In this document: one piece after another, positions 1 to 64,000 of the stretch
Layout of the letters: each line of letters begins with the position of its first letter
Position numbering within the stretch: position 1 is the first letter of the stretch
DNA from: Ascidiella aspersa
Taxonomy: Eukaryota
NCBI GenBank assembly: GCA_963924565.1
Contig: OZ004615.1
Span: 6,882,001 to 6,946,000, forward strand
Direction: 5' to 3'
DNA: 64,000 nt
The notes under the pieces: generated by a model
The model's input: the letters and a program-made list of their open reading frames with translations, nothing else
The model's database searches: none
Told to the model about the DNA's origin: nothing
Translations under genes and position numbers: made by a program

Positions 1-1741
1 TTTTTGTGCTAAAATCGTTAAGATATCATTCTGGGCCAATTGAAAGTTATTATGGTGACGCTTGCGTAAGCAAAGACACCGTGTCGCTAGTGATCACGTT
101 TTGGAAGTTTTAATGTCGTTTTTAAGAAATGATCTTTTCGCCAGCAAACCTTCCAAATCTTTGGGGCAACGACGATCAAGGATGACGTAACACATTGCTA
201 ATACGCAACGTCACGCATTTCGGCGGCAAGCTCGCGCACGACCGGCGCGGCATGCGAATCCACAAACAAACTCACATCAGCCACCCACAATATAAGAACG
301 CCAGGGCCAAAGCAGACTCCGGCTCGGCTCGCGCGCTCTCCTGTGACGTGATCGCGCACACCTTGTCGACCTTTGACCCCACTGGCGCCCGACGACCTGT
401 GCCTCTCCCTTTCCGACGACCGGCCTGCTGTATGTAGACACGGTGTATAGATATAGGTGACTGGCAGATGTAAATGCGAGAGCTTGCCGGCTTTCCGCCC
501 GTTTCGCTCGTCACCGATTCCGTCCACCCACAACCTGCTGGTGTTGCTGCTGTTTTGTGCCTTTTAACGGCCCCCGCGCCGCCCTTGTGGCTGGTAGGGG
601 GAAGACTGGGGGGGAGTGATTAGCCAGCGGCGGAGGAAATGCCTCCTTTGCCGGTGCCGCTGACGCCGCTGCTGCCTCCGAACTCAGGAATTCTCGGCAT
701 TTGCGCCCGGTTCGACATTCGGTATTGGAGGTTATGTCGTTATAGGCAGTTTTCGCACAAAACATGGTGGTGTATTCATTATTTTTTATTCGCGTAATAC
801 ATCGTTGTGTATTTTTATAAGCACGCATTTATTACTTTTTTTGTAAGTCTGTTTACGAGACGCCTATTTTGCGCTATCTTATACTGACCGCAAACAATGG
901 ACCACTTATACTTCTATAGATGTTTGTTAATTTTGGCCTTTGAAAGAATAAATAATTTTTAACTCAGAAGGAACAATCGCAATGCCTTGCGTAACAATGC
1001 GAAGTGGTTACTTTTAAATAAAAAAACACTTTATGTATGATTTCCTTCCGAAATGCTTAAATTTCCTAAATATTTTGGCATTTAATTTGTCGTAAACTTT
1101 CAAAATTTAACAACTTTCGATAGAAATCGAAATTTAAAGCATATCAAATTTATTATCTGGAAATTATTTGGTCATTTGTTTGACTCGTACAAATTTTAAA
1201 CAAATGCAAAACTCGAGAACGAGTCGAATTTCAATGTGCTGGTCCTCGAGGGCTGTTATGCCATGACGCAATCCTACGATGGGAAATCGACGAAAACGCA
1301 AGTCTCATTTTTTAATTTTCTGCTCTGTTGGCTTTCGTTGGTTTGCTTACAAACAGAAACCCGAAAGTATTGCAACAAAATATGAGCATCGCTCGTCCAA
1401 GTTTCACCCAAAACGATTACGGAAATTGCTTACGTAATGGGTGAAACATTTAGATTTCCTTTCGGCAAAGGTTGTTTACCCATGTATAGCAAGGTTTGAT
1501 GTGATTTCAACCACCATACAGTACACTACTTTGATTTCAAAGTTAAACCACATGACGCGGCTATGCTCGGTGCAAGCAAACGTGTCTTACCACATTACCG
1601 CAAAACCAACTCAAACATGAGGTTATACATTGCACACAATTGCAAAACAGACTGAATCTGAACAATTGGATTGGCTAGAGAACTTTTGCCGAAATGTGTC
1701 TACGCGGTAGTTTTAGGTGTACGTTTTTAAAACTCCACAGC

Positions 1742-1829
1742 TTTTTTATAGGAGTAAAAAATGGTGGACTTAATGAGAGTTCGTCATTTTTTATGGGAGT
1801 AAAATGGTGGACTTAATCAGCGTTTGTCA
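1742..1829 (+). repeat. Tandem duplication, about 44 bp x2
   Basis: TTTTTATRGGAGTAAAA..TGGTGGACTTAAT.AG.GTTYGTCA occurs twice. Confidence 0.8.
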
Positions 1830-1869
1830 AGCAACGCTGTTTTGTTCATAAGTAACACATAGTCTACGG

Positions 1870-2375
1870 CAGTGTTTATCAACCTATGGGTCGCGACCCA
1901 AAGTTGGACCGCCGTTTGAATTGGTTGGGTCGCCGGGTTCAGTATGGTTCACGAGACTAGGTTTTTGAAATTCATTCTGAGCAACATTTTTCCGAAATTT
2001 AAGAAAATTGCGGAAGTAATACGAAAAAGCCCAAATTGCCCTGATAAAGATTTCCCGTATAGTTTATCAAAACGTCGTTTTATTTGTTAATGAAAAATAT
2101 TTGCCGAAAGAGCAATTTTATAGTTGATTCAATGTCTGGCAGCAACTGTATATTCAATACGGAGACATGGCTTAAAATAGTTAAATTAAAACATTTGTAC
2201 GAGATTGTCGTTTGTTATGTTCGCTTACAAAAAGTTCAGTGAAGAGATTTGAGTCGCCAAAGCTTGAATGTTGTACTTACGCTTAGTAGCCAACTTATGT
2301 TTGATTGCGATCGATTGAAATATTTTTTAGAGACTCGCGATTGACTGGTTCAGTAAAAAAAGTCACAAGAACACT
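1870..2375. mobile_element. Degenerate hAT MITE related to the 7569 family
   Basis: The left end CAGTGTTTATCAACCTATGGGTCGCGACCCA resembles the 7569 element; the right end is eroded and its boundary is approximate. Confidence 0.5.
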
Positions 2376-4693
2376 TATTAAACATTTTTAGCGTTAATTG
2401 CATTCCAAGCTAGCGATGGAGGTTGATTTGTTACGTCAAATAACGTTTTATTAGGCTTGTCCAGACAACAATTGAAAATTTTAATATTCCGCTTGTGAGC
2501 GACAGCTGCTGTAATGACGTAACACATATTTCACGCGATCGACGTGTTGCCTACCCCTGGTCTACAGTAATGCGGGGTGTTTTTTCTTTTAGATTTTCAC
2601 GAACTTCCACGGAAACGACATTTAACCACGACTTCCACCCTAAGCAATAAAATACTCGAAGCTCCGAAACCACAGAATCAGCAGCGACAGCAACAGCCCC
2701 TTCGCTTTTCCGGTCCACGCGCGACATAAAGTCGTCACATTAGATGCGCGAAGCCGTGCGCTGTGCGGGTGTCGCCTTACCAAGGCCATCAGAACCCAGG
2801 CGCCGACGATATTGACCCTTGACCCCGGCGGTGCTTTGTGTGCGATGCCAAGGCGTCGCTAGTTCTCCGTTGGGGCGGAAGCGTGCTGACGACTTGGACG
2901 GCTGTGCCTTATTATCGCGTCAACACAGGTTTCGACACCCGGCCCCACTGGGGCTTTCAAGTGGCGCAGGCGCCGCCCCAGGGTCACCCGTTGCCCCTGC
3001 AAGCCCCCATGGGTCCGAGGGCGTATGTCACCCGATCCGCGACGCCTTTCGAATTCACAAACGACCCGGGGCGCCCTGCTGTGATATAAATCTGCCGCGA
3101 ACGCCGGGGTTAGCTTCGCTTGGCTTCAACTACGAGAGCCCGGATTTGGCCGTTTCAGACCGAAGGCGACCAAATATGCAGCGGTGTCGTCGAAGTTCTA
3201 TGTTGCGAAACGCGGAGTTGCTGGTGTTTCTCGGCTACGTCGACTTGATTACACTTAACGCAAGGCAACTATGAGCCATTTAACATTGGAGATATCCGAT
3301 AGTTCGTTTTTCAGTTTAAAACCTTTTCATTTTTTTTAACTTTTGCCTTGATGACCGCTAAAAAAAAAAGGACCGGCAGTGTTGCATCTAAGTAACAACT
3401 GCTAACTCTCAGCTGTAGTGACAAATTTAAGCTATATTTTGAGAGACTGTTTAAGAAATTTGAGAGGCCGTTTCGATTCCTCAAATCACCTTTAAAAATA
3501 CGCTCTACTGTAGTCAACTCACACCCGATATTTCGTCCAAAAATTACAGCCCTATATGATACCAAGTTACGTTACTACTTTACTGAAGTACACAAACTTG
3601 ACTAAATTAAAAGGTTTGCGCTTGTAGGTTATTCGGCCAAAACCCTTTGGCGTTAACAAGCTTTGTTACCTTCCATCGTTATTTTACTTTCAAAATGTTT
3701 TTTTTTTAGTTTTGTATCGGATCGGCACGTAGTTTGGTATCGGATTATTCTACTTTGGTATAAGATTCAAACGAGTACCGATACTACTATTTGGCGTTTG
3801 GTTATCACGTACGATCCGATCATATCGGACATCACCAGTCACGATTTCACGATAGTTAAAAAGTTTTACCAACTGGGCCGAAATCTTATTCCTAAAAACA
3901 GCTCGCACCCACGCGCAAGTAAAAGGCTTTACATTTGCACAATAGAACCGGCACATACACGGGAATCACTTTGCAAAGCGGCGACAGACACATCTGGCGC
4001 CGACCTACACCTTGGCCCGTGACTTTGGTGCGTCATCATAAGCCTATCACGTCGCACCAATGCCACACAAAGTTGCGCCGTCGCCTGCGGGATATAACGG
4101 GGTTTATGGGGGTCATTAGTGGGGACGAGGCACGAGCCGCCAGTACATGAAGTCACAACAAAAGGGGCCTTTCTGTACACATGTGGGGTAAAAGGCTTCG
4201 CCCCATCAAATATTGTCCGTTTGAATTAAGTCTTTACGTATATTTTTTCTCTATCTATGACAGAAAAACGTTGATACCTTATTAACACCGCTGTACCTAT
4301 TCAACACCTGAAGGTGCTAAATAATGCTCCAACTATAGAAACTCCGATTGATAACAATTGCGTCTCACCTTTTAAAAGTGATGCTTGAATTGCTTCTCAG
4401 TAACATTAATTGAAGATGATACAAGCTCGTATCGAAACGTCCTAATCAAAATGATGTCGATCTACTCGGCTTTTTTGGCTTTGTAATTCATTATCATATA
4501 ACAGAAAGAGATTTTTAATTGAAAAAAAAGTAAAAAGGGAATAGGCAATGATGTTCATGAGCTGCATGCCAAAAAAAATACATGCTTGCCAAACTAACTC
4601 TTAAACCCTAACAATCACAATATAGTTGGACAGAAAATGTATAGCTACAGCCTCAAACGTCATTTCAAAGACAAAAGTAAAAAACCCTTCAAG

Positions 4694-5022
4694 ACAGGGG
4701 TTTTAAACTAGGGTCCATGGACCCCTTGGAGCTACATGAACTAGTTTTAGGGGGGTTCATGAAGGCCTAATTGAAAGATTAGTTTATATTGAAAAACTAA
4801 TCACATCTTTAACGAAAAGAGTTTAATAAAAAATAAAACGTTTTTGCACTGAATGTATTTATACTCGGTTTACTTTCACTTTTTTTGGGCCGGAAAGAAA
4901 ATATTTCTGAAATCTATTTATATTGTGACGTAAATTTGTGACGTAATCCCTTAAAATTTCTTGCCAAAACACTGGTCAATGCAAACCAATTTTTTGGGGG
5001 GTAAAAAAGTTAAGAACTCCTG
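4694..5022. mobile_element. Degenerate hAT MITE
   Basis: CAGGGGTTTTAAACT-GGGTCCATGGACCCC ... AGTTAAGAACTCCTG ends; TSD not clean. Confidence 0.65.
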
Positions 5023-7568
5023 CTTTAAGTGGTTAAGAAAACTACTGTGAAGTAATCTTACGCGACAGTTTTATCTAATGTCCTGTTTCCGGTGTCATTT
5101 TTAGCCGCACTTAGCCAATTTGACGCAGAAGTTTCCGCCTTCTCGCTCCGATTTCGCCTAAATTTACGATACCGAGCCTGTTCGAGGGAAGAAAAAGCGC
5201 AGTTGTCTGTAGACTGTAAGGCGACCATAACATGCAAACTTCACAGTTCACACGCGCGTGGGCATACCTTACAAAGCAGCCAAGTGCCTGCTTTACCAGC
5301 AGTGGCGTTACCAGCAGCAGCGGCGTTGTTCAAGGCAACGGTGGGCGGCTGCCGCTCCATATGGTTTATTGTTGTTTATGATTCGCGCGTCAAGACTGGC
5401 GCCAGCCGAACGCGACCACCGGCGCGCTGCGAGGTTTGGCGTAATCCGAACGGCGATTCGTCAGACGCCGACGCCGACTTTGCGGCTTGGCGCTGGCTTT
5501 TGCTACTACTGCTGGAATGATCCCGATGCGAAACGACACATAAAGCCGAAGAGAAACTACTGTACGCCTTGTACGGGTTAAAATCAAATACTTTTGTAGT
5601 GGCCGGGTAACGTTTTTGTAAAGTGCGCAAACAGCCTATACAGTATTTTGCTGTCAAATCCTAAGAAAAACATCATTTTGCAACAACGGGTCAAATAAAT
5701 CCCACTTGGCAATCGATGTCGGAATTTTTATTTTTTTAATTTTTCATAGCCTACTAGCCGTGTATGTCACTTAAAAATTTGTAAATCAGGTTAACAAACA
5801 GATTAAATGTTGAAATGTGCATACTTTCGAGCACGATTTATTATCGGGTCAAAAAAGAAACCCTTTTGCAATGTTTGGCAACATTGCTTTTGGCTATTTA
5901 AAATATGTTTAACATTTCTATAAACAAAACTCAAAACGTAAGGGTAAATGCTGAGTCAATGTATGGACTTTTATCAGTTTTTATTAACTCCGGAATATGG
6001 AAGATAATTCCCCCTTTTCTAAGATTTGTATTAGCCCCGTCAGTCATGATCTAAAAGCGGTGGCATGTCACGAGATTAAACATGATGCACAGGTCAATGA
6101 CGAAAATGGCTTTGAAGATTCACTGGATTTTGGCTTTTCGCAACTTACAACATGTCTAAACCAGAATAAAATGCATGACATTTTGTTTGAATTCAACAAA
6201 TTGTTGGCATTTACAGATTTTACAATATTGCCCCTAGAGCAGACTAGTTTACATTACACTATTATTCTTGTAGGGCCTATTTGTGATATTTTATGGAAAC
6301 CATATATAAAATAGATATATACATATCTGTATTTATTCTATAATCTATATTTTTTAGTTTTTACCTGTTTCATATGAAGTGATTGTATAGCAAAAATGTA
6401 ACTTACATTTCAGGCAACTTCGACCTTGGAATGAAAAGGTCTACCTAGACTTAAAAAGCTTTAAACCAGCAAAGCACAAAAAAACTCTTTGGTTGTAAGA
6501 ATAGTTAGAGGTAAAACGGAAATAAAGTGACTAATGCACAATTAATTTTGAATAATATACAGACCATAAATCTATGCTTGTTAACTTTTATAATATATAG
6601 AAACTTGTGTTATTCTAAACACTTTGCTTCAAACTTACCCCCAGTTTAATGAAAAAAAGACAAACAATATTTCTTTACTTGCAAAGTTAAACATTCGAGC
6701 TAAGGCCCAATAAAGTTCCCATGGAAGTTTTGAAGTCCAAATGCAATCTCTGACCCTTGGGGTCCTTTTCCCACGGAGAAGTCTGCACCCCAGTGGTCTA
6801 ACACAAACGCGTGAACGGTTTGGGTCGAGATGGGAGTTTGCGGTCTCACTGACCTTTCGATCTACGTTGTGTTATTGTAAACGTAACGTATAGCTTGACA
6901 GATGGCCCCAACAGCTGAAAAGGGCGACACGTCACGACCCTTTTGTCTTGTGTTAAGCACGATTTTGTATTTGGCTGAGACGAGTAACAGACTGCCAATG
7001 CACACAACACTACAGACCTGATCGGCGTTGTTTTTTAATATAAAGAGGCAGGGTAAGCGATACACTTTGACCTACATTGGGTTGTTTAGCTGGTGTTGGG
7101 ATTCGGATACGGTAGGAGTATCTTTTTATTACTTATCCGAGGCGAATAATTGTTCTACAGTGATCCTATAGCGGGCTTCCCAAGTGGTCTAGACCATGCC
7201 GGAAGTTGCATAACGAGTTATCGGTCGCGTTCAATTTCACATGAAAGTGGTCTTACATTTACATTAATTGTTTTTTTTCTGAATTTGATACAAAAATTGA
7301 AAGGAAATAAATCATAATCTTTAACTGAGTTGCCTATATGATTTGACAAATGCGTGGAGATAAAGACAAGAAATCACTGTCAAAGGGTCGCGAAAAAGTA
7401 AGGGTTTTAATAAATTCAGAGGGGTCGCAGAACAAACCATGTTCGAAGTCCTGCGCCAATATGCCAACATGCTTTAAAAAAAACGTATTGTATGAAGCAG
7501 ATTGATGCGAATTTGGGCACAATTAATGTTTTTTGTTCTGAAAAGACAAAACACTTTGTCATGTAGAT

Positions 7569-8170
7569 CAGTGGTCCCCATCCTGTGGGTCGCGACCCCA
7601 AGTCGCCTAAAATTTTTGTGGGGTCGCCATAACTCACCATATTCTTGCAGTTTTAGAACGGTTTATGTGTTTTGTTTTCTTTACAATGACGTCACACTAA
7701 ATAAACGTGATTGACTGCGTCTTACAATACATCAAATTGCTGTTTTTAGCTCTTAAGCGCTGCTAAATCAGCTAACGTGACATATTGGGCAACATGGTTG
7801 GCAGGTGTAAGGAGTAGGCTTTATATTCTTAGTTATGACAGCGGATGCAGCAACCGCATTGCTTCGTAGGCCTATACCCCAAGGTTTCATGAAATATTTT
7901 CTTTTAGACTTCGATGCAATCAACGTACCTGACTCTATCAATTTTTGTTATTAAACTACTCATTCAGGTTTTAACCACATGGTATGTGAAGCCGGATTTA
8001 GCGCAATGAGCATAATATTAAAAACGAAACAACGTAATCGCTTGAAAATATAGGGCTTGACATGCAGTTATGCTTATGCAAAGTGGAGCCGCGTTTGCAA
8101 AAACCAGTGGATACTGTATTTTATTTTTATTTAAATTGGGGTCGCTTGTTAAAAAGGTTGGAGACCATTA
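7569..8170. mobile_element. hAT (Buster/Charlie-like) non-autonomous element
   Basis: Ends CAGTGGTCCCCATCC...GGTTGGAGACCATTA with GGGTCGC subterminal motifs; perfect 8-bp TSD ATGTAGAT (7561-7568, 8171-8178). Confidence 0.85.
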
Positions 8171-10001
8171 ATGTAGATCGTTAATATTGAAAATATACAG
8201 TTATTGTTCATGAAAATACCATCAGCAGCAGAACCACTTTCGAAGAAAATTTCAACAGAACAAACGGAAAAACTCGACGCACCAATGTGCGTCGCCCGTC
8301 ACTTGCCCAAGCGTATACCCGAACATGAAAAATGTCCCACGCCCAATCACTCCGCCGCCATACACAACAAACCGGGCGCCCATCTGGCCGGCGAGCGTAA
8401 ACGAGGCCCGTGAAACGAAGATCCGATGTTTGCAGGCGAAATATCGGATTGGCAGCTACCGGTGCTTAGCCGCTTAGCGCGGCGCCTGTCGCTCTGTAAC
8501 AGTGTCGCGCTGAGCCCGCAAATCCGCCTTTTATTTCGGTTTGCCGGCGCCGCCGCTGCTTTGACTGTCCGCTCGATTAATGACGTCGACCTTGAGGGCA
8601 GCGATGTATGCCGACTCTTGAAGGTTTTTTTGGGCGCGACACGTCGAAAAAAAAACAGGATCAGAAATTTTTGAAAGGATTATATATTTCGCCTATACTG
8701 GCATCGTCAGTTACTTAATTCGAATGAATCTTGGATGTGACACTCGGTTGGCCGTCTCTTGGAGGTGTTTTAGGACGCTACATGCCGGTTTGTTATTATA
8801 TGAGCCGAAACTTTATTTTCGGGACATATCTTGTTATCTGCTGTTATTCTCCCCCACAACTTTATTTTTTGTTTTGCTAATTTCAACCACCTAATTGTCA
8901 ACATTTCTCAGTTGCATAATTGCACGCCAGTTTCTGTTGAACACAGCACGCTTAAAGTTACGTGAATTATGGCGTCACATTATAACGTAACTTGTGACAC
9001 CATAAAGTCAATGAAATAATCTCATTTTGTCTAAAATGCACACTTTTTAAAATAGGTCTCACTTTTAGATCATTTGTATCGCATTTTCATTTAGTGAGAC
9101 TTTTTGCACTACGTTTTTCTAGGGTGTTTAATCTATTTTTGTTTCAATGCGTAATTTCTTCTAAAAAATCCAAATTAACTTTAATTGCCGAAATGTTTCG
9201 TTGAAATTTCTTCGGGATTTCGTAATTTAGTAAAACGTTTTTCTAAATAACTAAATAGATGGATTTAATAATTAAACCTAACGGTTCAGTCATTACTTTA
9301 AAACAATATCCAAGTCTCAAGTTTCAGTTCTTGTTTTGTATTTTCGTCGAGCAGCAGAATTAGACAAAAGAAATAGTGAGCAAGAAAGAAAGAAAAACAA
9401 AAAAAAATACTAAAACACATGAAATAAGGACGAGAAAAGGAACTTTGCAATGGACGCCAATAGACTAAAAAGAGGGCAATTTCACTTGGTTTTGCACAAC
9501 AGCAACAACGAGAATAGTATCAGACGGAAAACATTTACCGAACACAACGCATTGTAGCAACACGCGCTTTCAACATACTGTCACATCTTGGCATAGGGTT
9601 GTTTCGCAACTGCATAGCGCACAAAGATACAAATGGGACTGAGCGTCCGAGTCAAACTGCCACATACTAGAAAACTGCCACATTGTAGTTTTAGGTAGGT
9701 TAATTGCCAATAATAGGGCCTTACAATCGAATAGTGGTTTGTTTTGTGTGTTTTCGCGGTTTGTCACTAATATGGAAACAATAACAAATCCTCTTTGCAC
9801 TTACACCAAAATATTTTTGAAAACACCGAAGGAAGGTAAAACACTGCAGAACTGCATTCACCTGATAGCATTGGACGAAATCGACCGGTATTTGTTATCA
9901 AAAGCCGAACGTGAACGGAAACGATAGTAATAGGTTTTACGTGGAAAGTTATGAAATCAAAAATTTAGAAAATAAAAAAATCGGCAAAATAGGATCAAAG
10001 G

Positions 10002-13000
10002 TTAAGACTGGGCAGTGGCTTCTGATTTTGTCATCGCTTCGTTCTCTGCGGACTTGATTGCTTCTATCAGCATCTCCTTCGCCTCGGAGAGCGACCGAAG
10101 CGTGACGTCATCAAACACGTCGCCGGCGTCGTCGACCGTCTCGACGTCCACGTCACCAGCAATGACGTCATCGCTTGTTTCGGCGGCCTGGGGCTCGGCA
10201 GACGAGGAACCGGGATGGTTGCGGTTGGAAACGGAGGTGGGAGAGCCGGGAGTCGATTTTTCAGAAAGAGGAAGACGGAAGTGTGTGTCCTCCTCTTCCT
10301 CCGTGATCTTCTGCTTCTCGTAGTTGACCATCTCCCACTCGATCTGCGCCTTGTTGCTCTTGCGACGGCTGCGCGCGCGGCTTTCAGCCTGCAGAAGTTA
10401 AGGGCGATTTTGAGAAGAGGATTTTCTATACAAGGGGATTCGTTTGGCTGAACGACCTCGGTTGGGGGAACGCTGATTAAATTATCCGATGCATGTGAGT
10501 AGGTGCTCTTGTTAGCTTTCGGTTTTAAAACAGATTAAGGCTGACATCGTCTTATTTTTTTCAGAGTTATACAGTGGTTTCGTGGTTAAAAGCAAGTGGC
10601 TCTAACATAACTCCAACCTAGAAAAATAGCATGTAAAAAACGCCATCTGCCAACCAAAGGTGTTGGACAACGACTCTAATATCGAACGATACGTAATTAG
10701 GAAAAAAAACGTGCTAAACTACGTAAACGCTAAGGACTCAAATATCAACAAATAAGTACTTGAAAAAATCGTGTTAATTTAACAAAACAAATCAAATCGA
10801 ATGCTGAAACCGTATTTACCTGCAAAACGCGCGTGCACTGGTCCACGCCCTGCGGAAAGGTAGTGCTTTCGTCGCGTCCGGCCAGCACCGAGAGGGTGCG
10901 GATGTACGAACAGGCGATTCGCAGGATGGCCAGCTTGGAAAGCTTCTGGTTGCAAGAGTAGCTAGGCACCTGGGCGCGCAGCTCGTCGAACGCAGAGCTG
11001 ATCGTGTGGACGCGGGTTCTTTCCCGGGCGTTGGCGACCAACCGACGTTCCCGGGTCAGATTTTTGTAGCCGGCGGCGCGAGGACTGCCCGAAAGGCCGT
11101 CGCCGCGCATTGGCGAGTCGATGTCTCCCATGTCCAGCGGCATTTCGAGTTGGGTCTGCGGAAGGAAACTGATCCGGTCACCGAAGGAAACAGTGTAAAA
11201 TTGTGTCGCGATATTTTGCTGTTTAAAAGTCGCACCAGGCAATGTTAAATTTACAAATAACGGCCACTGGAAGCTACGGCCTAAGTTACATTCATGACAT
11301 ATGTACAAGAATGACATTCCATTTAATCCCATTTTATGAAAGACAATACGAGAAAAGTAAAAAGAAACAAATAACGCCTGAAAAAAGCTAACATAAGTCG
11401 GTCGAACTCTTTCGGTGTGAAGTTATTCACTCAGGCCAAGTATAGAAATAATGTTGGTGCAAATTTTTTCAAATCAAATAGATACTATGGCCATCCGAAA
11501 ATAATGCTATATCAACGTCCTTTAATTCTCACCTTGATGAATTTCAGAGGCTCTTTTTCGACCTTCTTCAAGACGACGTGATCTTCGGAGTGCTTGGACT
11601 TTTTGGACGGCGTCGATTCTAATAAAAGAATCAAACTTTAAATATGTTTCAAGTTAACCTGGGTAGCAAATGATTGGTAGAGAACCGAAACTGTGATGGG
11701 CGACAATAATACGTAGTTGACGTTAATTAAATTTCTAACTACCTGTTGGTTTATTTTTCCTCTCTTCGCCTCCGCGCCTCTCCGCTTTTCGCTTTTCGGA
11801 GCGGGACGATTTCGGTGTGGTCTTGGATGCCTTGGGGCCCTTCGGTGGGCACGGTTGCTTGGCAGGGGCCGGGACAAGGCGCGCCTCTTCGCGGTTTGCG
11901 GGAAGCGCCAGCGCGGGTCGAACCACGGGAATCGGCCGCTTGACTTCCGTCTGAGTCTTAAGCTGCGTTTTAGCAGCGAGAACAGGCGGGACGTGAAAGT
12001 CAGCCACTGGCGGACTACGTTCGCGCGACTGCTGCTGGCTCTCATGGGAAGGACGCCTGTTGCCCCAACGCTCTCTGGCCTCGTGTTGCTCCCTGGCCTG
12101 CTGGTGCTGCTGCTGTTGGGCGGCTGCGGCAGCCTGGAGAAGCGGGTTGGCAGACATGGCTGGGAAGGCGCCCTGGCCGAGAAACATAGACGAGGTCTGG
12201 AGCTGTTGGAGTGCCTGGATCTGCTCGACTGACATCTGTGGGAACACTGGAAGTCCGAGGCCGGCGCCGGGCAGCATCGACGCCACATTAGCGGCGCCGG
12301 CATGGGCCAGCATCTCGCGCCACAACAGTGGGTTGCTCAGGAATGAGTTGGCACCGAAGAGAAGAGGGTTAGGCGCCGCCGCCGCGGCCATTGGGTTGGT
12401 TTGAGGCATTCCTGGGACAGCGAACGGCATCGACATGCCCTGCATCGCGAAGGCAGGGTTGAAGGCAAAGGGCGAGGAGTAGGGCAGGCCGAAGGGCGAG
12501 TGCGGGGTTTGTCCGGCGTACATCGACATGTAAGGGTTGTTGCTCATTGAGTCGGAATCGGAGGAGGCGTGTCGCGCACGTTTGGCTCCCGACAGCGATC
12601 TTTTCCTCTTCGTGCGATCCTCGGAGGGGGCGGACGACTCGGTTTCGTGGTGGTTACTGCTTGTTTCTGGACCTTTTCTTTTCCGGGAGTTTTTCTTAGC
12701 CCCTGATTCGCGTCGCGACTTGGCAGCGGCCTTGGGAATGTCAGCCACATCAGAAGCATTGTGTTTACCGCAGGTGTTGTTGACGCCGTTGCGGCGGTAA
12801 GCCGTGAATGCGGTTCGCTGTTCAGCGCCTACTTCCACAGGCGCCGTTCTGTCGGCAGATGGAGGCGATACAGCCTGCACACGCGGCTGCTGCGGCTGCG
12901 GCTGGCGTGATTGCTCGTGAAGATGGCGATCACTGTGATTGCAATCACCGCGTGATGATTGCTGCTCCTTGTTCGCTTGTTTGCCATTAGGGAAGTCTCT

Positions 13001-16000
13001 CTGCACTTGCTGCTGCTGCTGCTGCTGATGCTGTGGGTGGCTGGGCTCGGGCTGCTTCCTGGCCGTGGGCAATTCCCACTCGCTGCTGTTTCTGCGCCGC
13101 GTCGAGTCGACTTTGGAACCGTTTTCAGCGCTCTCGGGCGAACTTGGCGCGGAGCCGCGACCTTCGAACGACCCCGGTCGATCAGGAGCGCGCTGGCCCG
13201 GCAGTGGCGCCGCCTGAGCGACGCCCGGCCTCCGCTCGGCTTCGCGGTCCAAGATGGCGCTTCTATATTTGTCGCCGATGTCGACGCGACTGCCAAAGGC
13301 GGCGTACATCTGGCGCAAGATGTCGCTCGAGTCCGGAAGGGATTGAGGCGTTTCGCTTCCGTATTGCTTCTGCTGTTGCTGTTGCTGCTGGTTGCTGAAG
13401 CTCGCTGCGGGTGAATTGGAGCTCTGTCGGCCTTGTAACGATTTTACAGGGCTGGTGGAGTCGCCGGTACTGCGCGCCGCGTCGAATAGCATCCGCTTCT
13501 TTAGGGGATGCGCGTTTTTGGTCGCGTGCGTTTTTTCCGGGCGCTGTTCAACCGGTGATGAGTTCCTGGACAAGCTGCTGCGGCTTAAGTTGTTGTTGTT
13601 CGTGTTTTCTTCGACGCCGTCGCGCTGTTGCGGCTCCGGGCCTTCCCCGGCAGCCATCTGGCCCAGCCTGGCAGCCACCAGGGACGGGTGCTGGTTGTAC
13701 ATCTGCGCCAGGAGGCCCAGTTTGGTCATAGGTGCCATTTCGGGGTGCACTGGCTCCGGGTTACGCGACTCGTCCGACTTAGAACTTGAATCGGTTGAGG
13801 GACTCCTCTGAAAAATACAAACACTAGAGTCAAAAATTATGCTTTAGAATTGTCGAACTTTAGGTTTAAACATATCAGATTTTATTTTTTGACATGACAG
13901 TTTTACGGGGTACAATCAAGACCTATGGCACCAACAAACGCAAATTATCGAACTTCGGGTTTCAACTGATTGCATTCCATGTATTTTACATAACAGTGTT
14001 TTAAAGGGTACAAATCAGGCCTATGGCATCAGCAAGACCAGTTAATATTGGGTCGCTTAATCACGGTGCATAAAACCTAGGTGTAATCTACCGTTTTTGG
14101 TGCCTAACCCTCCATTTGAGCCCCTAATTGGCTAAATGATGGACGCAAGTCACACGTTGAAAAACAAGTTTCAATATCACTCATCTTATCCTCGAATCGC
14201 CAGTAGAAAAACTCCGTGGAAACACGTTCCTATCGGCCGCAAATCGCACCCGAAAATTTCGAACAAGCAGGTCGATGGAGTTGCACCCGGTTTTGCAAGA
14301 TTTTAAAATGCCCAGCAGGCTCCGACGCGGTAATTATCGCCGACAGATGTTTCTCCCATTTCGCCGATACCGCGCCGTTTCTCATTGGAAAGAAGTCCAC
14401 TTAGCACAGAACAGAAGGGCCTGAGCGGTAAGCCTTACTCGGGGGAATAGATACGCACAGGGAAACGATGGGAGAACTGGGAAGAATGGAAGACGGATGC
14501 GGAGTGCTAATTGCCATCAAAAATCCGACGGCCCTTTAATCTATCCCACCTTGATTTATTATATTATTAATAATGTGAAAAGGGGCTTCTAAAAATACCC
14601 TTGACGTCCAGGTAGATTGGCGGACTCCTGTTCCCCAATCTACTATGTCTATTTCGTTTTTCCAGTTTGCTCGACGATAAAAAAGTGGGACGAAAGAGCG
14701 TATGGAAAACACATTTTTACGGGCGGCTTCTTATGCTGAGCAACGGGTCGAAAAACGTCTGGCAAGCAAAAAGGCACGACGGTGCAGCTTGTACGGCCCT
14801 CCATTAATGTGGTCGCGTAGATCGGCTCTCGCCACACGTCCCCTGATAGTTTTCGAGTCGGCAAGCTTCTGGTGCCTAATTGGCGTGTGTATACCCGATG
14901 TTGACATATAGAAGCCCATCGGGAATAAAAGCAGTACAAAGGACACAGCTGTGCGCGGGGAGCTAACGCGCCTGCATCAGCGCCTGGCAGCCGGCGCTTT
15001 GTTGACTGTTGGCGTCGTTTCAGGCCCGCGGTCGGCCTCGGCGAGATATCGATTTTGGGAAAAGTATATAGGTTCCTAATAAAGAATTGTAACGCGCGGA
15101 AAGCAGGTTCAAGATTAATGGCACTATGAATACCCAAGTTTGGCAAAAATCGTTCTGGGTGGGCAATGGCCTGGGATGTTTCATTGAGAGCTATACCAAT
15201 AAACCACAGACGACCCACCTACGTCTTGGTACGATTTGAGTAATAGAGAGAAAATCCGAACGCAAACGTTTGCAAGGCTAAAAACAACAGTAAACGTGTA
15301 TTCTCGATTCTTCGCACAATCTTCCAAAAACGAAAAAAAACAACTCGCGGCATTTATCGATCTGCCTCCTTACCCGATGATGGTTGTGATGACGGTGATG
15401 CTGGTAGGCGGCCACGCGTTCCCCGGCCAGGGCCGACGCGGCCGTCGCGAACCGGTCGTAGGCCTCGATCTCTGGCGAGCTGCTGCTGCTATCTGACAGA
15501 TGCTGCTCCCTGAGGAAATAATAGCAAAATCAATCGCCGCTCGCTCGCTCTAACCCGCAAATCCCCTTTCGAACGTGTCGTCCCACTGCTGCTGCTTCCC
15601 ATTGGCGTCCAAATTCTCCTGGCGCCCCCTGCCCTACCGCCAGCTTGCGCTGCAATCGAAACGCAGGGACGGGCCAGCTTACAAGGCCACATCAAAGATC
15701 GCCTGGCTCGTTTTCCCGACTTAACGTTGGCACCGTTTTTCAGCCAGTGGCTATCCAAAGGCATGCTTATCCCTCTATTTTCCAGGCTTGTCACAACTGG
15801 CACGACAATAAAAAAAAAGACCAGGCCGCATTTTAAATTAACCGCGCAAACTGGCCGAATATGTCGCTGGCAATTGTCTTGGGATCGGACAAGATTTCGA
15901 TCTTGAAGAAGACAGAAGCTGCCATCTGTTACACTCGATGCTACAACCCTTATCATATGCTTTGAGACGTTTGGACTTAGTAACCAAATTGCTGAATTGA

Positions 16001-17228
16001 AATTGAGCTATTAACACAACTTGCGTTTATCACACACCAATTCGTTACAGCGAAAATAGACTACGTGGAAAAAATGGTTTAAGGGTCAAAAACAACTCAT
16101 TTAAAAGCTAAATACTGCAATTGGTCAGGCGAAGCATCATTAGTGCTGTTTTTACCAAACAAATTTTGTTTTTTTGGATCCTGCGATATGGAAAAAGTCA
16201 TAAGCATCTCATAGTTTTAGAAAGCTATAGGTCCGAAAACTAACATTAGTAATACTATTACCGGTAGCCCACATCAAAGTGTTGGCTAAAGTGTCATATA
16301 AAGTTTCAGATAACAGTATTGTGCAATTGGAAGATTGGTTGTATTGTGGGCTAGTCGCCATCCGGAGCTACATTTTATCCTTACCTGGTAACATGACGTT
16401 TGTAGATGTCGCTGTGCGAAAATGACGTTGCCACGCAAGCCGGCATGACGTCACTCTTCACGTTCACTTTGTATTGGTTGAGGATGTTTGAGTGTATCTG
16501 CAGACAATGGGTCTGTTAGATGCACGACAAAATCAGATAAATAGAAGTAGCATTCGTTTCGTACATGTACTATCATGCAACAGAAGGCCCAAAATCCCCA
16601 GTACACATTTCACAAAGCGGGCATTGTGCGGAAAACCCTAAGCTTCAAAGAAGCCCTTGCGCGTGGCCCTCTTATCGCATTCGGGAGCCTTACACACTAT
16701 ACGCGAAGCCAAGCTGGCCTCAACGCCTCATAACCGACTTCAAGTGCGTGAGGAGATAAGCCCAAGTGTCGGCGAGATAACTCCGTGTCTTGGGTGCTAA
16801 GGGGAAAACGGCCTCTGGATATTTTCTTCTGTTAGCTAAAATAACGGCAACAACCCAAACTGCTCGATGACTGTTTTTAAAATGGCGGAAAGCCCTTTGC
16901 CTGATTGTAAAATCGCACCCTCATTAGATGTCCGCCCGCGTTAAAAGCAATAGCGTTGTGTAACACGAATATAGCTACTTGGTGGCGTGTTGATATATAA
17001 TATTTCACATTTAAATTAATTTTCAGCGCGTTGGCCTTTGTTGAAGCCCTTTCAACAAGCGAGTACGTACCTTATAAAGGTTGCCTGGCAAGTTAGCTGT
17101 AAAAGTTTGAGTTCACTCGAAGCGAGGAACTCTTTGATATTATTTATTTGAATATTTGAATAACTTTAAGAACTTACCTTTGGAGAGGCGGAGGTCATAT
17201 CAGGTGAAAACGCTTCTTCGAGCACCAT
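10002..17228 (-). CDS. ATOH8: Atonal-family bHLH transcription factor Atoh8/Net, 7 coding exons, about 1057 aa
   Basis: Exons (minus): 17228-17178, 16497-16385, 15509-15374, 13807-11743, 11618-11533, 11155-10820, 10388-10002. All introns are GT-AG with matching phases (0,2,0,1,0,0); total 3174 nt. An in-frame stop lies upstream of the ATG at 17228. The bHLH RERRLVANARERTRVHTISSAFDELRAQVPSYSCNQKLSKLAILRIACSYI, followed by CTRVLQ/AESRARS, matches the ATOH8/Net signature (ANARERTRVHTIS...QKLSKLAILRIAC...CTRTLQAEGR). The three small 5' exons are less certain than the bHLH exon. Confidence 0.9.
13847..14037 (+). repeat. Diverged tandem duplication, about 95 bp x2, in Atoh8 intron 3
   Basis: AATT.TCGAACTT.(A/G)GGTTT...GGGTACAA..CA.G.CCTATGGCA occurs twice. 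Confidence 0.65.
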
Positions 17229-20200
17229 AAAGGATATAATGCCACCTTATAAATCCAGCATGAGAAGTGGAATTCTCAATTCGCTCGGCGTGTTACACAG
17301 AGTAAATTGGCAGATATTGGCTTTTCGACTATAAATTGCTTTTAAAGCCTACGCTAGCTGGTGGAAATTAAACAGAAGATCAAAAAATGTGCTTCGCAAG
17401 CCTTTGAAAGTGTTAGACGAAAAGTAAAGCAGTCTAAATAAAAGGGTAAGATATGTTGCTTGCTGCTAACTTACACCTGCTGTCAAGTGCGTCGTTTTAC
17501 AAAACAAATCTGACTGACTAACACTGTTTCATACTTCGAACAAAAACTCCGCTGAAACGCGGGACTCAACTTTCCTCCTTCGTCGGCGCGGGAACAGAAC
17601 AACCAAATCGCCGCCGAAATCTCGCGCCCACGTCGATGTGTAACAACACGCCGCACCTCGCCACATCGTAGTGTGAACTGCGCTAACCACTGCCCGGCGC
17701 GAACCTGCGTCTAATCCGCTGCAAAAACGAGAGAAGTGCATCTGTTGGGTCAGCAGCAGCAGGGACAAGCGAGCGAAGGCTTTTTGCCCGCCTATTTGCC
17801 CGCCGATGCCTAATGCGCTCACGCCAGCTGTCGCGTTTTCAAGCGCCTAGGCCCCGATCCACCCGCAATGCATAATGCATCGCGTAGTTGCAGTCACCTG
17901 GGCCCTTCGCCGCCCGTCTTAGTCGCGACAGAGGACCGCCAAGTGGCCCGGGACAGCTGTTCCGCATTTCCCCCATGCGATGCAAGTCATCTGCCCGGCG
18001 CCCGCCTTGCAGCAGTTGCACTGGATGAAGGGCAGGTCCTCTGGGCCGCCTTCTACGCTGCCACGGACCGCTTAGCGCCCCGCTTGTCGACCCGGCTCGT
18101 AAAACCATTTTCGCATCAAATTAATTTCACCTTTTTTCTCGTGTCGCGGCGCAGAAGGCGGCCGAGAGAGAGAGAGACGCGGACCTGAGCCCTTCCCATC
18201 TGTCAGTCACGGTGATGCCCACTGACGACGCTCTGTCTGCTCCCTTTCGCCGCTTGCTCTCTTGCATTCTCCCACTCTCCAAGCTTCCCACGCGCGCCTC
18301 CTCCCGCGCCCGGCTAATTGATCCGCGCTGCCGATTCTGGGCGGAATTCTGAAATTCCGCTTTTGTGACGTCGTTTCACGTCTTCGTAACTTTCGCTGGG
18401 GCTCGCAATTTGCTTCTTCGCGCCGTGTCGGTTTTGTGTTGCCGTCAACGCGGGCTGAATTGGTTCGCCAACACCTCGCGGCGCGAAACACTTAATTCGC
18501 GCCTTTCAGTCGGATAAGTGGCCCGTGTTGTGGCCGCCTTTGTGCCCGGCTCCGCTTTTCCCACCTCATGTAACAATCCTTTCTTTCAGGGCCGCGCCTG
18601 CACCGGACGAATAAACGGACAAGCAACCGAGGCAAGCGGAAATTTTCGGCCCGTATCCATTTTCTCTTTGAGACGCATCCACCAAAGGACTTTGCCACAA
18701 ATGGCCGTCCACTGTTGACTTTTCGGGGCAAAAGCGCAGTTTTTTTTCGGGCCGTCTTTTGTGTCTCGGTGTGGATATTGTAATGCGAGAAAGGCGTCTC
18801 AGCGCAGAACTAATTTCCGTTTCCGCAGAAAGGCCTTAAATATCGATACATTGCAGCAGGCCGATGTTTTTCATCAATGTGACGTGTATGATAGTTTTGC
18901 GTATGCTTCACCCTGAAGACTGACTTTACACTTTACAGTCAACAATCGATATTTCATGCAGAAGTTTAAAACAAAAACTTCTCAAAAATGTTTTTTGGAA
19001 ACGCTATGTCATTTTTCTGATCACTCTTCTAAAAATTAGGAGTCAAGTCACTCATTATTATTAGAACAGCTCCTAAATTTTTCAGCTGTTCGGAGATAAA
19101 AAAAATATCCTTAAACAGTTATGCCAGTAGTTGCTTATACCACTTGCATTAACCCGCATTTCCATTTGGCGCGTGTTCGCTGTCTCCAAGCCACTTCGCT
19201 CACAACACCGACCCTCGTCATGCCAGATGGCGGCCGTTGATAAGAAGGTCCACAGCAGCAACAGCAGCATCTAAACAGCTCGCAGCACATAAGCAAAGGC
19301 TGAAGCGATTTGCCATCAAGGCGGACGGAAAAGCAATTTGCGTCAGCTCAATTATTACAGCGGCTAATACCCACTCGAGTTCGGATGCCGAATTTATCGC
19401 TGTTAAATGCGCAAGGACTGGCGCTCGCCATCTGGGCAAAAACAAGGAAGGCTTCCTCATTGCGAACGCGGTTAAATGACGGATACGGCTCGAGAATGGC
19501 AGCAACGGCAAAAGTTGTGTGATTTCGCGGAAAGGCTCGACTGCACTCTCACAATGCGGTCTTTCGCTTTGTTACGATCGCAATCGGCCCGATATACAGT
19601 AATGCCCCTTGCAAACAGAGGAAATAAGCTGATGGAGCCCGCAGGAAAAAATACAATAAAAACATCACGCAAACAGCCTTCATACCTGTAAATTATCACA
19701 CAACTCTGCAGGCAACAAAACCCTTTTTGCACCAGCGGAACTTTATGCACGTATCTAAAAAAACAGTTTAACTTACAGGTACACCTGTCAAATGGTAATA
19801 CCGGTGCCGATCTGATACCAAATCAAGTTATACTCATTCTAGTCACAACAAACCAACCAGCGTAGGGATTTTTAATTTTGGTCCGTAATAGTTTCTTAGT
19901 CAAGTATGTGTAACCTTACAATCGCTTTACAAATGTAATTGTGGCCTTAAATGTATTGCGCATAAGATACGTACCAGACATTGGTCGCATATATCTACAG
20001 TGCACTATACAGCTACACCTCGGCCGACTTATTCGAGCAGGCGCAATCTTGAAAACCTTTTGTCACGCTCGCGGAGTAATTAGCAGGCGGCGGCGCGAGG
20101 TCTAATAAAAACAACAGAAGCGTGTGTTCAAACTGGTCAAAAGCGGCCGCTTCTCAAGAAAGCAACAATGGACGGATCGCGACAAGTGACATCTGCCACT

Positions 20201-22464
20201 GTATGGACATTGACCGCCGCCATGCCGACCAAGGAGAATCGTTCGCCCTTCCAACGAATGAATAGCATCTGTTCGTAAACCGCCTCGCATTTTCCCCACG
20301 GCTTTCTCGGTATTCGAGTGACGATGTTGTGGATAAATTTGGTTTATGTCGGCCCGGTTTTCACGGCCAGCTCGTGAAGCGCCGACATATCTGTTCTGAG
20401 TCTATTTTTTCATGTCACATTCGCAAAGTTGGCTTTGCCCTTTTCGGCAAGGTTCGCCACATGTGCAATGGTCAAGTCAAGGCGTTATCTTTGCTTCATT
20501 GGCAATTTGTAAAGCGTATACCAGTCCAGCTCTTTTGAGTTTTACAAAAAGAGCTTTGTAAAAAAAGGCTATCAATTCTTTCGACAATTCTTAGAATATG
20601 ACAATATATTTAATTCCCAGCTGTTATTCTAAACACCCACAGCGTTTAAAGCGATATGAATGCCTTGTATTATTTTGTCGCATTCCTTTTGTATGCAAAC
20701 AAAATATTTTTTATTATATATAAAAAAATTAAATTCCATTGAAACCTAACGCGAATTTGTTGTTTAAAAATCGCCGTGCTATGGAACCTCTATTCCGCGT
20801 CCAATACAGGTCTTCTTCCAGTATTAGCCAGACTTAAAAAGCGATCTAACAATCTTTCCCCCATTTTCGATCAAACCTCGGTTAAACGATGGGGCGATTG
20901 CTTTTAGCGCGGCGACGGCGACCGGGACTCGGTGTTGACTTAAAAGCACGCGACACACACCGGGGGTCGATAACAGCTGGCCACCATTCAGCACCGACCT
21001 GGCATCGGCGATTCCCCGAGCGAAATGTGGTGGCCCTGGCTAAAATTGCCCATTGACCTTTCGCCTTATTTGAGCATGTGCTGCGAGTGGTTACTGTAGG
21101 TCTTCTTAGGTTTTTCGTTTTATTTTTTTTTACAAAGATACGTCAGCATTATAGGCGCTCGAATTGCTTTGTTTACTTTCTATTTACAGCGATTCGAATT
21201 TGACACAAAAATTGGTTTGATAAAAATCAATCGTTTTTTTTTGCGTAAGTCGGTTTTGCGAACTGGAAATTGGACAAGTGGCGAAAAAAGCAGTATAGGA
21301 CCAAAACACTCAATTAAAGAAATACCTGATTTTTTCGCTTATCGAGGTAGTCACGTATATACTTAATATGAACAGATCGTTAGGTAACGCTTTGGTCAAA
21401 CGTAGGGAAAATTTTTTTTTAACAAACAACCATCATCAAACGAAACGCGGACATTTAATAGACCAATGTGGCAAATTTTCTAGAAGTGAAATAAATAAAT
21501 CGCATGATGACTAATTTTTAAGGCTTGAAAAACAATGCAAAGGCGTGGTCTTACTCTAAAGGGTGACGTGGCTCTCTATAAAAACTTGTCCAATTTGATC
21601 TAAACAACAGGCAACAACACAGCTGCCTCGAGCGCCGGGTCCTGTTTTCGTTGAGCAGCGCTTTATCTCCGAACCCAGGCGGGATCGAATCTCGGGCAAA
21701 TGCAAAGCAGAGCAGAGTAGAGGGTGTGGATGGGCGTGTCAACGGGGGGAGGGGGCGTGATGTAGAGATGCGCATCCATCGACGACGGGCATCCGGCGAT
21801 CGATCGAATCGGTCGGCCAAATATCCTCAGAGGCATTCGCTTTCCGGCGCCCCATGTCAGGGCTGTCGCGGGCGACCGCCAAAGCCATCGCAATCGGGCT
21901 GACATCTGCTCCGTTGAATCATATCTCCCCATCTCCCGGCCGCCGCTGTTGATTAATTAACGAAGCCTGCGCGCTGCTTCAAGACCTATGCTTCGCCTAT
22001 TGACTCCTCATCAGCCAGGGTTCTCCTGGGAACGCCGAAATGAAGGCGCAGGTGCATCACCTTCGTCTGACTCGTCCAAACGTCGTCCGGCTCGATTCGC
22101 AGTGACGTTTCTCGCTCGGATGACGCGCTGAGGTTAATGCGCCGTGGCCGCGCTATTAGGGCCGATCGAACTTCTAGCTTGTATCCGGCTATGCTGCTGT
22201 TGTACAGCAATGCTTCTACTGCATTTAACATTTTTTCGCTTTGTTCACGAAATCTCCAACGGTCTTTAGATATTTGCTCGTGTGTCTATTGTCGATTGGC
22301 GTATATTTTTTGGGGGGCGTGCCGCCGAATTTGTTCTCTGTTATGTGCGCGTCGCAAGTGGAAAAATGTGAAGGGCACTGTTCTTGTACATCGATATTAT
22401 TTACGGTTAAACCTAGTTACTTAAAACGGCTTGTTTATGCACTTAGCTATTACACAGCTTAATA

Positions 22465-22727
22465 CAGTGGTTCTCAACCTTTTTTCTTTCGTGGCCCATT
22501 TACGTTGCAAAAAAATTCTGTGACCCAATTGAATTTTTATGAAAGAAAAAGCTTTAAAATAGGTTTAGAACAAAACACAGCAGAACATATTTCAAAAAAG
22601 ATTATTTATTCAACCGTGCATTAGTGAAATACTTGTGGCTGAACAATAAATTTACATTCCTTTTTAATTCCTCCCCAAGCCATTATTCCTATAAAGTGAG
22701 CCATGGCCCACTGGCTGAGAACCGCTG
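22465..22727. mobile_element. hAT MITE
   Basis: TIRs CAGTGGTTCTCAACC / GGCTGAGAACCGCTG; perfect TSD GCTTAATA on both sides. Confidence 0.9.
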
Positions 22728-24113
22728 GCTTAATACAAGCGATTTAACTAATCATGTTTGTACTTTTTTATGTTTTTTTTTAATACTTAATAGCATTTCG
22801 AAGGAAACCCGACCAATATAGATTTTTCCCACAATAATAACATCGCTGATTCAATTTTAAGTACGCATGCAGCGTTTTGTACTTGAAACTCGGGCTGTAG
22901 ACCTCGCAGACACATCGCATTTTCCCAAAAATTAAACCTAGAATAAAGGGCGCGCGGTCGTATGGCTAGCTTAAGCACGCGAGGCCCGCCTTTTGACTCA
23001 GCAGTACAAACAACAAGAGAGGGAAGGTGGGGGTTAGCCTCGCAAATCAGCATCGGTGATCTTGTCGGCTAAGGCGCCGACTCACAACGCAGCCTGCAGG
23101 CACTGACAGGGCATAGGGTAGGTGAAATAGACGGGCCAGTATGCCATGGCGACGGTAAAGAGTATTCCGCGTCAACATTTTTAAAGTATGCCACACAGCA
23201 TTAAAACATGTTCTTCTACAAATAAGCTCTTGGATAGACTTCGGAATAAATCGCCTTCAACTTTACCCGTTTGAATTGCAAACTTGTTTATCCGGCAAAT
23301 AGTTTTTTATAATGAATACACCCACGTTTCGGTGATAGAAAACAAATTTTACAATTCAACTAATGACAGTCAGCAGCAGTATGTTCATTACCCGTTTGAT
23401 TATGTTTAACATTCTCCATTAACGTCGTAGTAAGGTCAACCATCCCCCAAAATCGCAACACATTCAACGCTTTGGACGAAATACGCAGAAAAGGATTGTA
23501 GTACACAGCACTAAGTAGGTTCACCACCCCTGCTGTATAGAGGCTTGGCGATGTAGCCCTGTTGCCTTGTGTACACAGGGGCCGGGCCCCTCTTTCGCGT
23601 CGCCGCGTTGTTTTGCTATCCGGGCCGTGTTTGCCCAGTGACGGTGTTAGGGGGTGTTGGGTATGTTTGCGGCGCCAGGCCCGCGTGTGTCGACCGCCAC
23701 GCACAATTTGCACCTTATCAATCCGGCTCGTCTACCCCTGTCTCGCTTCCTTTAGACTTACAGGCCTAAAGATCCGTCCGATGATGGAGAACGGCGAGGA
23801 GGATTTCCTATCAAAACTAGCTTAGGGCGCCGCATTCCTCGAGGCCCCGTTGTCTGGTCTACCGGAACAAACCCGATTAACGAATATGCGCCCGATTTAC
23901 TTTCGAATGTTTTTAGCTGGGGGCAAGCTTTATGCACACAGTATAATCTATACTCAAACTTTTAAACGTCCCACCTCACTCTCTATAACGTGGTATTTGT
24001 ACTTATGTTTAAAGCGGTTCTGATAGCCTAGGTCGTAAGTTCGAACCTTCACGTAGGCTAGATTTCATCCCTAGCTTGCGCGAAACCCATTGACTGATGA
24101 TTTCGGTTTAGTG

Positions 24114-24562
24114 CAGTGGGTCTCAAAGGTAGCCACTTGGCTCCCCAAGGGAGGTATTTTTAAATTTGAGGAGGAAATTTGTTCTAAAGAGGAATTGGGG
24201 AGAAAAATGGATAAAGAATAAGTTATTTAATCGGTCATATGCATTAATAAGCTTATTTCACTGTAATGATTGGATTGATTGCTATTGTAAAGAGTCTATT
24301 AGGCCACAATATATAAGTCTATTGGTTATTAGAGTTACAGCCATTTAAGAAATAGACACTAAATCAGGCATTTTTACATAGGAATAAAATTAATACCTAT
24401 CTATACGTTATGTGTTCAAACAAACGAAACTTTTCAGACGAATTGCGCATCAAAATTTTGTAGCAAGTCTTGGCTTTGAGCGGAAATGTGTCTTCTTTTG
24501 CTGGGGAGAAATTTACAGTTTGGGGCTTGTAAGGGAGGAATATGAAAAAAACTTTGAGAGCC
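24114..24562. mobile_element. Degenerate hAT MITE
   Basis: CAGTGGGTCTCAAAG ... CTTTGAGAGCC partial inverted ends; no clean TSD. Confidence 0.5.
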
Positions 24563-25104
24563 TAAAACAGTAGTTGCACACATATGTGTATGAAAAGTTT
24601 CTGTTTTTAACGACGTTGAACCGCGTGTTTACCAGCTGGTGGCCTAATCACGCGTGACGTCATAAAGTCGTCGTAAATTGACACACATCGGACCGCGCCC
24701 GTCGAAAAGCACTTTCCATCTTTGCTTAGCGGGGAGCGCGCGCCCGCAACCGTAGCTAATTGCGTGCGACGCCGGCGTCCATTTAATTATAGAGGGCTCT
24801 GTGTAAGGCGTCGCTGTTCGGTGTTGCCGAGGTTTGTTTGAGCGCCGCACCAAAGGACATTGTCGTCGAAGCCAAATCGTAAAGGTGACGGTTCGTTCTA
24901 TTTCGGACGCGAACTATTTTTAGGCAAAGGCGCAAAACGGGCGACGTTTCGAATTTGCATCCCCGGGTTTATTTTCGAATCGACGCAACCACTGGCTTTC
25001 GAAGCAACACGCCCCTTTTGCGCAGCCCGGGCACAATAAACAATGTGGACGCATATAGGTTGCGCGAGCGTGCCACAATACGGCGAAAACGCACGTGTAT
25101 AAGT

Positions 25105-25405
25105 CAGTGGTTCTCAACCGGGGTGCCGCAGCATCCTGGGGTGCAATTTCTAATGTTCAAGGGCGACGGGAGATATTTGAGAATCTTTAAGAATCTAATT
25201 TTTGCTCAACTTCTACAACTGGTTGTGTAAGATTAGAGTGGAATAAATCCAATTATAACTTTCTACGTTGTGTATAGAGTGACGTGTGTTTTTCCAGTTT
25301 CGTTTATTGTGACATTCTAGTGAACTACCTACGGAAAAATCTTGTATAGGGGTGCTGCAATTTATTTATTATTTTCTGTAGTGGTTTTATTATTGAAAAC
25401 CACTG
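25105..25405. mobile_element. hAT MITE
   Basis: TIRs CAGTGGTTCTCAA / TTGAAAACCACTG; perfect TSD GTATAAGT; internal GGGGTGC motifs shared with the 36155 copy. Confidence 0.9.
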
Positions 25406-28400
25406 GTATAAGTAAATTAATACACCGTGTAAAATCAGCCGCTTGTGCTGTAAGTTTTAATCAGAGACACCTTTTAATGCTTTAGCTGTGGGCTGCGGGT
25501 GTTTGTGGCACTCAGACTGTGGCGTCGTGTGCCCACTAATCACTACCGAGTCATTTTGCCGCTAATCCCACAGAGTAAACGACAACAAACTTGTCGCGGT
25601 GCAAAGAAAACAGTCGCTGAATCTTTGGGCGAGTGACCGAGTGTGCATTGCAATTAACGATGATTGCATGCGTTTTTGGCGGTTTCGCCTGGCTATATAT
25701 GGAAAAGACTTGGAGGCTATATTTGACTGGGACTGCGGTATTGGTACAACCTATAAATAGCACCGATGCCAATTGGCACAAATCAAATTGGTCGCCTCTG
25801 CTTGTCGTATCCATTCGGAAGTGTTTAGGAGACCTTCGGACCAAAAAGAGAAAAACTGAATTGTTTACGAAACACCATAAACTACGATTCGACCGAACAA
25901 AAATATTAAGGTTTTCCAAAATTAACAGACTCTACTGATTAAGGATCAAAAAATACTAACTAAAATTAAAATTAGTGGAAAACGCCTAACGCGCACTGTT
26001 TTACACAGTATTTAATTTTACCGCTAAATATTTTTTGTCGCAATGCACGGATTTCCCGTTTTAACGTTGAGTCGTTAAAAAAGCAGGTGTGGTGAGTTGA
26101 GCTTTAGATTGACGATTAGTTAGCACCCCAAACAAAATATAATGTTCAAACGGTAGCTTATTTAATTATGCACAGTCCCGTTTTCTATCCTAATTCATTG
26201 TCATTTTGAACGATAACCATGTGGAGCTTTTGTGACGAGCGCATTAAATGGCCTGGTTGTTCACACCCGCGAAGAAGAAGCGGTCTATCAAAATCGAAGC
26301 CGCATCGGCCGATTAATAAACACAGCGATCTAGAGGTGCCGCGGTGTCTTCTCGTCAAAAAGCCGGCGCTGGTCGAAAGCGTATTAAGCGAGACCACACG
26401 GGAGCTCTTGCTTACAGGCGCACACCGCGAAACGCGCGTAATTGCCGGGCGTATTAAAGGTGCGACACTTGGCGCTACGCAGAGCCGAGCGAGAAAGCAG
26501 CGTCGCCCAGGTTGGTCGGTTTATCTTGCCAGGGCGGCGAACGGGCCGCTGACAATTTCTGGGTTTTGATCTTTGCGTTTTGTTTGCGCTTTGTCGTCGG
26601 CTGGCGACAGGCTGGCGCCGCGCGCTGGGACCCTGCCGCCGGATAACCACCTGCCGCCGCTTGCGCGCGCCAATAACTCGCAGTGTTTACCATTCCCCGC
26701 TCGCCCGAAAGCAGCTGTTAGCTCGCCACCTCGCCCGCTCCGCCGCGCCGCCGCCTTCTCTTGCCTTCTCCCGGCACCGAGCCGCCTTGGCGCCACGCGG
26801 TCTTGTAATTTCGCGTATCGGGAATCTTTCATTGACTCCGGCACGGGCCCGCCGGCAGCGCTTGGAGTCTTGATCTGGCAAACGAGCCAGCGAGTGCGCG
26901 CGAGAAAAAGAGAGCCCTGTATTTATCTTTCCCCCTCTCGCATCCCTCTGCCTTGTGTCTCTGACGAAGCGCCGCTGCCTCCCGGGCGCATTGTTAGAGC
27001 TCGTCGCGGTGTGCGCGTGGCGCCAGCCAGTCTGAGGCGGCGCGGCACGAAACAAAAGCCAAGAAAATCTGGAAGCGACAACCCCCCTCCGATGATCGCC
27101 TGTTTAACGCTCGCCTCCCGATCACCAAAAGCACACACACGCACGGGCAAATACGACTCCCTTCTGCCACTCTAAAATGCGACCTGCAACCGTCGGGTTC
27201 TTTCTCACGCCGCTCGCCGCTTCTTCGATTCATTCGCTGCAAAGCGATCGGACGACGAGCTTTTAGGGCGAACGGGAAGTGTCGTGTTAGCGGCGTCCGC
27301 GATTACTGTCATGCCCGTCATCGCCGAGACGAACTTTTCCCGTTTGGATCAGACCAACGGCGGGTTATTAGCCCGTTGGAATCGCTTGGAATTGCTACAA
27401 TGTGCGAAAAAATCGAGTCTAAACGACCGACTTTGAACTGCAAAGTTCGGGTCGAAATACGGATCCAGAAACATGTTTTTATCAGAAAGACACATTGCCT
27501 CAACAGTGCCTTATGCTTTTGAAAACGCATTTTAACGGCACACACATAACTAGGAGTTTCTCGGGAAGACTGCCAACAAGAAAAATATTATTTTAACTTT
27601 GATGAGTAAAATTTTTTAAATCTTAAATAAGCTTTTCAACTGACTTTTTATTATAAAGCTAGCAAACGAAACAGGGAACACATTAAAGAATGATATTAAA
27701 AAATAGAGGAGGATATTCCATTTTTAAGTAACGCTAAAACGCACTGTCAGGTGCCAACCGGACCTAAACGGGTGTTCATGTTGGTACGCATGGATAATTT
27801 GTATTGCAGTAGAATCATGTTGTCATGTGATGTCAAACAAACCGACATCGATTTTATAAGTAACAATCAACGATAGCCATTGTCCAATTTTTTGAAAATT
27901 GACCACTCAGTAAAAATGGCGTCGAGAAAATATTTTGCCGTTTGCTCTATAGCGCCTCCAGCGACCTAATATTTTGGATAAAAACAGTGAAACTATAACA
28001 GTCAAGACAAATTCAGATACGAAGGCACACACGAAGGGATTTAGGCTGTGAAACATCTATCATATTAAAACCATTCACAATACAGGGTCTGTCGCATTAT
28101 TACGATTTCTAATTAATATTAGTCACGTTTTCGAAGTCTATTTGTTTGTTTTAAAGGCCGATAAATAGAAACTTACAGCACATGCATCTTATCAGATAAA
28201 TTAAACGAATTTAGAACATTAAACCACAACCAATAAAGGAAATTCGGTTCGATGGTAAACAAAAAGTGCGTCTATATTTTCTGGTATTTACCACTTAAAC
28301 ATAATAAAATGTATAACAAATATTTTGCCAACTCTGCAAACAACACGATAAAGTATACTACAAAATAAGTCTATATATATTTGATTTTCCTAAACGCTGC

Positions 28401-30253
28401 TTCATACAATTAGCTAAATTGAACGACACTTCTCTGAACTGCAAAGCTCAATAGGCGAAAACTATTCTTTTTTGCAACTAGAAAATATTTGTACGAATAT
28501 AGCTCATTTCTCTAAAAAAACACTTAGCTCTATTCAAAGTAACGATCTCAAACTCAAATTATTTCGTATAGGCCAAAACAAAACATGTACAGCACGTTAA
28601 ACCGGGGGCCAAACTAACCTGGACTCGAAAGCTTTGCCTAGGAATTACAACCTGGCACAACGGAATACAGTAAGCAAAACACATTCTAAGATTAACCACG
28701 TTTTTGTTCTGTTAACTCTTTGTGACATCACCATCTATATTGCTGCGCTTGTGAGGTCTGCTTTTTTTTCGGCTTACGTCCGTTATAATTCACTGAGCCT
28801 AGCATAACACCAACATCTGTTGCAGTCTTGATGAACCAGTGTCAGATATAATCTTTTAAATAAGATTTGCTATTGGCCTAAGAATAAATACGACATGAAT
28901 TTTTTAAAATGCTTTGTAAATACGACGGAAAACACTAAAATTCTCCTAAGACAATAACGCATATTATATATAATATTTTCATTTAATTTCGTTTAAAATC
29001 ACAACGCAAAACATCAAGAGCAGTATTGAAGAAGATAACACGAAAACGCCTTTTGCAAAGAAGGGGCAATGTTTCTTATTAAGCAATTTTACAACTCAGT
29101 AAAGGAATCACAACATTTGAGCAGCTGCAAAATAAAGCGACGGACAAGACGAATGAATAAATTCGGGCAGTAAATAAAATTTATAAAACAATTGTAAAAC
29201 TCTAAAACAACGCACAAAACACGAATGTATAATCACAGAATAAAAAACAAATCATCAATCGAACTCAAAACACGACAAAATAAAAAAAACTTAAAACACG
29301 ACACATGGAATGGGCTATAGCTGCGTCTCGAACAACTAACACTGTAAAAAATCTGTGTAACGTAGTTCACCCAAACAAATAGAAACACATCAGTTACACA
29401 ATTATTTTTAGTGGCAGGATTGTCCAGTGGTGAACAAATTGGTGAAAGATTAACTGACATTGGAGAATCGACAAGTGAAATAAAGTTGTGCACAATAATT
29501 TTGGATCGAAATTGGTGAGATTGCGCAATCGAGGACGAACTTAACAGTATTGCCCTGATTAGTTATTAGTCCTTGATAATCAACGCATGTAAAATTTCTT
29601 ACAAATATGGGTTTGGGCAAAACAAACCTACAAATTGAACAAATTTGAATTTAATTCCAACGCCTAAAATAGTTAAAGCTATAAATTCGTCTCGTTGGTG
29701 TATTAAAACGATGTTTTTTTTAAATTTCGGCAAACCCTTCAGTTAATTTATAACATTTTGGCCTGTTAACCTAACCAGCTCAGATTTAGCAGTAAGCCAA
29801 AATGGTACCAGAAATTTAAGTCATAAAAGTTGAAGATCCTGGATAAAACGTTTAAGTATTGTTTCAATCATTATGTGGAACACATACGATATCAGAATAG
29901 ATTTCTTCAAACAATGCAGCGAAAAACGATTGTTTTGTGATAACGGAGTGGTGGCATTGGCCCAAGGGCGTAAGTTCGACTCTATCTCAAGCAAACAGAT
30001 TAAGAGCAGAAATCAGAAGTTAATTCAAATAGGAAAACATACAGGATGCCTGTAAGTACACCAAACTACGCATGGCTTCATTAAGAGAAATATAGCGCCA
30101 GGTTTTTTTCCAGCATTGATTAAACAAACTAAAATTCCTCGCTTAAGGAGTAAGTACCGTTTTTCACGACCGCCTGCTGCACTGTTTAGGGAAGAAATAC
30201 AACGACATCATTCGTAGTGAAAAAAAAAAAAACGGTGCCGAGTGAAATTGATT

Positions 30254-39280
<9,027 letters not shown>

Positions 39281-39799
39281 GATAAAAGGTTATTTAAAAA
39301 ATTAAAAATAAAATCTAAAAAGGCTTTTACCAGTAAAATCTACAAATAAAATAAATGTTTTAGGTCAAACTACTTAAGTATTTACATTTAAGGTCATCTA
39401 CCTCCTTTTGTACAACTTAAAATCTGTCATACATCTAAAACACAGCCTTCAACTGAGCTCATTTACAGTTTGTGTATACAGCGGATTCTAAAATGTGACA
39501 GGATACGGATACTAAAGTCAAGAGACCGCCAGCAGATAATTACCGGTAACTCGTATGGCGCTAAGTTTCAGAGGAACGGCTCTAGTTCGGTCGGCCATTA
39601 TCGCACCATTGCTAGACGACTTACAGCTTATTGGTTCCCTAAACGCAGCAGAAACTACAGTCCAGAAGCCCTAACAAAGGGATTTCACAACACCAGGAAC
39701 CTTCGATCGCCTTCCATCTGTCAGTACTACACACAGCTTCGGCCTTCGGTAATCTTTCTACTACACCGGTTCCCCTTTTTCCTTTTTTCTCTCGTTTAA

Positions 39800-39835
39800 T
39801 TCCCGCCTCATGAAGTCATCGTTCAGCGCGCCAAA
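39800..39835 (-). promoter_or_regulatory. E2F-like sites in the putative CDC7 promoter
   Basis: TTCCCGCC at 39800-39807 and GCGCGCCAAA (TTTGGCGCGC on minus) at 39826-39835, about 0.5 kb upstream of the CDC7 ATG in a CpG-containing patch. CDC7 is an established E2F target. Confidence 0.55.
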
Positions 39836-40246
39836 CGAATCGGTTTCCTCGCCAAGTTAAAAGCGTCTTTCTCATCACAGTACTTGAAATATATCGATAA
39901 GGTAAAATACTGCGGCAAAAACGGTAAAATAAAAATTCCCTTGTTTTAAGATTCCGAATTGCCCTCAATCATCGCCTGAAAAATGCAAAATATTGCAGTA
40001 GAGAAAAACAGCTTAATTATAATGGCCGCCATTCTGTGTCTGTACAAAGAGAGACTCTTTGGTCTGTATAACAGATAAAAAACTAGGCTTACTCACTTAG
40101 CAAAAAAAATGGGAAAGAAACTAAATGAAATCTAAAAAGGAGACAATTTGACCAATGATACTATGCAAAATATGACAGTTATTTAAGCTGTAGGCAACAT
40201 ACCCAACAATTGGGGTATTTATGATGTATATTAAATAGCCCTAGCA

Positions 40247-41145
40247 CAGCGGTTCTCAATCTTTTATGCTCCGTGGCCCCCTTTGATAAGCTCTCAACCC
40301 TCGTGGCCCCCTCTGCTTATAATAAATATTCAACATTGTATTTACGTTTTTCACTTGTTTTACTTCTCCACGTTAGTAACGATTCAGCCATTAAACGAAG
40401 TTCAACGAATGATTAACTTTTTAAATAACTTCAACTTAAAGGTGTTGTTTAAATTAGAGTACATAACTACACGAAAAATGCACAAGAACATAAAACATAA
40501 TAGATACACGAAAATGTTCTTAAAACTTCTATTTTGCCCATACATTGAATGCAATGCAAAACAATGTTGTGTTTTAGCCTACTTATACTTTATCTGAAAT
40601 GTGATTTGTTAATAAGGCAATATATATATTATGCTGCAAAAAATACAAAGTAATTACTACCATTGATGTGTTGCTATTACGTGACAATTACGCTGTGCAT
40701 AACCTCGCTGAATATTGGCCTAAAGTTGACCTTGAGTAACCCCGCAGATAACTTTGCGCGTTTTACGACGGAATGTTTGTTTTGCAACTAAACGCCCTTT
40801 AAGGAAATCTCTGTACCGGTACCTGGCATTACACGTTAGTTTTACACGTTACCCAACAGCATTGACGCTTTTGCTCAGGCGAAAGTTATCGGCCAGTAAT
40901 AGAACGCCCGAAAAAACGCAAACCACGCATATATGGTTTCACTAGAAGCAGCACAGTACTTGTTTCGCCACAGCGATAAGCGGCGTTCATGCATACTTTT
41001 TCGCGAGTAAAGTTCCAATTACCCAACATGAACAGCAGAAGTTTTTTTAATACCGATGGCCAAGCTATAGAGAGTTATGCCCGTGGTCTCCCAATCAACG
41101 CTCCGTGGCCCCCATGGGGGTGAGGGCCACGGTTGAGAAACCCTG
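40247..41145. mobile_element. hAT non-autonomous element, about 0.9 kb
   Basis: TIRs CAGCGGTTCTCAA / TTGAGAAACCCTG; GTGGCCCC subterminal repeats; TSD CCCTAGCA/CCCTACCA; second family member at 56417. Confidence 0.88.
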
Positions 41146-42073
41146 CCCTACCAGTTTTTGTTTTCTCATTTGAGTATCAATAGCGACCAATAAGTCGATA
41201 GTAAAAGTAATCTGCTAAACTAAAAAATTTTTACTCTTCAGAGAGCATTTTAAGCGAAATCAATAACCAACGCGAATGGTTGTTTCGAAAGTGACATTCT
41301 ATAGGCATTTATTATTTGACGGAATATTTGACGTGGGTAGCAATAAGCTAATAGGCACGGAAACAGCATAAACATACTTGGAAAAACGAACAGCATGCCA
41401 TAGTTTGTAAGATTTACCCGGCTAATAAAGTAATTGGAAAAGATTTAGGTAATAAATCGTGCAAATAAGCGAAAACTATGAAAGTTAAATTTACCAACAG
41501 CATAGCCTACAATAGTGACAAGCACAAAAATTATAAAACACGTGATGGATGTTATTTTCCAGTGATGTAAACAAGTGTATTTAAACTGACCTAACGTCCC
41601 AGTCAAGTCATAATTAGAGCAAGTCAAGTCTTTGTCATTAAAATTTAACGTTGAACTATTAAAGTTATTTAAATAGATTTGACACCAAAACGAACATATA
41701 GCAAGCTTTTGTTTTCCAAATCGAGATAAATGACCCCATTTTACAAAAAATAATTCTTAATGAAAATATTTTTTAAGCTTGTCCAAAATTTGTCATAAAG
41801 ACTTATGTCAAGTTAAGTCATTTGTTTGAAAGACTCTATAGTCATGTCATTACAACACTGTTGTTTTCCCTTATATCCCTTTACACTCTATTTTGCATTT
41901 TTGGACTAGCTAACATTTGACAGAACCTGCCGGCAATCGGATATAACGACGGTATTTTCAAATTACAAAAACAACGGCTCGGCCACAATTATTACACGCG
42001 ATATTTTGATGACAAGAAACGTAAAGAGCTTGTCGCTAAAATTAAGGACAAACCAACACTTTTTGGTTTAAAG

Positions 42074-42193
42074 CAGTTTTTCTCAACCTTTTTCGCGCAA
42101 CGACCCGAATAACTAAAGTATATAGCCTAAGTGGGCCATTTCCCATTTCCCTTAACTATACTTTTTTGCAAGCGACCCATTGGTTAAAAACTG
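42074..42193. mobile_element. Short hAT MITE
   Basis: CAGTTTTTCTCAACC...GGTTAAAAACTG with CGACCC motifs; TSD GTTTAAAG/GTTTAAAA. Confidence 0.75.
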
Positions 42194-42917
42194 GTTTAAA
42201 AGAATAAACTACAAAGTCATATATTGACTCGTTGACGAAACACGGCCGAATAGACCTACGTTCAATATTTTGGTCTGCAGAACATCAAGAATAACTAATG
42301 AGTTATGAAAATAGTACCAGCCATCATTTTCTTTTTTTACCAGGCTATACCTTGTCATCTCGTTGAATGTATTGAACGATAAACATTATTCTCCGAAAGA
42401 AAAATAGAAAGGACTTTATTCCACTTTCAAACCCAAAAGTACCACCATACTTTTGGGCCTTAAAAGGTTGATTTAGGCCGTTACCGGAACTCACGCTAAA
42501 GTAACTGTTAATGCTTTTATTTCTTGAATACAAAGCTACACTGCAACCACGAAGATAAAACAAATAACAGCAGATATGTTGTTGAACATTTAAACCGAAA
42601 ATTGAAGATAGGCTACAATAATTTCTAACGCACTTGTACAAGGTATTTACATTATCATAACGTAAATATGTCATAATTATTCTTTAAAACAACATTTTCG
42701 ACAACCCAAATTCTAAAAGTGCTTTGTACAACGTCGATTAAAGAAAAGGTATCCACCAAAAATAAAATTAAATAAATATTTACAGGAGATCACCAACCGT
42801 CAAAAAGACCTGTTTAGCAGTTATGAAAAAAAAGTATTCAAAATTTGCAAACTTGTATCAATGAAAAATAAAGTGTACAAACAGCGGAAAGTACACCGTA
42901 CCACTCTGCAAAATACT

Positions 42918-45900
42918 TCAGAGCAGAATGGCAGTTCTCATCTCTTCCCAAAACACTTCCTCGTCTTCCCCAGGACCCGGATACTGCACTACGCTGTAGG
43001 GATGCTTTCTGGCTCTGTACTTGGCGAAGGAACTGCCACCGACCCCGGGCTCGTAGTTGACCATCACACAGCGATCGCGAGTCCCCGAGTACGCCCAGTC
43101 TTCCAGCACTGAGATCACGTACTTGCACTTGCGAGACGCGCCGAAGCCGTTGGACATGATCACGATGGTCTTTCGACTGGCCTGCATTCGCAAAAGCAAC
43201 TGGTTGAGCGGCGTAGGCCCACAGAAGTCGCTCTGGCCGATGACGCCGATCCGCAAGGGCGGGTTGCCGCCTTGCAGCTTTCCTACAAGGCGGTCGTCCA
43301 GCCAGTCAGAGATAGGCGTGTTGCAAGTGTCATAAACAACGAAACCGTGATATGAGTAGGTCGTGTCACCGTTATCAAGATTGCCGTTTTGGGCAGAAGT
43401 TTCCTCTATGGACTCCCTCTCGTGCCGTTTCCTTATGTTGCCGTGAACCATCTTTGCAAAAATTACTTTAAACCACTTGCTGAATCCTACCGATCCCACA
43501 ATAAACAGAACCAAATTGATCGAGAAGAAAATTGTCAGGTTGAGTAACGCCATGTTGGTTTGACAAAAATAAGAGAGACTGTAGCTAAAAATGGTTTCAA
43601 GCTTTCCGTCTGTCGTGTAGCAAACAAGGCATCCACCGAAATATTCGAACATCTGGTTCGGACAGAAAGGTAAGAAACCCTTAACATACAAGTGATCAAA
43701 TGTGCCAGACCGTATCAGCCATCCAAAGTTGTCACTCATGCTGCAATGACATGCCATCACGTTTCCACGTAAATCCAAGAGCGACAACTGGGTTAAAAGC
43801 TGTTTTGAGTATGTAATGGGCGACAAATCCTCCAACTTGTTAAAGGAAATATCAAGATAGTGCAATTTTGGTAAGTTAAACGAACCCGGAGCTACTGATC
43901 GAATCATGTTGTGTGGAATGGAGAGAACTTCGAGTTGAGAACAGCACCATACAAGGCTCGTGTTTAGAGTTTGTATAAAGTTCCGATCGAGAAGAAGTTT
44001 AGTCAAGTTCGGCAACTCGCGAAGTGCGACGTACGGAAACCATTCCAAACCGTTTCGACTGAGGTCTAATAGAGTGATTGATGGGGTGCCTTTAAAAAAA
44101 TTGTCACCAATTCTCCATCTTAAAAGAGCATTTTGCATCGTCAGTGCAACGATCCTTGGAAACATGGCGTACGTATAGTCGTTACGCAATGAATCAAATC
44201 GTGGAAATGCAGTTCCGGATATATCAAGCTTTCTAACATTTTCGAAAGTGATATTGCGCGCTAAATACCATTTCAATAGGTGATAGATCCCACTGTCACC
44301 ACCCCCTATTTTTAAATATGATTGACCCTTTATAGCAGTTAAAAATTCTAAACTCATATCAGGATCATAGAAAGATCCAAAGATGGCAATGTCGACACTT
44401 GATAAACGTTTGAATGCCAACGGAAATATCATTCGAATTGGATTATAACTCAAGTTAACCGATCTTAGATTACAAAGCGACGAAAATGTGTTGTTTCCAA
44501 TGTAACTTATTTTGTTGTTACTGAGATCGAGAAAAGTAACAAATGTGCTTGCGCCAAAGGTCCGATTTTCCAATCTAGCTATGGAGTTTCTATGCAATGT
44601 GATTAAGTTGTTGTAGTTTCCACTAACTGATAAATCAGTACCGTTACCTTTGCGTTTAACTTCAATTCGACTTTCACTGTAATAGATAGACGAAATTTCG
44701 TTATAAGACAAATCAATGCTTTCCAAATGGATCAATTCATCTAAAGCTCTCATGTCGAACTGTGTAATACCACTACCTCCCAAATAAAGGTTTTTGAAAT
44801 AAGGGAGGTTGGCCAGAGCTACAAAACTTTGGGCGGTGACTTTCCTGTATCGAATTGCATACATGGCGAATTTATCCACATCTTTTTCGTCATATGTCAT
44901 TCCAAGACTCAACGTAAGAAGTGCTGGGAAGCTCTGATACGCACCTCCCAGCATTAGTTCTTCATTTTCGGGTGGTGTGGGGTAATAAGAGAAATTTTGA
45001 CAACGATTATTTGCTGCAAGGTAAATTTTTTTTAGATATGGTAGACTTGGCACCATCGTCGGGTTTAACGTTAGAAATTTAAAGCAATTGAAAGAAAGAT
45101 ACAAAGATCTAAGTGCTTTATTTTTCGCAAGGAAGTTTTTCGGCAGGCTAGTTAGCATGTTAGCAGATAAATCAAGTGCTTCCAAACGTTTTAAATTGTC
45201 CAATGAGCCCGACTGGATTTCCAAAGGTAGAAAATCGTAACTGGATGTCCAGCCTAAACCTAAATAAACGAGGTTCGGTGATACGATGAAATCATCTCTG
45301 TCTAATTGATGTATGGGATTTCCTGTCAAGACAATACACTCCATGCTTTCGACGAAGAGAAATTTCGGCAACGATTTTAAGTTGTTAAAGGAAATGTCGA
45401 GGTAACGGGGTTTGCTGTACTTAAAAGGTTTTCCAGTGACGATAAACTTCCTTGGGCACAGGCTGACAGGCTTCGTTTGTACGCAGTTCGATTGTAACAA
45501 AACTACGTCAAGACTCGTAAGAACGGAAAGCTGCTGTTCGCTAATTGGTACCATGAATGTGTTGCTCAGCACCAGCACTTCGAGGGAAGGTGGCAAGTTT
45601 TCTGGCAACGTAAGCATGGAGTTGTGATTAAGGTCGAGATATTTAAGCCTGGTCAAACGGGAAAAAGCAAGGGGGTGAAATTCCATATGCCCGGCACATT
45701 GCGGTTGGGCAATCTTTGTTTGGGTTTGGCAGTTTACACTCAAGTCCAGGGCTATGAGCGAACGATACCTTGACAAGTCATCGGCGCCGACGTACCTTAT
45801 CAGGTTGCCGTAAAATACCAGTATTTCAACGTTGGGATCGAGAAGCTTCGGTATTTGTTGAATTCCTCGTTGGTGGCAACTAATAAGAGGAGATGGATAT

Positions 45901-46094
45901 TTTGCCCAGTTTGGAAATTTGATTTGTTCGAATGCCTTCTTCGCGGCAAACCCAATTGCATGTTGAAATGAGCGGTTGGTCAGAGGGCTGCATTGATATT
46001 TGCCAAACTGAATCGTTTTCGATTTGTTGTCACTCGCAATAGGCGATATAAAACAATTGATAAATATACACAAAAAAACTAAGATCTGGTTCAT
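42918..46094 (-). CDS. Toll-like receptor, single-exon CDS, about 1058 aa, TLR7/8/9-like ectodomain
   Basis: The uninterrupted ORF's first ATG at 46094 begins a signal peptide (MNQILVFLCIFINCFISPIAS). It has about 26 LRRs, an LRRCT (LDLRGNVMACHC), a transmembrane helix (LLNLTIFFSINLVLFIVGSVGF) and a TIR domain (YHGFVVYD...SRKTIVIMS...FWEEMRTAILL). A candidate 5'UTR intron lies at 46639-46111 (GTAAGT...TTTATACAG). Confidence 0.95.
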   Translation of the reverse strand: MNQILVFLCIFINCFISPIASDNKSKTIQFGKYQCSPLTNRSFQHAIGFAAKKAFEQIKFPNWAKYPSPLISCHQRGIQQIPKLLDPNVEILVFYGNLIRYVGADDLSRYRSLIALDLSVNCQTQTKIAQPQCAGHMEFHPLAFSRLTRLKYLDLNHNSMLTLPENLPPSLEVLVLSNTFMVPISEQQLSVLTSLDVVLLQSNCVQTKPVSLCPRKFIVTGKPFKYSKPRYLDISFNNLKSLPKFLFVESMECIVLTGNPIHQLDRDDFIVSPNLVYLGLGWTSSYDFLPLEIQSGSLDNLKRLEALDLSANMLTSLPKNFLAKNKALRSLYLSFNCFKFLTLNPTMVPSLPYLKKIYLAANNRCQNFSYYPTPPENEELMLGGAYQSFPALLTLSLGMTYDEKDVDKFAMYAIRYRKVTAQSFVALANLPYFKNLYLGGSGITQFDMRALDELIHLESIDLSYNEISSIYYSESRIEVKRKGNGTDLSVSGNYNNLITLHRNSIARLENRTFGASTFVTFLDLSNNKISYIGNNTFSSLCNLRSVNLSYNPIRMIFPLAFKRLSSVDIAIFGSFYDPDMSLEFLTAIKGQSYLKIGGGDSGIYHLLKWYLARNITFENVRKLDISGTAFPRFDSLRNDYTYAMFPRIVALTMQNALLRWRIGDNFFKGTPSITLLDLSRNGLEWFPYVALRELPNLTKLLLDRNFIQTLNTSLVWCCSQLEVLSIPHNMIRSVAPGSFNLPKLHYLDISFNKLEDLSPITYSKQLLTQLSLLDLRGNVMACHCSMSDNFGWLIRSGTFDHLYVKGFLPFCPNQMFEYFGGCLVCYTTDGKLETIFSYSLSYFCQTNMALLNLTIFFSINLVLFIVGSVGFSKWFKVIFAKMVHGNIRKRHERESIEETSAQNGNLDNGDTTYSYHGFVVYDTCNTPISDWLDDRLVGKLQGGNPPLRIGVIGQSDFCGPTPLNQLLLRMQASRKTIVIMSNGFGASRKCKYVISVLEDWAYSGTRDRCVMVNYEPGVGGSSFAKYRARKHPYSVVQYPGPGEDEEVFWEEMRTAILL

Positions 46095-47397
46095 TTTTAA
46101 ACAACGCCACCTGTATAAATGAGATAACAACAATAACTTTGTTTACAACTCCAGGTTTTAAACTGCTAAAGCAGATTGGCGGCATTGTTTGCATAAAAAT
46201 GCATTTCAGCCAAAAGTAAATTTAGTTTTAATAGTCTTTATCAAAGTTTTAGAATTTTTCAAAACTTATGAGAAGACCCTTTACAATGGTTAAACCTTTA
46301 TCTAGTCGCGGGCCAAACCTCAGAAAGGTCTTTGCGGAAAGTTAAATTTAAACTGTGTAGACTTTACGCATCTTATTGTAATTATAAGAACCGCAACGAC
46401 TGTCAATCAGAGATTCCGGTATGCTATAGCAAAAAGGAAGCGAAATTTGCCTATTTCGGTCACGTTTTAGCGACACAAAGAGATGCGAGGTCATGTACAG
46501 CACGTTTTGAAACTAACCTGTGAATAACACCGCCAGTCCGCCACGTATTCAACGAATACACTTGCGAAAACGACTATACTATATAAGCCTAATAAGTCCA
46601 CCATTGCGAAATAAGGAACGAAGTATACTTTACACTTACAGTGTTCATGTAACTCGATTGCTTATCTAATCTCAAACCTAAGCTTGAAATACAACTCAAA
46701 AAATTCTGATAAACTTCTAAGGTTAACCCATAACCATCAACGGACAAAAGCTACAGAGTCGGAGTCGCACTCGGGACCCGAGGAAGGCTACGTTAAGACT
46801 ATACTCGAATCCTGTCTGTCGTGTAGCCTACCTGCGCAGCAACAAAAAACGACGAGGCCTCAAATTGTAAATGTGAAACATTTAGTGAAATAATTCCAAC
46901 TAAGTATTTTGGGTGTTTTAAAGGAGTTATGATCCCTTCATGAGTAAATTGCTGTATAGTGTATATCCATTATCCACCCTATTTTAGTTGCGTGAATGGG
47001 TGGAATGCAGACTGTCGAGTCAAAGCCGGGTTTGGAACTCGAATAACATCATCATCGAAATTTGACACATCTCGAAATAAGGCCAAAATAGGAACATTCC
47101 AAAAGTCAATATAGTCGGAATAATATCTGAATCAGAATAAAACTTAAACGGCCAGAACAAGATTTAAACATCCTTTTACTTAACCCAAACCCCTACCCTA
47201 ACTTGATAACTATAACTAAACCAATAGTTTCACCCCTAACCCATATACCAACCCCAGCCATTACCCACCCCAAACATTAAACGGAGCCAAAAAGACCAAT
47301 GACAGAACGACCGAGGCGAGAAATAGAAGCCGTATATGCTTAGGTTGGACGTAGATAAATGAAAAATATTCGTTAAAATTAAAAAAGTGAGATATGA

Positions 47398-48519
47398 TTA
47401 CTAACACTTGACCCACCTGAACCCAAACGCTAACCCGAATCCAAACCCAAATAATGTGCGTTAATTTAATAATTATCCGAACGCTGGAAAAAAAAGCCCA
47501 AACTCGGGTGGGCATAGCCTATATAGTTCATCGTCCATTGTATAAAGGATTTTTACGTCACAAATTGAGGTATTGGGGCCTGAAGCGTTATAACTTATAA
47601 TTTGAGGCAAGCGGATTTAATTACAAGTCTCATTAAACTAATTTGCCTCGGCAATCAACCTCGCTATTGCTTCAATAAGTTTTGGTGTTGTCTGATTACA
47701 ATTCCACACAGTTTGTGTTGGCTATTATGGGCAAACCGGCTAATGCCGGCAAGCACAACCACTCGCTGTCTTGACACGACTAGACTGGATTGGTTCAACA
47801 GCAGAACAACTTGTAAATTGATCCTGAGAACTGGACATTTTTATTTTGTAAGCAATCCTTTTTATACACAAAGCAGCAATGACACGGCAAATTGTTACAT
47901 TATCTAATAGTAATTTCGTCACACGGGTGTTGGCTTATCGCCTTTCTTTCTCAACTTATCTCCTACAAGGAAGTTAGAATCTGTTCATATTAGTACACGA
48001 AAGCGGCTTCTCTAACTGTAAACACAATTTCGAATCATTGTTTTGGGATGCGGCTAATGTGCCAATTCTCAAAGCGGCGATTTAAGGTCGCACATTCGCT
48101 GACAATATAAGGAAGGATATGCGTCAGTTTTGTTATTCGTCATCTGTGAACAAGTGGCCGAACTGTTTCGCAAGGCACTGGCAATTTACCGGAAGTTTTC
48201 ACTAAAAACGCACACAGTAGCAATTCGTCAACATTACATTTTCGAGTTTAGACACATAAAGCTCTTTGATAAATAGATATATTATTACAATTTTGATAAA
48301 TATACAACAGGATGTTTTTGGTAAGGATGCGTTATGACAATTTTGATAATTAGACAAGAAATAATAAAGGGGCGTATGTTTTTGTTGTTCGTTAATTACT
48401 TAAAACGATTAATTAAACATGTAAAAATGGCCACTGCCACCACAAATTATTAAATTAACGCACATTATTTGGGTTAGGGTGCTGGTTAACGTTTGGGTTC
48501 GGGTTGGTCAAGTATTATT
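47398..48519. repeat. Inverted pair of approx. 75-bp AACCC-rich repeats (47398-47474 and 48446-48519); third partial copy at about 58082-58128
   Basis: ACTTGACC..AACCCAAACG..AACCCAAATAATGTGCGTTAATTTAATAATT and its reverse complement about 1 kb downstream. Confidence 0.75.
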
Positions 48520-50099
48520 GAAATCTTCTTATCCACATTTGTTAAGTCAAATTAGTGCATTGTCCAAGACCTCAAAGTCTAAAAGTCGGACTTTTTGATC
48601 CTTTGAATGCACTAATTGTCGCAGACCTTTTTGCTTGGAAATGCACTAATTTCTGACGGATGGGGTGCAACATCCATTCGGTAAATTAATAGTAGGTCGA
48701 AAAATAGGTAGAGATAGTGGTGACAAACACTTAGGTTGGACTGATTGCATCCTAAATGATAAGCAAGGCCATATTGAATTACTCATTAAGGGCTTTTAAG
48801 AAGGCCTTTATTATTTGCAAAAATTCATGTCATGCAAAAAAGGTTAAACAGTGGAAACTTAAAAATAGGTGTAAGACAATTATCAACAACCAAACGACTA
48901 GCATATCTTCGCTTTTGGATGGAATATGAAAACAGATTAACTCTATGAATGTGCCGACAAAACAGAAACAAACATTGATTTTGTTGACAGGGCCGAACAC
49001 ACTGGTTGGACATTAACCAGGTTGTTGTAACATATCGCGCTTGCATCTGCATGGATTCCGCTTTACCGTTTCCATTGCGTGTAGAAATTTAATTTCTGCA
49101 CACATAAAAGAGTCATTAGGTGTTGGTGAGTTGTAGCGGAACTTCGTGCTATTTCCTGTACTATACGGCCATCTCGAACTCGAATGACGTGCTAATTGTA
49201 TCATTAGGCGTGCATTGCCTTGATACAAATATAGCTGCAATGTGGCTAATGCGTGGCCCCGTGGGATGTTGCTGGTGTAATACATGAGTGAATAGCAGGC
49301 GAACGTGTTTGACGAAGCAGAAGGTTCTGTTCATAGCAGCTATAACAGAACTGTTGGCAGCGGCATAACTTGATATTACAGCACGCTCGTGGGGATAGGG
49401 TTTAGTTTTACTTTCAAGTGTAACGAAGCATGTGCGTTAACTTATGAATGCTTTATTCTGTATGCTACCCTTAACACCGTGTTTATTACCAAAAATGTTT
49501 ATTCAATCAAACATGTGATAATAATGATACTGTTTAGCTTGACTACATGATTAGCCTATCACTCTAGGCCAGGGCGAAAAACTATAGTTGTCTTATTGTA
49601 GGGAACTCGAATAAACTCGACCAGGACTCTGATAAAGTTTACTGTTTCTTTTCTTTTGATCGCAAGATTGTACTTAAATGTATAAAATGAAACGCTTTGT
49701 ACACATCGTTTGTTGAGTTTTTGAGAAACCGCCACGGTTCAATGCATCGCTAAAACAACAAGATCGTTGGTATCCAAGGATACCACTTTTGTACGATTCT
49801 CACAGTTTTCAAATAAAATGGATTACCGTTTTAAAAGAACAGCAAACATTTTTTAAAGCAAGAACGTTAAACATATATTTTGGAATACCATTAAGTATGC
49901 CTGCAATAGGCAAAGCTGTTGCATTTACAGAGTTAATAGAATACCTAGCAGCAGTTGAGTAAAATATTTTTAATTAGCAGATGACATTGAAGCTGTTTAT
50001 CGCAGAATACAATCTTTTTTAAAACTACGCCATGTATTTACAGAACACGTATAGTGTTTTATAACAGTTTTAAATCTAGTTTGTGATACACTTGCAAAT

Positions 50100-51725
50100 A
50101 TGGGTAGGCCCAAGAGAAAAACCACACCACTGGCAACTCCACCTGCAGCCAAAAAAGCACAGAAACGAAAAGCACAGGACGTAAAAGTTAAACCAGACCC
50201 GGATGCAGATAAACCAAGTACTTCTGCAGACTCTGACAAGGATCAGAAAGTTGTCACTTTTACAGGCACAATACCGGTCGACAGTGAATGCCCATTAAAT
50301 CCCAAAGATTATCATGTGCATATTGCAGGCACCGATATTTACAATGCAATGTTAAACCAAACTAACATTGGTGCAAACAACAACAAGTACTACATCTTGC
50401 AGGTTATAAAGCACAACAACAAAAGTGAATTCTTCTCGTGGTTTAGATGGGGCAGAGTTGGTAAAACTGCAGGCACACAACTAACGCCTAACCAAGAACA
50501 TAAAGCCATCCAACTCTTTCGAAAAAAGTTTCAAAATAAAACAGGTTTCGTTTGGGTCTTCAGAAGTGGGTTTACAAAAACAAAGGGTAAATATGACATG
50601 GTTGAAATTGACTATGGCCAAGACGATACCAGTTCAACTGAGGTTGACGGTCCTAAAAAGCCAAAAATACAAGTAGAATCAAAACTGGACAAGCGGATTC
50701 AGGATGTCATGAGTTTGATCTTTGACCAAAATGAATGGGAAGCTTCCATTAAGGAAATGAAGTTTGACATTAAAAAGGCACCCCTGGGAAAACTTACCAA
50801 AGCACAGATAACAGCAGGTTACGAGTCATTGAAAAGAATTGAATCATGTATCCAGAAGAAAAAACAGACGGGGACCGAATTGGCTGATGCTTGCAGCGAA
50901 TTCTACACAAGGGTCCCACATGACTTTGGTATGAAAGTTCCACCCCTGATTAAGACACCACAAGATATCAAAGAAAAGCTGCAGCTCCTTGAGGCACTGG
51001 AAGACCTTCAAATTGCCATCAGCGTTGTTGATGAAAAGCAAGATGAAACTAAAAACAAGCTGGATGGATATTATGATTCGCTGCAATGTGATTTGGCTCC
51101 ATTGGAGAAAACAGACAGTGAATTTAAGGAGATTGCAAAGTATGTGAAAAACACACATGCCAGTACCCACAATCAGTACGAATTAGCGGTACAGGAAGTT
51201 TTTCGGGTCAACCGTGAGAGTGACACCAAAAAATTTAAAAAAGATCTGGGCTCCAGGATGTTGCTGTGGCATGGGTCTCGTCTTACCAACTGGTGCGGCA
51301 TCTTGAAGCAAGGTTTGCGAATTGCACCACCAGAAGCTCCAGTGACAGGCTACATGTTCGGAAAGGGAGTCTACTTTGCAGACATGGTTTCAAAGTCTGC
51401 CAACTATTGCTTCACCAATGCCAGGCAGCCAATCGGTTTTTTACTTGTGTGCGAAGTAGCACTTGGTTCTATGAACGAGAAGACATACTCTGATTATAAT
51501 GCCGATAAGTTGCCAAAAGGCAAGCATAGTACAAAGGGCTGTGGCAGAACTGCACCTGATCCCAAGAGTTATGTAAAGTTGGAAGATGGGGCTGTAATTC
51601 CCTCTGGAAAACCGAAACCAGTTAAACTCAAAGATGGAGGGTATCTGATGTACAACGAATATATTGTCTACAACACGGCTCAGATTAAACCAAGATACCT
51701 GGTAAAAACCAAGTTCAGGTACTAA
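50100..51725 (+). CDS. PARP2: Poly(ADP-ribose) polymerase, PARP2-like (basic N-terminus, WGR, regulatory and catalytic domains), intronless, 541 aa
   Basis: WGR domain (YNAMLNQTNIGANNNKYY...WFRWGRVG), helical regulatory domain (PLGKLTKAQITAGYESL, FYTRVPHDFGMK) and catalytic domain with the H-Y-E triad (LLWHGSR, GYMFGKGVYFADMVSKSANYC, YNEYIVY). There are no zinc fingers or BRCT, so it is not PARP1. The APPEAPVTGYMFGKG loop argues for PARP2 over PARP3. Confidence 0.9.
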   Translation: MGRPKRKTTPLATPPAAKKAQKRKAQDVKVKPDPDADKPSTSADSDKDQKVVTFTGTIPVDSECPLNPKDYHVHIAGTDIYNAMLNQTNIGANNNKYYILQVIKHNNKSEFFSWFRWGRVGKTAGTQLTPNQEHKAIQLFRKKFQNKTGFVWVFRSGFTKTKGKYDMVEIDYGQDDTSSTEVDGPKKPKIQVESKLDKRIQDVMSLIFDQNEWEASIKEMKFDIKKAPLGKLTKAQITAGYESLKRIESCIQKKKQTGTELADACSEFYTRVPHDFGMKVPPLIKTPQDIKEKLQLLEALEDLQIAISVVDEKQDETKNKLDGYYDSLQCDLAPLEKTDSEFKEIAKYVKNTHASTHNQYELAVQEVFRVNRESDTKKFKKDLGSRMLLWHGSRLTNWCGILKQGLRIAPPEAPVTGYMFGKGVYFADMVSKSANYCFTNARQPIGFLLVCEVALGSMNEKTYSDYNADKLPKGKHSTKGCGRTAPDPKSYVKLEDGAVIPSGKPKPVKLKDGGYLMYNEYIVYNTAQIKPRYLVKTKFRY

Positions 51726-52724
51726 ACAGTGACCTAAGGCTTCTAAAGCATTTATGGCAAAATATTGTTTCTTCAATTTTGACCAGTGGATAGCTGCACA
51801 ACTTCATTACTCAAAGTACCAGTGTGTATAAAATGCTGTTTTTTATTGGTTTTACTCTCAAGTTTCATTACACTAATCACTGTTTTTAATTACTACTGCA
51901 CTTCCATAGAAATAAGTTTTGTTCATAAATTGTATTGCACTTTAAAACCAAGTTTTTGGTTGTTTATATTATGCATTATATTGTATGATTATTGGATTTG
52001 TTGTATCATTGTTGACAATGTTATCTTAGTAGTTTTTCTATATGCAGCGTTATTATAAAATATATAACATGTTGTTTGTAATCTTTATCTATTTTTACTG
52101 AGATAAACCAATTCATTTTTGAAATGAAACAAAACTTTAATTATATTTAGTGGATTGACATTTTGAAAATATATTTTGTGCATATCAAATATTCCTTTTA
52201 CATTATAGATGTTTGATCTAAACTGTATTAATCATGTGGAGAAACAATTGTGGTGTTCAGTTAAATGTTAAAAATTGTAAACCTTTTTTAGGCCAATGAG
52301 TTCCGTCAGCTGTCTGCATATTTTCTAAATTAACTGGCGTAAATATTATATTCACAATTACATATGTGTCCTGTTTTTTTAGTTACATGTCGAAAAACAT
52401 GGAAAAGCAAGGGATACAAGCTTCTTACTACAATAGATTGAGAATTGTCAGGACAGTAAAATGAATTTTTTGGTCATTACCAACAGCCTGATTTTTCGAT
52501 TTAACATTTTACTCCTGTTGACCAACAAAAGTTTAAAGTTTAATTACCACACTTTCACTGCTTAACCATAAAATTCAAACCTTTTAAAAAATGCAACACA
52601 TGCTGGCGCTGACAAAATAATAATACACTACAGTGTATAAATTTGGCAGTTGATGAAACTTAAAGAGTTACGCCAGGCCATAAAGCCTTTTCGTTAATAT
52701 GCGACAGTGAAATTATTAAAATTG

Positions 52725-53465
52725 CTAAACAATACTGTCAATTAGGGAATCACGCATAGTTGTTTGAACCGAATTAGGATTTTGATTGTCACCTAATTTA
52801 AATACGCTCTCTACAACTGAAAGTTCAGTACTGGTGGTGTCGAGTCCACAAAACGCACACCAGTCATTAACAACCATGCCAGCGCCAATGACTTCGCTAC
52901 CCCGGTTTACGGTCCCTGCAACCAGGGGTACTTGCAGGAGTGAAGAGAGTTCGTCCAGGTCTTCTATGCTTGTTTTGGGATGAACCAGTCCTCCTTGGTT
53001 ACTGAAACAGCAATAACTGCCAACCAAAACTTGATCGGTTACAGTTTGCCGGAAGACCTCTACCTTCAAAACGTCGGCCAAGATTTCTTCAGTCTCCTGA
53101 TCTAAATCAGGATGAACGAGAGCAACGTAATCGTTGCATGACACCACATTGCCAAGCGCTGAGAGCCGCTCTTCTAATCTTTGAATCTTTACCGAGTCCG
53201 GAAGACAGTTGCGGATATGCTGTAGCTCTTGGTCTGTTGTAGAATTTGGTACCAAAAGGCCGTGTCGGTTTCCAACGCACATTCTTCCAATAATCCTGCA
53301 TTCGGCAATGGAAGCGTGCACCACTGGTATGGTGTCTGCAAGTTCTGATTCAAAGACACTGTAAAAATTTTCAGAGCCCCCAATGGCCACCAGGCAGTAT
53401 GAATTTGTCAGCTTGGCAAATACTCCGATTTCATTGTTGTTTTCAAATTGTACCCTCACCGCCAT
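52725..53465 (-). CDS. EIF6: Eukaryotic translation initiation factor 6, intronless CDS, 246 aa
   Basis: [39 protein letters not shown]...RLSALGNV...[26 protein letters not shown]...MRDSLIDS is a full-length, highly conserved eIF6. Confidence 0.98.
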
Positions 53466-55071
53466 CTTGCAGTTGTTGAAGTGAAATGATAGTTTGTGCT
53501 AACTTTTAAAGAAATCCGGTACAACTATTTTTCCAAAAAGAAAAATATAGAATTTAAACATTTATTACAATAATTAGCCAAATATTTATAACAGGTTATG
53601 CATTGTTAAATCAACATATAAACAACATATATGTTTCAATTTGAATTTAATAAGTTTCAGTAAAATAGCTTAGCATTTTTTTCAGACTTGGGACTGAAGT
53701 TATTATGTTAAATGAATTGGGTTGAAATTTTTTAAAATAGGGTTATTTATCTCAATTTTGCACATACCGTATGTACCTTGCTAGGTGTTAGACTTTTGTT
53801 TATTTTTAATTGGTTTACTGCGCACATTCGGACAAGTTAGTTGATTCAATTTTTTTGGTTAAACCTTTTGATCGTTTTATTTCAATGAGTTAATTTGGAA
53901 TGACTTGCTCTAATAATGACATGACGGGATCTTGACTTGGTTTGGAATTATTTTACAAAGGACTTGATAGGGACTTGTTCATTTTAAAATCCCTTGTTTA
54001 AAACGCTGCTATTTACATACAAAATGAATATTAAATAATTGAAAGCAAAAGTAATATTAAATAACTAAAAGCTTAACAAAATTCTTCAGTACTGGAAGCC
54101 TAACGCAAATAATTTCTACTTTTTAAACCTTCACCCTTAATTTACGCGAGACAAGTACTTAATTCCAAGCAAACCTAAAAAAGAATTTTACTTTACCACT
54201 TTTTGTGTATATCAGATGATCTCAACATACTTTCAACTCGATCACGCTAACCGACGAAAAATATTGGCGTCACAGCGGTAAATGGAAATTATACCGATAC
54301 GGGTGCCGTTTATATTAGAGTCAACGAATATAAAAAGTTACCCAAAACTATTTGCTTTTGGACCAAAAACGATATTGCACAACTACTTTGCAACGTGCGC
54401 CGAAATGTACAACGATTCAAACTTGCGTTATTTGCAAGAAGCCGTAGCTGTTTTTCATCCTTTCGAGCGCATTGCGCAAGAATATATCTATTAAAAAACC
54501 CTTCGAAAACAAATACCGATTTATTTGTGGGTGCGAAACAATTTCGAAAAATAATTTGATAATGACAGACCACAAACTACGAGTAGAATTGGAAATATTC
54601 CAAAGGAAAATTTCTTTTGCACAGGACTGTAAAAGCGAAAGTAAAAAACAAACAAAAGTTGATAATACTATTGTAAACAAGTCATTTTGAAAAGACCTAA
54701 TTACCAGTCAAATCATTTGAAAAATAACTTCGACTATTTTTACGCTGTGTAGTTTATTAACGCGTAATAAAAAAAAGTTAAAAAAGAAAATGATTTGACC
54801 TAGTGCACTAAAGTCACTGTTCTTAAATGACCTAGTTTGACCTAATTTTTTTGGTGAAAATGACTTGTCTTAAACTTAGCCTAAGTTATTTAAGCAAGAG
54901 ACTTGGATTAAATTAAAGAATCGGAACTATATTAATTATGAAAACCTCAAGTGTAAAAAACGTTTGCTTTTTTAGGTTAAACGTGTTCTTATATTCTTTA
55001 GGTTTAAATTTATTTTGTATGTCAATAACTTAACGACTGGAACGATTTATGTATGATTTCGATTTCATTTG

Positions 55072-55811
55072 CAAGGGCGGATCCAGGCGGTACGAGGTTT
55101 ATGTACGTATTTGCTAAACCAGCATATAAAGGCGTTATTTCGCGAACGTCGTTTTAAAATATTAAAGTTGTTTTTTGAAAACTGCAAATTAATTTAATAT
55201 AATATTAAAACATTTATATGCACTTTTTGCGATTTTAGAGTTTAAACTAGAGAAGCGATAAAGTTTCTACCGCCCTTCAAAAGTATTTTGTCCACTTTTT
55301 GTGAGCACATAGAACATACCGTCTTTTGCAAAAATGTAACTTAAACTGCCTTAAATTTATCCAGTCAAAACAATATCATCCTGCTTTGTCGTCGACATCA
55401 CTACCCCAAATCGATGATATAATAGTGAGTAGTGACATAGAGCATATATGTTTGGTACATAAAACAACAAAAACAATGCAGCAAAACTTATCGCGCCTGA
55501 GCTTTTTCCAATTTTGCTATGTTTTGTCAGTTTTACGCAAAATTTGTTTAGCCCAAGGGACACACACGATATTTTTATCAATACGCCCAATGCATCACGT
55601 GGTTTTTGCCTATTTAAACCAAATGGCAATTTTTGCCCGTTTATGATGGTTTTCGTCTACAATTTGCGCACTAGTTTGTTAGCGAACTACAGGTGTTTTT
55701 TAGGATTACTTGCTTCATGACGTCAGCTTATGACAAAACTTTGTGACGACAACCCTTTTCTCCCACTTCATGCCAACAAACGTTAGTGGTTAGCCTATGG
55801 ATCCGCTCCTG
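55072..55811. mobile_element. Non-autonomous DNA transposon (GGCGGATCCA-type TIRs)
   Basis: CAAGGGCGGATCCA ... TGGATCCGCTCCTG, a 14-bp inverted repeat with 2 mismatches; TSD unclear. Confidence 0.55.
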
Positions 55812-56416
55812 GTCATGAGTGGTTTTTGGACATGATTATAGTCGCGATTTTTTCACGTTCTCCCCCTTTTTGGTGACATTTTTAGAAACTAATCATTGTT
55901 GACGTAAAACCCAACATAAGGAAAAGAAGCTCTAATTTTTAACCGACTATGTACATTTAGAACAGCGTTTTTAAACTGGAGTGTCCGAAAGGAAAATGTG
56001 TATGATTCGCGGCGCGCGAAACCTTTTAAAATCATTTATTCGCGCACCCGCATCCTTCCTATTAAGTTTTCCTAAGTAGTCTAGACTCTAAATGGTTTAA
56101 TTCAGGTTTGCGGAGTCGGTTAAAAATAACCAAAAAAAGTCCGACTTCATCCGTTTCATTTTGATATCAATTACTTGACTCGGAGTTCACAATTGCTGAC
56201 TTGACTGCGAATTTTTCTGGGTATCTGGTGAGTTGGACTGGTACGTTACTTGTAATTAATTCAAAAAAAGACTTGTCTTGGACCTAAATTATTTATTTAC
56301 AACACTGCTTTTTAATGCCTCGCATGTCGCAGATTGTGAAGTGATCTTTAAAAAATGTTCATGCCTCTTTAACAAAATCGTGCATTCGCCTCTATCTTAA
56401 TCAAAACATGCTAGAC

Positions 56417-57347
56417 CAGTGGTCCTCAACCTTTTATGCTTTGTGGCCCCCTTTGAAAGACTCTCGACCCTCATGGCCCCTGCTTATAAAAATATCAAGC
56501 ATTGTGTTTAACGTATTTACTTGTTTTACTTCTTCACGTTAATAACAAATACAGCCATTAATCAACGAAGAAATGCACTTACCTCTCAAAATTGTCCAAA
56601 TAAAGCATTTTAATTTAAATTAACTTAGTTAGTCATGACAAATCTTGTTTTTCGACGCCGCCAAGGTATTTTTTTATCTTCGGCTCTGTTTTGTACGGAG
56701 CAAAGCGATGTCACTACATTCGTCGAGATGCTTTCTCGATTTTCCTTATTATTAATGCGTTAATTACAATTAGCCTACTTAACAAATAAGTTGTACATGG
56801 ACCGCTGAATGTTGGCCGAAAAATGACCTTGAATATTTGGATAACCCTGTAGCGTACTTTATGTGTTTTACGATGGAATGTTTCTTTTGCAACTAAACGC
56901 CTTTAAGGAAATTGCGAACTGTTGTATCTGGCACACTAGTTTCTCGCCGAACAGCATTTGTCGGAGATTTAATGATTAGGCAAGGGTATCGGCAAGTAGG
57001 CCTAATAATTGGCCGCCCGAAAAAACGCTGACGCCGCACTGCATGGCTACGTATGAAGCAGAACAGTTATAGTTTCGCCACAGCGTCAGGCCTTTAACAT
57101 AATTTGCCACTCGCGAACGACGAATTAGGCGTAACTTTTCTTGATAAAACGAATAAAAATGATTCAATATTCTAATTTTAACATCAATACTGGCGAGTCA
57201 AAGCACGTGTCAGAAAAATGGGTTACAAAACGTTGCAAGAAAGTTTTACAGTCATAATAAAAAACTCAAAATTAAGTTAACTGGTAAATTTTAAAAATAG
57301 TTACACTTTGTTTTTTGCAACATCTAGCTAGAGAGTTATGCCCGTGG
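56417..57347. mobile_element. 3'-truncated copy of the 40247-41145 hAT family
   Basis: Shares the 5' end (CAGTGGTCCTCAACCTTTTATGCTTTGTGGCCCCCTTTG...) and internal blocks (TTTTGCAACTAAACGCC, TTTCGCCACAGCG, AGAGTTATGCCCGTGG) with the 40247 element; the right TIR is missing. Confidence 0.8.
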
Positions 57348-58370
57348 ACAAGACAAAATATCGCAAAGTTGACACCAAGCCAACTTTTAAGAAATAGTTT
57401 TTCGGTTCTTTTTAGTCAATGTCATTCGTCATGTCACATCAACACTAACCAAGACCCACCAATCCAATATGACCTTAACACATATCAGGTTACGTGAGAT
57501 GCCTGCTATACCATTTTCTCAGCAGTTTAAAATTTGTATTAGAAAACATATTAACCCATCAACCTGCCTACATTTATCAATAGTTATATTTGTCTAATTT
57601 TAGCCGCAATTTACGCACGTAGCTCAGCTGATGTCACGCGTGAGTAAGCACGCCTGCGAAATCCAAAACAGAGCGCTTGGCGTCTTTCGTCAGCGCATTA
57701 AGAACACATCGTTGTGCGCTTTTCTGCCTAAACGTAGAGGAAACTCTTAAGCGCGATGCATTTAAGAGTAATAGCTGGCTGTTGAGTAGCAACGCGCAGG
57801 ATATGTTGCATACTGGTGGCAGCGGAATTGGCCAATGGCTTTAATTGCTGCACACGTAGAGCTTATGGACGATCGAACCCTTTTTTTGATAGTTGGCAGT
57901 TTTTGTGTAATGCTGACTTTTTTTCGGTGCTGGTTTTTGCCACCGACTTTGGATGATTATTATATTTATTGCCATACAATGAATGATAAGCGCTGGTCTA
58001 GAAACCTAACCTTAATAAAACGAGTTGTCAAAGTTGAATTGAAATAAAGGAAGTCATAAATATATAGGGATCAATATAATAATAATACTTGACCCACCCA
58101 AACGCTTACTCTCCCCCTAACCAAATATTGTTAGCAATATAACCCCGGACGAAAATGTGGTAGTTTTGTAGACCAGTGCCACATATATAAATTATTTTTT
58201 TCTAATTTTGAGTTGATGTACTTGATGTTTTATGGCTCAGAAATAAATATATTGTGTTGGAAACAATTTTTTGAATGAATATTTCATATTGGGGCATCAG
58301 AGAGAATTTACACCACAATCAAGGATAGTTTTGGTAAGCATACATTTGTAAGTCTGTCAATAAAAAAAAC

Positions 58371-58535
58371 AGTATAGACTTTCTTGTCTCAGTCAAAATC
58401 AGTCACTATAGGTTCTAGTTTTTAAAAGAGAAATATATTTCGCCAATAAATTTATAAAAAAAATATAATATATTTCTCTTTTATAAACTAGAACCTATAG
58501 TGACTGATTTTGACTGAGATAAGAAAGTCTATACT
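58371..58535. repeat. Long inverted repeat: 69-bp arms, 27-nt spacer
   Basis: 58371-58439 is the reverse complement of 58467-58535 with 2 mismatches. Confidence 0.95.
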
Positions 58536-58753
58536 TTTTTGCTACCATTCGAAGTCATTGTCGTCACTTACGTGCATTAGGGCGAGGAGATATCTTCTTT
58601 TTCAAATATTCGGTTTGCATCTGTCAATAAATATATTAATTTACCTATATATATAGGCATGAAAAAAAATAATATTGTTTTTTTCAAATGGTATATGCTT
58701 AAATAAAGTAAAATCAATTTGCTTTTTTTAATTTTATGACTAAAGAGTAAATC

Positions 58754-59628
58754 ATGGGTTGCTGTGGAGGTGAAAATGACCACTCTGAAGATGAACCCCA
58801 TGGTAAGTTGAAATTATAGCCTTTTTTATTTTTATGTAACATATTGTAATTAGTTTATAGCATGGACTTTTTTCAATTTATATAAATTTGTAAGACTTAA
58901 GTTAACTACAAAATAATTGGCTTTGTTTTTTGTGATTTTATTTAAGTGTGACAGAATTTGTTTTGATGGTAGGTACTCAATAAATTATTTATGTCACTAA
59001 TGTATCTGATGTTTGTACATAACCTAAGCCTGAACACCTTGCCTGTTCAGCTAAATTATTGATATATAACTGACTAATTTGTGTTGTGCTATACCAATGT
59101 ATGGTTAACAATTTAGTAAATTCCCTCATATTGTGGCATGTATCATGTGTTTTGTGGGCCATGGTTTAAGATAAAATAAACGTTTGAGTCATCATAATGT
59201 TCACAAATTGTTTTATAGAATAATAATTTTTCTGGTGTGTGTTATTCAGACTCATAATGCTGTAGAGAGCCAAACTAAAGAATGCTTTTGTTGATGCATC
59301 ACAAAAGGATATTATGCCATTTCCTTTGCAGAAATTCTAATTACTGTGTTTTATAATGATTTTTTAAATAATAATTATTTAAGTGAAGCACTATGGCAAT
59401 GCCAAGGCCTCTGTTGCTGTCATGATTCAAAGTGGTGACTTTTTCTGTTGGTTTGTGAAAAACAAAACTTTTCCACGGATTCAAATCGCTCTTCCTGTTA
59501 TTCTCAGTAATCTCGTAACACAAATATGTACGTTGGTGCATTTTGTTTGCACAGTTGACGTCAATAGTCAGGGATCAGACTATGAGCAAAGCTTGGTTGC
59601 TTGCATAGTGGAAGGAATGGACCCATAA
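58754..59628 (+). CDS. Candidate small spliced gene: microprotein starting MGCCGG, or a non-coding host transcript
   Basis: Exon 58746-58802 (AG...G/GTAAGT) contains ATG 58754 and reads MGCCGGENDHSEDEPH, ending in phase 1. An upstream non-coding exon-like block lies at 58241-58333 (CAG...G/GTAAGC). Downstream acceptors occur before 59250, 59332, 59384 and 59555; the last two continue in frame to TAA 59628. The region is strongly CpG-depleted. The exon chain is ambiguous. Confidence 0.3.
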
Positions 59629-60132
59629 ACCGACACTAAAATGCCAAAAAATCGAACCAAAAAAATTTTAAAAATGTAAATTTTGTTTTAATATATATTT
59701 TTACATTGCTAAGGCTTAAGAACAGTTTCTAAATTGTGAATATTTATTCTCTGCCATGACAACGTAATTCTTTTTTTTCGTTGTTCCTTTTTAAACTTTT
59801 TTCTCTCTTTTGGTAACGATAAAACATATTCAATGAACAGAATCTTTATGCAAACAGACCTTAATTTAGATTTTTAAGAATTGATATCAATGCTGAAAGA
59901 AATTGCTCTTCCTGAAATAAAACATTCACACTTTTTATTTTGATTATAATAGAAGAGTAGGCCAAGTCAAAGTCATTAAACAGAAAGCAACTTTTAACTA
60001 GTTGTTAAAAATCAACACTTTGGTTGAATTGAACTCTGTGCCAGTTGAACAATATAAGTACAAATAAAATATCATAGTTTTAAATATTATACTACTGTTA
60101 GTTTGCACAAGGGGTAAAACGTCTATGTAGAC

Positions 60133-60754
60133 CAGTGGTCGACAAACTGTGGGCCGTGGCTTAAATGAGGGCCTTTAAGGTGTTTTTAGTGTACCATGAG
60201 TTATTTTTCAATAGTTCAGTTTCATCATGTAGTTGTGGGTCGCATAATAGTCGTACAGGCATACATTCTTTGTACTGTATTTTAAAGGTGTCACTCATAA
60301 ATTCGTTACGTATATGGTTTATAATTAAACCGTGACTGATTAGTCGTTGGTTTATTGTAAGCCGTGGCTCGTATACTATCCAGCTGGTACTTGCGTTTGT
60401 GTAGACAGGCGAATTACTGGAAGAACACAATACTGCAGAGAAATATTGTTTGAATGTCAAAAGGTGTTGTGTGTGCCTAAGATTTTTTATCTATCACATG
60501 GCCTCCAGGCCATGCCCATGTAAAATATATTTTTAGCAAGTTTAACTATAAAAATGCATTTTTTTAACTTTTTTTTTAAATGCCGTTATTTTAAGCAATA
60601 TTAAAATCTATTTTTTATGTGCCTCATACGAGGTATCGTTTTAACTAAAGTTTTGCCAGTTTAAAACAAACCTCTGTTACATAATTTTTGAAATTTGCAT
60701 GCCCCTAACCTGGACAAAAATCTGGGCCGTGACGCAAAAGTTTGTCGACCACTG
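60133..60754. mobile_element. hAT MITE with perfect 16-bp TIRs
   Basis: CAGTGGTCGACAAACT / AGTTTGTCGACCACTG; perfect TSD ATGTAGAC. Confidence 0.92.
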
Positions 60755-61430
60755 ATGTAGACCAAACAGTGACCCCGGGTATGTGATTTGTTCTTCCCAA
60801 AGCAACAAAGCTTTGTCTAAATATAAATGACTGAGCATGTGAGCCTGTGTATGAACTAATTTGCCAGGGCGAGGAGTTTTCGAAACCCTCATTGAACGGC
60901 ATAGCGAATGGGATTTTCAGTATTTGCCAGAATCCTTGTTTGCGAAGCAAAGCAATAATGCTGGAGAGCCCTCAAAGCCCCTTGTCCCGTGTCAGTTCTC
61001 CCGCTCTATTGAGTACACACAGCCAATGCGTCACAGCCTGGCGAATGGCCTATGTGACTTCGCGCGACAACCGGACAGCAAAAACAAGTGACGTTTTATC
61101 GAAGCCGACCGTTGCAATAACAGAGAACAGAACGGTTGCTGACGTCAGGCGTTTTTTTTGTCCATAAATGCTCAGCACCTTTTTGCAATCCATTTCCCAG
61201 TAGTCGTTACCTTGCCTGTTGTGCTGTCCGCTATTTTGACATTTCCCGGTTTCGACATTTTTTTTATCATCATCATGATATTATACCTCCTTTTAATCCT
61301 GAAGTCACAGTTTTATTTGAGCGGCCATATTAATTTTTTAGTCTTGTTAATCGTTTGATGGACAAAATACCAAATAGCTATAAAATATTTAGAGAAACAT
61401 ATTAGAGTAGACTGAAAAATTATTCTAAAC

Positions 61431-61680
61431 CAGGGGTTCTTCAATATTTTTAACGCGGAGATGATGTCATTTACGGTCCAACAAATGTGAAAAAATGAAA
61501 TAAAGTCAAAATGTATTTAAGGAGAAGGCGTCAAAGCAATTAAGTCAACTAATTTCCTTGTTAGAATATTTTAGATTTTTTAAAATTATACACCATAATG
61601 TCAGTTAGGAATTCATTGCCCCCCCTAGAACTAGTCCACGTACCCAAAGCGGTTTACGGACCCCAGTTTAAAAATGCCTG
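61431..61680. mobile_element. hAT MITE
   Basis: CAGGGGTTCTTCAA...GGACCCCAGTTTAAAAATGCCTG; perfect TSD TTCTAAAC. Confidence 0.8.
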
Positions 61681-62942
61681 TTCTAAACTAATATTATTGT
61701 ATCAACGAAAAATCAGAGTGACATCAATTAATTCTTATCACTCATAAATTCTTACGTATCTGGTTTATAATTAAACCGTGACTGATTAGTCGTTGGTTTA
61801 TTGTAAGCCGCTTTGTGGCTCGTATCCTATCCAGCTGGTGTTTGTGTAGACAGGCGAATTACTGGAAGAACACAATACTGCAGAGAAATATTGTTTGAAT
61901 GTCTAAACCGCGGTTTCAAATCGAACAGCTGCTCAAAACTCGTTAAAATGTAACGCAGGAGCTATCCTGTCTTGTTTGAAACAAATCCATTGAGACGATT
62001 TCAGGTCGGTTTGAAAGATAAAAGTGTACGTGACAAAGTGGTATGGAGTGTAGTATTTGCTGAACAAAACGATCTGCACCGCTGATGTGTTGTTGCTTAC
62101 GTAAGCAATGTGTGTGGCTCAAATTCGTAGGAAATTATGCTTACCGCCCACGTTCCATTTTGTACTCCCTGTTTCAATGCGAAGGTGTATTTTACAGCGC
62201 TGCTGACTTTAAAACTCAGTCCAATAAACCGCTTGTTTTTTTCCCATTTGATTTAGTGAATAAACCGTGTCAGTTTTGTGCTAAGGTAAATAGATAACCA
62301 AGTAAATCATCAGGTGTCATTGTCTTTTTCTGTCAAACCCATCTTAAACCACCAGTTTAACTCATGCTTGCACCACGCACTTCCTGCAGGCCTATTCCCT
62401 GGCCAAAGTTTAGCCAAACCTTTCAGCACCATCTTTAAAACATGAACGATTGCAAAATGCTACCGACCTGCTTTTAAGGCAGGCCATTCAGGGACCAATC
62501 ACGTATCTTGTTGAGCACACAGGATGGGCGAATCCCCGCAAACGCGCCAGCATCGCTAAGAATGCGCCGGTTGTATATACAAAGCTATATCTTGGTTTTA
62601 CAAATTTAATCTCCCGTTTTTGTTCCACTATGAGCATGCAGAGGAAGGCCCAAGGCAAGATGCCTGTTTATTATGACATTACAGTCCTGCACATAGACGA
62701 AAAGTATACAGTAGAGTTGCAATATTAGGCTGTTGGTTTTTCACCTATAAATTACATTTAAAGCATTAAACATTATAACTAACCTCTAAGAAAGCTTTTT
62801 TTTATGCTGTTTGAAGACACCCGGTGGCCCTCAAAGGGCGCTGTTTAATAAACTCTGGGCTGACATATGGCATATTTTGATCACTTAGTTGTTTTTATTA
62901 TCGACTCTGTCTTTAAAACTTCCGAATTCCGCAATACATTCC

Positions 62943-63019
62943 TTTTAAACTTGCATCCAATAACTTTTAAACTTTGCATCCAATAAGCTATATTTTAAAC
63001 TTTGCATCCAATAAGCTAT
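62943..63019 (+). repeat. Short tandem repeat, 3 copies of TTTTAAACT(T)TGCATCCAATAA(GCTAT)
   Basis: Directly visible in the sequence. Confidence 0.9.
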
Positions 63020-63504
63020 TGGACTGAAAAAAAAACTTACTTTGCTTTAAGTAAGTTTATACATTTTGGGATTTGTCACATTTTTTAATTGTTTACCGGG
63101 TAATATTTATCATATCTTGGTGATTTGAATAACAAGTTGATATGACCTAGTTCTGACGCCTGAAATCGTCATTCTTACAAAGTGAAGAAAGCGTTTTTTA
63201 ATGATCGGTTATGCAGATTAAAATTGAAACAGAAAGTTCACAGTTTACCCGATTGGAAATAAATAGGAACATAAATCAGAAAAAAAACAATGACAAGGTG
63301 ACTTTACAAAACAAAAATTCGAAGAAAAAGCTATCAGACGACCCGCTATAGTACACAGCGAAATTAGTAGATATTGACAAAAATCGCAAGTTGACTGTTT
63401 CGAACTGGGCATAAAAAAAAAAAGCGGAACTCGATTTACAAATGTACACGGAAACTAGCGCTGTTTGCGCAGTGGATAAACAAGTTTACTACAAGCCAAC
63501 AATG

Positions 63505-64000
63505 TTAGATCTGTTCCAGCAACTCGAGGGTGGGCTTCTTGACCTCGTCCATGTACGCCTTCTGGTATTCTTCCTTGAGGATAAGCTGCTTCTCAATCTC
63601 CTTGTCAATCACCTCCTGTTTCTCGGCCTGGCGTCTCAGACGCTCCTGGACCTGGTCCTCGCCCTCTTCCATTTCCTGACGCACCAGATCCCGGCCGTAG
63701 AAGACGGTCAGCTCGTTTTTCTCCTCGTTGTTGAAGCGCGCCCAGAAGTAGACGCTCAGCCGCTCGCCGCTGCCGTGCTTCACCACGAAATCGAGAAAGT
63801 CGCGAAAGCGCCGGTCGTCCTTGTCCTCGGCGGCCACGCGCATGCGCACGCCCTTGACCACGTTGATGACCTTGATGATCTCCTCCTCGTTGCCGCCCTC
63901 CACCGACAGGCCGGCGTAGGCCTCGACCGCGAAGGTCTTGTCGTCGTGCGCGTCGATGTCAATCTGCTTGGGCTTAAAGGGAAGCTTCTGCTCTTCGGTC
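63505..64000 (-). CDS. 3' end (last exon, truncated by window edge) of an unidentified protein with a C-terminal coiled-coil-like tail
   Basis: The frame is open from 63999 to TAA at 63505 (TEEQKLPFKPKQIDIDAHDD...LSVYFWARFNNEEKNELTVFYGRDLVRQEM...LELLEQI*). It has a strong GC3 codon bias against AT-rich flanks and is followed by a U-rich 3'UTR-like tract. Confidence 0.85.
   Translation of the reverse strand, partial: TEEQKLPFKPKQIDIDAHDDKTFAVEAYAGLSVEGGNEEEIIKVINVVKGVRMRVAAEDKDDRRFRDFLDFVVKHGSGERLSVYFWARFNNEEKNELTVFYGRDLVRQEMEEGEDQVQERLRRQAEKQEVIDKEIEKQLILKEEYQKAYMDEVKKPTLELLEQI

What the first reader, a model, noticed from the sequence alone, without database searches (positions are those of the whole stretch)
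42918..46094. TLR with a vertebrate TLR7/8/9-type nucleic-acid-sensor architecture in an apparently invertebrate genome
Seen: a hand count gives 26 LRRs. Cys-bearing insertions follow LRR2 (LDLSVNCQTQTKIAQPQC), LRR5 (LLQSNCVQTKPVSLCP) and LRR11 (YLAANNRC), with a Cys-free insert at LRR8. There is a non-LRR linker between LRR14 and LRR15, a single C-terminal cysteine cluster, a length of about 1058 aa and a one-exon CDS. Established: 26 LRRs, protruding inserts at LRR2/5/8/11, a Z-loop between LRR14 and LRR15 and an essentially single-exon CDS characterise the endosomal TLR7/8/9 family, which is usually treated as vertebrate-specific. Inference: this may be a pro-ortholog, implying the endosomal nucleic-acid-sensor design predates vertebrates. 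It could also be the ortholog of an already described ascidian TLR.
Basis: partly seen in the sequence, partly recalled or inferred. Interest (0 to 1): 0.8.

Follow-up and report, generated by a model that had tools for sequence, protein, structure and literature searches.

The report
Sea-squirt TLR7/8/9-like immune receptor
This is an intact sea-squirt gene for a Toll-like receptor built like the vertebrate nucleic-acid sensors TLR7/8/9, one of a previously undescribed tunicate gene family, which suggests that this receptor design is older than vertebrates, although its ligand and cellular location are unknown.

Summary
Minus strand 42918-46094 is an uninterrupted 1058-codon ORF. It encodes a signal peptide, 26 LRRs, one C-terminal cysteine cluster, a TM helix and a divergent but complete TIR domain. 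The source genome is an ascidian (308 Mb; neighbouring eIF6 is 91% identical to Phallusia).

The ectodomain is closest to vertebrate TLR7/8/9 by every measure I could run:
- Sequence profile against solved structures: TLR7 488, TLR8 353 and TLR9 332 bits, all collinear, against TLR3 about 250 and TLR13 242.
- Fold: Z 36-37 at rmsd 2.7-3.0 Å over about 700 residues, against TLR13 25.6 and TLR3 19.5.
- Shared N-C...C inserts in LRR2 and LRR5, and an extra loop exactly between LRR14 and LRR15.

The gene has at least 8 intact paralogs in its own genome. About 45 relatives exist in other ascidians, and RefSeq auto-names the Clavelina ones "toll-like receptor 7/8".

Several features differ from TLR7/8/9. 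The Z-loop is short here (about 14 extra residues against about 44). The LRR8 cysteine cluster is absent. The TLR7/8/9 pocket residues F408 and D555 are Gly and Arg. The BB-loop proline is Cys. No UNC93B1 ortholog was shown.

My tree had too few outgroups to prove sistership. The scan flagged paralogs of this gene before, on other DNA. Verdict: new member of a known kind.

The parts
42918..46094 (-). Complete single-exon CDS (1058 codons plus stop) of the TLR7/8/9-like receptor
   Evidence: The ORF listing shows no internal stop. The protein aligns collinearly with human TLR7, residues 70-1056 against 48-1033.
46029..46094 (-). Signal peptide (residues 1-22)
   Evidence: This is a hydrophobic N-terminal helix, residues 2-19 in the model. 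A hydrophobic N-terminal segment of this kind is present in all paralogs.
45831..46028 (-). N-terminal cap / LRRNT (residues 23-88) with family-invariant Y33 Q34 C35 W63 C73
   Evidence: The invariant residues come from alignment A1. The model is confident from residue 40 onward.
44682..45830 (-). LRR1-LRR14 (residues 89-471)
   Evidence: The model has 14 concave-face strands, at residues 91, 115, 152, 173, 197, 231, 253, 277, 306, 330, 356, 394, 435 and 459.
45687..45734 (-). LRR2 insert NCQTQTKIAQPQCAGH (N-C...C type)
   Evidence: The insert lies in the same columns as the TLR7/TLR9 LRR2 insert. The unit is 32 aa long, against a vertebrate median of 31.
45447..45488 (-). LRR5 insert NCVQTKPVSLCPRK (N-C...C type)
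   Evidence: C204 and C213 are invariant across 65 tunicate and vertebrate sequences or nearly so. The unit is 30 aa long, against 28 in vertebrates.
45225..45251 (-). LRR8 short Cys-free insert WTSSYDFLP
   Evidence: The unit is 29 aa long, against 41 in vertebrates, which carry the NCPRCxxxxxPCxPC cluster at this place.
44961..45011 (-). LRR11 insert NNRCQNFSYYPTPPENE
   Evidence: The unit is 30 aa long, against 22 in vertebrates. R364, C365, Y371 and P372 are invariant among the paralogs.
44835..44900 (-). LRR12 insert (tunicate-specific, helix plus strand)
   Evidence: The unit is 44 aa long, against 30 in vertebrates. The model places helix 406-412 and strand 415-419 here.
44613..44681 (-). 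Short Z-loop-like linker YSESRIEVKRKGNGTDLSVSGNY between LRR14 and LRR15
   Evidence: pLDDT is below 50 at residues 480-493. The linker lies at the same position as the vertebrate Z-loop. The Asn-to-Asn spacing is 38 residues here, against a tunicate median of 55 and a vertebrate median of 68.
43752..44612 (-). LRR15-LRR26 (residues 495-781)
   Evidence: The model has 12 strands, at residues 497, 521, 545, 568, 592, 620, 650, 675, 699, 723, 746 and 772.
43560..43751 (-). LRRCT, the single C-terminal cysteine cluster (C782 C784 C811 C822 C825 C844)
   Evidence: These cysteines are invariant in alignments A1, A3 and A4.
43485..43559 (-). Transmembrane helix (residues 846-870)
   Evidence: The model shows a helix at residues 846-870.
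42921..43358 (-). Divergent TIR domain (residues 913-1058)
   Evidence: A profile of the paralog C-termini matches the TLR2 TIR at E = 7.6e-14 and the TLR7 TIR at 5e-10, over the whole domain. The model has the five-strand, five-helix TIR fold, with Z 16-17 to solved TIR domains. Pfam TIR hits 6 of 7 paralogs but not this copy.
43218..43238 (-). BB-loop GQSDFCG, with Cys in place of the canonical proline
   Evidence: In this alignment column, 26 of 31 vertebrate sequences have Pro and 32 of 34 tunicate sequences have Cys.

Best explanation
The locus is a functional, single-coding-exon gene of an ascidian. It encodes a type-I membrane Toll-like receptor of the TLR7/8/9 structural class. The parts, in order, are a signal peptide, an N-cap, 14 LRRs, a short flexible linker at the Z-loop position, 12 LRRs, an LRRCT, a TM helix and a TIR domain.

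The gene is one of at least 9 intact paralogs in this genome. It belongs to a tunicate-wide family with three old subclades that is the nearest relative of vertebrate TLR7/8/9. This is most simply explained by descent from one gene in the common ancestor of tunicates and vertebrates.

Inferred mechanism: the ring-shaped ectodomain binds a ligand as a dimer, which brings two TIR domains together to recruit a TIR adaptor and activate NF-kB-type signalling.

What is shown: the gene is intact, and its architecture, fold and family relations are as described. What is inferred: signalling. What is open: the ligand (nucleic acid or not), whether the linker is cleaved, and whether the protein sits in endosomes.
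For: - The ORF is intact here and in two other assemblies.
- dN/dS against paralogs is 0.12-0.19, and the TIR of recent duplicates gives 0.28.
- The source is an ascidian: eIF6 in the window is 91% identical to Phallusia, 89% to Clavelina and 86% to Styela.
- Paralogs lie on C2, C3, C4 and C6, all as single ORFs.
- A profile search of 1.84 billion representatives found about 45 collinear relatives at E 1e-260 to 1e-100. The named ones are all from Clavelina lepadiformis and are labelled "toll-like receptor 7/8" or "TIR domain-containing". Vertebrate TLR7/8/9 come next, with lamprey TLR7 at 2.8e-59.
- Nine multi-stretch hits of about 1000 aa in that range have no TIR.
- The PDB ranking by family profile is TLR7 488, TLR8 353 and TLR9 332 bits, each as one collinear stretch. 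TLR3 ectodomain scores about 250, TLR13 242, and generic LRR proteins 230 or less (the same order appears).
- Fold: all of the Foldseek top 50 are TLR7/8/9. VIA-align gives Z 36.7 and 36.6 at rmsd 3.0 and 2.7 Å over 685-703 residues for TLR9 and TLR7, against TLR13 25.6 and TLR3 19.5.
- The N-C...C inserts in LRR2 and LRR5 and the extra loop between LRR14 and LRR15 are shared with TLR7/8/9. Relatives have loops of up to 52 extra residues.
- The TIR fold is confirmed.
Against: - The tree could not show a tunicate+TLR7/8/9 clade. The two available outgroups attach between the two groups, and holding the groups together costs 4.8 lnL (AU p = 0.18).
- No sequences of TLR3, TLR5, the TLR11-13/21-22 group or amphioxus TLRs could be fetched.
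- F408 and D555, which are conserved in TLR7/8/9 and needed for agonist response (PMC4718629), are Gly and Arg here. They are rarely conserved in the tunicate family.
- The LRR8 Cys cluster is absent and the Z-loop is only about 14 extra residues in this copy.
- The BB-loop proline is Cys.
- The family's TIR profile scores the TLR2 TIR above the TLR7 TIR.
- Expression is not shown. The sampled 6% of an RNA run gave essentially no reads. A run of unknown type covers only the gene body at low depth.
Confidence: 0.7

Rival explanations
1. It is a tunicate-specific single-cysteine-cluster TLR. Its likeness to TLR7/8/9 would then reflect retention of a general long-TLR ground plan or convergence, and its true nearest vertebrate relatives would be another family (TLR11/13/21/22, TLR3 or TLR5).
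For: - The tree does not recover a tunicate+TLR7/8/9 clade with the outgroups available.
- The LRR8 Cys cluster and the pocket residues are not shared with TLR7/8/9.
- The TIR profile scores the TLR2 TIR highest.
- A published tree puts the Ciona gene annotated as TLR7 next to TLR5 (PMC12816324).
- A published statement says TLR11-13/21/22 are close to TLR7/8/9 (PMC13012124).
Against: - The family profile scores TLR7/8/9 ectodomains 80-160 bits above TLR3 and TLR13, and only the TLR7/8/9 matches are collinear end to end.
- Whole-ectodomain superposition gives Z 36-37 at about 3 Å, against 25.6 at 4.6 Å for TLR13 and 19.5 at 8.6 Å for TLR3.
- The LRR number is the same (26), the loop lies between the same two repeats, and the LRR2 and LRR5 N-C...C inserts are the same.
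Confidence: 0.17
2. It is a non-signalling LRR membrane protein (a decoy or adhesion-type receptor) whose cytoplasmic tail is no longer a working TIR. This is what was argued for the Ciona genes annotated as TLR3, TLR6 and TLR7.
For: - Pfam finds no TIR in this copy, and finds one in only 15 of 34 family members.
- The BB-loop proline, whose mutation in TLR2 and TLR4 blocks signalling (established knowledge), is Cys in 32 of 34 members.
- Box 1 reads YHGFVVY rather than YDAF(I/V)xY.
Against: - The tail is the best conserved part of the paralogs (76% mean column identity against 70% overall).
- The tail is under purifying selection.
- The tail aligns over the full TIR length to the TLR2, TLR7, TLR1 and TLR6 TIRs.
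- The tail folds with the five-strand, five-helix topology and matches solved TIR domains at Z 16-17 and rmsd 2.2-2.8 Å.
- TLR3 also lacks the BB-loop proline and still signals (established knowledge).
Confidence: 0.1
3. It is a contaminant, a horizontally acquired vertebrate gene, or a dead copy.
For: None found. The only weak point is that expression is not demonstrated.
Against: - The gene lies in a 64-kb window with ascidian-type eIF6 and other genes on a chromosome-scale contig.
- Nine paralogs lie on five contigs.
- The gene is only 21-25% identical to any vertebrate TLR.
- The family has three old subclades across ascidians.
- The ORF is intact in three assemblies.
Confidence: 0.02

Closest known systems
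Vertebrate TLR7 subfamily (TLR7, TLR8, TLR9)
   Same: - 26 LRRs in a closed ring, LRRNT and a single LRRCT, TM and TIR.
- Length of about 1050 aa, and the CDS in one exon.
- N-C...C inserts after the Asn of LRR2 and LRR5.
- An unstructured loop exactly between LRR14 and LRR15.
- A whole-ectodomain fold match (Z 36-37, rmsd about 3 Å).
- The best sequence-profile match among all solved structures.
   Different: - Only 21-25% identity.
- The Z-loop is about 14 extra residues here, against about 44 in vertebrates (other tunicate members have up to 52).
- There is no Cys-rich LRR8 insert.
- There are extra inserts in LRR11 and LRR12.
- The pocket residues F408 and D555 are Gly and Arg.
- The BB-loop reads GxDDxCG instead of ERDWxPG.
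- The N-terminus has about 35 extra residues.
- The ligand, cleavage, UNC93B1 dependence and localisation are all unknown.
Clavelina lepadiformis RefSeq proteins auto-named 'toll-like receptor 7' (XP_076813901.1, XP_076803988.1, XP_076821479.1), 'toll-like receptor 8' (XP_076823641.1) and LOC143465303 (XP_076819643.1)
   Same: They belong to the same tunicate family, are full-length and collinear, and are 26-36% identical to the window protein. XP_076819643.1 lies in the same subclade as the window gene.
   Different: They come from a different ascidian order. Their Z-loop-like inserts are longer (49-74 residues from Asn to Asn). Clavelina has members in all three subclades, whereas this genome has only subclade A.
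Ciona robusta '*CiTLR7' (NP_001231972.1, KY21.Chr1.44), re-classified in 2026 as not a canonical TLR (PMC12816324)
   Same: It is an ascidian LRR + TM protein that the database names TLR7. Standard domain tools do not detect its TIR, just as Pfam fails on the window copy. [quoted passage not shown]
   Different: I could not obtain its sequence through the tools, so membership in this family is untested. The authors place it next to TLR5 and report no TIR at all. It did not appear among the named hits of either protein search.
Ciona TLR1 and TLR2 (Sasaki et al. 2009, as summarised in PMC12816324)
   Same: They are ascidian TLRs with LRR, TM and TIR, and CiTLR1 is single-exon.
   Different: They have only 7-13 LRRs and no TLR7-type inserts or Z-loop. 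They group with invertebrate deuterostome TLRs or with TLR2. They are not orthologs of this gene.
Amphioxus homologs of TLR7/8/9 reported in the Asymmetron genome paper (PMC13012124)
   Same: They are a published claim that relatives of TLR7/8/9 exist in an invertebrate chordate.
   Different: They come from a different subphylum. That study found only four urochordate TLRs, all in the other major TLR group, so the tunicate family described here was not seen. I did not compare sequences.

Membership tests
Toll-like receptor (LRR + TM + TIR) | Extracellular LRR solenoid with LRRNT/LRRCT caps | tested here: met
   Pfam LRR_8 scores 4.7e-48. The model shows 26 LRRs and an LRRCT.
Toll-like receptor (LRR + TM + TIR) | Single transmembrane helix | tested here: met
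   The model shows a helix at residues 846-870.
Toll-like receptor (LRR + TM + TIR) | Cytoplasmic TIR domain | tested here: met
   Pfam finds no hit for this copy. A paralog profile matches the TLR2 TIR at 7.6e-14 over the full length. Six of 7 paralogs hit PF01582. The fold matches TIR structures at Z 16-17.
Toll-like receptor (LRR + TM + TIR) | Canonical BB-loop (RDxxPG) used for adaptor recruitment | tested here: not met
   The loop reads GQSDFCG. The proline column holds Cys in 32 of 34 tunicate members.
TLR7 subfamily (TLR7/8/9) | 26 LRRs forming a closed ring | tested here: met
   The model has 26 strands. It superposes on TLR7 and TLR9 over 685-723 residues at rmsd 2.7-3.0 Å.
TLR7 subfamily (TLR7/8/9) | Z-loop of about 30-45 residues between LRR14 and LRR15 | tested here: inconclusive
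   The position is met. The length in this copy is only about 14 extra residues (spacing 38, against a vertebrate median of 68). Other family members reach a spacing of 76. Cleavage is not testable with these tools.
TLR7 subfamily (TLR7/8/9) | Cys-bearing inserts in LRR2 and LRR5 | tested here: met
   The inserts lie in the same columns and are of the same length class, and the Cys residues are conserved.
TLR7 subfamily (TLR7/8/9) | Cys-rich insert in LRR8 | tested here: not met
   The unit is 29 aa with no Cys, against 41 aa with four Cys in all 31 vertebrate sequences.
TLR7 subfamily (TLR7/8/9) | Conserved ligand-pocket residues F408 (LRR13) and D555 (LRR17), human TLR7 numbering | tested here: not met
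   In those columns vertebrates have F in 31 of 31 and D in 29 of 31 sequences. The window protein has G442 and R554. The role of these residues is taken from PMC4718629.
TLR7 subfamily (TLR7/8/9) | Groups with TLR7/8/9 in a phylogeny to the exclusion of other TLR families | tested here: inconclusive
   The tunicate clade and the vertebrate clade are each supported at 100/100. With only two distant outgroups, the joint clade was not recovered and not rejected (AU p = 0.18). Profile and fold rankings favour TLR7/8/9.
TLR7 subfamily (TLR7/8/9) | Coding sequence essentially in one exon | tested here: met
   The ORF is uninterrupted in this gene and in 8 paralogs.
TLR7 subfamily (TLR7/8/9) | Endosomal residence and dependence on UNC93B1 | not testable with these tools
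   UNC-93 family genes exist in the genome. The best one is UNC93A-like and matches UNC93B1 only at E = 0.0025. Another ORF matches at E = 0.08. One exon of a multi-exon gene gave no hit. No UNC93B1 ortholog was shown, and absence was not proven.
TLR7 subfamily (TLR7/8/9) | Recognition of ssRNA, nucleosides or CpG DNA | not testable with these tools
   This needs a binding or reporter assay.

The most novel reading that the evidence does not exclude
Tunicates carry an old, diversified sister family of TLR7/8/9, with three subclades and up to ten copies per genome. TLR censuses have missed it because its TIR escapes domain models. On this reading the family is a working endosomal nucleic-acid-sensing system that predates vertebrates. 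It would have a different ligand pocket and a Cys-type BB-loop that may couple to a different adaptor.
Probability: 0.3. Interest if true: 0.8.

Novelty: new member of a known kind. Interest (0 to 1): 0.6.

Why it matters
TLR7/8/9 are the main endosomal RNA and DNA sensors of vertebrates and important drug targets. Reviews and surveys treat them as a vertebrate family and describe tunicates as having only a few atypical TLRs (PMC6946030, PMC13012124, PMC12816324).

A tunicate family with the same 26-LRR ring, the same LRR2/LRR5 inserts and a loop at the Z-loop site would move the origin of this design at least to the tunicate-vertebrate ancestor.

It would also show that domain-based censuses (LRR + TM + Pfam TIR) undercount tunicate TLRs, and it offers a reason to re-examine the Ciona gene dismissed as "*CiTLR7".

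The natural variation in Z-loop length (30-76) and the replaced pocket and BB-loop residues give a comparative handle on which features of TLR7/8/9 are essential.

Tried and rejected
1. The word-index protein search with the whole protein found only vertebrate TLR7/8/9 and generic LRR proteins and missed all tunicate relatives. The same search restricted to the TIR region found nothing. That blank is a limit of the tool, not evidence.

2. The full HMMER search was needed and did find the family.

4. I could not fetch sequences of other TLR families, so the decisive phylogeny could not be built. Trees with mixture models did not finish, so LG+G4 was used.

5. On UNC93B1, Pfam UNC-93 hits were followed up against the solved UNC93B1 structure. 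The results were inconclusive.

6. On expression, the one read-laying run gave almost no reads from the sampled 6% of the RNA run. A run of unknown type covers only the gene body.

7. One literature search returned nothing relevant.

8. Rfam found nothing in the window.

9. Contamination, HGT and pseudogene readings were considered and rejected (see the rivals).

10. Orthology to Ciona TLR1/2 was considered and rejected because of their LRR number.


Full report
**The gene.** On the minus strand an ORF runs from the ATG at 46094 to the stop at 42918-42920. It is 1058 codons long with no interruption.

Contigs of two other sequencing runs of the same species span the whole CDS. They differ at seven sites (3 synonymous, 4 non-synonymous) and have no indel or stop.

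The sequence 15 nt upstream of the ATG reads ...tttatacag|G. It looks like a splice or trans-splice acceptor, so a non-coding leader exon is possible. I could not test this.

Expression is not demonstrated. The sampled 6% of a raw RNA run gave almost nothing. A run of unknown type covers only 42788-46191, the gene body, at low depth.

**The organism.** The window also holds a single-exon eIF6 gene, a single-exon PARP (WGR + regulatory + catalytic domains) and a bHLH ORF. The best named matches of eIF6 are Phallusia mammillata (91%), Clavelina lepadiformis (89%) and Styela clava (86%). The window lies on contig 9 of a 308.6-Mb, 75-contig genome. The source is therefore an ascidian, not a vertebrate. 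The locus is not a contaminant.

**Architecture.** An AlphaFold2 model built on a 65-sequence alignment has mean pLDDT 88.5 and pTM 0.73. Its parts are:
- a signal helix and an N-terminal cap
- 14 LRR strands
- a disordered stretch at 480-493
- 12 more LRR strands
- an LRRCT and a TM helix (846-870)
- a five-strand, five-helix TIR domain (913-1058)

I measured repeat units in an alignment with 31 vertebrate TLR7/8/9 sequences:

| Feature | Window | Vertebrate TLR7/8/9 | Note |
|---|---|---|---|
| LRR2 unit | 32 aa | 31 aa | N-C...C insert in the same columns |
| LRR5 unit | 30 aa | 28 aa | N-C...C insert in the same columns |
| LRR8 unit | 29 aa | 41 aa | window has a five-residue, Cys-free insert; vertebrates have a four-Cys insert |
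| LRR11 unit | 30 aa | 22 aa | larger in the tunicate family |
| LRR12 unit | 44 aa | 30 aa | larger in the tunicate family |
| Asn(LRR14) to Asn(LRR15) | 38 | median 68 | a plain LRR is 24 |

That last spacing is 34-41 in this genome's paralogs and 30-76 (median 55) across tunicate relatives. The loop therefore sits at exactly the Z-loop site and is a family trait, but it is reduced in this copy.

**The TIR domain.**
- Pfam reports only LRR families for this protein.
- A profile of seven paralog C-termini matches the whole TIR of TLR2 (7.6e-14), TLR7 (5e-10), TLR1, TLR6 and TLR10.
- Six of seven paralog tails hit PF01582, but only 15 of 34 family members do.
- The modelled domain matches solved TIRs at Z 16-17 and rmsd 2.2-2.8 Å.
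- The tail is the most conserved part of the paralogs.
- The BB-loop proline is replaced by Cys in 32 of 34 family members.

The divergence of this TIR probably explains why TLR surveys based on domain detection have missed the family.

**Relatives.**
- The genome holds 8 further intact single-ORF copies, 41-56% identical to the window protein. There are tandem groups on C2 and C6 (two CDS are identical) and singles on C3 and C4. One broken copy lies on C2.
- A profile of these copies, searched with HMMER against 1.84 billion cluster representatives, gave about 45 collinear relatives at E 1e-260 to 1e-100.
- Thirty hits were looked up. Twenty-nine are family members: those that carry names are all from Clavelina lepadiformis, where RefSeq calls them "toll-like receptor 7", "toll-like receptor 8" or "uncharacterized". 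The rest of the 29 are unnamed ENA predictions. The thirtieth (P0274) proved to be a fused vertebrate TLR7 model from Scleropages.
- Below them come vertebrate TLR7/8/9 (lamprey TLR7 at 2.8e-59) and giant or very regular LRR proteins. Nine hits of about 1000 aa in that range have no TIR.

**Which TLR family is it closest to?**

Sequence, using a profile of 34 tunicate members against all PDB chains:

| Target | Bits | Match pattern |
|---|---|---|
| Full-length TLR7 | 488 | one stretch, 59-1064 against 45-1034 |
| TLR7 ectodomain | 403 | collinear, whole ectodomain |
| TLR8 | 353 | collinear, whole ectodomain |
| TLR9 | 332 | collinear, whole ectodomain |
| TLR3 ectodomain | about 250 | fragmented matches |
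| TLR13 | 242 | fragmented matches |
| LRRC15 | 230 | fragmented matches |
| TLR5 | 186 | a single partial match, in the C-terminal part only |
| Drosophila Toll | 168 | fragmented matches |

The single sequence and the nine-paralog profile give the same order.

Fold:
- All 50 listed Foldseek matches are TLR7/8/9 ectodomains, with TM 0.77-0.84 normalised to the target.
- An independent all-against-representatives alignment gives TLR9 Z 36.7 (rmsd 3.0 Å over 685 residues) and TLR7 Z 36.6 (2.7 Å over 703 residues).
- The same search gives TLR13 Z 25.6 (4.6 Å), TLR4 20.2, TLR3 19.5 (8.6 Å) and TLR2/6 18.2.

**Trees.** With LG+G4, the tunicate sequences form one clade and the vertebrate TLR7/8/9 sequences another (100/100 each in the careful run). 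The tunicate clade has three old subclades. Clavelina has members in all three, and this genome only in one.

The only non-family TLRs I could obtain were a sea-star TLR and one unnamed TIR protein. They attach between the two clades. A tunicate+vertebrate clade is 4.8 lnL worse and is not rejected (AU p = 0.18).

So the trees exclude nesting of the tunicate genes inside TLR7, TLR8 or TLR9. They do not by themselves prove sistership. That inference rests on the profile and fold rankings and on the shared inserts.

**Function.**
- Human TLR7 residues F408 and D555 are conserved in TLR7/8/9 and are required for agonist responses (PMC4718629).
- In my alignment those columns hold F in 31 of 31 and D in 29 of 31 vertebrate sequences. 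They hold G and R in the window protein and mostly G and R/H/K in the family. The nucleoside pocket is therefore not conserved, and the ligand cannot be inferred.
- UNC-93 family genes exist in the genome. The best, a single-exon gene on C3, is UNC93A-like and matches UNC93B1 at only E = 0.0025. A 313-aa ORF on C1 matches at E = 0.08. One exon of a multi-exon C1 gene, searched alone without joining exons, gave no hit.
- dN/dS is 0.12-0.19 between the window gene and its paralogs. Among recent duplicates it is about 0.6 overall, 0.28 in the TIR and 0.8-1.9 in the C-terminal half of the ectodomain. This pattern is usual for immune receptors.

**Literature.**
- Surveys state that tunicates underwent TLR reduction (PMC6946030).
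- The four urochordate TLRs found in a 2026 analysis lie outside the vertebrate-like group. The same paper reports close amphioxus homologs of TLR7/8/9 (PMC13012124).
- A 2026 re-analysis of Ciona rejects the gene annotated as TLR7 as a TLR because no TIR was detected, and places it near TLR5 (PMC12816324). I could not test whether that gene belongs to this family.
- No paper in the searchable library links a Z-loop or a TLR7-type ectodomain with tunicates.
- Earlier first-stage notes of this scan flagged paralogs of this gene on other contigs.

**Verdict.** This is a real ascidian TLR of the TLR7/8/9 structural class and a member of an undescribed tunicate family. RefSeq already labels the Clavelina members "toll-like receptor 7" or "toll-like receptor 8". 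Pro-orthology is likely but not proven. A nucleic-acid-sensing, endosomal function is possible but unsupported by the pocket residues.

Noticed in passing
window 50100-51725 (+): An intronless 541-aa ORF encodes a complete PARP1/2-type enzyme, with WGR, PARP regulatory and PARP catalytic domains (Pfam E 1e-18 to 1e-74).
   Followed up: partly
window 52725-53465 (-): An intronless 246-aa eIF6 gene is 91% identical to the Phallusia mammillata protein. I used it to place the source genome among ascidians.
   Followed up: yes
window 10745-13750: A 195-aa ORF with a bHLH domain (10745-11332, minus strand) lies next to a block at 11.7-13.75 kb that is GC-rich (58.6% GC against about 40% elsewhere). 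The block has long ORFs on both strands (up to 671 aa) and no Pfam match. It may be the N-terminal part of the same gene, or a CpG-rich or low-complexity region.
   Followed up: no
window 46232-46415 and 47336-47500: In the DNA contigs of two runs, depth rises from about 64-123 to about 640-900 at 46232-46415. It rises to 35,000-69,000 at 47336-47500. This indicates a moderately repeated and a very highly repeated element just upstream of the TLR gene.
   Followed up: no
window 46095-46125 (-): The sequence ttgttatctcatttatacag|GTGGCG lies 15 nt upstream of the ATG and looks like a splice or SL trans-splice acceptor. If so, the gene would have a non-coding leader exon, as vertebrate TLR7/8/9 genes do.
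   Followed up: no
G000 C6:11.83-11.91 Mb (L004, L006, L007, L008) and C2:14.09-14.12 Mb (L002, L003, L009): The paralogs form tandem arrays with very recent segmental duplication. The L007 and L008 CDS are identical, and L002 and L003 differ at dS 0.01. The copy at C2:14094215-14097598 is interrupted: its longest ORF stops at 879 aa and the remainder matches separately.
   Followed up: partly
proteins P0266, P0267, P0268, P0273, P0275 (tunicate subclade C): Five predicted relatives from unnamed ENA assemblies all end at the same point inside the TIR (...FCxxPxC(R/K)). This suggests a conserved intron there in that subclade rather than truly truncated TIRs. It could also be why some ascidian genes are reported as lacking a complete TIR.
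   Followed up: no
G000 C3:7167053-7168258 (L013): An intronless 485-aa UNC-93 family (MFS) gene gives a very strong Pfam UNC-93 match (371 bits) but only a marginal match to UNC93B1. It is likely UNC93A-like.
   Followed up: partly
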